A stretch of DNA of 39,198 bases from a virus (taxonomy: Duplodnaviria; Heunggongvirae; Uroviricota; Caudoviricetes), in IMG/VR virus record IMGVR_UViG_2531839622_000028. One strand, 5' to 3'. Positions within the stretch are counted from its first letter, which is position 1. Each line of letters starts with the position of its first letter. Below, piece after piece: positions 1 to 39,198 of this stretch. The notes under the pieces were generated by a model. That model was not told where the DNA came from, did no database searches, and saw only the letters and a list, made by a program, of their open reading frames with translations. The translations under genes and the position numbers were made by a program.

Positions 1-591
1 ATGACGGCGGAAGGTCACCTTCTCTTTTCTATTGCTTGTGCGGTATTTGCCAAAAATGCCGAGCTGACGCCCGTGCTGGCACAGGGTGACTGGTGGCATA
101 TTGTCCCTTCCGCAATCCTGACGTGTTTGTTACCGGACATCGATCACCCAAAGTCGTTTCTTGGGCAGCGATTAAAGTGGATATCAAAACCGATCGCCCG
201 CGCTTTTGGGCATCGTGGTTTTACCCACAGTCTGCTGGCGGTATTTGCGCTGCTGGCAACCTTTTACCTTAAGGTTCCTGAAAGCTGGTTCATTCCGGCT
301 GATGCGCTACAAGGAATGGTGCTGGGTTATTTAAGCCACATACTTGCCGATATGCTGACACCCGCCGGTGTTCCCCTGCTCTGGCCATGCCGCTGGCGTT
401 TCCGCTTGCCTATCCTGGTTCCCCAAAAGGGTAACCAACTGGAACGTTTTATCTGCATGGCATTATTTGTCTGGTCGGTATGGATGCCTCATTCATTACC
501 CGAAAACAGCGCTGTTCGTTGGTCATCGCAAATGATCAATACCTTGCAGATCCAGTTTCATCGGCTTATTAAGCATCAGGTTGAATACTAA
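1..591 (+). CDS. ydjM: YdjM-like inner-membrane metal-dependent hydrolase (host gene)
   Basis: Complete 196-aa ORF; translation (MTAEGHLLFSIACAVF...) matches enterobacterial YdjM as recalled; several hydrophobic segments; lies outside the phage gene block. Confidence 0.8.
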   Translation: MTAEGHLLFSIACAVFAKNAELTPVLAQGDWWHIVPSAILTCLLPDIDHPKSFLGQRLKWISKPIARAFGHRGFTHSLLAVFALLATFYLKVPESWFIPADALQGMVLGYLSHILADMLTPAGVPLLWPCRWRFRLPILVPQKGNQLERFICMALFVWSVWMPHSLPENSAVRWSSQMINTLQIQFHRLIKHQVEY

Positions 592-742
592 AAAGGCAAA
601 AATCGCCTTTCTGTAATAAGCAATTCCATTTGAATATAAGAGCCAGCTCACAGTTCTGTTAATCTTGCGCCAACACTATGACTGCTACGCAGTGATAGAA
701 ATAATAAGATCAGGAGAACGGGGATTATAGCGCGGCGATTTT

Positions 743-807
743 TTTGATACCGATTTGCATTTCATTTGATACCGCTGAAAAACGCCGATACGCAACTTAT
801 TTGATAC
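743..807. repeat. Three direct repeats of TTTGATAC (743-750, 765-772, 800-807) in the prophage terminal region; candidate transposase end-binding sites
   Basis: Repeats read directly; first two are 22 bp apart; they sit between the mom stop and the host gene, where Mu carries its R-end sites; GAAAAACGC at 775-783 resembles part of the Mu R1 site as recalled. Confidence 0.3.
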
Positions 808-853
808 TAAATCGGCGCTTTTCTTTTGAGTTTTAGAATGAGTTTTTAAGCGC

Positions 854-1591
854 TCATTCACTCTCTTTCAAACCAGTTTTAACTGTTTGTGGTTTTGGGT
901 AAGGCTGGACTTTGAATAGCTTTGTGTTGAGGCGTTTTCTGGCCCTCTTGTTCAGAAACCGGATGTAACGAAACTGTCGGAACTTATGCACACTGGCTCT
1001 GTCGATATTAGCCCTCAGATGTTCACCTCGTTGTCCGCCTCGTTTAATGGCACTCCTGCAAATCTCGTGATACCACTCGCCATCAAGTTCATAGAATGTT
1101 GATTCATGGCTGCCTACATAATCAAAATTGCTTGCCTGATACACGACACCAAGACAGCCACAACGCTCATCTGCAAACGACTGAACCCACTGTACCTGCG
1201 GATAAAGCTGCCTGATTAGCTTGAGCGCGTAACTGATTGCCCTTGATTCGGAGTTTCTCGGCATACAGTCATGCATCCATAGCCGGTTAAGCTCCATATA
1301 TTCTCGGTTCTGCGTACCCGTTACGACGCGTGCACCACTGTTTGGGTTAAGGGCGTAACCCCATTGCATTACGCCAACAAGTTCCCGTTCTGAAAATATA
1401 CCCAGATGAAGGTAGGAATTATTTACGAAACGGTGGCTGTAATGTTTATTGACGATAACCAGTCTGGCCAGCCAGCAACTTATTGTCTCAACCCGCAACT
1501 CACGGGAGCCATAACCAACGATATTGTCGTTATAGCGAATAAGTTCAGGCGTGCTGATGATACGGGATGTGACTTGCTTTCTGTTCCCCAC
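854..1591 (-). CDS. mom: Mom-like DNA modification protein (anti-restriction)
   Basis: 245-aa ORF whose 5' end overlaps the 3' end of a Com-type zinc-finger gene; last gene before the prophage end, as in Mu. Called from synteny, not sequence recall. Confidence 0.65.
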
Positions 1592-1745
1592 GACAGGATT
1601 TCCTTGTGTATGTGGGGTGCTCTGTGGCGCTCGGAGATGTGATTTGATTGAGGGTTTTACAGCGCGGACATTTTACTTCCAGATAACTGAAACTGGCCCG
1701 TGCCAGTAGCTTATTGCAGTGTCGGCACCGTATGTTTCGATACAT
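1545..1745 (-). CDS. com: Com-like zinc-finger translational activator of mom
   Basis: Motif [10 protein letters not shown]...CPRCK resembles Mu Com (two CxxC pairs); start taken at the internal ATG 1743-1745 (MYRNIRC...), preceded by AGGAGG 10 nt upstream; overlaps the mom start. Confidence 0.7.
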
Positions 1746-1935
1746 GGCCGCATAACCTCCTGCTTTGTTGTTGATGCCTTTCTCATGCAATCGATCGACA
1801 AAAACGATCGATTCGATTTGTTTAATTGATACAACAAATAGATTTAAAAGTCATCAACAATGATTCAGGGCGGTGATTATTTACTTAAAGAAACGAAGAG
1901 TTAGGTGGTGAAAACGATCATAAAATGATCATTTT
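1746..1935 (-). promoter_or_regulatory. com/mom upstream control region with clustered GATC (Dam) sites
   Basis: GATC at 1793-1796, 1806-1809, 1916-1919 and 1927-1930 in an AT-rich region upstream of com; in Mu, mom transcription depends on Dam methylation of upstream GATC sites and on C protein. Promoter elements not mapped. Confidence 0.35.
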
Positions 1936-2151
1936 ATTGACTTTTTATACAGTGAAGGTAGGATCGCGCGTATATGTAGTATGTTTCAAATCAACAGGAT
2001 ACTACATAAAAGGGAAACCCAGCATAGCTGGAACTATGCTGGGTCAATCTGTAAAAACTTGCATCAATGCTTTACTTCGAGCTCGTGGCGTATCCTATGA
2101 TATTCCCCGGTCTCCTGTAAAGCAGAGATGCATAAAAAGGAGATCTTTATC

Positions 2152-2322
2152 ATGGATAAAGAGCCTGTTTGCCCTGCCTGTAAGACTCCCTTACAGCTCA
2201 TCTATCGCCGTTCTCGATCTCAAAATGGCAAGACATACAAACCAAAAAATGCTTCCTGTTTCAGGATGCTGATATGTCCTGCCTGTTCTCCCCGGAGGGA
2301 AAATACACAAAACGTGCATTAA
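2152..2322 (+). CDS. Small zinc-ribbon protein (56 aa, two CPAC motifs), hypothetical
   Basis: ATG at 2152 preceded by AAAAAGGAG with about 9-nt spacing; CPACKT and CPACSP motifs; plus-strand gene inside a minus-strand block, convergent with the 81-aa gene across a hairpin. Confidence 0.4.
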   Translation: MDKEPVCPACKTPLQLIYRRSRSQNGKTYKPKNASCFRMLICPACSPRRENTQNVH

Positions 2323-2331
2323 CAAATTCAC

Positions 2332-2351
2332 CCGGCAGGGAAACCTGCCGG
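2332..2351. terminator. Stem-loop CCGGCAGG-GAAA-CCTGCCGG between convergent genes; possible bidirectional terminator
   Basis: Perfect 8-bp GC-rich stem with a GAAA loop read directly; sits between the stop of the plus-strand zinc-ribbon ORF (2322) and the stop of the minus-strand 81-aa ORF (2361); flanking T-tracts are weak. Confidence 0.4.
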
Positions 2352-2360
2352 TCGGTATTG

Positions 2361-2606
2361 TTACATCATAGTACCGTCAGTTCCGGGTTGAACCGGCTCT
2401 GGTTGCTCTACGGGTTGAGGCTCATTTTCCGTGCTGTTTTCAGCCGGAGAACGACCAACCATTCGGGCCAGCACTTCATCAACATATGCGTCGATTTGTG
2501 CCTCAAAATCCTTGCGAACCTGCGCCTTCAGCACGCGGTTCACTTCTTCAGAATAAAGTGCCTGTTTGACAAGCTCTTCAGTAACCGTGCCTTTAATCTC
2601 TGGCAT
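2361..2606 (-). CDS. Hypothetical 81-aa protein with acidic, Pro/Glu-rich C-terminus
   Basis: ORF with GGAAAGGAGAA upstream of the ATG at 2606; no recognisable family by eye. Confidence 0.5.
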   Translation of the reverse strand: MPEIKGTVTEELVKQALYSEEVNRVLKAQVRKDFEAQIDAYVDEVLARMVGRSPAENSTENEPQPVEQPEPVQPGTDGTMM

Positions 2607-2641
2607 GAATATTCTCCTTTCCTTTTCTGGTTCACAAAAAA

Positions 2642-2821
2642 TTAAATCTGACCGGAGTCTTTCGGCTGCGGCATTACAGCACCGCTTTTTATCTTTTCCT
2701 CGGCAGCTGCATCAATTTTATTTCGAAAATAATTGCGAATAATTTTATAACCACCGCTGACAAGCAACAGACAACAAACCACCGTGCAGAAATACAGCAG
2801 GCAGACGTTTATATATGTCAT
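2642..2821 (-). CDS. Small membrane protein (59 aa), hypothetical
   Basis: Not in the ORF track (below its size cut-off); ATG at 2819-2821 with GAGG 5 nt upstream; translation MTYINVCLLYFCTVVCCLLLVSGGYKIIRNYF... has one N-terminal hydrophobic helix and a charged tail. Confidence 0.4.
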   Translation of the reverse strand: MTYINVCLLYFCTVVCCLLLVSGGYKIIRNYFRNKIDAAAEEKIKSGAVMPQPKDSGQI

Positions 2822-2878
2822 ATAAGCCTCACTCTTATTAACTGATGTTACAGCCGGATAAATTCCCGGCCGTCACGA

Positions 2879-4927
2879 TTATGCCGCAGGGGTATTAACC
2901 TCAAGGACAACGCTCTCAAAAGACACGCCATAAGTTGCCCCTTTGGTGACATCTGTCAGTGTCAGCGTATCTTTGGCAGGGGAAAGTGCATCTTTCACCA
3001 TCTGGAATGCCTGGCCCGGAGTGCCATCCAGCACAGGCGTTACCTGGGCACTTCCCGCCGTAAACTTCAGGACAAGTGTATGCCACTGGTTATTGTAGGC
3101 TCCAAATGATCCCAGTTTCGTATTCCCCCCTGTTTTATGGTGCATCAGATTTAACTGGCCGCCTGTTGTCTGGAGATAATACGCCATCAGGAACGGTGTG
3201 CCTGTACCACTCATGGTTACACCTTCCGGGACCGTATCGGTGTGGAGGTAAATACCCAGAGCAAACTGGCCTTCTTTTACTTCACCTGACAGACGGAATT
3301 TACAGGTCAACTGACCACCATGCTTCAGAAGTTCACCGGCTGCATCAGTTCCATGGGTAAGCGTCCAGGTTTTTCCGCTTTGTTTGGATACGGTCAACGC
3401 TTTACCTTCGTCCGTCAGCTGGATTGTACCATCTGTAATTTTCCAGCCCTGAGCCGGGGCTTCTCCTGCTGATGCTTTAAGTGAAAGCAGCGTACGGAGT
3501 GACGGGGATGTCGGATGGGGGGACTCACTGCCTCCTGGCTGACTACCTGTCGGCGCTTCCGGTTTCCCACCCGGCGCGGGCTGAGGCAGGGCTTCACCAT
3601 CAGGGGCCACACCGGCAATAAATGCAGAGGTCAGACCTGCATATTTAAGAATTGCTGATGCAAAACGATCTGAGACCAGAAAACGGCGCGCCCAGGAGCT
3701 AAAATGGGTTGCCCTGGATGCTGTTGTCCAGTTGCCATCTCCCCGTGATTCCGCACCATAATACCCGGCAGAAGCGATATCCGGGTCGTGCTCCGGCAGG
3801 TTGGTCGCGGTTTTATTACCGAACTCATCGTGCATCAGTGGAACAAAGTGAATGTTCTCGGAAGCCCGGTTTTTATATCCGCTATAAATGGTTTCATATG
3901 CCGCCGGGTTCTTCTCTTTCCAGTCATAGGTTGTGTCACCACATAACCACGGCACACTGTCTGATGAACCACCAATACACTGACCGGAGAAAGCACCAAG
4001 ATCCGCACGGAATTTTTTCACCATCGCAGTAAACTGGGCACCATGCTGGGCCGGGGTCGCTTTAAGGTCTCCTTCCCCCTGAATCCATACGACAGATAAC
4101 AGCACATTCTTTGGATTCGCCTCAAGTGCCGCTTTAGTTCGACTGACAAGATCCTGATACAGTGGGGTATCCACTCCCCAGCGTAGTGACGCCTCGGCTG
4201 CACCACTTGCCGGATCGAATGAGCCAACTGCGCCGGTTGTAAAAGCAGAGCCGCCACGGGCACAGGGAACCAGTAAAATCCCGGCATCAGCAGGAATCAC
4301 CGGTAATACTTTTTTCGCAATATGAAGTCCCTGCCCCACACAACCATACTGCCCTTTTTTCAGGTCTGCTTTTGGATGGTTCAGCAGACTCATATTCTGA
4401 ACATCATGAAGGCAGTGATCTGCTGGAATGATTTCATTGTATTTGCAGGGAATACCTCCGGGGGTTTGTGTATTCCTGCGTGCCAGCTGCATAATACGTG
4501 GATCAGGACGATCATAAGAATCCGGAAGGGGCAACCCTTCACCATAAGATGAAGCATTGGACTGGCCGGCTATAACAATCACGTAATACCAGGAAGGGGA
4601 GCTGGAAGCCGTTTCATTTCCTGCCGGACGGGTATGTGTTTCTGCATTATCCCAGTCTGACGGTTCAGTAGTACCGGCAACATCAGCACTTAACGGAATG
4701 ACAGCACCAATACCCGCTCCGGTAATTTCCACGTTCGGATCACCGGATACTGGCCTTACCCACAGGCAATCCTGTGTATTAAAACTGATGAGACAGTCAG
4801 CAAATGTCATTCCTCCTTTTGTTTCGGCCGGAGGAAAGGGAGCCTCAAGAAATGCCGCTGTACCACCGGAAACTTTAACAGTAAAGTTTCCGGGCATTGA
4901 TGATAGTTGAACCCATTTGGACGTCAT
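2879..4927 (-). CDS. Modular carbohydrate esterase, SASA/SGNH type, resembling prophage-encoded sialate O-acetylesterases (NanS-p-like), with a C-terminal beta-rich putative sugar-binding domain
   Basis: 682-aa ORF; GQSN motif at residues 121-124 (nt 4556-4567) and a W-x-QGE-x-D block (VVWIQGEGD) typical of the SASA family; Pro/Gly-rich linker then about 180 C-terminal residues; no N-terminal signal peptide visible. Confidence 0.6.
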   Translation of the reverse strand: MTSKWVQLSSMPGNFTVKVSGGTAAFLEAPFPPAETKGGMTFADCLISFNTQDCLWVRPVSGDPNVEITGAGIGAVIPLSADVAGTTEPSDWDNAETHTRPAGNETASSSPSWYYVIVIAGQSNASSYGEGLPLPDSYDRPDPRIMQLARRNTQTPGGIPCKYNEIIPADHCLHDVQNMSLLNHPKADLKKGQYGCVGQGLHIAKKVLPVIPADAGILLVPCARGGSAFTTGAVGSFDPASGAAEASLRWGVDTPLYQDLVSRTKAALEANPKNVLLSVVWIQGEGDLKATPAQHGAQFTAMVKKFRADLGAFSGQCIGGSSDSVPWLCGDTTYDWKEKNPAAYETIYSGYKNRASENIHFVPLMHDEFGNKTATNLPEHDPDIASAGYYGAESRGDGNWTTASRATHFSSWARRFLVSDRFASAILKYAGLTSAFIAGVAPDGEALPQPAPGGKPEAPTGSQPGGSESPHPTSPSLRTLLSLKASAGEAPAQGWKITDGTIQLTDEGKALTVSKQSGKTWTLTHGTDAAGELLKHGGQLTCKFRLSGEVKEGQFALGIYLHTDTVPEGVTMSGTGTPFLMAYYLQTTGGQLNLMHHKTGGNTKLGSFGAYNNQWHTLVLKFTAGSAQVTPVLDGTPGQAFQMVKDALSPAKDTLTLTDVTKGATYGVSFESVVLEVNTPAA

Positions 4928-5026
4928 AATAATCAGCCTGTTCCTGAATAAACTGAATTATCATATCCACAGACCGATAAACGCCATTTTGCGTTAATTC
5001 AGTAAAGGCCCAACAAAGAGAGCGTC

Positions 5027-5587
5027 TTATTTTTCCGAAACGCTCGCAGGATAATAACGATAAAGGGTTGAAAGACCGATATCAAAAATAAGTGCCACCT
5101 GTCTTCGACTGACACCCCCGGCCAGTAAACGCCCGACCTGCTCGTATTGTTCCTGCGTGAGACGGCGGGGTCTGCCGCCGGTTCGTCCCCTTTCACGGGC
5201 AGCTGCAAGACCAGCCCGTGTCCGTTCGACAATTAATTCACGCTCCATTTCTGCCAGCGCACCCATTATGTGAAAAAAGAAACGCCCCATGGGGGTTGAC
5301 GTATCAATGTTGTCAGTAAGACTACGAAAATTTATCCCCTGTTGCTGTAATTCATCTGTCAGCGCAACAAGGTGGCGCATACTGCGCCCCAGCCTGTCCA
5401 GTTTCCAGACCATCAGTGTGTCACCGGGTTTTAGTTTCTTCAGTGCCCGCTTCAGTCCCGGCCGCTGTGTCGTTTTACCACTCATTTTGTCTTCAAAAAT
5501 CTGCTCACATCCTGCACATTCCAGCGCATTTCTTTGTAAACCGGTGTTCTGGTCATTTGTTGATACGCGTATATAGCCAATCAGCAT
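5027..5587 (-). CDS. gin: Gin/Hin/Cin-family serine DNA invertase
   Basis: 186-aa ORF; N-terminus MLIGYIRVSTNDQNTGLQRNAL... and C-terminal HTH match the Gin/Hin family; adjacent to a gix-like site and the tail-fibre cassettes. Confidence 0.9.
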   Translation of the reverse strand: MLIGYIRVSTNDQNTGLQRNALECAGCEQIFEDKMSGKTTQRPGLKRALKKLKPGDTLMVWKLDRLGRSMRHLVALTDELQQQGINFRSLTDNIDTSTPMGRFFFHIMGALAEMERELIVERTRAGLAAARERGRTGGRPRRLTQEQYEQVGRLLAGGVSRRQVALIFDIGLSTLYRYYPASVSEK

Positions 5588-5640
5588 GTATTTACCTTCC
5601 TTAAAAAGAGGTGAAAATGCCTTTTAAAACAGATATACGG

Positions 5641-5670
5641 TATCCCTGAAAACCTCGGTTTACGGGAAAC
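5641..5670. other. gix-like recombination site, gin-proximal
   Basis: TATCCCTGAAAACC-TC-GGTTTACGGGAAAC resembles the Mu gix sequence as recalled; the GGTTTACGGGAAAC half-site recurs inverted at 7016-7029. Confidence 0.55.
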
Positions 5671-6013
5671 GGTAAATAAGGCGGCGAATGCCCTGCCATC
5701 GAACGGAACGGCTGTTGCAGCGAATAAACTCGCCACTCCAAGAAATATTAATGGTGTCCCATTTGACGGAACGCAGGATATAAATATTACATCGGGGATG
5801 ACGCAGTCTGTGGCTGACTCACGTTATGTTCAAAGCATTCGAAGAGGTTCAAGGTCAACGATTGGAATGCAATATAATATTTTTGAAGTTCCTGACGGAT
5901 GCGTACTTACAGGGCTTGATGTCGCTGGTGATGGTAATGCAACGGTAACCGCATATTATCGACCTGTTCAGTTTCTGATAGATGGTTCGTGGAAAACAGC
6001 TTCCAGCGCATAA
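5657..6013 (+). CDS. Alternative tail-fibre C-terminal cassette (Sv'-like), no start codon of its own; expressed only after inversion
   Basis: Open frame from the gix crossover encodes GLRETVNKAANALPSNGTAVAANKLATPRNINGVPFDGTQDINITSGMTQ..., near-identical to the corresponding stretch of the expressed fibre, then a divergent C-terminus. Confidence 0.55.
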   Translation, partial: GLRETVNKAANALPSNGTAVAANKLATPRNINGVPFDGTQDINITSGMTQSVADSRYVQSIRRGSRSTIGMQYNIFEVPDGCVLTGLDVAGDGNATVTAYYRPVQFLIDGSWKTASSA

Positions 6014-6092
6014 AAGTGCAGTAGTTCAAAAAACAGATTATCTGAATAAATATATGATGATTTTGTCTTTTCAACAAAAACAAGGTGAAATA

Positions 6093-6614
6093 ATGGAGCT
6101 TATTAACGTAAAACGATATTACCCGGAACACAAACCCTATGGTGAGGATGTTCAGTATTTCCAGAGTGAGGACGGAAGGGATTTTTATGAATCTATCCCG
6201 CTTTTCACAAAGAAATACAAACTCTGTATTTCGCCTGTAACGGGTATTATCTGCTCTGTTGCTGAAGATGTCTCTGCTTTATATCCGGCAGGTTTTACTG
6301 TTGTTGAAGTGGACGAACTGCCGGAAGGTGTGAATATTGACGGTAACTGGCAGTTTTCTGATGGCCTGATATCAAAGGTGCCGGTAAACTGGAAGACGGT
6401 TGCTGAAAAGCGTCGTTCATCGCTGCTCCAGGAAGCCAACGAAACCGTGGATGACTGGAAAACAGAATTAAAACTGGACATGATTAGCGATGAAAATAAA
6501 TTACAGCTGACGCGCTGGATGGCGTATATCCGACAGCTTAAAGAAATGCACTTTAATGATATTGCCAGTGAGGGGCATTACCAGGCGATTCCCTGGCCGG
6601 AAAAACCGGAATAA
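6093..6614 (+). CDS. Tail-fibre assembly protein (U'/Tfa-like chaperone)
   Basis: Start taken at the ATG at 6093 (MELINVKRYYPEH...) with GGTGA upstream; typical Tfa-like N-terminus; immediately follows the Sv' cassette; ORF track gives a longer 5982 start. Confidence 0.7.
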   Translation: MELINVKRYYPEHKPYGEDVQYFQSEDGRDFYESIPLFTKKYKLCISPVTGIICSVAEDVSALYPAGFTVVEVDELPEGVNIDGNWQFSDGLISKVPVNWKTVAEKRRSSLLQEANETVDDWKTELKLDMISDENKLQLTRWMAYIRQLKEMHFNDIASEGHYQAIPWPEKPE

Positions 6615-6620
6615 TTCAGA

Positions 6621-6641
6621 GGGTGCATTCAGCACCCTTTT
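6621..6641 (+). terminator. Rho-independent terminator-like hairpin GGGTGC-ATTCA-GCACCC followed by TTTT
   Basis: Read directly, 7 nt after the U' stop, between the convergent U' and fibre genes. Confidence 0.5.
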
Positions 6642-6648
6642 CTGTGGT

Positions 6649-7560
6649 TTACACTGAACTTACCGTTCTCCAGGCATTATTAATATAAATCTGAACCGGG
6701 CGATAATAGACCCCACCGATATTGTCCGCAGACCGGGAGCCGGTTTCCTGCACGTTAATACCGGAAAGCATACAACCGGAAGGTGCGCTGTAATTCCATG
6801 ATATTTCATTGCCTCCGGGTGAATGATAGCTCTGTGCTCCAAGCTGAACATTCTGTACATACCGGCCATCTGCGGTTGACTGCGTCATTCCTGACGTGAT
6901 GTTGATATCCTGCGTTCCGTCAAAAGGAACGCCATTAATATTTCTTGGGGTGGCGAGTCTGTTTGCTGCCACGGCGGTTCCACCCGATGGCAGGGCATCA
7001 GCAGCCTTATTTACCGTTTCCCGTAAACCGACGTTATCGATAAAAGCGCCTTTATCCGGAATGTCTGCGCCGTTCTGCTCCCTGCGCAGGTAACGGTTAT
7101 CACCTTCGCTTTTGCTGTAAACATCCAGATTATTACGGGCGGTTCCCGCATTCTCCAGGTCGGCAAGGTTCTGATCCTTCGCCAGAGCATTAACGTCACC
7201 GGGACCAAGACTGTTTTTTGTGGCAAGCGCCCCAAGACCAAGATAACCACGGGCAAGACGCTGGGCTTCCGCACCGGCATCAGCAATTTCTTTCAGGTTG
7301 TTTTTCCGGGAAAAGGCATTCGCAGCGATAATGGCTTTAATGGACAGCGTAAGCTGGTTTAACTGCGCCTTATCCGGCTGAATACTGGCTTCAGCCAGAA
7401 TATTCAGCAGTTCGGCCTGGAGAATATTCAGCCAGTCCTGACCAATCCAGCTGATACCTTTTTGTCCGTCACCTTCGGTAAACCAGGTGGTGGTATTACT
7501 CTGCGCCGGTGCCAGCGCAGGCATATTCGCCACGCCGGAATTATTATCAACATGAAACAT
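6649..7560 (-). CDS. Tail-fibre protein (S-like; constant N-terminal part joined to the currently in-frame variable C-terminal part)
   Basis: 303-aa ORF downstream of baseplate genes; C-terminal third lies inside the invertible segment and is paralogous to the Sv' cassette. Confidence 0.75.
   Translation of the reverse strand: MFHVDNNSGVANMPALAPAQSNTTTWFTEGDGQKGISWIGQDWLNILQAELLNILAEASIQPDKAQLNQLTLSIKAIIAANAFSRKNNLKEIADAGAEAQRLARGYLGLGALATKNSLGPGDVNALAKDQNLADLENAGTARNNLDVYSKSEGDNRYLRREQNGADIPDKGAFIDNVGLRETVNKAADALPSGGTAVAANRLATPRNINGVPFDGTQDINITSGMTQSTADGRYVQNVQLGAQSYHSPGGNEISWNYSAPSGCMLSGINVQETGSRSADNIGGVYYRPVQIYINNAWRTVSSV
7016..7043. other. gix-like recombination site, fibre-gene-proximal (inside the fibre coding sequence)
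   Basis: GTTTCCCGTAAACC-GA-CGTTATCGATAA; left half is the exact inverted copy of the half-site at 5657-5670. Confidence 0.5.
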
Positions 7561-8120
7561 TAAATAGTCTCCTCTTCATGGCTGTTTGCATACACGTAAA
7601 TAAACGTCTGCCATGCAGGCTTATAACGGTTCAGAATACATTCCAGCGCACCGCCTTCATAAATACGCAGCGGCGTGAGAATATCATCCAGCACATTCAT
7701 ATTCCGGTAGCCGGTTTCACTGTTAATCGTGACAATACTGACCCACTGTGAATCCGGTGATGGCTGAATATCTATTTCATAACCAAACTCTGCCGCAAAC
7801 CGGATATAAAATTCACGGTTAAGAGAGGGTTTCATCCGGTATTTATTCCCGGCATAACGCTGACGCTCCTGAATGGTTGCGCCGGTCATATCACATTCCG
7901 GTAACCCCAGATAACGCTCCCAGTCTTCCAGCAGCAGACGGGATGAATCAGGAAAACGTTCTGCCAGCATCTGGTTACCGGTCCAGGAAACACGCTCCGT
8001 GGAATGACTGAGGCCCAGGCACAAAGCCGCAAGAACGGATGACGGCCGCTTATCCCATGCCAGCCCGTCAGGCAGCAACTGCAACAGGGCACGCTGATGC
8101 GGGGTCAGGGTTACAGCCAT
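7560..8120 (-). CDS. Baseplate/tail protein (Mu gp48-like)
   Basis: 186-aa ORF at the Mu gp48 position between the baseplate J-like gene and the tail fibre; overlapping start/stop with neighbours. Confidence 0.6.
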   Translation of the reverse strand: MAVTLTPHQRALLQLLPDGLAWDKRPSSVLAALCLGLSHSTERVSWTGNQMLAERFPDSSRLLLEDWERYLGLPECDMTGATIQERQRYAGNKYRMKPSLNREFYIRFAAEFGYEIDIQPSPDSQWVSIVTINSETGYRNMNVLDDILTPLRIYEGGALECILNRYKPAWQTFIYVYANSHEEETI

Positions 8121-9196
8121 GTGATTTCCCCCACGGTCAGCAACTCTGTATCTCCGGCCATCACGGACTTCAGCGGGCTGCGAACTTCAAAATCCTCCAG
8201 TCCTTTCACCCCTGCAACAGCCCGCCAGAATGATGAAGGCAATACAAGTCCACCCGGCCGCGATTCGTTATAAAGCAGGTCCGTTAATGCCTGTTTTACG
8301 GCAGCCTGATTTTCCGGCGTTTTGGGTACAATCCTGATCTCAAACGCCACCGGCTTATTGGTCAGCTTAAACACGCTGATTGTCGGCCCAAGTGGCTGAC
8401 CAACGGGCTGGCCCGTCGCCGGATCATCATGACTGCGGATATAATCCGCCACCCGCTTCACATCACCTTCTCCGGGGAAAATGTCAGGGTTATTATCCTG
8501 AACAAAAGTCACACCAACACTACCCGCCTCAGGCCATTCAGGCTTACACCATGCCCGCGTCACGCCCGGTACTTCCCGTGCCCAGCGTTCAAAATCATAC
8601 TGTGTTCCCCCTGATGGCGGGTTCTGTACCCGGAATACCAGCCTGGACAGCAACTCCGGCACCGTTTCCACATCCGCACCACCGGTGAGTCCCGTGCCGG
8701 TGACCGTGGCTGTCTGGTTGATGCCCGCCTGTGGCGTGATAAAGGACAGGCGGGTTCCGGTCGGGGTATTTCCAGCGCGCCCCGCACTTTCCGCCTCCAC
8801 ATTAACATTCAGTGTTCCGGCTTTTCCGGTCGCAGAGCCGGTGATGCGGTACACAACACCATCGCTTCGCTGAAGGAGTACGCCTTCCGTGATCCCTGCA
8901 TCCGTGGTCAGCATCAGTTGTACCGGTCCGTCAGCGCGGGAAGCCGGTTTACGGATGACACCCCAGAATGCGCAGTGTTTCAGGAGTTCGGCTTCATCAG
9001 CTTCTGTCGGAATTATCTGCCGGGAGATCCAGGCCAGATGTTCATGCTCCTGTGCTGACAGACCCGCGAGTGCATACGCAATGGCATTCAGGGTGGTTTC
9101 ATTCACGCCCGGCTGCGAACCGGGCAGGCGCTGGCTGATATCCTGTTGTGTCTGTGTGATCAGTTGCGCCAGTGGTAAGGGCTGATAAGGCATCAT
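8111..9196 (-). CDS. Baseplate J-like protein (Mu gp47-like)
   Basis: 361-aa ORF; position and size fit baseplate J / gp47 family; translationally coupled to neighbours. Confidence 0.75.
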   Translation of the reverse strand: MMPYQPLPLAQLITQTQQDISQRLPGSQPGVNETTLNAIAYALAGLSAQEHEHLAWISRQIIPTEADEAELLKHCAFWGVIRKPASRADGPVQLMLTTDAGITEGVLLQRSDGVVYRITGSATGKAGTLNVNVEAESAGRAGNTPTGTRLSFITPQAGINQTATVTGTGLTGGADVETVPELLSRLVFRVQNPPSGGTQYDFERWAREVPGVTRAWCKPEWPEAGSVGVTFVQDNNPDIFPGEGDVKRVADYIRSHDDPATGQPVGQPLGPTISVFKLTNKPVAFEIRIVPKTPENQAAVKQALTDLLYNESRPGGLVLPSSFWRAVAGVKGLEDFEVRSPLKSVMAGDTELLTVGEITWL

Positions 9197-9630
9197 TCCC
9201 CCTTCATATCAGCATAAAAAATCATCGGATGTCTGCTTCCGTCCGGCAGGGTGATTTTCACGGAAAGCGAAAGGCGAGCATGCCCCACACGCATGGCATG
9301 ACATACCACGGATGTGGCAGCACCGCTTTTATGCAGCCACGCCAGCGCTTCATCAGCATAGGCCTGTGCACGGCTGACCACGGAGGACAGCGTCTTTTCA
9401 CGGCTTAACAGCCAGAGACGGGAGCCAACGGGGCGCTCCCGGAAACTGTCTCCCCACCATCCCCGACGGTCACGGGTGCCGTCAGGGATTTCATCGGAAT
9501 CCAGCGCCCGCCTGTCCGTAAACAGTGAAATAATGACCGCAGTCAGCAGGCTGTTATCCGTCAGAAGATCTGCGCCGTTCAGTTGCAGGGAACCGCAACC
9601 CTGATCCCAGACGACAGCAATATCAGCCAT
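9193..9630 (-). CDS. Baseplate protein (Mu gp46-like)
   Basis: Start set at the ATG at 9628-9630 (MADIAVVWDQ...) with GGGAGG 9 nt upstream, overlapping the upstream stop; the longer ORF-track start would overlap the upstream gene by about 200 nt. Confidence 0.65.
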   Translation of the reverse strand: MADIAVVWDQGCGSLQLNGADLLTDNSLLTAVIISLFTDRRALDSDEIPDGTRDRRGWWGDSFRERPVGSRLWLLSREKTLSSVVSRAQAYADEALAWLHKSGAATSVVCHAMRVGHARLSLSVKITLPDGSRHPMIFYADMKGE

Positions 9631-10237
9631 TCTCTGGTCCTCCCGTTTTGCTGCCTTCACCGTTATCGTGATGCACATGACCTGAATAGGTGATCCCGGC
9701 AATAACCGCTTCGGACATCGTGAACGTCCCCTGTGATCTTCCGGTGCCGTCAATGGACACATTGCCTTTGACATGCAGGTTCTTATCCACTGTGACATTA
9801 CCGGTAAAGTGAGCCTCCGGTGTATCCACCTGAACACCTTCATCGGCGTAAATCTCCAGCGTCTTACAGGTCACAATGATCCGGCCGTTCTTTGTCAGAC
9901 GTATACGGTGCCCCTCATGGTGATACACGCCGGTATCTCCGGCGGTAAGTCCGGTCGGGCGACTGCGGCGGTCTTCCACCACAAGCACCACGGCCTGATC
10001 CCGTTGTCCGCCAGCACAGGCCAGAAAAACTTCCGCACCAGGCAGGGGGACGCTGATTTGCCCGTACTGCTGGGGGCGTTCAACGTCATCAAAGGTTTCA
10101 CCATCCATACCGGTGATTTGCACATTCTGGATTTTCAGCGTGTCCGTTGTGCCGGTCAGTACACCACGCCCGAACAGCAGACGAACACCCCGCATTACGG
10201 GGGCCAGAAGGCGGCTGATGACTTCGTCATTCATCAT
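9623..10237 (-). CDS. Baseplate assembly/spike protein (gpV-like, Mu gp45 position)
   Basis: 204-aa ORF with Gly-rich C-terminus; synteny between tail protein P and gp46. Confidence 0.7.
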   Translation of the reverse strand: MMNDEVISRLLAPVMRGVRLLFGRGVLTGTTDTLKIQNVQITGMDGETFDDVERPQQYGQISVPLPGAEVFLACAGGQRDQAVVLVVEDRRSRPTGLTAGDTGVYHHEGHRIRLTKNGRIIVTCKTLEIYADEGVQVDTPEAHFTGNVTVDKNLHVKGNVSIDGTGRSQGTFTMSEAVIAGITYSGHVHHDNGEGSKTGGPENG

Positions 10238-11351
10238 TGAATTTAATCCCCTGTTTTTTCATCTGTGCCCGCACGAAGGCGTCCACGTCACCCGCATTTC
10301 CGCTTCCGCTGTTTCCCGGCTCTGCCGGAACAATAAAGCCGTCACGGGGTGCCAGAATCAGACGGGTGGTTTCGCCGTGATTTGCATCCAGCGAAAACTC
10401 CACCTGACAGACAAGAAGATCACGCTCTTCCACTCCGGTGCGGGGAGCCGTGACAGCCGTCAGCAGGTTGATATCCCACAACTGGCCGTTCTCCCGAAAC
10501 CAGTGCCGCACGGTGGCTGTCAGGCGCACAGAGCGGGCAACCGCCCGGCGCATTTCCCGGACAGCCCTCTGGCGTGCACCGTCTGCATCAACAGCATGAT
10601 CCGCCAGCACAATTTTCGGTCTGTAACGGTGGATGGCACTGTCTGTCACCGTACCAACGGGTGCGGCCAGCGTTCCGGCTGTCAGTGCATCCCCGGCATG
10701 ACCACCACCACGCCCGTGCCCCCGTACACGGTATTCACTGTGGCGCAGACGGTGATCCACGTTGTGATCCAAATCCAGCAGATTTTCGCCCAGCGTCAGC
10801 GTGTCGCCACGCTGACTGCCGGCCTGAGTGAAAACCAGTTCACCGGCGGCATTACTGGTTACCAGGACGCCTCTGTGTCTCGCGGCCCGTGTCAGCGCAT
10901 CTGCCACGGTTTCTGAGTTTTCCAGTGTGAAGGTGGAAAAGGGCCGGGCTGCCGTTGCATCATTTACCTGCCAGCGCACCGTGACCCCGAACGGAGCACA
11001 CAAATCTGAAGCAATGTGCTCCAGCGTGCGGTTCCTCCACTGGCTGCCCGGATGAATGGCTGAACAGTCCACCAGGTCACCGGTTTTATCCCGTCCGCTG
11101 AGCGTGATCTGAAAACGCGTGGCGCTGATGCGCTGCCGGACCTGATCCAGCCAGCCAGTGATCACAGGCTGACCGTCAATGCGCAATTCCAGAGACTGAC
11201 CGGCACGGACGGATGACGGAAGGCGTACACCGGGCATCATTACCCCCAGTTCAAAGGAGCCCGCCAGATGTTCAAGAGAGCGACGAACACTCACCGTCAG
11301 CCAGCCGGAAAAAATCTCACCGCCCAGATACAGTTCAACCCTGCTGCTCAC
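10227..11351 (-). CDS. Tail protein P-like (Mu gp44 position)
   Basis: 374-aa ORF after the DNA circulation gene; synteny. Confidence 0.7.
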   Translation of the reverse strand: MSSRVELYLGGEIFSGWLTVSVRRSLEHLAGSFELGVMMPGVRLPSSVRAGQSLELRIDGQPVITGWLDQVRQRISATRFQITLSGRDKTGDLVDCSAIHPGSQWRNRTLEHIASDLCAPFGVTVRWQVNDATAARPFSTFTLENSETVADALTRAARHRGVLVTSNAAGELVFTQAGSQRGDTLTLGENLLDLDHNVDHRLRHSEYRVRGHGRGGGHAGDALTAGTLAAPVGTVTDSAIHRYRPKIVLADHAVDADGARQRAVREMRRAVARSVRLTATVRHWFRENGQLWDINLLTAVTAPRTGVEERDLLVCQVEFSLDANHGETTRLILAPRDGFIVPAEPGNSGSGNAGDVDAFVRAQMKKQGIKFNDE

Positions 11352-12705
11352 TAATCACCTCCACTGAATGGCCTCCGGGAATGAACAGCGGATCAACAAT
11401 ACCGTTACGGCGCACAAAACGTTGCCAGCCGGTACTGTTCCCGGTGGCACGGTACAGGGTCACCAGTGCAGGCTCGGTGGTACGTACAGTCACTACTGTT
11501 GCACCGGGTAGCTGAACTCCCCGTGTATTCAGATCCTCTGTCAGTGCCAGTCTGGCATCACGAAGCGTCAGCGCCGTGGCGGTATACCCCTGCCCGGACA
11601 GTGTCATCACCTGCCGTTCGAGCGCTTCGCTTAAGTCACGGTTAATGCGCTGAAGATCAACTGAACTTTCCAGCCAGACAGGCCAGGTACGGTGGGCTGC
11701 GTCACTGTCCGGCAGGGTTTCCTGACTGAGAACCTGATCCAGCAGTTTTCCCACGGTCTGTGCCTGGGCCACCACGGCAGCACTCTGCATTACCGCCCGT
11801 ATCAGACGAATATTCTTTTGTGCTGCCGGTGTCAGACCGATGAGAGTCTGCGGATTATCCTGCTCATCCAGCACGTAACGCAGGGAAGATAATGTCCTGT
11901 ACAGTTGCGGCATTCCCTGAGAGACGGCGGATGTCGTCCGGCCGATACTGCCACCGGGCCGGGTATTCAGGCCTCCTGAAGACAGTGACGGCAGCGATGG
12001 CAGGGTGATCAGGGCACTGAAAAGCCCCGCAAAAGATGAGGCCATGCGGGAAGGTGCTGTCAGTAATGCCGTGGCATTCCCTTTCAGCGCCGTGAACGTG
12101 GCAGTAAAGGCACTGATATCCTGTACAATCCCCATGCCGGAAACGGCATTTTCCAGGGCGGACACCTTATCGCTGATGGTTTCGGTCATTGCCTGGACAT
12201 CGTGCATTCCGTCAGAAATCACCGTCCAGCCCGCTTCCAGGGTTTCAAAAACCTTCCCGAGCGCGGTGGTACTCTTCTGCTCCAGAATGGCGGCCGTGTC
12301 CTGTGTGACAGCAGGTGCGGTATCATCACTTACCGGCGTGACATTAATGGTGAACTCAACCACGCCCTGTTCAGCAGCGTTATAACGACTTTCAAAGCTG
12401 TTTATCAGCACATTTAACGTGCCGTAATCCGGGTGAAGCAGCTCCCCGGCACCGGGAGCACGAAGGGCATCACGCAGACGATTTCGCTGTGTCTGAACAT
12501 CATCCCCCATCACAAGTACACTGAACGTAAATTCAGCCAGTTTAGGTCCCAGATCGTCTGCACCACCGGTTTCCCGTAACGGATATTCCCGACGGACAAT
12601 GTTTCGCCCGCCACGTTCGCGCTGCTCACGCCAGACGAGGAACGGCACACCACGGAACGCACCACGACCGTCACCAGAGGCCATAATTCCCTCCGTTCCA
12701 GACAT
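11335..12705 (-). CDS. DNA circulation protein N-like (Mu gp43 position)
   Basis: 456-aa ORF directly downstream of the tape measure gene; synteny. Confidence 0.7.
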   Translation of the reverse strand: MSGTEGIMASGDGRGAFRGVPFLVWREQRERGGRNIVRREYPLRETGGADDLGPKLAEFTFSVLVMGDDVQTQRNRLRDALRAPGAGELLHPDYGTLNVLINSFESRYNAAEQGVVEFTINVTPVSDDTAPAVTQDTAAILEQKSTTALGKVFETLEAGWTVISDGMHDVQAMTETISDKVSALENAVSGMGIVQDISAFTATFTALKGNATALLTAPSRMASSFAGLFSALITLPSLPSLSSGGLNTRPGGSIGRTTSAVSQGMPQLYRTLSSLRYVLDEQDNPQTLIGLTPAAQKNIRLIRAVMQSAAVVAQAQTVGKLLDQVLSQETLPDSDAAHRTWPVWLESSVDLQRINRDLSEALERQVMTLSGQGYTATALTLRDARLALTEDLNTRGVQLPGATVVTVRTTEPALVTLYRATGNSTGWQRFVRRNGIVDPLFIPGGHSVEVISEQQG

Positions 12706-14746
12706 TCACATCCAGTCCGTGACCGGACGTGTCATCAATATCAATACTGCGAGCCTGCCACCCTTCCGGGGCAACCAGCTCCACACGGGCAGAGGCTTTT
12801 TGTACCGCCTGTCCACTGCTTTCATCATCACTGCCCCGTAATTTCTGCCAGGCTTCAGTCAGCCATCCCCCCAGATAGTTACCGAGATAGCTGCCCACCG
12901 TAGAACCAATGGCAATCCCCACAGGTCCGGCTGCCGCCCCCAGCGCACCACCGGCAATACTGCCTGCAAGAGAGCCGACCGCTTCTCCCTTGTCTGTGGC
13001 ACTGGCGCTGCCATCCAGCAGAACCGGGGCTGCCATCGCGCCAGCCCACAGGGCACCTCCACCCAGCCGGCCGGCCAGTCCACCGGCACTGCGGAAAAAG
13101 CCGGAGAAACGCCCCAGCCCCATGCGGCTACCGACAGACGAAAGTAACCCACCGGCGCGCCCCATCATGCGCCCCCAGAACCCTGCCCCACCAGAAGAGG
13201 GAGACGGTGGCACTGGGGACGGTGGCAGGGGAGGCGTGACCGGTCTTCCGCGCCCCGGTCCGCGTTTCCTGCGGCCCCGCCCCTGACGTCCGCCTGAGGA
13301 TGTATCGGTCGCGCCGGTGCCGGACAGTCCTCCTGTGGGCCAGTTTGTTACAAGTACTGGCTGAACGGCTGCCGGATTTACCCCGGTAAGAAAGTTTATA
13401 AAACGTTGCCCTCGTCCCTGAGATGTGCCTGGTGGTGTTCCGGCCGGAGGAGAGCGCCGGAAAGGTGAAGTCAGGAAGGCCGCCGCTGATAATCCGTATC
13501 CCAGCAATGCAGCACCCGGACGTATAATCCCCGTTCCGACAGCCCGCGCCATTTTCAGGGCACGGGTGGCGAGATACATGTACAGCAGGTATTTCGCGGC
13601 AGTCTGTGCCCCCTGACCAATGCGATCCAGCGCATCACCATAGCCCGCATCCCGCAGAGCCTGAAGCGTGTCGCGTACCTTTCTGATCGCCTGATAAAAC
13701 CCTGTCACTGCATCACGGGCATACTCAAAGCCCTGGTTCATGGCTGATGCCGTGCTTTCCGCCAGGGAATGGTAACTGCCATCAGATTTGGCACTGTCAA
13801 CCCATGAAAGAAATCCCCTGAGATTACCCTTCAGTTTTTCAAATGGCCCACTGTCCATCACATCCCGGGCAAACTGGTCCCAGACGTCACCCATCATGGC
13901 CGTCAGGCCACTCCAGGAATTCATTGCGTCCTTTTGTGCTCCCCTGGCCTGTTCCGCCAGCGTCTGAAATAACAGGCGAATACTGTCCGGCCCAAGCAGC
14001 CCTTTTTCACCAAGTTTTCTGACCACTTTCTGGTCCACACCCAGACGATCAGCCAGCACGCGGTAGGCATTAATGCCGTAGGTGGCAAGAATATTTGCAT
14101 CCGCCGCCTGAATACTGCCTCTTGCATACATCTGTTTCAGTTGCAGGGATGCCCCCTGTGCATCGGACAGTGACCAGCCGCCCACGGCCCCCTGATCCTG
14201 AAGCATGGTGACAAAATTTCGGGCCTCCCTGTCACTCATACCAAAGCCCAGACTGGACGTATATTCCTGCATGACGCCAGCCAGCCCCCAGGTGGTTTCC
14301 TTCGCATTCTGTATTGCCCACCTGCGGACATCATCCGTTTTCGCCCGATCCCCTTTGTAAAGGGAGTTCAGGCGAATCATATAGGTTTCCATCTCCGCTG
14401 CCGGGCGAATAAATCCCCGGTTAAAGCCATATACAGCAGCACCACCGGCCAGCATTCCGTAAAGATTGCTGATCCGCCCGATGGTGCCGGTAATACTGCC
14501 CTGAAGACGGTCAAAATCAGAAGTGACATGGCGGATACTGCCCCGCACCCCGGCCAGCGTGCGCTGCATCCTGCTTCCGAGTACATCTGTTTCCTGCCCG
14601 GCACGGCGGGCAGCATTTCCCAGGCCACCCAGCCCCGCCTGGCCGGAGCGTGAGAATGCCCCCAGCTCCTGTGACCACTGGCGGGATTTGGCTGAGATAT
14701 TGCCGAGCAAATCAACTATCAGAGATGCTCTGAGATTTCGGGCCAT
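12671..14746 (-). CDS. Tail tape measure protein
   Basis: 691-aa ORF with long Ala/Gly-rich helical regions and a Gly/Pro-rich low-complexity stretch; placed after tube and chaperone genes. Confidence 0.8.
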   Translation of the reverse strand: MARNLRASLIVDLLGNISAKSRQWSQELGAFSRSGQAGLGGLGNAARRAGQETDVLGSRMQRTLAGVRGSIRHVTSDFDRLQGSITGTIGRISNLYGMLAGGAAVYGFNRGFIRPAAEMETYMIRLNSLYKGDRAKTDDVRRWAIQNAKETTWGLAGVMQEYTSSLGFGMSDREARNFVTMLQDQGAVGGWSLSDAQGASLQLKQMYARGSIQAADANILATYGINAYRVLADRLGVDQKVVRKLGEKGLLGPDSIRLLFQTLAEQARGAQKDAMNSWSGLTAMMGDVWDQFARDVMDSGPFEKLKGNLRGFLSWVDSAKSDGSYHSLAESTASAMNQGFEYARDAVTGFYQAIRKVRDTLQALRDAGYGDALDRIGQGAQTAAKYLLYMYLATRALKMARAVGTGIIRPGAALLGYGLSAAAFLTSPFRRSPPAGTPPGTSQGRGQRFINFLTGVNPAAVQPVLVTNWPTGGLSGTGATDTSSGGRQGRGRRKRGPGRGRPVTPPLPPSPVPPSPSSGGAGFWGRMMGRAGGLLSSVGSRMGLGRFSGFFRSAGGLAGRLGGGALWAGAMAAPVLLDGSASATDKGEAVGSLAGSIAGGALGAAAGPVGIAIGSTVGSYLGNYLGGWLTEAWQKLRGSDDESSGQAVQKASARVELVAPEGWQARSIDIDDTSGHGLDVNVWNGGNYGLW

Positions 14747-14748
14747 AC

Positions 14749-14931
14749 TTACTGCTTCGTTCTGATGATTTTTTCTGTCTGTCGGCAGTGCCGGTAAAGT
14801 TGCGACAGGGGGAGGTTAAGCGCCCATTCCGGACCGCTTTTTGTCACCATCCCCAGGATAATTGCCGCTTCTTCAATCTGATCCCGACACTGCGCCTGAT
14901 CGCCCCCGGTCAGCTGCCAGCTTTCCGGCAA
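14749..14931 (-). other. Overlapping out-of-frame ORF bridging the chaperone gene and the tape measure start; candidate frameshift extension
   Basis: No ATG (TTG-initiated in the track); overlaps the last 59 nt of the chaperone ORF in the +1 (equivalently -2) frame; G-run CCGGGGGCG (plus-strand 14901-14909) lies in the overlap. Confidence 0.4.
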
Positions 14932-15367
14932 GCGCGGTATCCAGCAGGCTGACCGCTGCCATCAGGCGGGAGAGATCGCGCTCGCTTAACTGTCCAATCT
15001 GACGGGGTGACAACGGACCTTCAATGTCTCCCACTGCGGCAATCTGACGGCGCAGCAGTGCAACACCGCGTAACGACGGAGACGCTATCAGCATCGGGCC
15101 ATTGTTTGTCTCCACCACGCGCTCGGCTTCTGCTTCTGCGTCAATACTGTCTTTCGCTGTCAGTTCCCGGAACGTGACACGATATTCACGGGTCTCACCA
15201 AACGGCAGACCATCAAGCAGATCCACATATCCCTTTGCCAGTTGCTCTGTCAGCCCGGCAGTGCGTGGATCAGCCCCCTCAAGTGCTTCCCGGATTGCCT
15301 CCATCACGGCTGCCTCGGAAACTGCCGTTTTTTTCTTACGTGTGGTCATTTTATTTTTCCTGATCAC
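14873..15367 (-). CDS. Tail assembly chaperone (Mu gp41 position)
   Basis: 164-aa acidic ORF between the tail tube and tape measure genes. Confidence 0.6.
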   Translation of the reverse strand: MIRKNKMTTRKKKTAVSEAAVMEAIREALEGADPRTAGLTEQLAKGYVDLLDGLPFGETREYRVTFRELTAKDSIDAEAEAERVVETNNGPMLIASPSLRGVALLRRQIAAVGDIEGPLSPRQIGQLSERDLSRLMAAVSLLDTALAGKLAADRGRSGAVSGSD

Positions 15368-15729
15368 TGAACACGGGTACTGGTGGCGCTGGCGAACTTC
15401 ACGGAGATCTCCCCGCCACCGTCAAGCGAGGCCGGTTCACTGCTCCAGGCCTTCGTCATCATGTGGACTTCGCCGGTATCCGCCACAAACTCGATAGTGA
15501 CCGCAGTCCAGTTGTTGATTTCATCAGCGGCTGGTGAGCCTTCTCCGCCTGCCGGAAATTTGCAGTCCAGCGTCGCTTCACGTGGTTTCTGGCGGTAACC
15601 ATAGACTTTCGCGCCTTTCACCACTTCACGTTCAAAACCTGACGGAGAAAATGTAGCCCCCTCAAGCGTCTCGTATTCCTGACCGTTCACACGGATAGTG
15701 GCCGTGCCCTGATACTGTTTTCCGCTCAT
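15364..15729 (-). CDS. Tail tube protein (Mu M-like)
   Basis: 121-aa ORF immediately downstream of the sheath gene; overlapping start/stop. Confidence 0.75.
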   Translation of the reverse strand: MSGKQYQGTATIRVNGQEYETLEGATFSPSGFEREVVKGAKVYGYRQKPREATLDCKFPAGGEGSPAADEINNWTAVTIEFVADTGEVHMMTKAWSSEPASLDGGGEISVKFASATSTRVQ

Positions 15730-15737
15730 GCCTTACC

Positions 15738-17240
15738 TCACAAAATGAAACGGATCTGTGCTGCCAGGAAGCGGAACTGGTTAACCAGATCCGGCGTGCA
15801 TAACACGTCAAGACGGTTTCGATCTGACGCATTACGCTCCACAAGCAGATTCTTTTTAAAGGTGTCCAGATTTTCGACCAGCCCGAGTTCCACCCACTCT
15901 TCACCCAGCGAAATTAACTGAAGCTTCATGATCTCCGGCGTCACGATATTCTGACCGGCACGAACGGGCGTCCCGTCATCAGCCAGTTTATGGCGCGGAA
16001 AACGTTGTGTGATAAAAGTACGCAGGGAATAACGCAGCCAGGAGAGGGTGTAGATGGTTTCCACATCCAGATAGCTGGGATCACTTTCGCCGTACACGTT
16101 CTGGCGATACATGGTCACCTGACGTTCGATCTGAACCACATCACCGGCAGCCACACTGACCGTGGCAATCCCTCCCCACAGCAGACTGTTACGCTCTTCA
16201 CGCGTCAGACGATCGGCCGGAGCCGGGGCCATGCGTGACGGAAGCGCCAGCGTCTGAAGCGGACGCGCAGGATCTGCTCCCAGAGAGGGTGCACAGGTGG
16301 CACAGACCGCCGCTGCCCAGAGGTAATCCGGTTCAGGGGCTTTGGGAATGGATGTGCAGGTCGCCAGAAAATCATTGCGTTTTGCCCCGAATGCCTGCAC
16401 CTCACCAAACGTGCCGGTATGTGCCAGCCACAGCACGCCGTCAGACATTTTGGCCGGTCCCCAGCGTTTCAGAAGCTCATCACTGATGATTTTCAGGTTT
16501 GCATCATCCTTATAGGGCATGACGACATAGTTGTACTGGCGATCGCCCATCCCCGCCACGCTTCGGGTGATATCCGGGTTAGCCGCTTTTTGTTTCGGAT
16601 AGGCTATAGCGACCTGTATTCCTTCCGGGGTTGCTTCCCCGTCGTGATAGTTCAGGCGCACATCATGAACGGAGCATTCACCGGTAAAGCGGGCGGTGAT
16701 CCCCAGAGACCCTTTCAGACCTGCGCCATTATCACCACTTCCTGCACCAGAGGAGGCCGTGAAGGGCGCGTCAGGATCGGCATTGATCAGCGCGGCCAGC
16801 TCGTCGGTCAGTTCTTTGCCTTTCTTACCTTTTGGTGCCGGGAGTGTATAACGCCGCCCCCCCACGCAGGCATAAACAATCCCGTCACGGGTGACCGTTC
16901 CGGTCAGATTCATGGCCGCAGCCGTTGCCTGTCCGGTGCCGTTCCCCTGAGCAATGGCATACAGTTCAGCATCAGGATTGATGGCGATAAATTCCGCCAC
17001 CATCAGGGCAATCATGGAACCGCGCCCCCAGAGTTCTGTTGCCTGAGACGCACGGGTGATCCTGACCGGAACATCCAGAACACCGGCACCGTCCACGGCA
17101 TTCTCTTTCATTCTCGCCTGACCAAACAGCAGCACACACTGACGCTGTGCCGGAGTGCCGGTGACAGCCATGGAGTTATTAAACTCAACCTCAATCAGCG
17201 GTATACGGCGGTCATTACCGATCCCGTCAAAATTAATCAT
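15738..17240 (-). CDS. Contractile tail sheath protein (Mu L-like)
   Basis: 500-aa ORF upstream of the tube gene; size and position typical of a myovirus sheath. Confidence 0.85.
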   Translation of the reverse strand: MINFDGIGNDRRIPLIEVEFNNSMAVTGTPAQRQCVLLFGQARMKENAVDGAGVLDVPVRITRASQATELWGRGSMIALMVAEFIAINPDAELYAIAQGNGTGQATAAAMNLTGTVTRDGIVYACVGGRRYTLPAPKGKKGKELTDELAALINADPDAPFTASSGAGSGDNGAGLKGSLGITARFTGECSVHDVRLNYHDGEATPEGIQVAIAYPKQKAANPDITRSVAGMGDRQYNYVVMPYKDDANLKIISDELLKRWGPAKMSDGVLWLAHTGTFGEVQAFGAKRNDFLATCTSIPKAPEPDYLWAAAVCATCAPSLGADPARPLQTLALPSRMAPAPADRLTREERNSLLWGGIATVSVAAGDVVQIERQVTMYRQNVYGESDPSYLDVETIYTLSWLRYSLRTFITQRFPRHKLADDGTPVRAGQNIVTPEIMKLQLISLGEEWVELGLVENLDTFKKNLLVERNASDRNRLDVLCTPDLVNQFRFLAAQIRFIL

Positions 17241-17482
17241 TGCGGTTTCTCCTTATCGGATGCCGGTTGGGCGACCGGTTTTTCTGTCGCAGTCGTTGCA
17301 TCCGCAGATACAGCCGGAGCCTCTTCAGCGGCTTTTTCAGCCTGAATGACATCGCCGTCATCAAGACGCCGACACCAGAACGGCGTAAAGGGCTTTTCCT
17401 CCCCCTCCTGTGCCAGCGGGCGCATTGTGTCGGGATCACGAATCAGGCGTCCCGGCGCGGGTTTGATAAAGATGGTTTTCAT
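17237..17482 (-). CDS. Small protein at the Mu gp38 position
   Basis: 81-aa ORF coupled to the sheath gene start; acidic, Ala-rich C-terminus. Confidence 0.5.
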   Translation of the reverse strand: MKTIFIKPAPGRLIRDPDTMRPLAQEGEEKPFTPFWCRRLDDGDVIQAEKAAEEAPAVSADATTATEKPVAQPASDKEKPQ

Positions 17483-18043
17483 TTACAGTTCCTCCGGCGG
17501 TTCGACCGCCGTTGTCGTGTTCCCCGGCAAATCAATATGTGCCTCAAACGGCGGCGTACCGGGCGGCTCCACAAAGGTTTCGTAATGACGCAGGAAGTCG
17601 TCCAGCGAGCTGGTATCGGTCAGCGGTGCGATCATTTCCTCGCAGGAGAAATAAAGCGCATACATCACCGCACCACTGTCCGCCTGGGTTTCGGTGTAAC
17701 CGTTGACCGCCTTTTCAAAGTAAAGCGGTGAGGTTTTTTCTGTTCTGAAGCCGTTAAGCACGGCAATCAGCCGGGCCACAATCTGATACAGTCCGGGACG
17801 GCTGGCCTCACGCCCGTTGAGCATGTCGCCGATGACGTAGAACACCCAGTGACTGACCAGGCGACCACGGGTACGGCCTTCACCGGCACCCAGCCAGGCA
17901 ACGTAGATCGCCGGGGCGTTAATCAGCATGGTGCGCAGTACGCTGTCGCTCCAGTCGCCGGGATGCGTGTCAACAGACACCAGTTCATTCCCGAAATACT
18001 CACGGATACGGGCGATGTATGCCTGTTCGGTTTCCGTAATCAT
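17483..18043 (-). CDS. Head-tail joining/tail completion protein (Mu gp37 position)
   Basis: 186-aa ORF; synteny. Confidence 0.55.
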   Translation of the reverse strand: MITETEQAYIARIREYFGNELVSVDTHPGDWSDSVLRTMLINAPAIYVAWLGAGEGRTRGRLVSHWVFYVIGDMLNGREASRPGLYQIVARLIAVLNGFRTEKTSPLYFEKAVNGYTETQADSGAVMYALYFSCEEMIAPLTDTSSLDDFLRHYETFVEPPGTPPFEAHIDLPGNTTTAVEPPEEL

Positions 18044-18459
18044 ATGAAGCCCTTCTGGTTGCGCCCGAATACCGCTGCATCAGACTGAACCTGTGGTAAA
18101 TCCCCGGATTCAGGGGCCGCACCGTTCGTATCCACACCGACCGGCACATTGCCGTTCATGACATCTTTCAGCCAGGCCAGCGCTTCACGGTAACGGTCAC
18201 GCGCCTGATCGGAGGCTCGCTGATCGCACAGGTAATAAAAGGCAATCGCGCAACAGTGCTGAACAAGAACGGCCGGAATAACCTCCAGCGGCAACGTGTA
18301 ACGGGCGGACAGATAGCTGTCGATAAGGGCTGACGCATCTGTCAGCGCCCGGTTCAGCTTGCGCGTGTCCGGCTCATCCGAACGGGGCACAGCCAGTAAC
18401 GGCCTGAGCAAATCCTCGCGGTAACGCGCCCGCATATCGGTTTCAGTGGCGTAATTCAT
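18040..18459 (-). CDS. Head completion protein (Mu gp36 position)
   Basis: 139-aa ORF; overlapping start/stop with neighbours. Confidence 0.55.
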   Translation of the reverse strand: MNYATETDMRARYREDLLRPLLAVPRSDEPDTRKLNRALTDASALIDSYLSARYTLPLEVIPAVLVQHCCAIAFYYLCDQRASDQARDRYREALAWLKDVMNGNVPVGVDTNGAAPESGDLPQVQSDAAVFGRNQKGFI

Positions 18460-18809
18460 GCGCGGGCCTTTTTCGCCTGTTTCGCTTTGTTACCGGTCTT
18501 TTTCCGGGGAGTATCCTGTCCGGCTTCGGCTAAATCTGTACCGGCCACTGCATGAACCACACCCGCCACGCTCCCCGCATCATCAGCAGGCGTCTGTAGT
18601 ATTCGCACAGTGAGGCATGGCTCCGCCTCCAGTCGGGCAAGCTGCTCCGGGGAGACCTCAACCTGCTGACGTCCACGCGTGAACAGGAACCCCGCACGAC
18701 GAAACGCCGAACGACTGCAACGCACTTCTGCCAGCACTGTGACAGAATTGTCACCACTGACCTGAAGACCTGAATCATCTGTTGCTGCCACAGTGTGATG
18801 TTCATTCAT
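18456..18809 (-). CDS. Small head-associated protein (Mu gp35 position)
   Basis: 117-aa ORF with GGAGGG upstream and a Lys-rich C-terminal tail. Confidence 0.5.
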   Translation of the reverse strand: MNEHHTVAATDDSGLQVSGDNSVTVLAEVRCSRSAFRRAGFLFTRGRQQVEVSPEQLARLEAEPCLTVRILQTPADDAGSVAGVVHAVAGTDLAEAGQDTPRKKTGNKAKQAKKARA

Positions 18810-18816
18810 ATTTGCC

Positions 18817-18835
18817 CTCCGCAGGGGCCGGGCCG
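18817..18835 (-). other. GC-rich hairpin GCCGGGC-CGTAA-GCCCGGC between the major head gene stop and the next RBS
   Basis: 7-bp perfect stem read directly; no U-tract on the minus-strand transcript side, so not a classic terminator. Confidence 0.35.
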
Positions 18836-18852
18836 TAAGCCCGGCTCACCGT

Positions 18853-19800
18853 TTACAGATAATCCGCGACAACCAGCTCCAGCTTGCCCTTCATCTCGTT
18901 AGAGACGGTTGCGTTTCCGTCTGCGAACAGTTCACGCTCCAGCAGCTGCACCGCCTGTTTTTCCAGCGAGGTGGGGACAACAATATGGGTGGGTTTGATG
19001 CCGAGTTTGCGGCCACCGTCAGCGGTAAATTCGCGCATGGCTGACCAGCCGTGCCACAGTGCATCCAGCGTCAGCGGTGACTGCATCATGTAGGCCATCT
19101 GCCAGAAGCCGTAGCCCACATTGCGACGGGCGGATGCACCAAACACAAATTCGTTATCGGTGAATGCGCGACCTTCATCGACTTTGGTCTGGGCAACCAG
19201 TTCAGCCTTACGGCGATCCTGATAAATCAGCGGTTTGATTGCGCGTGAACAGTCGAGCAGATACCAGGCAGGACCGCTGTAATCCGCTTGTGCACCGACA
19301 GAGCCGGTTTTTGCCACAAACATATTGCTGACCATCTGCGCATCCCCGGAGCCATCCACTTTGGGGTAAACAGGATGTTCGGTATCAAAGAAGTTCTGGC
19401 CGTCATAGCAGGCCGCATTAATCCCGTCACGAAGAGCAGCAAAGACCAGTTCATCCGGTTGTGCCGCAGCAGCGCGCCCCATCTCCTGGAACAACGGGGA
19501 ATAAATACCGAGGTTATCGTCTTCGAAGTCATCGCGGTTAATGGCGACGGTGCCTTCAAAGGTTTTGTTCACGATGGCATAGCCATAGGCCTTCATCTTC
19601 TCGATGACGCGGGAGCCGATCCACTCACGGAACTGCGGGAACTGCCCCAGCCAGCCGTAGGTGTTGGATTTCGACGTGGACGGTACGGTCATCGCAATTT
19701 TTTTGTACTGCGACGGGGCCATGGACATCCCGGCCTGAAAATCAGAACGGTAGCCCGTCATCAGGGCGGTGATCATCGCCGGTGTAATCGGGGTAGGCAT
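18853..19800 (-). CDS. Major head subunit (Mu T-like)
   Basis: 315-aa ORF directly downstream of the protease/scaffold gene, sharing a stop/start junction. Confidence 0.8.
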   Translation of the reverse strand: MPTPITPAMITALMTGYRSDFQAGMSMAPSQYKKIAMTVPSTSKSNTYGWLGQFPQFREWIGSRVIEKMKAYGYAIVNKTFEGTVAINRDDFEDDNLGIYSPLFQEMGRAAAAQPDELVFAALRDGINAACYDGQNFFDTEHPVYPKVDGSGDAQMVSNMFVAKTGSVGAQADYSGPAWYLLDCSRAIKPLIYQDRRKAELVAQTKVDEGRAFTDNEFVFGASARRNVGYGFWQMAYMMQSPLTLDALWHGWSAMREFTADGGRKLGIKPTHIVVPTSLEKQAVQLLERELFADGNATVSNEMKGKLELVVADYL

Positions 19801-20924
19801 TATTGCATTTCCTCTTTCATTTTCAGGAACTCGGCTTCGGTTTTACCCAGCAGTTTGGCGGCCGCGATATCTTCAGCCGACAGCACAGCGGTGGCAGTCT
19901 TTTTATCCGGCACGGTCACGGTGTCGGTCTGAAGGCCGGTCAGGGCCGCAACCGGCTGGCGGGCGTCAAGCTGTGCAGAAAGTGCCGCAACGCCAATCTG
20001 CCCGCCCAGTTGTTCCAGATAGCCGCGTTCGCTTTTGAAGATGCGCCCTTCGGATTCAGCCTTGTCCAGCACCTGCTCCAGCGTGGTGCTGCCGTGCTGC
20101 GCCGACAGCGCAACGTATTCGGTACGCAGGGCGTTATACGTTTCAACGGGCACGTATTTCGTCAGATCAATACTGCCGCCAGCCGGTGTGCCTTTTGCGG
20201 TTTCCAGCTCTGCCGACAGACTGGCGACCTGTGTTTTCAGGTTGTCGTGTGCATCCGCACGGGTTTTGATCCCGGTGAGGGCAGACAGCGCCGCCGTGCC
20301 CAGCTCCGGCGTAAATTCGTCACCGTCAGCCACGGTCAGACCGAGCGCCGTCAGCAACTGGCGTAATTGCTCATTCATGGAGGTATCCTTTAAAGGAGGG
20401 TTTAAGGCGTTATAAAGGTCATCCGCCGACAGTGCGGCGACAGGATTCATGCCGGTCAGACCGGGGTCACCGGTAATAGCCAGCATCCGAAGTTCGACAG
20501 GTTCGCCGGTGCTCTCGTCATAGCCAATCACCGGTGAAAACCAGGGGAATTCGTTATTACGCAGATGTTCAAGGGCCGGAGGGTTCCACTTCGGGCGCAC
20601 CTCGAAACCTCGCTCTTCACTGAAGCGAAAATTCTCCGGTGAGGCCATCACAAAACCGGCAGCCGGTGCCGGATGTCCCTCAATCAGGGTCTGGTGGTTG
20701 TAGTCAATTTTCACCGGCTGATTGAGCGCCACAACACGGGAGACCATGCGCTCAACGGCTGCATGGTTGATCAGCCAGCCCTCGGCCGGTTTTTCCGGGC
20801 GACCGTCACGGGCCTTTACCCGACCGGCTGGCATGATCTGACACCAGTCACCGTCCCCGTCTGCGGACAGGCTGATGGCATTCAGAATGGCATAAGCAAG
20901 TTTGGGCGTGTTTTTCGTCTTCAT
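19800..20924 (-). CDS. Prohead protease with C-terminal scaffold region (Mu I-like)
   Basis: 374-aa ORF; Ala/Leu-rich helical C-terminal half consistent with a scaffold; position upstream of the capsid gene. Confidence 0.75.
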   Translation of the reverse strand: MKTKNTPKLAYAILNAISLSADGDGDWCQIMPAGRVKARDGRPEKPAEGWLINHAAVERMVSRVVALNQPVKIDYNHQTLIEGHPAPAAGFVMASPENFRFSEERGFEVRPKWNPPALEHLRNNEFPWFSPVIGYDESTGEPVELRMLAITGDPGLTGMNPVAALSADDLYNALNPPLKDTSMNEQLRQLLTALGLTVADGDEFTPELGTAALSALTGIKTRADAHDNLKTQVASLSAELETAKGTPAGGSIDLTKYVPVETYNALRTEYVALSAQHGSTTLEQVLDKAESEGRIFKSERGYLEQLGGQIGVAALSAQLDARQPVAALTGLQTDTVTVPDKKTATAVLSAEDIAAAKLLGKTEAEFLKMKEEMQ

Positions 20925-21100
20925 TCCGGCAGCATAGGCCGGGAATTTTCAGGGCGGGTTTTGCGGGATTTCAGGAAGTGCTTCCAGGGGAAAAATACAA
21001 AGGCGCTTCACGCAGATTTTAAAGCCCGTTAAATACAGGTTAGAAAATCACGACACGCGCCTGAAGGGGGTAAGGTAATGCATTTGCATACCTTAAACAA
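20925..21100. other. Non-coding spacer between the G-like and I-like genes; candidate strong gyrase site by position
   Basis: About 176 bp without a convincing ORF near the centre of the prophage; contains the near-palindrome AAGGTAATGCATTTGCATACCTT; Mu carries its strong gyrase site in the G-I spacer. Confidence 0.25.
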
Positions 21101-21574
21101 TTAAGGCGTTTCTGTGGCCTTTTTAAAGCGTTTTCTGATTTCGTCCATGATCTCCTGCTCTGCCACCTGATCAAAGCCCATATACGGACGTGCACCAATG
21201 GCCGCCGGTCCCGGCGGCATACCTGGCAGGCCACCCCACTGATGAATGGCCGCATAAGGCTCATTTGATCCAATCAGCGCCCAGGTGTCGCCATAATCCG
21301 TGGTCAGGCGTCGGGCCAGATCGCCGTTCAGCGTCAGGATTTTGCCGGGCATGTATCCCTTACGGGTACGCCACTTGCGGTAAGGATCTGACCAGTCATG
21401 CCAGCGTTCGCCGTCCGGCTCTTTTTCCTGTTCAAACGCCATTTCTGACGATGACAGAAGGCTGGACGCCACACTGCGGGCCAGGTCTTTTCCGCCACCC
21501 ACAAACTGAAGCCGGGCAAAGACCCGCTGGAGACGCGTAACGTCAACAACGACGGCGGCATCAATGGATGACAT
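21101..21574 (-). CDS. Virion morphogenesis protein (Mu G-like)
   Basis: 157-aa ORF between the F-like and I-like genes; synteny. Confidence 0.65.
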   Translation of the reverse strand: MSSIDAAVVVDVTRLQRVFARLQFVGGGKDLARSVASSLLSSSEMAFEQEKEPDGERWHDWSDPYRKWRTRKGYMPGKILTLNGDLARRLTTDYGDTWALIGSNEPYAAIHQWGGLPGMPPGPAAIGARPYMGFDQVAEQEIMDEIRKRFKKATETP

Positions 21575-21695
21575 ATTGCCTCCGTATAAAATATGAATAT
21601 AAAATAAGCAGGCGGTCAGTGTACGCTTAACTGGTAAAGTCGGTGCCTGCCTCCGGGTGGATCATGTATGCGGGTTCGACCCCCGCCACTGACCG

Positions 21696-23027
21696 TTAAT
21701 CAATATCTCCTTCCAGTACCTCAAGCATTCCGCCCCGGATATCCGATTTCAGCTTATCCATATTGATAACCCGGTAAGCATTAACAATCACATCCAGTTT
21801 ATCCGGCTGACGCTTCAGGCTGTACGGTGCATTAACGGCAATCTGCACACTGCCATCCTGATTTTCCACGATATACATCAGATTGTTGTGCCGTTTGTCC
21901 CACAGTACCGCTTTTGGCCTTGCCAGCATTGCCGGTAAGCGCCCGAAATCCTCCGGTGTCAGGGCGATACCGTCATTCTGATGTTTCATGCTGTCCGCAT
22001 GGAGCACATTTTTACCGCTCATCGCCAGCAGGCGGGCCGGTGGCGTTCCCGTCCGGCTTTCCACCGCCTGCGCAATGCTTTCGGTCATAAAGCCCAGCGT
22101 GCGGATATCGTTACCGCCTCGCCGGGTTTTCATGATGTTTTTTGCCCAGATGCGGAACGCCAGCTGCCGCTCCGGGCTGTTGTTCATCTCCTGAACCACC
22201 ATTTCCCGTAACGCCGGGCTTTTCACCTCGATCAACTTGCGGAGCAGCGCCTGGTCTGTGCCGAACGCCGCCGAACCGGGGTTATATGACCAGCCCACAT
22301 CCGGTGTCATGGTTCTGGTGCCATCTGAATATGTGGTCACCGGCATTTCTCTGACTTCTCCGGTCTGCTTATCCACGCCAGCCTCAACATTGCGGGTGGA
22401 AAGATGATCCTGACCGGATGAAACGGATAACCCCATTGCATCCAGACGGGTCTGAGACAATGGCCGGACACGGCAGCGGCAGTTCCAGCCATTGGGTGGG
22501 TAGTGTGTATTCCAGAACGGATCGTCATAGCGGAATACCAGACCGTTAAGGGCGGAATGCGCCGGGCGGGTGCGGCTGTCCATCACCGCCACATACTGCC
22601 AGAACGGATGCGTGTCCGTGTTGTTCATCATCTGCGTGTAACGCCCGGCATTGTAAGCCACGCGGGTGTTCACGTTGTAAATCAGCGCCAGACGGCGGGG
22701 ACAGCCCAGCTGCACTTCTTCTGCGTTACCGGCGCTGTCCACCACAATCTGCTTTCCCCACCATCCCAGCTTTTGCAGGCGGGGGGTCAGTGTGCGGATA
22801 AATGCTTTCTGTGAAATCCCCTCATCAATGGCCCGTTGCACTTCCGCCTGTAGTGTGGTCAGTACGTCCAGGCGTGCCACTTTTGCCGCCGTGAACGAAC
22901 GGGCATGAACATCCGCGTCTGTTTCGAACCAGTTCCAGCTGATATGCGCCCCTTTGGCGCGGAAGTATGCCACCGCCTCTTTTGAGGGAAGCGTGGCGGC
23001 ATAACCTAAATCAATCCCCTGTGCCAT
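21696..23027 (-). CDS. Head morphogenesis protein (Mu F-like)
   Basis: 443-aa ORF directly downstream of the portal gene with overlapping junction. Confidence 0.75.
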   Translation of the reverse strand: MAQGIDLGYAATLPSKEAVAYFRAKGAHISWNWFETDADVHARSFTAAKVARLDVLTTLQAEVQRAIDEGISQKAFIRTLTPRLQKLGWWGKQIVVDSAGNAEEVQLGCPRRLALIYNVNTRVAYNAGRYTQMMNNTDTHPFWQYVAVMDSRTRPAHSALNGLVFRYDDPFWNTHYPPNGWNCRCRVRPLSQTRLDAMGLSVSSGQDHLSTRNVEAGVDKQTGEVREMPVTTYSDGTRTMTPDVGWSYNPGSAAFGTDQALLRKLIEVKSPALREMVVQEMNNSPERQLAFRIWAKNIMKTRRGGNDIRTLGFMTESIAQAVESRTGTPPARLLAMSGKNVLHADSMKHQNDGIALTPEDFGRLPAMLARPKAVLWDKRHNNLMYIVENQDGSVQIAVNAPYSLKRQPDKLDVIVNAYRVINMDKLKSDIRGGMLEVLEGDID

Positions 23028-24609
23028 CCAGCATCCCCTTCATTTCCGCAGCAAACATGGCATCACTGAGCAGCGTCATCAGGCGGGAATCATCCATTTC
23101 ACGGTAAAGGGCAGGCAGGTCTGCCAGTGCCTCCGCCAGCCCCCGCGTTCTGATGGCATCAATGACCGGCTCCAGTACCGGGTCGATGGCCTCCTGTAAC
23201 CGGCGGGCAGGCACCGCATCCCCCATGTCGTCCAGTTCATCTCGGGGGCTGCTTTTCGCTTCCGGCAGTCTGGCAGCCAGCGCTGTCTGCTCTGTCTTCT
23301 CCTGTTTTTCCGGTGGCATCTCTTTGTCTGTCTGAGCAGGTTCATTGCCACTCTGACGGACACGGAAGATGGCTTCACCGGGGGCAGGCTGTGGAATACC
23401 GGTCTGCTCCCGTACCCAGGGATCAGGAATATCCATCCCCGTACTGAGCTGCATCACCGCACTGGTGATTTTGGTGATATCCCCCGGCTCTTTTGTCTGG
23501 AAACAGATACGCGGCAGGCGACGGATATCAATGGCGTGGGCGGTGTTCAGGGCATACAGCGGATACACCAGATCGCGGTTCAGCGTGGCGGCCAGCTGAC
23601 GTAAATCAGAATCCCTGATTTCCCGGCGCACCTCGTTATGCACTTCACCCAGCGAACGTGCGCCCTTGTCTCCGGCTTCCGTGGTCAGCGTGCCGCCGAG
23701 GATAGCTTTGGAGATGGAACGCTCCCCCCACGAAATCATGGTTTCAAACGGATCGGCCTGACCGTTCGCTGCCGCCTGAAACTCCAGCGACATCCCGGCC
23801 GGGATGATCCCGCCTGTACGTCGACCGATATCCATCACCGCCCGCATCAGGGCGCTTTTCTGCTCCGGTGTTGCCCCGGAGGGGTATTTACCGACCTTCA
23901 TCGGCAGGCCGTACACCTCCAGAAATTCAGCCAGATCGCGCACGGAATAGTTTTTGAAAATGAACGGCCAGATAAGCGTTCTGACAAGCCCCGTCGCACC
24001 ACCGTAGCCGGTGCGTGAACGTGACTGATGCACTATCCAGCCAAAGGGCTGAAACGCCACCCCGGCATGGCTGCCGTCACGCAGCCGCAGTTCGCTCAAA
24101 TCATCCGGGTTAAGGCAGAAATGCCCGCTGTCACGCCAGCGGATGGCGCGGATGATGTGCATTTTACCGAGCATCCCGTGCTCAATCTCCATGCAGGAAT
24201 AGCCTTTCAGGATGGCATCGGTGGCATCAAACAGCATGGCATCAAACCAGTCGGCGGAATGCAGATATTCGTCGAGCATTTCCGCGTCCTTTTTCTCATT
24301 CGCGCTGGCGTTCGGGGGCGGCTCAATACTCCAGGGCACGCCCTGAATGGCAAGACGTCGCTTGCCCAGCTCTGCAAAAAGGTGGGTATCCTTTTCTTCA
24401 ATGTCAGCGGCCAGATCGGACTGGGCAATCAGATCGCCACGTTCAGCCCCGCGAAGGCACTGTGCCGCCCGGTTCGGGGTGATACCCGAGGCCGGATGTT
24501 CAATATAACGGCTGGCAATCTGCGGAATATCCAGCGCGGCGCTCTGCATCTCCGGGTCAAAGGAGAAAGGTTTTCCGTCAAGATCAATTATACGTCCCAC
24601 TACCAGCAC
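23011..24609 (-). CDS. Portal protein (Mu gp29-like)
   Basis: 532-aa ORF immediately after the terminase large subunit, overlapping its stop. Confidence 0.8.
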   Translation of the reverse strand: MLVVGRIIDLDGKPFSFDPEMQSAALDIPQIASRYIEHPASGITPNRAAQCLRGAERGDLIAQSDLAADIEEKDTHLFAELGKRRLAIQGVPWSIEPPPNASANEKKDAEMLDEYLHSADWFDAMLFDATDAILKGYSCMEIEHGMLGKMHIIRAIRWRDSGHFCLNPDDLSELRLRDGSHAGVAFQPFGWIVHQSRSRTGYGGATGLVRTLIWPFIFKNYSVRDLAEFLEVYGLPMKVGKYPSGATPEQKSALMRAVMDIGRRTGGIIPAGMSLEFQAAANGQADPFETMISWGERSISKAILGGTLTTEAGDKGARSLGEVHNEVRREIRDSDLRQLAATLNRDLVYPLYALNTAHAIDIRRLPRICFQTKEPGDITKITSAVMQLSTGMDIPDPWVREQTGIPQPAPGEAIFRVRQSGNEPAQTDKEMPPEKQEKTEQTALAARLPEAKSSPRDELDDMGDAVPARRLQEAIDPVLEPVIDAIRTRGLAEALADLPALYREMDDSRLMTLLSDAMFAAEMKGMLDGTGD

Positions 24610-26264
24610 CCCCGATCAAATTCATGATATGCCTCATCGTCATCACGATAACCGCCCTCCATGGCCCGCGACCGCTCCGGCAGCGCCTGACAGGCTGATT
24701 CATCCAGGATGAAGCCCTCCATGTATGACGCCCGGTTTGCCATACAGAGCGCCACGGCAAAATCGCCATGGCGGCGGGCGTTCACAGCCGTTGCGTTCTG
24801 GTCCTTCGTACGCCCCTTGTCAATTTGCGGGATACCGTTCACCACCTTCACATGGCGCAAATCATCAAGCGTGGTCTGATGGCGGGCGACGAGGATATTC
24901 TGATCCTCAAACTCGGCCTTCAGTTTTGGCATCCACTCGCCGTACCACTTCGGCGATAACATCACGCAGTCGATGATGTCCGGGCCAAAGGCCAGCAGCG
25001 CGGCTTCGGCCAGATAGCCGCCGTTACCGGTGGCGTCGAACGCCGCACCGACCAGCGCCGGAACGCGGGTCAGGATGTACATCATCACCTGCTCCTGCTG
25101 GGCATACGGCAGGTTGCGCAGCTCCACGCGAAACACCTCGCGTTTTGCCAGGGATTCAGTGATTTCCAGCAGCACAAAGCAGGAGAGGTCACCGATGCGG
25201 GCAAAGTCTTCCCCGAAGCTGAAGCGGGAACGGGGATTTAACGCCTCTAAAAGCGGTTTTAAATGTTCTTCACACCAGGTTAAAACCTCCGATTCACGCA
25301 GCCATGCGGCACGGCTGATGAAGTCGTCCGGGGCTTCAAACGTCAGAATCGGGATGTCGCGGAGCATCGCCATTTCAATAAGCGCGTGAGGAATATAGGC
25401 ACCGCCGGATTTTTTCGGGATACAGCCGTATTCCTCGTCGGCATCCTCACGGGTCGGGGCGTTTTTGTAGAGATCATCACGCCACTTCTGCTCGCTTTCC
25501 GGTGACCATTCGCGGCCGGTGACATAACAGATACGACGGTACAGCCCGTCCGCAATGGCATCATCCAGGGTAATGCGGTGGACGCTGTAATCCTTGCGCC
25601 CCTCGCGGGCTTCCTGAATGTACTGATTAAACAGATTATCGACGCCGTTATGCGTGGAGATAATACGCACGCGCGCGCCCCACATGGTGAGCGCCATTGC
25701 CGCCTTGAGAAGCTCATCCAGTGACTCGTGGAACGCGGCTTCATCAATCACCACATCCCCCTGAAGGCCGCGCAGGTTTGACGGACGGGAAGACAGTGCC
25801 TGAATTTTGAATCCACTGTTCGGAAAGCGGATCATGTAGGTCAGAATTTCTTCTTTTTTATCCCGATCCCAGAAGGTCTGCTCATACACATCAGCATCTG
25901 CCAGCTGGTTAAAGGCACGGGAGAACAGTGCGCAGGCAGAAATATATTCCAGCGCCATCTCCTGCTTTGACCCCACATAAAACACATTGCGGCCACCACG
26001 CCGCTTAGGCTTTGCGGCGGTAATGACGTTACGCCCGGCTTCCGCCCAGGTAAGCCCGGTGCGGCGGGATTTTTCCGCGATGCAGACCTCGCTTTCATCC
26101 TCAAACCAGCGGGCCTGATAATCCAGAAATACCGGCATATCACCGGGCAAATCAAGGCTGTCCGGCACATCCACGCCCAGCAGGGCTTTTTCACCGGCCA
26201 GATCAATTTTGCGGGTGGAGACGGTATTCGTCAGTAAGGGGGAGAGTTCTTCGGCGTTATTCAT
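24600..26264 (-). CDS. Terminase large subunit (Mu gp28-like)
   Basis: 554-aa ORF with ATPase-like N-terminal half and acidic motifs in the C-terminal half; position before the portal. Confidence 0.8.
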   Translation of the reverse strand: MNNAEELSPLLTNTVSTRKIDLAGEKALLGVDVPDSLDLPGDMPVFLDYQARWFEDESEVCIAEKSRRTGLTWAEAGRNVITAAKPKRRGGRNVFYVGSKQEMALEYISACALFSRAFNQLADADVYEQTFWDRDKKEEILTYMIRFPNSGFKIQALSSRPSNLRGLQGDVVIDEAAFHESLDELLKAAMALTMWGARVRIISTHNGVDNLFNQYIQEAREGRKDYSVHRITLDDAIADGLYRRICYVTGREWSPESEQKWRDDLYKNAPTREDADEEYGCIPKKSGGAYIPHALIEMAMLRDIPILTFEAPDDFISRAAWLRESEVLTWCEEHLKPLLEALNPRSRFSFGEDFARIGDLSCFVLLEITESLAKREVFRVELRNLPYAQQEQVMMYILTRVPALVGAAFDATGNGGYLAEAALLAFGPDIIDCVMLSPKWYGEWMPKLKAEFEDQNILVARHQTTLDDLRHVKVVNGIPQIDKGRTKDQNATAVNARRHGDFAVALCMANRASYMEGFILDESACQALPERSRAMEGGYRDDDEAYHEFDRGCW

Positions 26265-26845
26265 CAGGCTTTACCCAACAGAATCCCCTTAATACGGGAC
26301 TCAAGCTGTTCACTCATCCCGTCCACGCCGCGCAGCTCGTCGGTGACGGCGTTTGCCATCTCTTCAGCAAATGCAGCCCGGATTTCTTTTTCACGCTTAA
26401 TGCTGCGCTCGGCGGCACTTTCCGCACGCTGTGCTGACAGGAGGATGTCCTTAATAAGACGCATATCCACGTCGCTGTCACTGTTCAGGGATTCGGTCGC
26501 GGCACGCAGACGGCGGTACATCAGGGCGCGGGACATCTCCAGAATCAGCGCTGTGGTTTCACCGGTTGGCTTGTCTCCCAGTTCGGCCATCATGGCTTTT
26601 GTCTGCTCGCGTAAATCACGCAGGTTACGGGCAATCAGCTCATTACGGGAGGCTTCCCGGCTGATGGCCGCCGGTGAAAGCTGCTGCTCTTCCGGCAGGC
26701 CCGCCTCACGGATCAGACGGTTGATTTCCTCGCGTATCTGGACCTGCGTCAGACGTTTTTCACGCAGCATTTCCAGCAGTGGCTTACGGATGCTGTCGGG
26801 GAGCAAATCCACCTTGCGCACGCGTCCACGCGTCGGCTTGTCCAT
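26264..26845 (-). CDS. Small terminase-like protein (Mu gp27 position)
   Basis: 193-aa helical, charged ORF directly upstream of the large terminase with stop/start overlap. Confidence 0.6.
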   Translation of the reverse strand: MDKPTRGRVRKVDLLPDSIRKPLLEMLREKRLTQVQIREEINRLIREAGLPEEQQLSPAAISREASRNELIARNLRDLREQTKAMMAELGDKPTGETTALILEMSRALMYRRLRAATESLNSDSDVDMRLIKDILLSAQRAESAAERSIKREKEIRAAFAEEMANAVTDELRGVDGMSEQLESRIKGILLGKA

Positions 26846-26847
26846 CG

Positions 26848-27138
26848 TTACCCCCTTGCGCGTGGTTTCTTCACACCCGGAACGCTGGCGCGACCTTCCG
26901 CCACATCCTGACCCCGGCCGGTCAGTTCGGCGATGAAATAACCGTTAACGAGCGTGCGCTTACGCACCAGTCCCTGCTCGGCAAGCCAGGCAATGTGGGT
27001 GTGAACGGTGTCGCGGGACACGCGGTGGCCGTAATCATCCAGACAGTCCTGGAGCACGGATTCACCCAGTTCACCGTTGTAATCTGCCAGCGACCGCAGA
27101 ATGACCAGACGCTGATCTTCAGTAATGAAATCACTCAT
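26848..27138 (-). CDS. Hypothetical protein (Mu gp26 position), possible winged-helix fold
   Basis: 96-aa ORF, tightly packed with neighbours. Confidence 0.45.
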   Translation of the reverse strand: MSDFITEDQRLVILRSLADYNGELGESVLQDCLDDYGHRVSRDTVHTHIAWLAEQGLVRKRTLVNGYFIAELTGRGQDVAEGRASVPGVKKPRARG

Positions 27139-27443
27139 TGCGTTTTTTTCCTTACAGCCTGCTCCAGCAGCAGTTCGTTCTGATAGGAGACAGAGCGGAG
27201 CGTGGCGTTCGTGGTTTTCAGTTCACCCCGCAGGGTCACGATTTCCACATTCAGACGGTTGACCTCGGCTTCTGTCGGCAGTGACGACAGGCGGGTTTCC
27301 ACCTTCTCAACGCGGTCGGAGAGTTTTTCAAAGGCCTCGCGGGGGACAAACGTTTTGCGCATCAGCGCCATGAATATCCCGCCAGCGGTTGCCGTCGCCG
27401 AAAGGATCGGCACAACATAATCTTTAACGATGCTGACCCACAT
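27135..27443 (-). CDS. Membrane-anchored coiled-coil protein, hypothetical
   Basis: 102-aa ORF with an N-terminal hydrophobic helix followed by charged heptad-like sequence. Confidence 0.45.
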   Translation of the reverse strand: MWVSIVKDYVVPILSATATAGGIFMALMRKTFVPREAFEKLSDRVEKVETRLSSLPTEAEVNRLNVEIVTLRGELKTTNATLRSVSYQNELLLEQAVRKKTQ

Positions 27444-27651
27444 GACGGGCCTCCATGATGTTCTGGCAGTTCACACAACGGATGGCATCCGGCACAGCAA
27501 CAAGACGTGCGGCGGGGATCTCTCCGCCACAGTCCGCGCAGACACGTCTGCCCGGAGCATCCATTGCCCGGCGCTTACGTGTCAGCCGGTTACAAAGGGC
27601 GCGTTCTGATCCCCGCTCCATCACAGCCTGAGCACGATCTGAATCATCCAT
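27424..27651 (-). CDS. TraR/DksA-family C4 zinc-finger protein
   Basis: CADCGGEIPAARLVAVPDAIRCVNCQ (C-x2-C-x17-C-x2-C); start set at the ATG at 27649-27651 (MDDSDRAQ...) with AAGGAAAAAGG upstream. Confidence 0.65.
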   Translation of the reverse strand: MDDSDRAQAVMERGSERALCNRLTRKRRAMDAPGRRVCADCGGEIPAARLVAVPDAIRCVNCQNIMEARHVGQHR

Positions 27652-27661
27652 ACCTTTTTCC

Positions 27662-28033
27662 TTACTTCGTCTTTCCTGCCGGAACAGCAGGCGTTCCGGC
27701 CATATCAGTAAATTCATGTTGTCGCCGCGCCTCCAGACGACGAATACTGGCCTTGTCCACGTTGCAGTTCTTGATCACCGCCAGCAGTTGCAGGTTGTAA
27801 GTGACCGATGCCCCAAACGTGAACGGCTCCGGCGCAGGAGGGACCAGGCAGTCAGCCAGCCATTCAGCGGGGATCGGCACCGGCTTCACAGGCACGTATT
27901 TCACAGACGGCCCGGCGCACCCGATCAGCCACATCATCAGGAACAGGGGCAGAGGCCGCAGGCACTGCCGCCAGCGACCGGCGGACAACGCTCTGCTGCC
28001 CCTCGCTGTGCTGAATGTTCTGTTGTTTTTCAT
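27662..28033 (-). CDS. Candidate o-spanin (Rz1-like outer-membrane lipoprotein), overlapping the i-spanin in another frame
   Basis: Lipobox-like LIGC after a hydrophobic leader, then Pro-rich mature region; start (ATG at 28033) is a guess. Confidence 0.45.
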   Translation of the reverse strand: MKNNRTFSTARGSRALSAGRWRQCLRPLPLFLMMWLIGCAGPSVKYVPVKPVPIPAEWLADCLVPPAPEPFTFGASVTYNLQLLAVIKNCNVDKASIRRLEARRQHEFTDMAGTPAVPAGKTK

Positions 28034-28364
28034 TCGTGGCCGCCTCACTGATTTGTGAAATGAGTTGCAGGGTGTGCTGCTGATTTGCCAGCACCTGACG
28101 CGCCTCATCCCGCTCACGCACAAGCACCTGATTATTGTCTTCAAGGCGCTGCGTCTTCTGGTGCATTCCCCATATAGCGGCAACCAGTACAGCGATAATC
28201 CCCAGCGCCGCCATGCACGCCCCGGCAATCAGGGCCGGTAAGGCATTATTCACCGCAGCCACAGGACACCCCGTAACAGCAGTACCGCACACAGCAGCGC
28301 TATCATGAGCGGTCGCCAGAAGCGGTTCAGACTTTCGGCAAGTCGTAGCGACATAACCATTCAT
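27864..28364 (-). CDS. Candidate i-spanin (Rz-like)
   Basis: Hydrophobic helix (ALPALIAGACMAALGIIAVLVAAIW) then a Gln/Glu/Arg-rich coiled-coil-like region; directly downstream of the endolysin; start uncertain (first ATG at 28364). Confidence 0.45.
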   Translation of the reverse strand: MNGYVATTCRKSEPLLATAHDSAAVCGTAVTGCPVAAVNNALPALIAGACMAALGIIAVLVAAIWGMHQKTQRLEDNNQVLVRERDEARQVLANQQHTLQLISQISEAATNEKQQNIQHSEGQQSVVRRSLAAVPAASAPVPDDVADRVRRAVCEIRACEAGADPR

Positions 28365-28827
28365 CCGCCGAACGGCGGGCCTCAAGGCCGGGGAGTTTCA
28401 CCCCCTTTGAATAAATCCAGCGGATATACTGCTTACAGGACGCGGGCATCTGCCCGGCATTGATCAGGCGCAGAAGCGTGGAGTTGCGAAAGTTCGTTTC
28501 ACCGGCCCAGAAGATCCACGAAGCCAGCGCCACCGTCTGACCACGGGTAAGCGGCACCTGAACACGCCGATCAATGGCCGCAAAGGCCCATTTCATGTCC
28601 TTTTCCAGTAGTTCCAGGCATTCTTCATCTGTCAGGGTCATACCCGGTTTCACATCCGGGCCGGTATGGCCGTAACAGATGGTGGGTGTACCGGTGGGAT
28701 CGATATACGTGGAGTTTTCTTTCCCTTCCCAGTAACCGGTGTAATGCGTGGCAATCGTGAACGTCCCGGCACCGGCCAGAACAAGGGCAATCAGCTTTTT
28801 ACGCAGTGGTGCGGGGAGTTTTGGCAT
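28327..28827 (-). CDS. SAR endolysin (phage lysozyme with N-terminal signal-anchor-release domain)
   Basis: 166-aa ORF; Gly/Ala-rich weakly hydrophobic N-terminus, then TICYGHTG and NFRNSTLLRLIN motifs closely resembling the P21/Mu-type lysozyme as recalled. Confidence 0.85.
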   Translation of the reverse strand: MPKLPAPLRKKLIALVLAGAGTFTIATHYTGYWEGKENSTYIDPTGTPTICYGHTGPDVKPGMTLTDEECLELLEKDMKWAFAAIDRRVQVPLTRGQTVALASWIFWAGETNFRNSTLLRLINAGQMPASCKQYIRWIYSKGVKLPGLEARRSADEWLCRYDLPKV

Positions 28828-28898
28828 TGTTACGCTGTCTCATGATGTTCTCTGAGTCAGCGTAACGGTGAAGGTGAGGCGGCAGGCTTTGCGGAATA

Positions 28899-29324
28899 TC
28901 AGAAAAGTGGCGGTTGCGTTCTTGCCAGATGCAGACGGCGCTGTTCGCGTATGACGGTATAAATCTGGGTTTCTGACATCCGGTAATGGCGGCGAAGGGA
29001 TTCAATTTTCTCGCCCCGGTCCCAGCGCGAAAATATCTCATTGTTTCGCAGCTCGGCAAAGAGAGATTCCCCGACCGGCAGGTAATAACCCCGTCCGCCC
29101 ATATAGGCTGCCTGAGCCGCAGCCACCTTGCGTGCCAGTTTACCGGCCAGTACCGGCTCAATCCCCTGACGCTGAAGTTCTGCGCCGGTGACTTCAACCA
29201 GTTCTGACAGGGTCCGCGGCCAGTTCTTTTTGAGAACATCATCAGGGATGTCATCAAGGCGGTCGATAAGGGCGTGCAGTTGCTCACTGTCACCACCAAA
29301 CATGCTCATCTGAGTTTCTGCCAT
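28899..29324 (-). CDS. Mor/C-family transcriptional activator (middle/late gene activator)
   Basis: 141-aa ORF; C-terminal pattern YYLP...RN.EIF..WD...Y.MSE.QIYTVIREQRR fits the Mor/C family; between gemA-like gene and endolysin. Confidence 0.75.
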   Translation of the reverse strand: MAETQMSMFGGDSEQLHALIDRLDDIPDDVLKKNWPRTLSELVEVTGAELQRQGIEPVLAGKLARKVAAAQAAYMGGRGYYLPVGESLFAELRNNEIFSRWDRGEKIESLRRHYRMSETQIYTVIREQRRLHLARTQPPLF

Positions 29325-29393
29325 ATCAGCCTCCGGTTCTCGCGTTCCCGGTAAGTTTAAAATAAAAATCCCGCGTTGTGGCGGGATTTGGAG

Positions 29394-29903
29394 TTAACGG
29401 GGAAGTGATTTTTCATACTGCCTGCAAACGGCGTCATACCCCATCAGCGTGCGTTCGGGCATTCCCATCGCGGCCAGCATTTTGCGGCGGTGCCATCGCT
29501 TGAGACGCTCCAGCACATCTGAGGCCAGGGCGGGGTGTTGCTCCAGCCACTGCCAGTTTGCCACACCTTCGCCGCCGTTTTGCGCGGCCGTCTGCGATTT
29601 CACCCAGCGGTTAAGGGCGGTTTCCGCACCATCGGTGATAAAGCCCTGCCGGTGCATCACCTTCCAGATGGCGCGAATTTTGGCGGTCACCGTACCCGGT
29701 TTTAAGGCCCGGTTAACCGGGTTCTGACGCACTTTAAAACCGCGTTTTTTGAAAACATCCAGCACGCGGGATAACTCATCCGGTGACATATCCCGGCAGC
29801 TGGTTTTGCCGGTGGCTGCCAGCAGCGCGGATGTATAAGTCTCATCATCCAGGGCAAGCTCGCGCTTTGCCACATGAATGGCGGATATCAGTTTTCCTCT
29901 CAT
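29394..29903 (-). CDS. GemA-like early regulatory protein
   Basis: 169-aa ORF; N-terminus (LISAIHVAKRELALDDETY...TGKTSCRDMSPDELSRVLD) resembles the GemA family; directly upstream of the Mor/C gene as in Mu. Confidence 0.65.
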   Translation of the reverse strand: MRGKLISAIHVAKRELALDDETYTSALLAATGKTSCRDMSPDELSRVLDVFKKRGFKVRQNPVNRALKPGTVTAKIRAIWKVMHRQGFITDGAETALNRWVKSQTAAQNGGEGVANWQWLEQHPALASDVLERLKRWHRRKMLAAMGMPERTLMGYDAVCRQYEKSLPR

Positions 29904-30196
29904 ACCGTATTTACCTTTTTACGGACATGGAAAGCCTTTTCTGCCTCATCCCACCGGGCATGGTGTGTTGGTGGAATAATCATTATGTGCCAGCCATCTC
30001 TGGTTGTTATCCGGCAGAAAAATTCACCGCTATATAACACAATGGCCTGCTGAATGAGCGCATCAGCCGCCCGTTCAACCGGATGTCTTTTATCAAAAAA
30101 GCAGATGATTTTTCGACATAACCACCGGGTAATAACAAATGCGCCGAAAAAGGATGTGATATATAAGCACCAGAACAACAGAGAACTATTGTCCAT
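29900..30196 (-). CDS. Hypothetical membrane-anchored protein (98 aa)
   Basis: One N-terminal hydrophobic helix; AT-rich codon usage; stop/start overlap with neighbours. Confidence 0.45.
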   Translation of the reverse strand: MDNSSLLFWCLYITSFFGAFVITRWLCRKIICFFDKRHPVERAADALIQQAIVLYSGEFFCRITTRDGWHIMIIPPTHHARWDEAEKAFHVRKKVNTV

Positions 30197-30383
30197 TATC
30201 TTTCTCCTTATTCAGTCTTCTGCGACATTCGGCACAGTCATCAGGGCTTTCAAATGTATCCGGCTCGCGATTATGAGCCAGATATAACCACCGCCTACAT
30301 ATACTGATATTATCGCCAGTTTTAAAAAAATGATGCTTCTTAGCCATCAGAGGGCGCGCCCATCCAGCGGGTAGACTATTCAT
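30186..30383 (-). CDS. Hypothetical small Cys-containing protein (65 aa)
   Basis: ORF in the coupled AT-rich run; C...C-x2-C pattern that could be a zinc ribbon. Confidence 0.4.
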   Translation of the reverse strand: MNSLPAGWARPLMAKKHHFFKTGDNISICRRWLYLAHNREPDTFESPDDCAECRRRLNKEKDNGQ

Positions 30384-30750
30384 TTGCTTTATCCTCCATA
30401 CTGGACAAAATCATCTGTATTAATGTCGGGCGTGGAGATATACGCATTTCATTAAGCGTCTGAAGGGCAGCAACAGCTGCCTGTTTATCGGTGCCTTTGG
30501 CAATTTCCGCAAGAGAATGCACAATCCATAACGGACTTAACGCCACGACTGAATCCAGAATCATGTCATCCATAATAATTTCTGACACATCCCGCTTATC
30601 ACATTCCTTATCCATAAAAGAAACGATTTTTTCCACATCTTCCGGTTTCATGCCTCCGGCGATAAGAAATTTGCGATACTCATAAGACGATCTTAATTCA
30701 ATACTCATATTCATCTCCTGTAACTCTGACAAGGACGTGATTTTTCTCAT
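30376..30750 (-). CDS. Hypothetical protein (124 aa)
   Basis: ORF overlapping both neighbours by a few nt; acidic; AT-rich. Confidence 0.45.
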   Translation of the reverse strand: MRKITSLSELQEMNMSIELRSSYEYRKFLIAGGMKPEDVEKIVSFMDKECDKRDVSEIIMDDMILDSVVALSPLWIVHSLAEIAKGTDKQAAVAALQTLNEMRISPRPTLIQMILSSMEDKANE

Positions 30751-30932
30751 TTATGTTTTCCAGTAATACGGATATATATGTCGATAAGAAGATTCATAAT
30801 AAACAGGAAGAGCGACATCCTGATAAAGAACCAAATATCTGGCATCATGGACAGGTTTCCTGTAATCGCAAATATAAAACCACCCCCCAACACCGGAACG
30901 AAAATTGCGAAAAATACAAGTCTCTTTATCAT
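30747..30932 (-). CDS. Small two-helix membrane protein (61 aa), hypothetical
   Basis: Two hydrophobic segments (FFAIFVPVLGGGFIFAI and FFIRMSLFLFIMNLLI); overlaps the upstream gene stop. Confidence 0.45.
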   Translation of the reverse strand: MIKRLVFFAIFVPVLGGGFIFAITGNLSMMPDIWFFIRMSLFLFIMNLLIDIYIRITGKHK

Positions 30933-31480
30933 GGCGTTAACTCCCGTAATACAGCGTCCTCGGCAGTCCGGCGATGGTGATAAATAAAATTCACCGTACT
31001 CTCGGATAATTCAAATTTCTCGCCTATTTCCCGGAAGGTAAGACGTCGTGGTGATTCAGCATCCCGTAATTCACGAATAAGATGAACATCATCGTCAGGT
31101 ATACGGGTGAAGGGCAGCAATTCTCCGTATTTTTTCATGCTTACGCCAATATATCGCGCCCGATTGTGGACAGAATCCCGGTCTCGCCCCAGATATTCTC
31201 CTATTTGCTTACCGGTCATCGTTCTGGCATTTTTTCGGATAAATTTATCTTCATCATGTTTAAATCTTGGACGTTTGCATTTGAGCAACTCCGGGTAAGT
31301 ACCGCGTAATAAAACAATCCGGTTATGTACACCCCAGAAACTTCTTTTTACCCTGACAGCAATATCCTTAACCGGGGTGGATGGATAAAGCGCAATCAGC
31401 AGCGCATCTTCTTCAGGTGTCCACGCACGGACATGAGCAGGTGCCTGACCTTTTCGCCCCATGGGTTGTAAAATCATCAT
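30929..31480 (-). CDS. Putative DNA-binding protein with three internal HTH-like repeats
   Basis: 183-aa ORF; three repeats of a (K/R)(D/Q/E)I(A/G)-x8-V-(H/N)N-like unit (VKDIAVRVKRSFWGVHNRIV, GKQIGEYLGRDRDSVHNRARYI, FREIGEKFELSESTVNFIYHH); first unit preceded by WTPEEDALL (Myb/SANT-like). Confidence 0.5.
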   Translation of the reverse strand: MMILQPMGRKGQAPAHVRAWTPEEDALLIALYPSTPVKDIAVRVKRSFWGVHNRIVLLRGTYPELLKCKRPRFKHDEDKFIRKNARTMTGKQIGEYLGRDRDSVHNRARYIGVSMKKYGELLPFTRIPDDDVHLIRELRDAESPRRLTFREIGEKFELSESTVNFIYHHRRTAEDAVLRELTP

Positions 31481-31483
31481 ACA

Positions 31484-31999
31484 TCACCCCCTGACTCGCT
31501 TTTCAGCAGCATAAAACTCATCAGACAGAATTTCGGTCATTTTCTGATTTGCGGGTTTTACGCCGCACTCAAGGTAAATCACATCGTCAACGCAGAACCA
31601 CTTCACAGGGCCAAACATGATTGCCGAGAAATCAATACCCAGCCAGAACAACAGTGCATCGGTTCTGGCATACGTGACGGGCGAATATTCACGCCACAGA
31701 CTGTTAAGTTCGTCAGAGGCAACGCGCAGGGCTTTGGGAATACGTGATGTGCGCGGTGTGCAGCTCCAGCCATTCGACGCAGTCGGTTTTCGCCATAAGT
31801 CGCGATGAAAAGGATATTTGTCATCCATAAAGCGCAGCCCTTTAAAACAAAAGCCACTGATACCGGATACAAATACCGACCGGCACGCAACATTCAGCAC
31901 GGCCTCAAGGCGTTTTGCCTCATCCTTAACTTTCTGGCAGTCCTGCTGATATTTTTGCCACGCGGCCAGCGCGGAAGGGTTTGATGTTTTAAAGAACAT
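31484..31999 (-). CDS. Hypothetical early protein (171 aa)
   Basis: ORF in the early operon; no family recognised. Confidence 0.45.
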   Translation of the reverse strand: MFFKTSNPSALAAWQKYQQDCQKVKDEAKRLEAVLNVACRSVFVSGISGFCFKGLRFMDDKYPFHRDLWRKPTASNGWSCTPRTSRIPKALRVASDELNSLWREYSPVTYARTDALLFWLGIDFSAIMFGPVKWFCVDDVIYLECGVKPANQKMTEILSDEFYAAEKRVRG

Positions 32000-32532
32000 T
32001 ACGCCACCTCCGCAGATATCCCGGCAGGCGCGGCCGTCCGGTCAACAATCAGGTAACGCAGAACGCGCGAGGTGATATTCCAGCCGCTTAAACCGCAGAT
32101 AATGACACCCAGGCGTATGTCGATATACGCCATCACAAACTGGGGCACGCCTTCTTTCATGGCCTGCTCATCAACTTCAGCCACCACATAAACGGTTTCA
32201 CAGGTCAGAACGCCCTGAGCAAATTCCCACGCCATTGACGGAATATCATGCCCCTCAATCCACGGCAGGGATTTTCTGAAGCTGCACCACTGAACATCAT
32301 CAGCCGCACCTTCTTGGCTGCATTTGCGACGAACCGGCTGCACCGGGCGGGGACGCGGAATATCATAAAAACCGTTACATTCCGTCAGCACCCCGGCATC
32401 GACCGCATCACGCAGAAAATAAACCATCGAGGATGGCGGCATATTCATTTTTTCAGCCAGAATGCCGCAGGTCAGACGCCCGTAAATACTCAGCCAGTTT
32501 TTAACCCCTTCAAGCACTTTTGCATCAATCAT
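31999..32532 (-). CDS. Hypothetical early protein (177 aa), possible N-terminal winged-helix
   Basis: ORF in the early operon, coupled to the downstream gene. Confidence 0.45.
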   Translation of the reverse strand: MIDAKVLEGVKNWLSIYGRLTCGILAEKMNMPPSSMVYFLRDAVDAGVLTECNGFYDIPRPRPVQPVRRKCSQEGAADDVQWCSFRKSLPWIEGHDIPSMAWEFAQGVLTCETVYVVAEVDEQAMKEGVPQFVMAYIDIRLGVIICGLSGWNITSRVLRYLIVDRTAAPAGISAEVA

Positions 32533-32535
32533 GAA

Positions 32536-33078
32536 TTATTCCTCCGTCAGCGCCACATATTCAGAATGTTTAATCTCCTGGCATTCTTCAGGAATACCCC
32601 CTTTTATTTCCCTGCCATAAGCGCCTACTTTAAACACCACGCACAGGGCATCACGGGAGAGCGACGGGGTCCACCAGGAGTCCATGTTAAACATGGAGGG
32701 GATTCTCATTACCCCCAGCTTTTCACAGAGCCAGACAAGGAAATCAGGACGCTTTCTTAACTCGCGTTCAGCGGCTTCAATCATTGCGGCAATCGCCGGT
32801 CCTTCAGGGCATGACTCATCAGGTCTGGCAATAAAGCACGGTCCGTCCCCGATAAAAGCCACATCATCGCGCTTACGCCAGCCCGCAGGCAGAGCACCAG
32901 AAAAATAAAACTCACTGATTACGTCCATGGCAAACGGCTTTAAGCGCAATCCGGCAGCGCCTGTATTTTTCAGTAATGCCCGAAGAATACTGTTGCGTAG
33001 CGGTAAAACAGTCTGTTGATATTTGGTGAAATATTTATTTGTCTGCACACGGTCTAATTTGAAATAAAAATATGCCAT
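32536..33078 (-). CDS. Hypothetical early protein (180 aa)
   Basis: ORF downstream of gam in the early operon. Confidence 0.45.
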   Translation of the reverse strand: MAYFYFKLDRVQTNKYFTKYQQTVLPLRNSILRALLKNTGAAGLRLKPFAMDVISEFYFSGALPAGWRKRDDVAFIGDGPCFIARPDESCPEGPAIAAMIEAAERELRKRPDFLVWLCEKLGVMRIPSMFNMDSWWTPSLSRDALCVVFKVGAYGREIKGGIPEECQEIKHSEYVALTEE

Positions 33079-33175
33079 ATATCCTGTTCCTTATTTTCAG
33101 TTTACAGGCGCAGGCAGTCCCCTGACGCGAGCGCCATACTTAAAACGATGTGATATTTAAAGATTTAATGCGGTG

Positions 33176-33706
33176 TTATTTATTCAGTCCGGCGTCCTGT
33201 TCAAAAGGCTCGACATAAAAACTTTCAGCGCCTTTATTCACCTTAATACCGGCAATGCCTTTCACTGCATCCGGCTCCGCCAGGACCGCTTCCTTGTTCA
33301 CTTCCTCTTTCGTGCGGATGAATCGCTCAAGCCCCATACGGCGCAGCATTTCAATCACACCTTCCACATCACGGCTGACGCTGCATGATGGATTTCCCAG
33401 CCGCCATGATACTGTTCCGGTGGTCAGATTGGCTGTTTTGGTTTTGCCGCCGTTCGTCAGCTCATCGCGGTTGGTTTTGCACCAGTCCTGAATCCCCTTA
33501 AAAAGCACTTTGATTTCTTTTTTAAGGTTTTCAATCTGCGGCGTATAACGGGCGGTGATTTCTGCCACTTCATCATTCATCGCCGTTTCCAGCCGCAGCG
33601 CCTCTCGCTGAATATCGCCCAGGGTACGGATATCGCGGCTGACTTCTTCGCGGGTCTGCGGTGCAGCCTCGGCTGCGGCCTTTAATTTTGTAACACGTTT
33701 AGCCAT
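33176..33706 (-). CDS. gam: Host-nuclease inhibitor Gam (Mu Gam / Ku-like DNA end-binding protein)
   Basis: 176-aa ORF; size, composition and position in the early region fit Mu Gam. Confidence 0.8.
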   Translation of the reverse strand: MAKRVTKLKAAAEAAPQTREEVSRDIRTLGDIQREALRLETAMNDEVAEITARYTPQIENLKKEIKVLFKGIQDWCKTNRDELTNGGKTKTANLTTGTVSWRLGNPSCSVSRDVEGVIEMLRRMGLERFIRTKEEVNKEAVLAEPDAVKGIAGIKVNKGAESFYVEPFEQDAGLNK

Positions 33707-33717
33707 TTTGTTTTTCC

Positions 33718-34011
33718 TTATTGCAGTGTGCCTGATGCTTTATGCACGCGGTGGCGTTTAATGATGGCATCCGCCCCAAAAGCCTGTACAGATGCCTGAA
33801 ATTCCGCTGAGAGAAACTGAATAATTTCAGGACTGTGATACTGGAGAATACTTGCATAAACGTCACAGAGTGACGTCGGCCTGTTATTCGTATCACGTTC
33901 TGTTTTTACATCCACACCAATCTTTTCATGCACTTCAACACAGTCATTGCCTGCCGGTTTTTCGTCATGCGAAACATGCTTAAATTCAAAAATAACGCGT
34001 ACTTTGCTCAT
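33718..34011 (-). CDS. Hypothetical early protein, paralogue 2 of a tandem pair
   Basis: Start set at the ATG at 34009-34011 (MSKVRVIFEFKHVSHDE...); N-terminus paralogous to the upstream gene. Confidence 0.5.
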   Translation of the reverse strand: MSKVRVIFEFKHVSHDEKPAGNDCVEVHEKIGVDVKTERDTNNRPTSLCDVYASILQYHSPEIIQFLSAEFQASVQAFGADAIIKRHRVHKASGTLQ

Positions 34012-34015
34012 GGAA

Positions 34016-34288
34016 TTACCCCTGCTGATTAAATTCATTACCTTTAATAACCCCGGAACGCATGCTCATATCTTTCATGAGCGCACTGGCTTTCATTGCC
34101 ACAAGTTCAGCAAAGTCTCTGCTTTCCGCGAGCATAACCACCCCAAAAATCATGGCGGGTCCATCACCTTTCTGCTTTATCCCGGTTGAACGTATGTCCA
34201 GACTTACCCCCATGCGCACTGTTCCATCAGCGTTTTTATGGATAACGTGCTCCTTGTATTCGAAAATAATGCGTACGACTTTACTCAT
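34016..34288 (-). CDS. Hypothetical early protein, paralogue 1 of a tandem pair
   Basis: 90-aa ORF (MSKVVRIIFEYKEHVIHK...); GAGGA upstream. Confidence 0.5.
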   Translation of the reverse strand: MSKVVRIIFEYKEHVIHKNADGTVRMGVSLDIRSTGIKQKGDGPAMIFGVVMLAESRDFAELVAMKASALMKDMSMRSGVIKGNEFNQQG

Positions 34289-34566
34289 CCTCTGGTCCTC
34301 GTTCTGTTTGGATAACTGACCCGGCGTCTGACCTCACGGCAGAACCGAATCATGGCATTAAAGGCTTCTTCCTCCGTCACCGCTTCCGGTATCCCCGGAA
34401 CCAGTAACTGCTCCTGTTCATCACGTCCATGACGCGCCATAACCTCAATCACATGCCGTACCGTGGCAGGCTTTCCGGCAACTATCGGCAATGCACCTTC
34501 CGGCAGGACGTAACCAAACTCAATAAGACCACTCGACCACGCCCATGCAATGAGATTTTTTTTCAC
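34285..34566 (-). CDS. Hypothetical early protein (93 aa)
   Basis: ORF with stop/start overlap with neighbours. Confidence 0.45.
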   Translation of the reverse strand: MKKNLIAWAWSSGLIEFGYVLPEGALPIVAGKPATVRHVIEVMARHGRDEQEQLLVPGIPEAVTEEEAFNAMIRFCREVRRRVSYPNRTRTRG

Positions 34567-34567
34567 C

Positions 34568-34834
34568 TCACACCTCCCAGTAAACCGTGCAGCCGCTGAT
34601 GCGGGTGGCCTTCACACGGCGGCGCAGGCCGTTGGTCTGTATGGTGATTTCAATTTCACCGGTTCCCTGCACGTTGCCTACCGGCGGCGTGGTTTTCAGT
34701 GCAAAACGTTGCGGATAGCGCTTACTGCGTTCCAGTACCGCACCGGCAAGTTCGGTCAGACGGCGCGCGCTGTTCAGGGAGTCGAATAAATTCATTTTGT
34801 TACCGCAGGATTGCATATTCATATAACACCTCAT
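34568..34834 (-). CDS. Hypothetical early protein (88 aa; true start may be an internal Met)
   Basis: ORF in the early operon. Confidence 0.4.
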   Translation of the reverse strand: MRCYMNMQSCGNKMNLFDSLNSARRLTELAGAVLERSKRYPQRFALKTTPPVGNVQGTGEIEITIQTNGLRRRVKATRISGCTVYWEV

Positions 34835-35062
34835 TTAGCTGACTTGTTTCGCACCAACAGAACGGCATATTCCGCTGTAAACGTCTGTCGCACCTTCGCG
34901 ATCAAGTCCGGCAGATATCACCATTCGTGTGCGGTCATTAAATTCAAAAAGAAAATCGCCACATTCTTTATTTTCGGCCAGTGAAATCACCTTCACGTTA
35001 TCGAAATTAACCAGGTAAAAGCGTCCGTAAATATCAGGAATATTAAATACCGCCATAATCAC
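34835..35062 (-). CDS. Hypothetical small early protein at the position of Mu kil
   Basis: 75-aa ORF immediately downstream of B with overlapping junction; function inferred from position only. Confidence 0.35.
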   Translation of the reverse strand: MIMAVFNIPDIYGRFYLVNFDNVKVISLAENKECGDFLFEFNDRTRMVISAGLDREGATDVYSGICRSVGAKQVS

Positions 35063-35991
35063 ACCTGTGAGAGTAATTCAGGGTTGGTATAAACCTCTTT
35101 AAAGGCCGCATTAATATGTTTTTCTGTCAGCGCCGCGCCTTCACCGCTGGCGGTGAGCCACGCCTGGTTAAGCGTATGTGTCAGAACGCGTAACGCTCCC
35201 GGCTTTTCAGCGATAGCCTGCATGACGGCCAGCTCGGCCTCACCACTGATCCCCCACGCCCTGGCAATGGCCAGCACATCCGCCTTTTTGGCCTTGCGAA
35301 GTTGTTTTGTACGGGCAAGACGGCTGAACAGGCGCGATAAATCATCAAAGGCGCGGCGTCCACCTTTAAACAATCCGCGCGGGTTACCAATAAGCACCAT
35401 CCCGATCCCCGTGGCGTCCTGAATTGCCCGGAGTTGCTCCAGACCGTCAATACCAAGATGATCCGCCTCATCCACAATCACCAGTCCACGCGTTCCCATC
35501 AGGCGACGGCGGATGGCGCGGGATAATGCCCCTTTGTTCGCGCGGGTGTAATCAATCCCCAGCGCATCGGCCAGCTCCAGCAGACACTCCGTGACGCTGG
35601 AGTGCGCGGGTGACAGGGTGATCATCCAGGTGTTTGGTTGCTCCTGGCAGTAATTACGGGCAGTGGCCGTTTTACCCACACCCGGTACGCCCACAATAAC
35701 GTTAATACAGCCCATCAGACGAACCGCCTGAAACAGTGCGCGCAGCTCCTGGACTGTCTGCGTTTCCACAAACTGCGGCGGTTCCGGCAGTGCGCTTTGT
35801 TTATTCCAGTTCTCATACCAGGAACGCAGGGAAGCAGCCACAGCAGCGTTATCGCCTTTATATTTTCCCTTACGGAAAGCCGATAATGTGCCGTCGGAAA
35901 TTCCCGCCTCTCTGGCGATGGCATACTGCGTCAGTACGCCGCCATCAATAAGTTCATCAATGGTCTTGATTACATCGTTAATATCAGTCAT
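35059..35991 (-). CDS. B: Transposition ATPase (MuB-like, AAA+)
   Basis: 310-aa ORF; N-terminal HTH-like region, Walker A GVPGVGKT, Walker B-like LVIVDEADHL; downstream of transposase. Confidence 0.9.
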   Translation of the reverse strand: MTDINDVIKTIDELIDGGVLTQYAIAREAGISDGTLSAFRKGKYKGDNAAVAASLRSWYENWNKQSALPEPPQFVETQTVQELRALFQAVRLMGCINVIVGVPGVGKTATARNYCQEQPNTWMITLSPAHSSVTECLLELADALGIDYTRANKGALSRAIRRRLMGTRGLVIVDEADHLGIDGLEQLRAIQDATGIGMVLIGNPRGLFKGGRRAFDDLSRLFSRLARTKQLRKAKKADVLAIARAWGISGEAELAVMQAIAEKPGALRVLTHTLNQAWLTASGEGAALTEKHINAAFKEVYTNPELLSQV

Positions 35992-36062
35992 ATTATTAAC
36001 CTCTCATTTGATACCTTGTTTAATCAAATAACCTGAGTCGCCGCTCGGGTTATTTTTTTATT

Positions 36063-38153
36063 TCAGGCCAGCGGGTCATTTTCTTTTAATTTCGCTTCCA
36101 GCAACTGCAATCCCCGCTGGAAATTACGCTCGTATTCTTCATCAGGTTCATCGTCAGCGACCGGTTGCTGAACGGTCACCGTATTACCCACAGGGCGGTA
36201 TATGTTTTCCAGCCAGGGCTCCTGCGGCTTGTGCTCCAGCACGTTGACAACCTCATCCTCGGCATCACGGATTTTTTCCTCTGCGCGTTTACGCATGCCT
36301 TTAAGGCGTTGCTGCTGTTTGTAGTATTCCGCGCTAACCGGGAAGGCTTCGCGTTTATTACCGTCCCATACCGCCTCGCAAATCACGCTGCCATCCAGGC
36401 GACGTACGGTAATTCGTTCGGCATCATGAATGTCATAGCTGATAAGCACCTTACGACCATGCTCGTCACGCAGCTCGGGCGCGTAGTAAATATTATTCAG
36501 CCAGCGTATTTCACAGCGTCTTACAGGGCGTTCCACCATCGGCCGGAACATATCCCGCAGCTCAACATCGGACAGCCATTCAATTTCCGTGTCCTCTTCC
36601 GCCAGGCGTTTTTTTCTGAACTCCGCCGGGCTGTAATGCTTGCCGTTCGGCTTCACCGGTAATTCATCGTGCGGCCGGTTGTTGTACCACTCAACACCGT
36701 CACGAATGGCATCAATCAGTTCAGACCAGGACGGTAAATCACGCATCGCTGACTGCTGCCGGGCGTTCAGCCGTTTGCCCTGTTGCAGGGCAGTAAATGC
36801 CGAGCGTAAATCGCGGTTGGTTTTGCGTAACGTCTCGCGATCTGCACCTTTCCCGAAATAGGTGCGGTATTTACGGGCTATGCGCATCGGTAATGTGCGG
36901 TTAAGCCGTTCGATAATGCCTCGTCCCTGCGGATTACCGGCAATCCCGGTCGGGTGATTAATCCCCAGTCGCGGCAGTATCCCCACAACCTCCTTATCCA
37001 GGATGTCGGCGGTTTCCCCGGAGCCGTTATCCGAGTAATACAGAAACGGTTTGCCGTGATGGCGAATGCCGTGCTGTATGGCACCGGCTACGGCGAAAAC
37101 ATTTTCAGCCAGGTCAAGGCTCCAGCCCACCACAAAGCGCGTGCCACCGTCGATAACAAAGGTCACTTCCGGTGCAAATGGCCGACCGTGAACCGGGTGT
37201 GCGCATTTCAGCTTCATGCCGTGACCGTCACCAATCCAGACATAATTCACCGGCATTCTGGACCAGTCGCGGCGCGTGAATCCCTCAAGCTGGCGGTATT
37301 CACTGCCGGTCACCCGGCCTTTTTGTTTCACCACTTCCGGCAGTTTCTTCATTGCGCGGCGAATGGTGTCATAAGACGGCATGATATCGAGCATATAAGG
37401 CTCATCAGCGTGCCGGTGCTGCCATTCAGCGACAAAATCCTCGTAAGCCTCGGTCATTGGTCGGCCGTTTGACTGGCGATACTGCGCCAGAAATTCGGGC
37501 AGCCAGTTAATATCTTCGGCTTTTATTTCCTGGCGCTTACCCGGTGCCAGTAAAAGCAGGCGTTCAGCGGCGTTCTGCGCCTTGTTAAAGGCCGCAATCC
37601 AGCGTTTCAGCGTTATTTCACTCAACGCACGGCTGTTTCCCTTTTTGGCGTTCGCCGTCTCAACCATTGCCACAATGCGCTCGTCCAGTTGCGAACGTGC
37701 CAGGTTGTCAACGATAAACCGGATAGCTTTCGCACAGCTGAAACCGGGTTGTTGCGCGACTTTCATCACTTCGCTGACGATCGCAATTCGTGCATCAGCC
37801 ACCTGGCGCTGGTTTTCAGTCAGGGCATTAAGGCGTTCAACCATCAGTTGTGGTGATCCGCGATATGCCTCCACCGCATCAACCACGGCAGGCGAGCGTC
37901 TGGCCTTTGTCACCACCGGAGCCGGTGATTCATCAGCTTTTTGCGTCATCAGTTGAAGGGCATAACGTTCACGCAATACTTGTTGCGCGCCAGAAGGCAA
38001 ACAATCGATATTAAATTCGATTGCTTTTGTCCCCTTACGTTTGCGTAACATGGCTGCATTTCCCGCAGCTGCTTTTGTGAGTCGATGGCGAATGTTATGT
38101 TCCATCATTGGTAAATCAGGAAGACCAACACATTCTTTTGCTGTTACCCACAT
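36063..38153 (-). CDS. A: DDE transposase (MuA-like)
   Basis: 696-aa ORF; N-terminus MWVTAKECVGLPDLP... resembles the MuA DNA-binding domain as recalled; acidic C-terminal tail; follows ner. Confidence 0.9.
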   Translation of the reverse strand: MWVTAKECVGLPDLPMMEHNIRHRLTKAAAGNAAMLRKRKGTKAIEFNIDCLPSGAQQVLRERYALQLMTQKADESPAPVVTKARRSPAVVDAVEAYRGSPQLMVERLNALTENQRQVADARIAIVSEVMKVAQQPGFSCAKAIRFIVDNLARSQLDERIVAMVETANAKKGNSRALSEITLKRWIAAFNKAQNAAERLLLLAPGKRQEIKAEDINWLPEFLAQYRQSNGRPMTEAYEDFVAEWQHRHADEPYMLDIMPSYDTIRRAMKKLPEVVKQKGRVTGSEYRQLEGFTRRDWSRMPVNYVWIGDGHGMKLKCAHPVHGRPFAPEVTFVIDGGTRFVVGWSLDLAENVFAVAGAIQHGIRHHGKPFLYYSDNGSGETADILDKEVVGILPRLGINHPTGIAGNPQGRGIIERLNRTLPMRIARKYRTYFGKGADRETLRKTNRDLRSAFTALQQGKRLNARQQSAMRDLPSWSELIDAIRDGVEWYNNRPHDELPVKPNGKHYSPAEFRKKRLAEEDTEIEWLSDVELRDMFRPMVERPVRRCEIRWLNNIYYAPELRDEHGRKVLISYDIHDAERITVRRLDGSVICEAVWDGNKREAFPVSAEYYKQQQRLKGMRKRAEEKIRDAEDEVVNVLEHKPQEPWLENIYRPVGNTVTVQQPVADDEPDEEYERNFQRGLQLLEAKLKENDPLA

Positions 38154-38163
38154 ACATCCCCCA

Positions 38164-38430
38164 TCAAGCCACTTCTCTGGCGTCCACCTGGTATCTGCTG
38201 GGCCAGATTACAGCAGGTTCAACCCCTATTTTTTCGGCGATGGCGGCTTCGTATTTACGGCACTGGCGGTAAAACACATTGCGCATTGATCCGCTTTTTA
38301 ATCCTAACTCCCTTTCCAGTTCAGGGAGGTCTGTGCCTTTGTTTTCAAGGGCTGCATATACCGCTTTAGCAGACCAGTCACACCCCTCTCGAACAAACAA
38401 ATTATTCGATGCTTGTCTGGATACCCTCAT
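38164..38430 (-). CDS. ner: Ner-like DNA-binding protein (Nlp/Ner family)
   Basis: 88-aa ORF; C-terminal VIWPSRYQ motif and HTH region match Ner; GAGAGGA upstream; first gene of the early operon. Confidence 0.8.
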   Translation of the reverse strand: MRVSRQASNNLFVREGCDWSAKAVYAALENKGTDLPELERELGLKSGSMRNVFYRQCRKYEAAIAEKIGVEPAVIWPSRYQVDAREVA

Positions 38431-38586
38431 TGTGTGATCCTCTCATGTTTACCTGAACCGATAATCAAAACCGGTTATCGATTTAGGTAAATCATAATCG
38501 CAAAATAATTCGATATCAACGGTTTTTTGCGAGCATATCGAAATTAAATGCGATGTCGATAATTTCTTTGTTTTATAGGGGGTTAT
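38431..38586. promoter_or_regulatory. Divergent immunity/early control region with repeated CGATA-core operator-like motifs
   Basis: AT-rich spacer between divergent ner and repressor genes; CGATAA/TATCGA-type motifs at about 38459, 38476, 38511, 38536 and 38556. Confidence 0.5.
38491..38519 (-). promoter_or_regulatory. Candidate early promoter (Pe-like): -35 TTGATA, 17-bp spacer, -10 TATGAT on the minus strand
   Basis: Hexamers read on the reverse complement (-35 at 38519-38514, -10 at 38496-38491); about 50 nt upstream of the ner RBS; overlaps the operator-like repeats. Confidence 0.35.
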
Positions 38587-39198
38587 ATGGATAAGGCAGA
38601 AAAAACCGTATCCAGTGCGGAACGGTTTATTGATATGGAAGGAATAAACCGATTTTCAGAACGCTTAGCTATGGCTATGGGAAACATGACAAACGTCGAA
38701 CTGGCGACCCTTTGTGGACTATCTGAAGCCACAGTAAGAAATTACAGGAAGGGGAAAAACTTCCCTCCTTTGGATAAACTGGCCTTAATAGCTAAAGCCT
38801 GTAATTGTTCACTCGAATGGTTGGCCACAGGCAAGAACGAAGATGAATGCGGAAAAATCGAAAACAATTGCGATTCAGGTTCGGGTATTGATCAGGCGCT
38901 TAGCTCTCTAAGCCCCCAAGAGAAGCAATTAATCCTTACATTCATCAGGCGAGAAGGTACTAATAACCTTGTCAGGCTGGCAGCAATGAATACATCTACA
39001 ATCAGCCAGGATGCGGTAGAAAGCATCATTGATGCCTTGCCATTACGTCCCGTACTAAAAAATGCAATAAAGATAGGAATGGCGGGAAGTGAAGAAACAG
39101 ACAAAGAGATTTTGCGCGTTATTGAGAAGTACAACTCGAGCAATAACGCCACCCAGGAATCAGGGGCAGTGACAGTAAAGAAAAATGTTGTTGGTTAA
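38587..39198 (+). CDS. Prophage repressor with N-terminal XRE/Cro-C1-type HTH
   Basis: 203-aa ORF divergent from ner; HTH NVELATLCGLSEATVRNYRKGKNFPPLDKLALIAKACNCSLEWLATG; AGGGGG RBS; no obvious S24 peptidase motif. Confidence 0.75.
   Translation: MDKAEKTVSSAERFIDMEGINRFSERLAMAMGNMTNVELATLCGLSEATVRNYRKGKNFPPLDKLALIAKACNCSLEWLATGKNEDECGKIENNCDSGSGIDQALSSLSPQEKQLILTFIRREGTNNLVRLAAMNTSTISQDAVESIIDALPLRPVLKNAIKIGMAGSEETDKEILRVIEKYNSSNNATQESGAVTVKKNVVG

Follow-up and report, generated by a model that had tools for sequence, protein, structure and literature searches.

Between the gin and com genes of a Mu-like prophage lies a 670-bp interval (positions 2152-2821) that contains three small genes, and the question raised by this locus is whether these genes act together as one unit or are parts of different ones. 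All positions refer to the full window, the 39,198-nt stretch of viral DNA analyzed here (IMG/VR record IMGVR_UViG_2531839622_000028). The initial annotation, which was made from the sequence without database searches, had grouped the genes into a single cargo block. Our analysis indicates that the interval probably comprises parts of two independent accessory modules, both gained by an Sp18-like Mu prophage at a site flanked by gin and com. The relevant features of the region are as follows:

1545-1745, minus strand: com, the zinc-ribbon translational activator of mom (Pfam Zn_ribbon_Com, E = 3.3e-12; PGAP coordinates), which bounds the variable slot
1937-1964, plus strand: predicted sigma-70-like promoter TTGACT-16-TAGGAT, from a promoter scan
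1971-2151, plus strand: structured 5' leader of about 185 nt with hairpins at 1973-2008, 2017-2044 and 2060-2132 and a start-codon hairpin at 2144-2162
2152-2322, plus strand: orphan C4 zinc-ribbon gene (56 aa) with CPAC motifs at residues 7-10 and 41-44, divergent from com-mom
2332-2351, no strand assigned: GC-rich 8-bp hairpin with a GAAA loop, located where DUF826 and the zinc-ribbon gene converge
2361-2606, minus strand: DUF826 protein (81 aa; Pfam PF05696, PHROG 311), third gene of the cassette
2642-2821, minus strand: DUF1378 small membrane protein (59 aa; Pfam PF07125, PHROG 494), second gene of the cassette
2879-4927, minus strand: NanS-p-type carbohydrate O-acetylesterase (Pfam SASA, E = 1.6e-13, and DUF6645, E = 8e-26; PHROG 143, E = 2e-273), first gene of the cassette
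5027-5587, minus strand: gin-type serine invertase (NCBIfam invertase and resolvase matches; 'recombinase family protein' in RefSeq), which bounds the inserted DNA upstream

The window was identified as an Sp18-like Mu prophage, and its right end (TATAGCGCGGCG at position 726) is identical to the annotated end of the Mu-like insert in LC727881. In phage Mu, only 94 bp separate the end of gin from com and this gap holds nothing but the mom late promoter, which agrees with the earlier statement that the three genes have no counterpart in the Mu backbone. The segment just upstream of com (approximately 1746-1841) is conserved in all lineages and matches the position of the Mu mom promoter (Pmom directly upstream of com), and homology with the L003 lineage stops near position 1841. 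All three open reading frames (ORFs) are present at their annotated positions. Each start codon is preceded by a Shine-Dalgarno-like sequence (GAGG 6 nt upstream of the 59-aa ORF, GGAG 8 nt upstream of the 81-aa ORF and AGGAG 9 nt upstream of the 56-aa ORF), and the description of the products as a membrane peptide, an acidic protein and a C4 zinc ribbon was accurate. Conservation as coding sequence, on which the initial annotation had made its proposal depend, was confirmed by comparison with diverged relatives, as the dN/dS values (NG86) of approximately 0.1-0.3 reveal purifying selection on all three ORFs. The genes are real cargo inserted relative to Mu, but they do not constitute one three-gene unit: DUF1378 and DUF826 belong with the neighboring esterase, and the zinc-ribbon gene is independent of this cassette.

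The two minus-strand proteins had been considered unrecognizable, yet profile searches assign both of them to known families. The 59-aa protein matches PF07125 with 83.8 bits (cut-off 25; E = 9.2e-24; profile positions 1-48 of 59) and PHROG 494 (E = 4.3e-29), while the 81-aa protein matches PF05696 with 56.5 bits (cut-off 25; E = 3.1e-15; profile positions 1-52 of 75) and PHROG 311 (E = 5.4e-30). RefSeq already names these proteins DUF1378 and DUF826. The same searches left the zinc ribbon without a family, and sequence and profile searches against solved structures (PDB) returned nothing at E <= 0.1 for any of the three proteins.

An SASA esterase with a C-terminal DUF6645 domain is located immediately upstream of DUF1378 on the same strand. 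The synteny of this arrangement was assessed in 55 IMG/VR loci bearing DUF1378 in lambdoid and Mu-like backbones. The esterase is found directly upstream of DUF1378 in 50 of these loci and the complete order of esterase, DUF1378 and DUF826 in 46, an order on which the called-gene tables agree. An S21-type holin gene follows in 37 loci (lambdoid) and 13 loci show the gin/com layout (Mu-like); every complete Mu-like locus has gin ahead of the cassette. In some annotated Stx2a phage genomes, DUF1378 and DUF826 ORFs have likewise been noted in the stretch from nanS-p to the holin gene S (PMC10462455), and our literature search found no functional literature on DUF826 or DUF1378. The transfer of the three-gene unit into an unrelated transposable phage argues that the unit is held together by selection. 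As the minus strand from 2822 to 4900 yielded nothing promoter-like in the promoter scan, DUF1378 and DUF826 are most likely co-transcribed with the esterase. The minus-strand module (4927 down to 2361) would then be a mobile three-gene cassette composed of the NanS-p-type O-acetylesterase, DUF1378 and DUF826, whose transcript would stop at the 2332-2351 hairpin. By its domain homology, the esterase may act on 9-O-acetyl sialic acid. PGAP places the start of this gene 30 nt further in, at 4897.

DUF1378 contains one strongly hydrophobic segment of 19 residues (residues 4-22; mean Kyte-Doolittle value 2.46), which forms an N-terminal transmembrane helix and is followed by the invariant motif SGGYKxIRNY, whose core is common to 12 relatives, and by a basic helical segment. 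The predicted topology is N-out/C-in, and DUF1378 would thus be a bitopic protein of the inner membrane, its short N-terminus lying in the periplasm and its basic helix in the cytoplasm. Its dN/dS values range from 0.17 to 0.30, and those of DUF826 from 0.09 to 0.25. DUF826 (pI 4.4) consists of a conserved, helical N-terminal half (approximately 52 aa) and a variable, acidic and disordered Pro/Glu-rich tail (residues 53-81) with the hydrophobic tip TMM; the tips found among relatives are TMM, TLL, TML, MMM, ILP or PLP. In the AlphaFold2 model, helices span residues 10-17 and 20-50 (pLDDT 86-97) and residues 56-81 remain below a pLDDT of 50, which is consistent with an acidic helical protein that would reside in the cytoplasm and carry a disordered tail. 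The connection between the two proteins is not strict. DUF1378 occurs without DUF826 in five loci (L084-L088), and divergent lone DUF1378 genes are placed either between tail-fibre genes and a downstream gene for a predicted Dam-type methylase (identified by eye) or after Rz, which implies that DUF1378 needs neither the esterase nor DUF826. One identical DUF826 allele was found to pair with DUF1378 alleles that share just 59% identity, and the junction falls in the intergenic spacer. The E. coli K-12 proteins YbcW and YnfO were considered as members of these families and rejected, since YnfO of MG1655 is a DUF3950 protein and the YbcW sequence is unrelated by eye; a literature search with both names yielded nothing relevant. 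A DUF1378-DUF826 fusion (PHROG 8301, 139 aa) was likewise discarded. It probably reflects an ORF that was called too long and overlaps DUF1378 out of frame, a situation encountered in L010 and L012.

Between DUF826 and the convergent zinc-ribbon gene lies the hairpin that had been described at 2332-2351, and its perfect 8-bp stem and GAAA loop were found exactly there (CCGGCAGG-GAAA-CCTGCCGG). The stem includes 7 G-C pairs and the folding energy is -18.3 kcal/mol on the plus strand and -17.1 kcal/mol on the minus strand. Perfect 8-bp stems with loops of 3-8 nt are rare; they begin at 14 positions in the 39-kb window and represent about nine distinct hairpins, compared to a mean of 3.1 in shuffled sequences; four of the nine fall within 1790-2351. 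The tails of the 2332-2351 hairpin are moderately T-rich (6 T in 13 nt on the plus strand and 7 in 15 nt on the minus strand), and the hairpin is absent from the consensus terminator scan. In L017 and L130-133, the equivalent site behind the zinc-ribbon ORF is a canonical terminator (CTCCAGCC-TTAT-TGGCTGGAG followed by TTTTTC). The hairpin is likely to be a bidirectional transcription stop. It is a recombination junction as well: L019 and L020 have a zinc-ribbon gene identical to that of the window but contain a 72%-type DUF826 gene, and the switch falls at this hairpin.

The product of the plus-strand gene is a basic protein (pI 9.8) that could not be assigned to any family at curated thresholds, and all its sub-threshold Pfam matches are to zinc-ribbon families. 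Just 4 near-identical proteins, all from E. coli, were detected among 5.8 billion proteins. One homologue (P0096) is 47% identical and keeps the four knuckle cysteines (CPSC and CPKC versus CPAC and CPAC), while a fifth cysteine is not conserved. The P0096 gene adjoins com at the same position in Mu-like prophages that lack the esterase cassette, and two subfamilies of the zinc-ribbon protein are known in all. Within E. coli the nucleotide changes are mostly synonymous, and the comparison with L017 gives a dN of 0.41 with dS saturated; in the variant L021 the first cysteine is replaced by tyrosine. AlphaFold2 predicts two beta-hairpins (strands 15-20 and 36-41; mean pLDDT 72), and with a CxxC knuckle on each predicted hairpin the model has the generic makeup of a C4 zinc ribbon. 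A Foldseek search with this model returned only generic zinc ribbons (best match E = 0.6). The gene product is probably a small zinc protein that binds nucleic acids or proteins. A paralogous relationship with Com was rejected, as only the cysteine knuckle aligns (13 residues; BLASTP E = 0.016 in a single comparison), and PF10122 (Zn_ribbon_Com) gave no match to the zinc-ribbon protein at E <= 1. Homology to YnfU was rejected as well, since an 8-residue knuckle alone aligns (E = 0.008 in a single comparison).

Together with its flanking elements, the zinc-ribbon gene would form a self-contained module on the plus strand (1937-2351), which includes the sigma-70-like promoter, the leader of approximately 185 nt, the 56-aa ORF and a putative terminator and would fill a swappable cargo slot divergent from com-mom. 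The predicted promoter is retained in the diverged lineage L017/L031, where it reads TTGACT-16-TAAGAT. The leader has a minimum free energy of -73.4 kcal/mol, compared to -45 +/- 4.2 kcal/mol in shuffled sequences (z = -6.8), and its nucleotide conservation exceeds that of the ORF behind it. Compensatory changes maintain the hairpin at 2017-2044 across four versions of the sequence, with folding energies from -13 to -22 kcal/mol. Covariation in the long leader hairpin is modest, with 3 pairs showing double changes and 20 of 500 shuffles reaching the score in an alignment of 7 sequences. A putative anti-Shine-Dalgarno sequence (GGTCTCCT) is located at 2109-2116, and alternative leader folds are predicted to either sequester or free the Shine-Dalgarno sequence. 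As the leader can hide or expose the ribosome-binding site, translation of the zinc-ribbon protein is probably regulated. An Rfam scan of 1500-3000 identified no family and returned two chance-level matches (E = 0.08 and 0.94), both far short of the gathering scores. This leader is also found ahead of a different ORF of 68 aa in L023, L026, L032 and L090. The leader is absent from species-representative genomes, as a 21-nt leader motif had no match in this set and the 29 matches of a 17-nt motif, all in unrelated taxa, are close to the number that we estimate for chance.

The zinc-ribbon region was detected in 214 of 5426 complete E. coli genomes. Some cassette-bearing prophages contain an 86/97-aa ORF or a 68-aa ORF in the slot instead of the zinc-ribbon gene, and the Sp18-like lineages vary in their cassette alleles, in the slot cargo (zinc-ribbon, 68-aa or 86/97-aa ORF) and in the possession of mom or a C5-methyltransferase gene. 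The zinc-ribbon gene is independent of the cassette, because each occurs without the other and because the gene recombines independently of the DUF826 allele. The Mu-like phages of CC119 genomes have been reported to resemble Sp18 (PMC10132054). The gin-com cargo of Sp18-like Mu prophages is not described in the searchable literature, which treats these phages as insertions only. The present evidence does not point to a new kind of system but to known families in a known cassette, accompanied by one poorly annotated orphan.

Different functional interpretations can be weighed against this background. The proposal that the three genes are one toxin-antitoxin, superinfection-exclusion or anti-defence module, in which a membrane effector and its 81-aa partner are joined by a separately transcribed zinc-ribbon regulator, was suggested by the layout of a small membrane protein followed by a small acidic soluble protein and a divergent small zinc protein. 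It also fits a location that adjoins the anti-restriction genes com-mom and differs from one prophage to another, and DUF1378 superficially resembles, by eye, small type I membrane toxins. Such a module is nevertheless very unlikely, given that the zinc-ribbon gene and the DUF1378/DUF826 pair occur independently of one another. Homology lends the proposal no support either: PADLOC detected 0 families for the three proteins and the esterase, Pfam and NCBIfam returned nothing relevant, none of the proteins has a PDB relative, and PADLOC analysis of the alternative slot cargo yielded nothing except a weak sub-threshold PD-T4-7 match for a 122-aa L017 protein. DUF1378 does not depend on co-occurrence with DUF826, and the five loci with DUF1378 alone together with the single DUF826 allele shared by 59%-identical DUF1378 alleles argue against a cognate toxin/antidote pair. 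In addition, the lambdoid pair lies inside the late operon, flanked by nanS-p and the holin gene, which is an atypical place for defence genes expressed in the lysogen. This location also bears on the idea that DUF1378, alone or together with DUF826, acts as a membrane factor for lysogenic conversion, expressed for example by read-through from the gin promoter, that alters the host envelope or blocks incoming phage DNA instead of serving as a late accessory of the esterase or of lysis. Lone DUF1378 relatives do occupy sites that are classic for morons, behind tail-fibre genes or the lysis cassette. The cassette of the Mu-like backbone is located downstream of gin, a gene that is expressed in the Mu lysogen, and a promoter-like sequence (TTGATA-17-TATCGT) is present at the 3' end of gin (5085-5057). 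We consider this idea unlikely, as neither DUF1378 nor DUF826 shows homology to known exclusion proteins, and the position behind the esterase in most loci as well as the placement in the lambdoid Q-dependent late operon point to late co-expression.

For the plus-strand gene, the existing database annotation offers a competing interpretation. In identical genomes, PGAP annotates 1860-2322 as 'hypothetical protein, frameshifted', and in O157:H7 variants an intact 154-aa protein (WP_115801860.1) is annotated, in which the upstream frame continues into the zinc-ribbon frame. According to this RefSeq/PGAP model, the zinc-ribbon ORF of the window would be the C-terminal remnant of a frameshifted gene of approximately 154 aa and thus a pseudogene. 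The upstream frame, however, is open for 14, 56, 99, 135, 137 or 154 aa depending on the variant, and it is fused to the zinc-ribbon frame solely in one variant type, which carries a +A and a +G indel together. In the diverged lineage (L017), the conserved upstream DNA is read in another frame and ends in a stop codon, and the upstream DNA of the supposed long gene folds into hairpins that compensatory changes and indels have preserved. A Shine-Dalgarno sequence and an ATG of its own belong to the short ORF, an ORF of 52-56 aa is intact in every zinc-ribbon variant except the 5'-disrupted L133, and those variants with the +G indel retain it via a newly created in-frame ATG. These comparative data favour the short zinc-ribbon ORF over the long PGAP model, and there is very little probability that the gene is a remnant. 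The pronounced structure of the leader could also be taken to mean that the plus-strand unit is primarily a non-coding RNA or a DNA-level regulator of the com-mom region, for example through minus-strand terminators that insulate the mom promoter, and that the 56-aa ORF is incidental. The leader is better conserved than the ORF, is also found with a different downstream ORF, and contains a hairpin (2017-2044) that scores as a minus-strand terminator with a T-rich tail. An incidental ORF is difficult to reconcile with changes that are biased towards synonymous sites, with the retention of the four knuckle cysteines, the length and the start at 47% identity, and with an indel close to the start that is rescued by a newly arisen in-frame ATG. 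A conserved predicted promoter and a Shine-Dalgarno sequence moreover precede the ORF, and a canonical plus-strand terminator follows it in the diverged lineage. A primarily regulatory role of this unit is regarded as exceedingly improbable.

For the two independent modules that we prefer, a working model can be proposed. DUF1378 and DUF826 may cooperate at the cytoplasmic face of the inner membrane late in phage development, where they could support the signal-less esterase or lysis of the SAR-endolysin type, for instance by setting the time of release, rather than form a toxin-antitoxin pair. PF00959 lysozymes are used by both the lambdoid and the Mu-like backbones. A role in lysis is weakened by the distance of approximately 25 kb between the cassette and the lysis genes in the Mu-like backbone. 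The PF00959 lysozyme of the window has a Gly/Ala-rich N-terminal segment that appears SAR-like by eye. A broader and rather doubtful extension of this model depicts gin-com as an accessory hot spot, in which the promoter and leader are a portable Shine-Dalgarno-switching platform for small cargo (the zinc-ribbon protein, the 68-aa ORF and the 86-100-aa family) that would act as new anti-defence or host-takeover factors, while DUF1378/DUF826 would be a hitherto unrecognized SAR-endolysin-type lysis regulator pair in Stx and Mu-like phages. Temperature might control the switch in the leader, as might a protein such as Com or the zinc-ribbon product. DUF1378 and DUF826 deserve attention as they travel with the NanS-p esterase of Shiga-toxin phages, immediately ahead of the lysis genes through which the toxin is released, and the Mu-like prophage provides a second and simpler genetic background for knock-outs of both genes. 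Should the leader prove to act as a translational switch, this widespread STEC prophage (approximately 4% of complete E. coli genomes) would harbor a new cis-regulatory RNA. The zinc-ribbon gene itself exemplifies an annotation problem, with a pseudogene or a 154-aa protein in RefSeq set against comparative support for a gene of 52-56 aa.

A comparison with known systems places the window among the Sp18-like Mu prophages of STEC (O157:H7 Sakai, CC119), and its cassette beside the nanS-p region of 933W-type Stx/lambdoid phages. This region resembles the window in the three families, their order and their orientation, with a spacer of 35-43 nt between DUF1378 and DUF826. The window genes share 50-52% (esterase, over approximately 596 aa), 62-74% (DUF1378) and 40-52% (DUF826) identity with the lambdoid copies. 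The first 85 or so residues of the window esterase are unmatched in this comparison; instead of the DUF1737 N-domain carried by lambdoid NanS-p, for which Pfam gave no match in the window esterase, an unrelated N-terminus of approximately 85-110 aa is present. The DUF826 protein of the window (81 aa) is shorter than its lambdoid counterparts (89-127 aa). While the lambdoid cassette belongs to a Q-dependent late operon upstream of an S21-type holin and a lysozyme gene, the window cassette has gin on one side and the zinc-ribbon gene and com on the other, and it is followed by a putative terminator where the lambdoid cassette is followed by the S21-type holin gene.

The small proteins also invite comparisons beyond their families. 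Antiholins of the T4 RI/RIII type combine a small membrane-tethered and a small cytoplasmic helical protein that modulate the timing of lysis. DUF1378/DUF826 could be viewed in a similar way as a membrane protein and a soluble helical protein of approximately 80 aa, and the lambdoid pair is located directly upstream of the holin gene. This likeness is a mechanistic analogy of architecture, with no known relationship in sequence or structure, and the Mu-like pair is far from the lysis genes. YnfU, a putative zinc-binding protein from the Qin prophage of E. coli K-12, shares with the zinc-ribbon protein its length of 56 aa, a prophage origin and two cysteine knuckles. The second knuckle of YnfU (LLICPHC) resembles that of the window protein (MLICPAC) and both genes are transcribed against their neighbors; YnfU is classed as an analogue and not as a demonstrated homologue. 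Com, which is encoded within the same few hundred bases, is likewise a small basic C4 zinc ribbon, but the knuckle spacing differs and no homology is detectable. Com activates translation by opening a structure on the mom mRNA, and the hairpin predicted to sequester the ribosome-binding site in the zinc-ribbon leader is reminiscent of this mom mRNA structure.

The stretch is a Mu-like prophage that is read starting at its right end. Of 5426 complete E. coli genomes, 214-217 contain identical or near-identical DNA, and most of these are STEC. Such elements are called Sp18-like Mu phages in a genomics paper on CC119, which does not discuss the gin-com region. The relevant features are:

1-591: host gene ydjM, intact
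726: right end of the prophage, TATAGCGCGGCG, 135 bp downstream of ydjM
854-1591, minus strand: mom
1545-1745, minus strand: com
2152-2322, plus strand: 56-aa zinc-ribbon protein
2361-2606, minus strand: 81-aa protein
2642-2821, minus strand: 59-aa protein
2879-4927, minus strand: esterase, 682 aa
5027-5587, minus strand: gin

The right end matches exactly the end annotated for the Mu-like insert in LC727881, and the heptamer TTGATAC occurs three times close to it (744, 766 and 801, within 726-830) as candidate transposase-binding sites. In phage Mu, 94 bp separate the end of gin from com and the mom late promoter alone lies in between. Approximately 1842-5026 therefore represents extra DNA, which bears out the initial annotation's claim that the block has no counterpart in the Mu backbone.

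The coordinates of all three small ORFs were confirmed in the sequence, a Shine-Dalgarno-like sequence precedes each start by 6-9 nt, and the hairpin between the convergent genes is present as CCGGCAGG-GAAA-CCTGCCGG at 2332-2351 (about -18 kcal/mol, both strands). In the 59-aa protein, one hydrophobic stretch (residues 4-22, mean Kyte-Doolittle value 2.46) gives way to a basic segment; the 81-aa protein (pI 4.4) has a Pro/Glu-rich tail and the 56-aa protein (pI 9.8) carries two CPAC motifs. The membrane protein belongs to Pfam DUF1378 (E 9e-24; also PHROG 494) and the acidic protein to DUF826 (E 3e-15; also PHROG 311), two families of unknown function whose names are already used in RefSeq for identical genomes; NCBIfam and PADLOC contributed nothing further for either protein. 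The initial impression that nothing was recognisable fails for these two; the 56-aa protein matched no family at curated thresholds (Pfam, PHROG, NCBIfam, PADLOC). All three ORFs bear a coding signature in comparisons with relatives and are under purifying selection, with NG86 dN/dS values of 0.17-0.30 for DUF1378 and 0.09-0.25 for DUF826. Substitutions in the zinc-ribbon ORF are mostly synonymous within E. coli; against the related locus L017, dN is 0.41 and dS is saturated (NG86). The proposal of one enigmatic three-gene module found no support: the 59-aa and 81-aa genes are known DUFs of a known cassette transplanted into a Mu-like phage, and the third is a poorly annotated, independent zinc-ribbon orphan whose leader is of interest.

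Four near-identical relatives of the zinc-ribbon protein, all from E. coli, were found among 5.8 billion proteins. An exhaustive HMMER search added a single 53-aa homolog, P0096 (47% identical), in which the two CPxC knuckles and the motif GKTY.PK are retained. Its gene occupies the equivalent place, divergent from com, in Mu-like prophages whose host is an enterobacterium other than E. coli (the flanking host DNA shares 79% identity with E. coli). These prophages lack gin, the esterase, DUF1378 and DUF826, and ORFs of 100, 81 and 122 aa come after the P0096 gene. Two further loci, L019 and L020, combine an identical zinc-ribbon gene with a 72%-type DUF826. Since each unit occurs without the other, the cargo of the site varies and L019/L020 mix alleles, the zinc-ribbon gene is neither a partner nor a specific regulator of DUF1378/DUF826. 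A relationship to Com or to K-12 YnfU was considered and rejected, as the similarity is confined to one cysteine knuckle. Most simply, the product would be a small regulatory or binding protein with its own promoter and leader-controlled translation.

PGAP annotates 1860-2322 (+) as a frameshifted hypothetical protein or pseudogene in window-type genomes, and it lists an intact hypothetical protein of 154 aa (WP_115801860.1) for the equivalent in O157:H7 variants. The length of the upstream frame is 14, 56, 99, 135, 137 or 154 aa depending on the variant, and fusion to the zinc-ribbon frame is confined to a single variant type, in which a +A and a +G indel occur together. A diverged lineage reads this conserved upstream stretch in a different frame that runs into a stop. 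The short ORF and its own Shine-Dalgarno sequence are intact in all variants that carry the gene except L133, in which the reading frame is shifted in the 5' part. In the +G variants, a new in-frame ATG (giving MKEPVCPAC) arises from the inserted G, and one variant has its first Cys replaced by Tyr. The comparisons indicate that the long frame arose by chance from two indels and that the conserved gene is the 52-56-aa ORF.

Upstream of this ORF, two elements were identified:

1937-1964, plus strand: sigma-70-like site TTGACT-16-TAGGAT, from a sequence scan
1971-2151, plus strand: leader of approximately 185 nt, also at L017:7820-8000, L130:1470-1729 and L132:1061-1320 in relatives

The diverged lineage keeps the promoter-like site as TTGACT-16-TAAGAT, and conservation is higher over the approximately 185 nt from this site to the ATG than over the ORF itself. 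The leader has a strong RNA-folding potential (-73.4 kcal/mol versus -45 +/- 4.2 kcal/mol in shuffles, z = -6.8). Its hairpin at 2017-2044 exists in four sequence versions, each with a perfect or near-perfect stem (-13 to -22 kcal/mol), and is kept by compensatory changes; in some relatives the element is duplicated. An invariant anti-Shine-Dalgarno sequence, GGTCTCCT, at 2109-2116 is predicted to pair either within a long hairpin (2060-2132) or with the Shine-Dalgarno sequence AGGAGATC, and the minimum-energy fold adopts one or the other pairing depending on the variant. An 8-bp hairpin has the ATG in its loop. Pair counts over seven leader sequences (pairing in approximately 90% of cells of the two main helices, double changes at three pairs, score reached by 20 of 500 shuffles) are only suggestive of covariation, and no Rfam family matches the leader. 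After the ORF, the diverged lineage has a canonical terminator in the place that the hairpin 2332-2351 occupies in the window. Perfect 8-bp hairpins are enriched over shuffles, in which about three start positions are expected; the 39-kb window has about nine distinct ones, and four of them fall within 1790-2351 (1790-1812, 2019-2042, 2144-2162 and 2332-2351). The hairpin at 1790-1812, just upstream of com, contains two GATC sites; two more Dam sites lie in the palindrome GATCAT-AAA-ATGATC (about 1914-1928), which closely precedes the -35 hexamer on the plus strand.

The exchangeable site divergent from com-mom holds other cargo in other lineages:

L003:6423-6683 and L005:6423-6716, minus strand: 86/97-aa ORF
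L017:8362-9274, plus strand: 100-, 81- and 122-aa ORFs after the zinc-ribbon gene
L023:7820-8245, L026, L032 and L090:2519-3180: 68-aa ORF behind the same promoter and leader

One common Mu-like lineage of E. coli carries the complete cassette and, in this slot, the 86/97-aa ORF, which is unrelated to the zinc-ribbon gene and homologous to the 100-aa ORF of the non-E. coli lineage (E 6e-11). The 122-aa ORF matches PHROG 5954 (function unknown) and, weakly, PADLOC PD-T4-7; no Pfam family was found for the 86/97-, 100-, 81- and 122-aa ORFs. In a third lineage, the 68-aa ORF (MDKLTTDPK...) replaces the zinc-ribbon gene, the switch occurring immediately ahead of the ribosome-binding site. Because the same promoter and leader precede this unrelated ORF, the leader may act as a portable expression platform for varied cargo. 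Comparisons mapped five recombination junctions: near 1841, where the conserved region upstream of com has its edge; shortly before the zinc-ribbon ribosome-binding site; at the hairpin 2332-2351; near 2620 in the DUF1378-DUF826 spacer; and between com and mom. The interval is thus a chain of separately exchangeable modules. At the last junction, a C5 cytosine methyltransferase replaces mom in some relatives (approximately 350 aa, Pfam DNA_methylase; L002:4749-5801, L017:6398-7450, L021 and L024, equivalent to window 854-1591). As its gene comes directly after com and overlaps with it, com seems to be coupled to another DNA-modification enzyme.

The DUF1378 core LLYF.T.V..L.LVSGGYK.IRNY..KID.A is invariant and the end is variable and Pro-rich; from this core, the positive-inside rule predicts that the N-terminus (3-4 residues) is periplasmic and that a basic helix lies in the cytoplasm. 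In the AlphaFold2 model, DUF826 forms two helices, one short and one of 30 residues (pLDDT 86-97), and then a disordered tail, which across subfamilies is about 27 to 75 residues long, always acidic, and hydrophobic at its tip (TMM, TLL, TML, MMM, ILP or PLP). Sequence and profile searches found no PDB relatives of either protein. Among 55 IMG/VR loci retrieved with the DUF1378 profile (37 lambdoid, 13 Mu-like), the esterase is directly upstream of DUF1378 in 50 and DUF826 directly downstream in 46. The synteny with the esterase (SASA + DUF6645) is thus conserved in two unrelated backbones, as called-gene tables around the relatives show: an S21-type holin, lysozyme and Rz come after the cassette in lambdoid prophages, and gin and com flank it in Mu-like prophages. 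DUF826 is truncated by an esterase fragment in four of the 55 loci; in lambdoid L048, L052, L061 and L072 (about 4170-4700 each), it is cut after the helical domain and joined to an esterase fragment, a rearranged cassette. Five loci contain solitary, divergent DUF1378 genes without esterase or DUF826:

L084:1964-2110
L085:3914-4165
L086:4001-4165
L087/L088:4001-4150

In Mu/P2-like elements, the solitary gene lies between tail-fibre genes and a methylase that is Dam-type by eye; in another phage type, it directly follows Rz and closes a holin-lysozyme-Rz cassette.

No promoter-like site was found by scanning the minus strand between 2822 and 4900, and a candidate lies at the gin 3' end, which suggests that esterase, DUF1378 and DUF826 are co-transcribed. 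As the lambdoid copies sit inside the Q-dependent late operon, both DUF genes would be expressed with late functions. DUF1378 is predicted to be anchored in the inner membrane with its basic helix in the cytoplasm, where the acidic DUF826 would act with it. That the pair accompanies the esterase or lysis, rather than serving defence, is the preferred reading, though with low confidence. It is favoured by the apparent lack of a signal peptide in the esterase (by eye), the pinholin adjoining the lambdoid copies, the PF00959 lysozymes of both backbones (the window copy has an N-terminus that is SAR-like by eye) and the solitary DUF1378 that closes a lysis cassette. However, the Mu-like cassette is distant from the lysis genes, and DUF1378 can occur alone.

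The sole relevant paper found in a literature search for DUF826/DUF1378 is PMC10462455, which notes that some annotated Stx2a phage genomes show ORFs with a DUF826 or DUF1378 domain between nanS-p and holin gene S. The start of the esterase in PGAP is at 4897, 30 nt further in, and a perfect hairpin (4868-4891) lies just within the 5' end of the ORF. The first approximately 85-110 residues of the Mu-like esterase (window 4600-4927, minus strand) are unmatched in lambdoid NanS-p, which carries a DUF1737 N-domain that the Mu-like enzyme does not have. Between the window and the lambdoid copies, identity is 50-52% for the esterase, 62-74% for DUF1378 and 40-52% for DUF826.

Follow-up and report, generated by a model that had tools for sequence, protein, structure and literature searches.

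[quoted passage not shown]

Background

The 3 kb G segment of bacteriophage Mu lies directly beside the invertase gene gin and carries two fibre and chaperone pairs, S-U and U'-S', with variable fibre cassettes of approximately 330 aa. P1 also has two fibre-chaperone pairs, and P1 Cin and e14 Pin are serine invertases that lie beside an invertible segment with alternative fibre C-termini. The P2-like phage Fels-2 has a serine invertase in the same position and two tfa genes placed back to back, and the records of P1, SfMu, and Yersinia phage vB_YpM_44 give two tfa matches each.

Mu-type fibre tips require their Tfa (PMC8174754). TfaMu binds the fibre through its N-terminal domain (PMC9608196), and it is reported to remain on the tip and to aid LPS binding (PMC9608196, PMC8174754, and PMC10579305).

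In 2009, Sp18, a prophage of E. coli O157:H7 Sakai, was noted to have an invertible region for host specificity whose genes differ from those of Mu, and its host-specificity function was scored as "atypical" (PMC2669165). In the searchable literature we found no analysis of the single chaperone of Sp18, which is the subject of this paper.

Results and discussion

The sequence analysed here (the window, 39,198 nucleotides, IMG/VR record IMGVR_UViG_2531839622_000028) is an Sp18-type Mu-like prophage of Shiga-toxin-producing E. coli (STEC). It is the same element as Sakai Sp18 (ECs_4989-ECs_4992), with which it is colinear and 97.5–98.8% identical; gene order and the orientation of the invertible segment are alike, while the two copies differ in their insertion place, in part of the SASA/DUF6645 gene, and in the end of the repressor. 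The prophage is present in approximately 200 of 5426 complete E. coli genomes. It is transposable, widespread in STEC, and at times located within Stx phages, and the range of hosts that it can reach therefore bears on the exchange of genes between pathogens. Apart from the single chaperone, the locus is an ordinary Gin switch that has been annotated before, and the single-Tfa layout is a variant on the known Mu-type fibre switch. Its features are listed in Table 1; the positions originally given for the fibre gene, the alternative cassette, and the Tfa gene all proved correct.

Table 1. Features of the invertible tail fibre locus (positions in the window)
Feature	Position	Strand	Remarks
Gin-type serine DNA invertase	5027-5587	-	186 aa; PF00239 (E 1e-51) and PF02796; intact
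gix-type site, gin side	5643-5668		aligns with Mu gixR; exact core match; central TC 5655-5656
Inverted-repeat arm, Sv'/gin side	5648-5832		185 nt, 81% complementary to 6854-7038
Sv' cassette, alternative fibre C-terminus	5657-6013	+	silent in present orientation; from in-silico flip
Spacer, Sv' stop to tfa start	6014-6092	+	79 nt, 75% A+T
Tfa gene (the only one)	6093-6614	+	173 aa; PF02413 E 2e-18; Mu U (5yvq_B) E 2e-15
Terminator-like hairpin	6618-6640	+	AGGGTGC-N-GCACCCT and T-run, between convergent tfa and S stops; conserved in three diverged lineages
Fibre ORF (S)	6649-7560	-	303 aa; from ORF listing
Sv cassette, expressed fibre C-terminus	6649-7031	-	Mu-S-type tip; residues 228-302 align with Mu S 434-503
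Inverted-repeat arm, Sv side	6854-7038		185 nt, 81% complementary to 5648-5832
gix-type site, Sc side	7018-7043		aligns with Mu gixL; central dinucleotide 7030-7031
Sc, constant 5' part of S	7032-7560	-	residues 1-176; outside the segment; homologous to Mu Sc

Invertase, gix sites, and inversion

The invertase has all the features of a small serine recombinase, namely an N-terminal resolvase domain, a catalytic serine (Ser9, in MLIGYIRVSTNDQ), and a C-terminal HTH, and it is 76% identical to Mu Gin over 181 aa. As in Mu, its gene lies directly beside the segment. The 5' part of the gene, where the Fis-dependent recombinational enhancer is located in the Gin, Cin, Pin, and Hin systems, has high DNA identity to Mu gin, which coding constraint alone may explain. 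The two 26-bp gix-type sites are homologous to those of Mu: the site on the gin side reads TCCCTGAAAACC-TC-GGTTTACGGGAA, and the reverse complement of the site on the Sc side reads TTATCGATAACG-TC-GGTTTACGGGAA, so that the two are inverted and share the central TC that is also found in Mu gixL and gixR. The original prediction that gix-like sites bracket about 1.4 kb was thus borne out, the part that is exchanged being 5655-7031 (1377 bp). Because the inner half-sites are identical, inversion remakes the same sites, and no intrinsic orientation bias is expected.

When the gix core was searched for throughout the window with up to two mismatches allowed, these two sites alone were returned. Additional gix sites that could flip tfa alone were sought and rejected, the core scan giving a single three-mismatch match inside gin. 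With two gix-type cores and two cassettes, the locus does not have the composition of a multiple-inversion system such as Min of p15B or the shufflons. The similarity between the starts of the two cassettes, which had been described as near-identity over some 140 nt, is present, though it amounts to 81% across the 185 nt of the repeat, the terminal 26 nt being identical; the repeats in Mu and SfMu, in comparison, are 34 bp long (PMC4406740).

When 5655-7031 was flipped in silico, Sc was joined in frame to Sv' to give a 295-aa fibre, S', in place of the 303-aa fibre in which Sc is joined in frame to Sv. Five complete E. coli genomes contain the flipped sequence at 100% identity across 2801 nt, and the 295-aa protein is annotated in genomes that have the flipped orientation. 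The window form was found in 183 complete E. coli genomes and the flipped form in 27, and IMG/VR contigs gave 14 of the Sv form and 5 of the flipped form (n=19, all with the one-Tfa layout), counts that are confounded by the clonal descent of O157:H7 genomes and by the assembler's choice of a consensus orientation. Strains 8479 and Z869 each contain both orientations. Both are also present in each of three lineages, with the Sv orientation the commoner in all three. The occurrence of both forms among complete genomes shows that inversion is real and that the segment occurs both ways round in nature. We conclude that 5655-7031 is inverted through recombination between the two inverted gix sites, carried out by a Gin-type serine invertase, as had been predicted for a Gin-invertible tail fibre segment.

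The fibre gene and its two cassettes

Residues 1-191 of the fibre match the Mu tail fibre S (5yvq_A, E 1e-48), and the crossover point within the fibre gene coincides with that of Mu. The segment and its cassettes are shorter than those of Mu, 1.4 kb and approximately 125 aa, respectively. Both tips are assigned by alignment to the Mu S tip family, with the nearest relative of the Sv' tip found in Hafnia phage yong1.

Between Sv and Sv', 26 of the 35 differences in the first 60 codons fall at third positions (dN/dS 0.07); codon 1 holds one base that lies outside the segment, and its exclusion leaves 34 differences and 5 non-synonymous codons. For Sv of the window compared with that of the diverged lineage L040, dS is 0.75 and dN 0.043, giving a dN/dS of 0.058. 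These values indicate that both cassettes are functional coding sequences under purifying selection, in agreement with the proposal that neither is a decayed copy. Sv is the conserved cassette and the most conserved part of the segment, while Sv' is swapped between lineages.

A single Tfa gene

The chaperone gene belongs to the Tfa family, scoring 67 bits against PF02413 (cut-off 22) and also matching phrog_136. The claim that the segment has only one assembly gene was confirmed: a purpose-built Tfa HMM run against all stop-to-stop ORFs of the 39 kb window gave one match (E 4e-85), the next having E >1, and no second Tfa gene was found between 6014 and 6648, where the space is insufficient for one. 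Unlike Mu and P1, which have two fibre-chaperone pairs, both the segment and the whole window contain one Caudo_TAP gene. We also considered a hidden chaperone antisense to tfa and co-directional with Sv. This candidate was rejected, as the open stretch of 130 codons is only 67 codons long in three other lineages.

The tfa gene stands between two convergent cassettes and is co-oriented with Sv' only. Only after the flip does it follow the fibre gene, separated from it by the spacer and read from the same strand; as the window stands, tfa and the fibre gene are antisense to each other. The original prediction that only one orientation would have a co-transcribed chaperone therefore holds as far as a downstream tfa on the same strand is concerned, but its corollary, that the present form lacks a usable chaperone, is taken up below.

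The one-Tfa layout is found in both orientations in diverged lineages whose Tfa proteins are 72% and 68% identical to that of the window, and the synonymous divergence of tfa is saturated between lineages that keep it. The layout is conserved, not decaying. It is possibly shared by L030, a degraded Symbiopectobacterium prophage. Another relative, L124, has a canonical two-Tfa segment, in which the Tfa type of the window occupies the U' position. A profile scan of genome contigs with the Tfa alignment, in a collection with one genome per species, returned only relatives of 40% identity or less, L030 among them. On visual inspection of the alignment, the identity of the window's Tfa to Tfas of the Rac-SA53 and L043-45 type was visibly highest in the N-terminal half.

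The original description implied that the Tfa is a U' partner specific to Sv'. Its relationships do not agree with this: with tip and Tfa paired by gene neighbourhood, it is 53–57% identical to the Tfas that directly follow Sv-type tips in Rac-SA53 and in the non-invertible Mu-like prophages L043-45 (gap of 14 nt or less), and shares only 31% identity with the Tfa encoded after the nearest Sv'-type tip. Members of this Tfa family stand beside at least four different tips. This suggests that the Tfa suits Sv-type tips and is not tip-specific.

Possible routes of tfa expression

The spacer 5' of tfa is 51–121 nt long in all single-Tfa segments, compared with 14 nt or less in relatives with adjacent fibre-tfa pairs and 2 nt in Mu, and tfa has its own Shine-Dalgarno sequence. 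Neither the spacer sequence nor the inverted-repeat sequence upstream of tfa is conserved from one lineage to another. No sigma-70 promoter was found upstream of tfa by consensus scan, and the motif TTGACG-16-TATTAC in the Sv' repeat arm was rejected as a tfa promoter since it is absent as a conserved motif in L002 and L040. With a PWM, each Sv' tip yielded one reasonable candidate site, a post hoc result modestly above chance and of weak significance. Upstream of the window's com gene, nothing recognisable corresponds to the Mu Pmom site (TTATgccccaATAA), so no motif for Mu C-dependent late promoters could be derived. An independent start for tfa is plausible given the long spacer and the Shine-Dalgarno sequence.

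One chaperone for two tips

Most likely, judging from the comparisons above, one chaperone would serve both tips. That the locus is a working G segment of an Sp18-type prophage, with its single Tfa serving both Sv and Sv' and with both orientations infectious, we consider rather probable. In the flipped orientation, Sc, Sv', and tfa would share one transcript ending at the conserved hairpin. With the segment as found in the window, tfa would be made independently of the late fibre transcript, and its likeliest source could be a promoter that moves with tfa, in the AT-rich spacer or the end of Sv'. Both orientations would yield infectious particles of different receptor specificity; Sv would perhaps be the conserved tip, aimed at E. 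coli, and Sv' the one open to exchange. Phage in the Sv orientation are probably able to infect; the predominance of that orientation in three lineages, despite the absence of any expected bias, fits lysogens founded by Sv-bearing particles. Against a shared chaperone, Mu retains both U and U' despite 56% identity between them, so chaperone sharing is not a given.

It appears unlikely that Tfa is a dedicated partner of Sv', with only the flipped form assembling properly and the present form defective, whether as an on/off switch of infectivity or through decay after the loss of U. The co-orientation of tfa with Sv' only, the terminator-like hairpin that divides it from Sv, and the failure of our scans to find a tfa promoter would all fit such an arrangement, and the two-Tfa relative L124 makes the loss of U a plausible origin. 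However, Sv is under strong constraint at appreciable synonymous divergence, the nearest Tfa relatives go with Sv-type and not Sv'-type tips, the one-Tfa layout persists across lineages in which tfa is saturated at synonymous sites, and the Sv orientation predominates among complete genomes, among IMG/VR contigs, and in all three lineages. On the same evidence, the view implied earlier that the present orientation is without a usable chaperone is not supported.

A second alternative, which we regard as quite unlikely, is that folding of the Sv tip is independent of Tfa and that a chaperone is required by Sv' alone, so that one co-transcribed Tfa is enough. The gene arrangement fits this exactly, and some phage fibres, such as that of Alteromonas phage A5, work without a chaperone (PMC10579305). 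Nevertheless, a Tfa directly follows each Sv-type tip that we inspected outside the Sp18-type family (Rac-SA53, L043-45, and the CR3/CR8 phages), the Tfa of the window is most similar to those accompanying Sv-type tips, and the Sv tip can be aligned to that of Mu S, a tip that needs TfaMu (PMC8174754).

It is very improbable that Sv-oriented copies depend on a Tfa provided in trans by other prophages resident in the cell: STEC are polylysogenic with many Tfa genes, prophage-prophage complementation is described for O157 Sakai (PMC2669165), and this Tfa family pairs with diverse tips, but helper dependence would be unreliable for a transposable phage moving between hosts, and most carrier genomes have one tfa-like DNA sequence (a median of 1 place per genome, by DNA-level similarity only), for which reason a close host paralogue was also rejected as the source.

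If one Tfa serves both tips as well as the Sv' cassettes of sister lineages, chaperone specificity would be looser than in the textbook picture of paired S-U and S'-U', and such loose specificity could be useful for retargeting phages, tailocins, and pyocins through fibre-tip swaps. The locus also poses a testable question, that of the route by which a chaperone gene antisense to a late operon is expressed.

Two further readings, which even jointly we consider unlikely, are that invertible fibre modules with one chaperone constitute a recurrent design of their own, arisen here and independently with Collar-type fibres, in which a promiscuous, orientation-independent Tfa serves whatever cassette the segment acquires, or that orientation toggles the presence of Tfa along with the tip, in which case "capped" and "uncapped" fibres would constitute a second layer of host-range control. 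A comparable arrangement is seen in L114 and L103, metagenomic IMG/VR contigs known from sequence and each seen in one orientation, where one Caudo_TAP gene stands between an expressed cassette and one or two inverted, chaperone-less cassettes. Their inverted repeats are 200–240 nt long and the adjacent Gin homologue is 75% identical. Unlike the window, these contigs have an unrelated fibre family, with a Collar domain and tips ending in NYIVRA, and L103 has three cassettes.

Structure of the invertible fibre segment

The window holds a complete Mu-like prophage with all of its late genes on the minus strand, and positions 726-37987 line up colinearly with the Sakai (E. coli O157:H7) prophage Sp18, to which they are 97.5-98.8% identical. 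Positions 1-725 match neither Sp18 nor its sorM flank, so this copy sits at a different chromosomal site, and the repressor end (37988-39198) also differs from Sp18. Many STEC genomes carry near-identical copies.

Features of the fibre segment and their Sakai Sp18 counterparts
Feature	Position	Strand	Description	Sp18 counterpart
Invertase	5027-5587	-	186 aa; resolvase-family and HTH domains; 76% identical to Mu Gin; Ser9 present	ECs_4992, DNA invertase
gix sites	5643-5668, 7018-7043		26 bp; outer ends of repeat; alignable with Mu gixR and gixL; central TC dinucleotide shared	
Inverted repeat	5648-5832, 6854-7038		185-nt arms; 81% complementarity	
Alternative tip (Sv')	5657-6013	+	Start-less cassette	ECs_4991, partial fibre
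Tail-fibre assembly chaperone (Tfa)	6093-6614	+	173 aa; Caudo_TAP; resembles Mu U	ECs_4990, Tfa
Fibre ORF (S)	6649-7560	-	303 aa; residues 1-191 match Mu S; last 75 residues align with Mu S tip	ECs_4989, fibre

The original prediction, that gix-like sites bracket a fibre segment with a single assembly gene, was borne out by the alignment of both sites with Mu gix and by an HMM profile of some 90 Tfa sequences, which recovers only one Tfa in the whole window. It had also read the beginnings of the two cassettes, Sv (the present tip) and Sv', as differing mainly at third codon positions, and in the first 60 codons 26 of 35 differences fall there (dN/dS 0.07). No further gix-core site with two or fewer mismatches occurs across the 39-kb window, which excludes additional crossover sites able to reorient tfa. 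A weak gix-core-like match with three mismatches (GAACACCGGTTTAC; 5536-5549, minus strand) lies in the 5' end of gin, in the region corresponding to the recombinational enhancer of Mu, and is probably not a crossover site.

The machinery is that of a Gin-type inversion system rather than a Min-type multi-site one. The locus shares with the Mu/P1 segment the division of the fibre gene into a constant part and a variable tip, but lacks the two fibre-chaperone pairs. A 2009 paper describes the Sp18 host-specificity region as invertible and atypical (PMC2669165); we found no discussion of its single chaperone in the literature searched. The prophage is a known one and its Gin switch is already annotated; the architecture, with one chaperone, is minimal and conserved.

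Inversion in natural isolates

When positions 5655-7031 were inverted in silico, the fibre gene was joined in frame to Sv', encoding a protein of 295 aa, with tfa co-oriented downstream; the resulting 2801-nt sequence was matched against complete E. coli genomes. Five contain it at 100.0% identity, indicating that recombination occurs in nature at the exact predicted core, and so recently that no substitution has had time to accumulate. At a query coverage of at least 80%, the window orientation was present in 183 genomes and the flipped one in 27; one flipped genome is annotated with the predicted 295-aa fibre and tfa downstream. Strains 8479 and Z869 each have both orientations, once each. 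The invertible segment is real and active.

In strain 8479, 100%-identical prophage copies with opposite segment orientations lie on the chromosome (NZ_CP074994) and on a 166-kb record (NZ_CP074995). In Z869, which the 2.8-kb query matched in six places, the copies in the two orientations are 100% and 99.4% identical to the window. Both strains point to recent transposition and inversion.

Since the inner half-sites of both gix are identical, inversion restores the same sites and an equilibrium near 1:1 is expected. The Sv orientation is in excess in three lineages (183:27 in complete genomes, 14:5 in IMG/VR contigs), which fits lysogens founded by Sv-bearing particles and would make that orientation infectious, an argument weakened by clonal descent and assembly consensus effects.

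Conservation of the one-chaperone layout

Where the Tfa homologue is only 72% or 68% identical, the layout is unchanged (gp48, S, tfa on the other strand, Sv', invertase, SASA/DUF6645 gene), and both orientations were seen. This layout recurs in 19 IMG/VR contigs (Gin 81-100% identity); tfa runs antisense to S in 14 of them and is co-oriented in five. The segment alignment is a mosaic: Sv is conserved across lineages (80-100% nucleotide identity), the Sv' tip and the spacer have been swapped for unrelated sequence in two lineages, and tfa is recombinant, the relative L037 joining the N-terminal half of the window type to the C-terminal half of relative L002 (window 6093-6614; L037:4001-4522; L002:4173-4694). 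The Sv and Sv' cassettes of L037 are the same as those of the window.

Between the window and relative L040, Sv is under strong purifying selection (dS 0.75, dN 0.043, ratio 0.058), and Sv' and tfa are likewise under purifying selection, in agreement with the earlier reading of two functional cassettes without a decayed copy. A cassette unable ever to give a working fibre would not persist in this way.

Chaperone supply in the present orientation

Outside the Sp18-type family the best match to Sv is the fibre of phage Rac-SA53, and the gene immediately after that fibre is the best match to the window Tfa (53% identity, full length). In non-invertible Mu-like prophages (L043-45), too, the tip is of the Sv type, and the Tfa that comes after it is 57% identical to that of the window. 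The best match to Sv' is in Hafnia phage yong1, where the Tfa behind it is only 31% identical. The designation of Tfa as the U' of the alternative cassette was not supported, as its closest outside relatives follow Sv-type tips. Window-type Tfa also stands beside other tips, namely three distinct Sv' cassettes and, in the two-Tfa segment of IMG/VR contig L124, the U'-position cassette; Mu-type tip motifs are common to all tips paired with it. According to a summary of the TfaMu structure (PMC9608196), fibre binding lies in the variable N-terminal domain, and trimerisation is driven by conserved C-terminal helices. Because Tfa relatives stand beside Sv-type tips and the same Tfa type beside others, the window Tfa looks broadly compatible with the Mu-type tip family and, judged by these comparisons, is certainly not specific to Sv'.

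In the present orientation tfa runs opposite to the late transcript; between it and the stop codon of S lies a conserved hairpin and T-run (6618-6640). The original prediction that only one orientation co-transcribes the chaperone stands insofar as tfa shares the fibre strand only when flipped; the implication that the present orientation lacks a usable chaperone is not supported, given the purifying selection on Sv. A consensus scan upstream of tfa gave no convincing promoter, and the spacer and repeat-arm sequences there are not conserved between lineages; each Sv' tip contains promoter-like sites, which are suggestive only. All single-Tfa segments have a pre-tfa spacer of 51-121 nt (55-78% A+T) and then a Shine-Dalgarno sequence; the fibre-tfa gap is 0-14 nt in Rac-SA53, L043, L124, Mu and Fels-2. 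A conserved antisense ORF opposite tfa was excluded, as was, for most host genomes, a close trans copy of tfa.

Sv could possibly fold independently of Tfa, which we do not favour, since TfaMu is needed for Mu fibre production and remains tip-bound (PMC8174754), and every Sv-type tip inspected outside the family has a Tfa immediately downstream. A decayed state of the single-chaperone layout is rejected by its retention in diverged lineages and by selection on Sv. The one-chaperone switch is probably functional in both orientations.

Related elements

The one-chaperone design is not unique to Sp18-type prophages, because two Gin-linked invertible modules on IMG/VR contigs, with Collar-domain fibres unrelated to that of the window (L114:4180-5931, L103:3812-5931), have one Caudo_TAP gene each; the inverted alternative cassettes, a single one in L114 and two in L103, lack their own chaperone, and the inverted repeats are 200-240 nt. 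The canonical two-Tfa segment of L124 (250-4330), with a 65-aa signal-peptide ORF between both tfa genes, may be similar to the form from which the one-Tfa layout arose. The latter may extend past E. coli: a degraded Mu-like prophage of Candidatus Symbiopectobacterium endolongispinus (L030:3926-8554) has the apparent order gin(-), cassette(+), tfa(+), fibre(-), gp48(-), with about 150 nt from tfa to an apparently frameshifted fibre gene and a Tfa only 28% identical.

Two Stx phages contain near-identical copies of the Mu-like prophage, annotated as such within Stx2c- and Stx1a-converting phages (LC727881.1 40291-43090, LC727895.1 38016-40815); at the protein level their Sv tip is only 84% identical, as against 98.8% for Sv' and 98.3% for Tfa. 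Directly downstream of gin, where the gin to com/mom interval of Mu is empty, the window encodes a 682-aa protein (2879-4927, minus strand) with SASA (sialate-O-acetylesterase-like) and DUF6645 domains, found in each lineage of the family (phrog_143, unknown function). Its possible roles are modification of a receptor or of O antigen, or that of an additional tail protein, and part of it (about 2620-4125) is where the window diverges most from Sakai Sp18.

Follow-up and report, generated by a model that had tools for sequence, protein, structure and literature searches.

The four small genes that fill positions 29900–30932 of the window (the whole stretch of 39,198 nucleotides that was analysed) are best explained as the current occupants of a hypervariable accessory slot in Sp18-type Mu-like prophages of E. 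coli; the slot is part of their early operon and is bounded by the gene for a 183-aa regulator (o183) and by gemA. We put the probability of this reading at about 0.8. The slot is flanked on both sides by genes that are conserved among related genomes, and its gene content differs among genomes that are otherwise closely related; with good confidence, it can be described as a phage accessory region, i.e., a hotspot of variable genes between conserved flanks. Regions of this kind are reported to be hotspots in which variable genes collect, often with an anti-defence role (Silas et al. 2023, bioRxiv 10.1101/2023.04.06.535777). The slot shares with them variable small genes, conserved flanks, similar genomes and frequent horizontal exchange, although that survey dealt with cultured phage genomes rather than prophages. 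It is thus an ordinary, expected feature of a temperate phage and not a new kind of system. Its interest lies in the use that phages make of variable early-gene slots, in which they store genes for counter-defence and host takeover.

The source stretch gives a 100% match to E. coli EH031, and its genes follow the order repressor, ner-like gene, transposase, B-type ATPase, Gam, gp11, gp12, GemA, Mor, and lysis and head genes. Together, these identify the element as a Mu-like E. coli prophage of the Sp18 type, which about 230 of 5426 complete E. coli genomes contain (~4%). Many of the E. coli genomes with the slot are STEC. The local order on the minus strand is gp11–gp12–[o183]–slot–gemA–mor. 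The conserved genes upstream of the slot are homologs of Mu gp11 (31999–32532, minus strand; Gp11_C, PF25754, E = 8e-40; 67% identical to the Mu protein) and of Mu gp12 (31484–31999, minus strand; 54% identical). The left anchor, o183 (30929–31480, minus strand), codes for a predicted 183-aa HTH DNA-binding protein matching phrog_323, 'transcriptional regulator, D5-like' (E = 6e-59), with weak HTH Pfam matches besides. It is found in every related locus that covers its position, at 67–100% identity, with allele classes of about 70% and of 89% or more. The right anchor, gemA (29394–29903, minus strand; Mu gp16 family, PF06252, E = 3e-30), is 78–100% identical across related loci. Downstream of it lie a terminator-like hairpin (29366–29389; 9 pairs with a T-rich tail) and mor, the gene for a Mor/C-family transcription activator (28899–29324, minus strand; PF08765, E = 3e-32). 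An earlier note on this DNA, made from the sequence alone, had placed four minus-strand ORFs in the early operon upstream of gemA and the Mor/C gene. The ORFs, both Pfam assignments and the gene order agree with that placement.

We compared 39 related loci, which comprise 33 unique intervals of 633–1904 bp and show at least six arrangements of the slot; the loci are from related prophages of one species complex, and these counts are hence not of independent events. The variability that the earlier note proposed to look for among Mu-like early regions is present. Arrangements B, C and D are without some or all of the four genes, with the anchors otherwise intact. In arrangements B–E other cassettes stand in place of o61, with o98 being present in B and E, and in arrangement C there are homologs of two Mu proteins, gp13 (92% over 39 aa) and gp14 (49%). 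The exchanged segments are sharply delimited. The source stretch and locus L015 are 95–100% identical except over 30140–29900, where nucleotide identity is 46–51%, and relative to locus L005 the only divergent part runs from ~30920 to ~30690. Directly behind the ATG following o183 homology is lost, and it resumes either ~10 nt upstream of the o110 ATG or exactly at the gemA ATG. The exchange junctions thus coincide with the stop/start overlaps, exactly at start codons, and each incoming cassette preserves the tight packing and brings its own ribosome-binding site.

The occupants also differ in how widely they are distributed. Among complete E. coli genomes, gemA is present in 231, o110 and o65 together in 215, the o98 allele of the source stretch in 163 and o61 in 109. 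While o61 and o98 are lineage-restricted, o65 and o110 range wider. Judged from these distributions, each of the four genes is a cassette of its own, with its own phylogenetic range, and they do not form one fixed unit. An obligate module of o65 and o98, or of all four, is ruled out by their genomic contexts. The suggestion of horizontally acquired cargo thus survives in part: the genes are exchangeable, with near-identical prophages differing sharply and only here, but they are not one acquired block. The word 'hypervariable' is rather strong for the o110–o65 part, which is present at ~92% of the E. coli gemA places.

The segment 29900–30932 has a GC content of 0.416 (41.6%), below every one of the 590 overlapping 1033-bp windows of the prophage body (8000–37500; mean 0.552, sd 0.040), as the earlier description of it as AT-richer than the rest of the prophage had held. 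The four genes individually have GC contents of 0.36–0.44 and GC3 of 0.39–0.46, against 0.55–0.57 (0.57 for gemA) and 0.56–0.65 for gemA, mor and the lysozyme gene. The trough is longer than the four genes to which it had been assigned, continuing from 29900 to ~31400 and taking in the 183-aa HTH gene (GC 0.46). The slot contents of the related loci are all AT-rich (GC 0.40–0.47), and the same slot in Mu and SfMu also has a GC dip, which indicates that low GC is a property of the slot and not the mark of one recent acquisition. Similarly AT-rich stretches occur at both ends of the window, within other accessory regions.

The junctions between the genes are tight. The sequence ATGA joins o183 to o61 and o98 to gemA, o110 and o65 overlap by 8 nt and o65 and o98 by 11 nt, and Shine–Dalgarno sequences are correctly spaced; only o61 and o110, whose stop and start had also been taken to overlap, are probably separated, by a 38-nt gap. 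A consensus scan of the region, weak as a method and liable to miss a weak internal promoter, returned 4 promoter-like sites against 5.5 expected from shuffled controls; terminator-like sites numbered 5 against 4.3 expected. Gene order and tight packing support the placement of the four genes in the early operon. By analogy with Mu, a repressor-controlled early promoter would transcribe them together with the transposition genes; they would be off in the lysogen, their expression coming in the first minutes of an induction or infection. As with the variable early genes of other phages, their role may be to modulate the host cell or competing elements without being essential, outside replication and morphogenesis. 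A precedent from Mu is the early gene E6/Mup07, reported as gnarl2, a small early-region gene that modulates the host envelope (bioRxiv 10.1101/2023.04.06.535777).

In Mu itself, the corresponding position between gp12 and gemA is held by gp13, gp14 and gp15/Mu_54 (E14, E15) of the semi-essential early region. These are likewise small, tightly packed and annotated without a function, with a GC content of 0.465 compared to 0.53–0.55 in their neighbours. True homologs of gp13 and gp14 fill the slot in some Sp18-type prophages, and Mu's own gp13–gp15 are thus one alternative filling of it. The four proteins of the source stretch are unrelated to these by any comparison made: BLASTP against Mu gp13, gp14 and Mu_54 either aligned nothing or gave E values no lower than 0.38, and we found no sequence or profile similarity to gp13, gp14 or gp15. 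Nor do they show homology to Mu early genes of known function, in keeping with the earlier assessment. Mu and D108 are without all four genes, by our comparisons and by PMC4406740. A further difference is that, between gp12 and the slot, the Sp18-type prophage has one more conserved gene, that of the 183-aa regulator, for which a search of Mu gave no match.

Scans of the four proteins against Pfam, NCBIfam and PADLOC recovered no named family, with no match in PADLOC-DB at E of 0.1 or less, and a PDB sequence search with o110, o65 and o98 returned nothing or only hits with E above 0.2. To this extent, the earlier statement that none resembles a nameable family stands; all four do fall in existing PHROG families, each annotated 'unknown function'. 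Neither sequence nor fold comparison pointed to a function for any of them, and no study of the four genes came up in the literature, whether searched by RefSeq accession or by topic.

The second gene of the slot, o110 (30376–30708, minus strand; phrog_1988, E = 5e-44), had been read as a 124-aa acidic protein after the mechanical ORF at 30376–30750. The acidic character is confirmed (pI 4.8), but the protein most likely starts at codon 15 (M15) of this ORF, with the ATG at 30708, and is 110 aa long. The ATG at 30708 has AGGAG six bases upstream and that at 30750 no Shine–Dalgarno sequence; the 110-aa start is used by PGAP and by every database homolog; the phrog_1988 alignment begins at residue 15; and in other slot arrangements homology begins only ~10 nt upstream of the ATG at 30708. 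This start would place o61 and o110 38 nt apart rather than overlapping. The AF2 model of o110 is of low confidence (pLDDT 52), too poor for a fold search, and predicts six helices in an all-helical protein, and we consider a soluble acidic helical binder its most likely nature. It has a pN/pS of 0.18, and its C-terminal ~30 aa are swapped in arrangement D. Homologs 37% identical occupy the same slot in the Yersinia Mu-like phages vB_YpM. In SfMu, the homolog upstream of gemA is ORF14 (SfMu_14; 37% over 92 residues, E = 1e-16), for which PMC4406740 reports neither a known function nor a homolog in Mu or D108. SfMu differs in that neighbours of the gp13 and gp15 types are kept and the C-terminus of SfMu_14 has diverged. 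A derivation of o110 from Mu gp14 by divergence, which PMC4406740 suggests for SfMu ORF14, is ruled out by BLASTP and hhalign, the latter giving a probability of 0.3% between the o110 and gp14 families.

The third gene, o65 (30186–30383, minus strand; phrog_2358, E = 3e-33 (2.6e-33)), codes for a basic 65-aa protein whose cysteines, already remarked upon, number three. With a pN/pS of 0.13, it has relatives in 17 enterobacterial clusters (55–94% identity) and homologs in 316 phage records, of which 289 are Pseudomonas phages, those among the matches listed being Pbunavirus, with a Klebsiella phage and a Pantoea phage among the rest. Beyond the slot, it is found in lambdoid-type prophages, a Citrobacter Cro/Q-type element, integrase-type elements and the early gene runs of lytic Pbunavirus; a scan of genome contigs found three loci only. 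In a Salmonella Mu-like prophage, an o65 homolog lies directly upstream of GemA without o110 or o98. An alignment of five diverse homologs showed H18, C29, C50, C53, G7, W8 and P11 to be invariant, and o65 probably binds zinc via H18, C29, C50 and C53, although it gave no Pfam zinc-ribbon match and no significant fold match. The AF2 model (pLDDT 76, pTM 0.60) predicts a small β unit and a C-terminal helix.

The Pseudomonas phage 14-1 ORF85 and its Pbunavirus family (phrog_2358) are 43–45% identical to o65, have the same invariant H/C/C/C and GW..P pattern and likewise sit in a run of small early genes; their predicted structures also match (BFVD, E = 6e-4, TM 0.6). The Pbunaviruses differ in being strictly lytic myoviruses of another host genus without a transposition module, and some members of the family are about twice as long as o65. 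These longer members (136–146 aa) form a separate subgroup. The idea that o65 is a truncated gene, the PHROG profile being 146 long, was rejected, with the enterobacterial and 14-1 homologs all at 62–72 aa. Its presence at 43–65% identity in Mu-like and lambdoid-type prophages and in Pseudomonas phages would imply a target conserved across γ-proteobacteria, and o65 is most likely a small zinc-stabilised binding module whose target is conserved from Enterobacteriaceae to Pseudomonas.

The two outer genes code for the membrane proteins of the slot; hydropathy agrees with the two helices noted for the 61-aa protein and the anchor noted for the 98-aa one. The o61 protein (30747–30932, minus strand; 61 aa) is basic (pI 10.4), with hydrophobic segments at residues 1–28 and 32–58, and most likely acts at the inner membrane. 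It matches phrog_19804 weakly (E = 6.5e-5), is found among phage records in LC727881 only and has a pN/pS of 0.21 against divergent alleles. The o98 protein (29900–30196, minus strand; 98 aa; phrog_17269, E = 2e-32 (2.2e-32)) has one hydrophobic segment at residues 4–24 followed by R/K residues, and probably combines an N-terminal membrane anchor with a cytoplasmic domain of ~70 aa. Its pN/pS is 0.27. A word-index search found it in 7 clusters only. When 1.84 billion representatives were searched exhaustively with an HMMER profile, its own family was recovered together with one remote homolog, P0041, which occupies the same slot in another Mu-like lineage; a few matches to repeat proteins were regarded as spurious. 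A second allele of o98 is ~50% identical (~35% in the cytoplasmic domain) and is carried on backbones that are otherwise 95–100% identical. Such divergence is the pattern that might be expected of an arms-race protein in anti-defence or exclusion, with o98 most likely acting at the inner membrane and showing a fast-diverging cytoplasmic domain.

Anti-defence or exclusion roles for the slot genes, as raised in the earlier note, are plausible; host takeover, which it also raised, may be another. A more specific and tentative proposal is that one or more of the four genes encode new effectors of anti-defence or of competition between phages. The best candidates would be o98, which is membrane-anchored and has divergent cytoplasmic alleles recombined into near-identical prophages, and o65. 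The map of cassettes can in any case serve as a candidate list for functional screens: it lists about ten families of small genes, including one that lytic Pseudomonas phages have too, from a slot that roughly 4% of complete E. coli genomes possess and in which every gene is annotated 'hypothetical'.

A narrower version of such a role would make o61 and o98, by themselves or together with the other two, a module for superinfection exclusion or abortive infection. It would shield the cell or the replicating phage from other phages and act at the inner membrane, blocking DNA entry, for instance. The two hydrophobic helices of o61, the N-terminal anchor of o98 and the lineage restriction of both genes are compatible with this, as are the deeply divergent o98 alleles on near-identical backbones, which resemble the outcome of conflict-driven selection. 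We nevertheless consider it improbable: neither protein has a PADLOC match; the two occur separately (109 versus 163 genomes, with arrangements B and E having o98 without o61); and, as part of the early lytic operon and without a promoter signal above the chance level, they should stay off in lysogens, the usual setting in which exclusion genes act.

The same expression argument bears on whether the slot genes are morons, that is, horizontally acquired lysogenic-conversion genes whose autonomous expression benefits the host. Their small size, mosaic distribution and GC content below that of both the phage (0.55) and the host are what one would expect of morons. Yet the hallmark of a promoter and terminator of their own was not found, the genes being separated by overlaps or a 38-nt gap only, with the consensus scan counting as weak evidence. 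There is no intergenic room for such sites, which are not above expectation; stops and starts overlap those of the flanking early genes, and the orientation is that of the operon. This makes the moron reading quite unlikely in comparison to an accessory slot within the early operon.

Auxiliary, lineage-conserved functions in Mu-type replication or the early-to-middle switch, exerted together with GemA/Mor or the 183-aa regulator, are also quite unlikely, and we rate this marginally below the moron reading. Translational coupling to gemA, seen for o98 and in Salmonella for o65, would suit it, as would the presence of o110 and o65 at ~92% of E. coli gemA places. So would lineage L051–53, in which an o110-like gene (40% identical) and an o98-like gene lie adjacent upstream of gemA, without o65, between anchors only 52–65% identical. 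Against this, arrangements B, C and D dispense with some or all of the four genes while the anchors stay intact, Mu and D108 have none of them (PMC4406740), and o65 occurs in phages without GemA, Mor or transposase.

Finally, the reading of the slot as non-coding, AT-rich spacer DNA in which ORFs arose by chance, which the shortness of all four and their absence from curated families might suggest, is refuted by the pattern of conservation, with correct Shine–Dalgarno spacing, empty Rfam and tRNA scans of the source stretch and homologs down to 37–45% identity in other genera. Because of these protein homologs and the purifying selection acting on all four (pN/pS 0.13–0.27), the ORFs are, on comparative evidence, real genes.

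On the minus strand between 29900 and 30932, the window carries in succession ORFs of 61, 124, 65 and 98 codons, here termed o61, o110 (for its probable product length), o65 and o98. A gene for a 183-aa HTH protein (o183; 30929–31480) and homologs of Mu gp12 and gp11 lie upstream, while GemA (PF06252; 29394–29903) and a Mor-family activator (PF08765) lie downstream, which agrees with the placement just before gemA and the Mor/C gene made in the earlier note. Its reading of the region as AT-rich also held: the GC content of 41.6% is below that of all 590 overlapping 1033-bp windows across the prophage body (mean 55.2%, sd 4.0%). The trough, viewed at 200-bp resolution, extends from the gemA start (29900) to about 31400 and includes o183, itself with a GC of 0.46. 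Third-position GC is 0.39–0.46 in the four genes versus 0.56–0.65 in gemA, mor and the lysozyme gene. Hydropathy bore out the two proposed membrane proteins, with two hydrophobic helices in the 61-aa product and one N-terminal anchor in the 98-aa product; likewise, a pI of 4.8 confirms the second protein as acidic, and the third, which is basic, has the expected Cys content (three residues).

We then surveyed the slot between o183 and gemA in 39 loci with both anchors, taken from complete E. coli genomes and GemA-retrieved viral contigs. These reduced to 33 unique intervals falling into at least six arrangements, all with a GC of 0.40–0.47. In addition to o61-o110-o65-o98 of the window (arrangement A, 1029 bp), the slot is filled by a 103-aa protein, F0 (phrog_6925), followed by an o98 variant (B, 633 bp); F0 followed by a 46-aa zinc-ribbon protein and a 95-aa protein (C, 1054 bp); F0 followed by o110 with a swapped C-terminus and other sequence (D, 1078–1443 bp); F0, a 122-aa protein (phrog_6158) and then o110-o65-o98 (E, 1497 bp); or o61, a 75-aa protein, F0, the 122-aa protein and then o110-o65-o98 (F, 1904 bp). 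Against one locus (L015), the window retains 95–100% nucleotide identity over 3.1 kb but drops to 46–51% at 30140–29900, returning to 96% at the gemA ATG; against another (L005), divergence is confined to approximately 30920 to 30690. At base level, homology is lost right after the ATG overlapping the o183 stop; it is regained some 10 nt ahead of the o110 ATG and precisely at that of gemA. Across complete E. coli genomes, counts run from 231 for this gemA type through 215 for o110 plus o65 and 163 for the window's allele of the o98 C-terminal domain down to 109 for o61. The anchor o183 occurs in related loci as allele classes of ~70% and ≥89% identity, with 52% in a further lineage (L051–53). 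Thus, the proposal of horizontally acquired cargo stands insofar as the slot is exchangeable, but what is exchanged is a set of independent cassettes rather than one block.

Comparable fillings are seen in other Mu-like phages. In Mu, which lacks a counterpart of o183, the same gp12–gemA position is filled by gp13 (60 aa), gp14 (100 aa) and Mu_54/gp15 (55 aa), and the entire B-to-C region constitutes a non-essential 'semi-essential early' region. The four proteins of the window showed no similarity to these three Mu proteins, and a profile–profile comparison of the o110 and gp14 families was negative. However, arrangement C carries homologs of Mu gp13 (the 46-aa protein; 92% over 39 residues) and gp14 (the 95-aa protein; 49%); thus, the Mu genes and those of the window are alternative occupants of a single slot. 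In Mu and SfMu, too, this position is GC-poor (0.465 vs. 0.53–0.55 and 0.461 vs. 0.51–0.54, respectively). In SfMu, the same slot holds SfMu_14, which is 37% identical to o110; this homolog, ORF14, is already in print as unique, lacking homologs in Mu and D108 and with its function not known (PMC4406740).

Translation of the 124-codon ORF probably begins at codon 15 (ATG 30708), giving 110 aa rather than the 124 aa first proposed, as four lines of evidence agree. First, AGGAG lies six bases upstream of ATG 30708, with no Shine–Dalgarno sequence at the first ATG. Second, the 110-aa form is the one annotated in RefSeq and seen in all database homologs. Third, the PHROG alignment starts at residue 15. 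Fourth, in prophages with another upstream cassette, homology reaches back only ~10 nt from this ATG. From this start, the junctions are an ATGA overlap (o183/o61), a 38-nt gap (o61/o110), an 8-nt overlap (o110/o65), an 11-nt overlap (o65/o98) and an ATGA overlap (o98/gemA); hence, the stop–start overlaps described earlier hold for o110/o65 and o65/o98 but probably not for o61/o110. Downstream, a terminator-like hairpin (29366–29389, minus strand; 9 pairs and a T-rich tail) occupies the 70-nt gemA–mor gap. Where Mu has Mor, gp18–20 and then C, the window has, over 28327–29324, one Mor/C-family activator followed directly by the lysozyme gene, suggesting a shorter regulatory cascade.

All four proteins are labelled 'hypothetical protein' in every source, in keeping with the earlier failure to name a family, but their families already exist as uncharacterised PHROGs, and each exact sequence is present on at least 1000 contigs. 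The o110 family comprises 13 clusters, all from E. coli, with ~76 conserved N-terminal residues and alternative C-termini; beyond these, Mu-like phages of Yersinia have proteins in the same slot with 37% identity to o110, and a 106-aa protein of the L051–53 lineage is 40% identical to it. Its AF2 model is a low-confidence one (pLDDT 52) with six helices. For o98, a word-index search gave 7 clusters, and a HMMER profile search run exhaustively against 1.84 billion representatives added to its own family just a single remote homolog (P0041) of 101 aa and the same architecture, which sits in the corresponding slot of a more distantly related Mu-like lineage beside an o110-like gene and a dATP/dGTP pyrophosphohydrolase. 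The o98 membrane anchor (residues 1–30) is nearly invariant, whereas its ~68-residue C-terminal domain occurs as divergent alleles (~50% identity overall), a pattern that points to conflict as the driver of diversification in a membrane-tethered cytoplasmic domain. The o61 protein has only a weak PHROG match and, among phage records, is found only in a Mu-like phage inserted in an Stx2c phage.

The range of o65 is wider than expected. In a large protein database it forms 17 clusters, all from Enterobacteriaceae (62–72 aa; 55–94% identity), and tblastn against phage genomes returned 316 records, 289 from Pseudomonas phages; those listed are lytic Pbunavirus members, e.g., 14-1 ORF85 (43–45% identity). 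The other records comprise some Escherichia and Shigella phages, one phage of Pantoea and one of Klebsiella; in the last, o65 and a DNA methyltransferase gene overlap. A Mu-like prophage of Salmonella carries o65 directly upstream of GemA without o110 or o98. Homologs also occur in a Cro/Q-type element of Citrobacter and, in Buttiauxella, Scandinavium and Raoultella, among runs of small genes, with a phage-integrase-family gene nearby in the last two. Such a distribution points to a target that Enterobacteriaceae and Pseudomonas have in conserved form. Alignment of five diverse homologs revealed invariant G7, W8, P11, K16, H18, F20, S27, C29, W32, E45, P47, D48, C50 and C53, of which H18, C29, C50 and C53 could plausibly form a zinc site. 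The moderately confident AF2 model (pLDDT 76, pTM 0.60) shows a small β unit followed by a helix. The Scandinavium element, of integrase type, additionally codes for a 310-aa TIR-domain protein (L056 1155–2087; PF13676, E 1e-21) ~2 kb upstream of o65. A dATP/dGTP pyrophosphohydrolase (PF04447) lies near o65 in the Citrobacter element (L010 4889–5488) and within the slot of the more distant Mu-like lineage (L051 3735–4682; L053 2624–3700); its presence there indicates that the slot can carry enzymes besides tiny ORFs.

Conserved flanks, variable small genes, cassettes recombining at gene boundaries and occupants drawn from a pool common to other phage types together support the slot being an accessory region in the phage-genome sense. 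By analogy with Mu, the four genes would belong to the repressor-controlled early transcript and, as such, would be expected to act within the first minutes after lytic growth starts. Other explanations fit less well. One is an exclusion module built of the two membrane proteins, which occur independently of each other (109 genomes for o61 against 163 for this o98 allele). Another is that the genes are autonomously expressed morons; consensus promoter- and terminator-like sites in 28300–32600 did not exceed those in shuffled sequence. They might also be auxiliary replication or regulation factors, again a poorer fit than an accessory region of exchangeable cassettes. Finally, non-coding DNA fits less well: homologs were found at the protein level for all four, and pN/pS against the most divergent full-length alleles among related loci (o61, 0.21; o110, 0.18; o65, 0.13; o98, 0.27, from few differences) is similar to that of gemA (0.27) and gp12 (0.15). 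This kind of feature is already well known; the analysis adds the resolution of the block into independent cassettes, a map of what else fills the slot (Mu gp13/gp14 included), junctions defined to the base, the corrected o110 start and the breadth of o65. Their significance would rise if any cassette turned out to act in counter-defence or exclusion.

A chromosomal prophage of E. coli EH031 matches the region at 100% identity and displays the Mu-like order of repressor, ner-like HTH gene, Mu-type transposase, AAA ATPase, Gam, gp11, gp12, slot, GemA, Mor, lysozyme, spanins and head genes. Of 5426 complete E. coli genomes, 231–232 carry this prophage type, with many O157:H7 and other STEC strains among them. 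From the O157:H7 matches and the Mu-like architecture, we provisionally identify it with the Sp18 type of O157 Sakai, a Mu-like prophage that was described as apparently intact (PMC2669165). The sole close matches in the phage collection (LC727881.1 and LC727895.1) are copies inside Stx2c-/Stx1a-converting prophages, a phage-within-a-phage arrangement. Decaying slot copies (L011, GCA_026134715.1; P0017, P0019) with frameshifted o65 and o98, truncated o110 and split gemA indicate defective prophages. RefSeq annotates a 'tRNA-OTHER' at ~21615–21694 on the plus strand (L003 316–395), between two head-morphogenesis genes of the identical prophage; Rfam and ARAGORN gave no match to a tRNA or other RNA family across the whole window, this site included. 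The AT-rich right end (854–4927) carries Com and a Mom-family protein (854–1591; PF25680, E 9e-77), a frameshifted ORF pair (1925–2645), small DUF826 and DUF1378 genes, and a 682-aa protein with sialate O-acetylesterase (SASA) and DUF6645 domains (2879–4927); PADLOC returned no match for the genes of this end. The EH031 copy sits inside the etk tyrosine-kinase gene, whose halves (L003 18268–18801 and L058 9359–9595) flank the prophage at the window ends as partial pseudogenes, by etp and gfcE.
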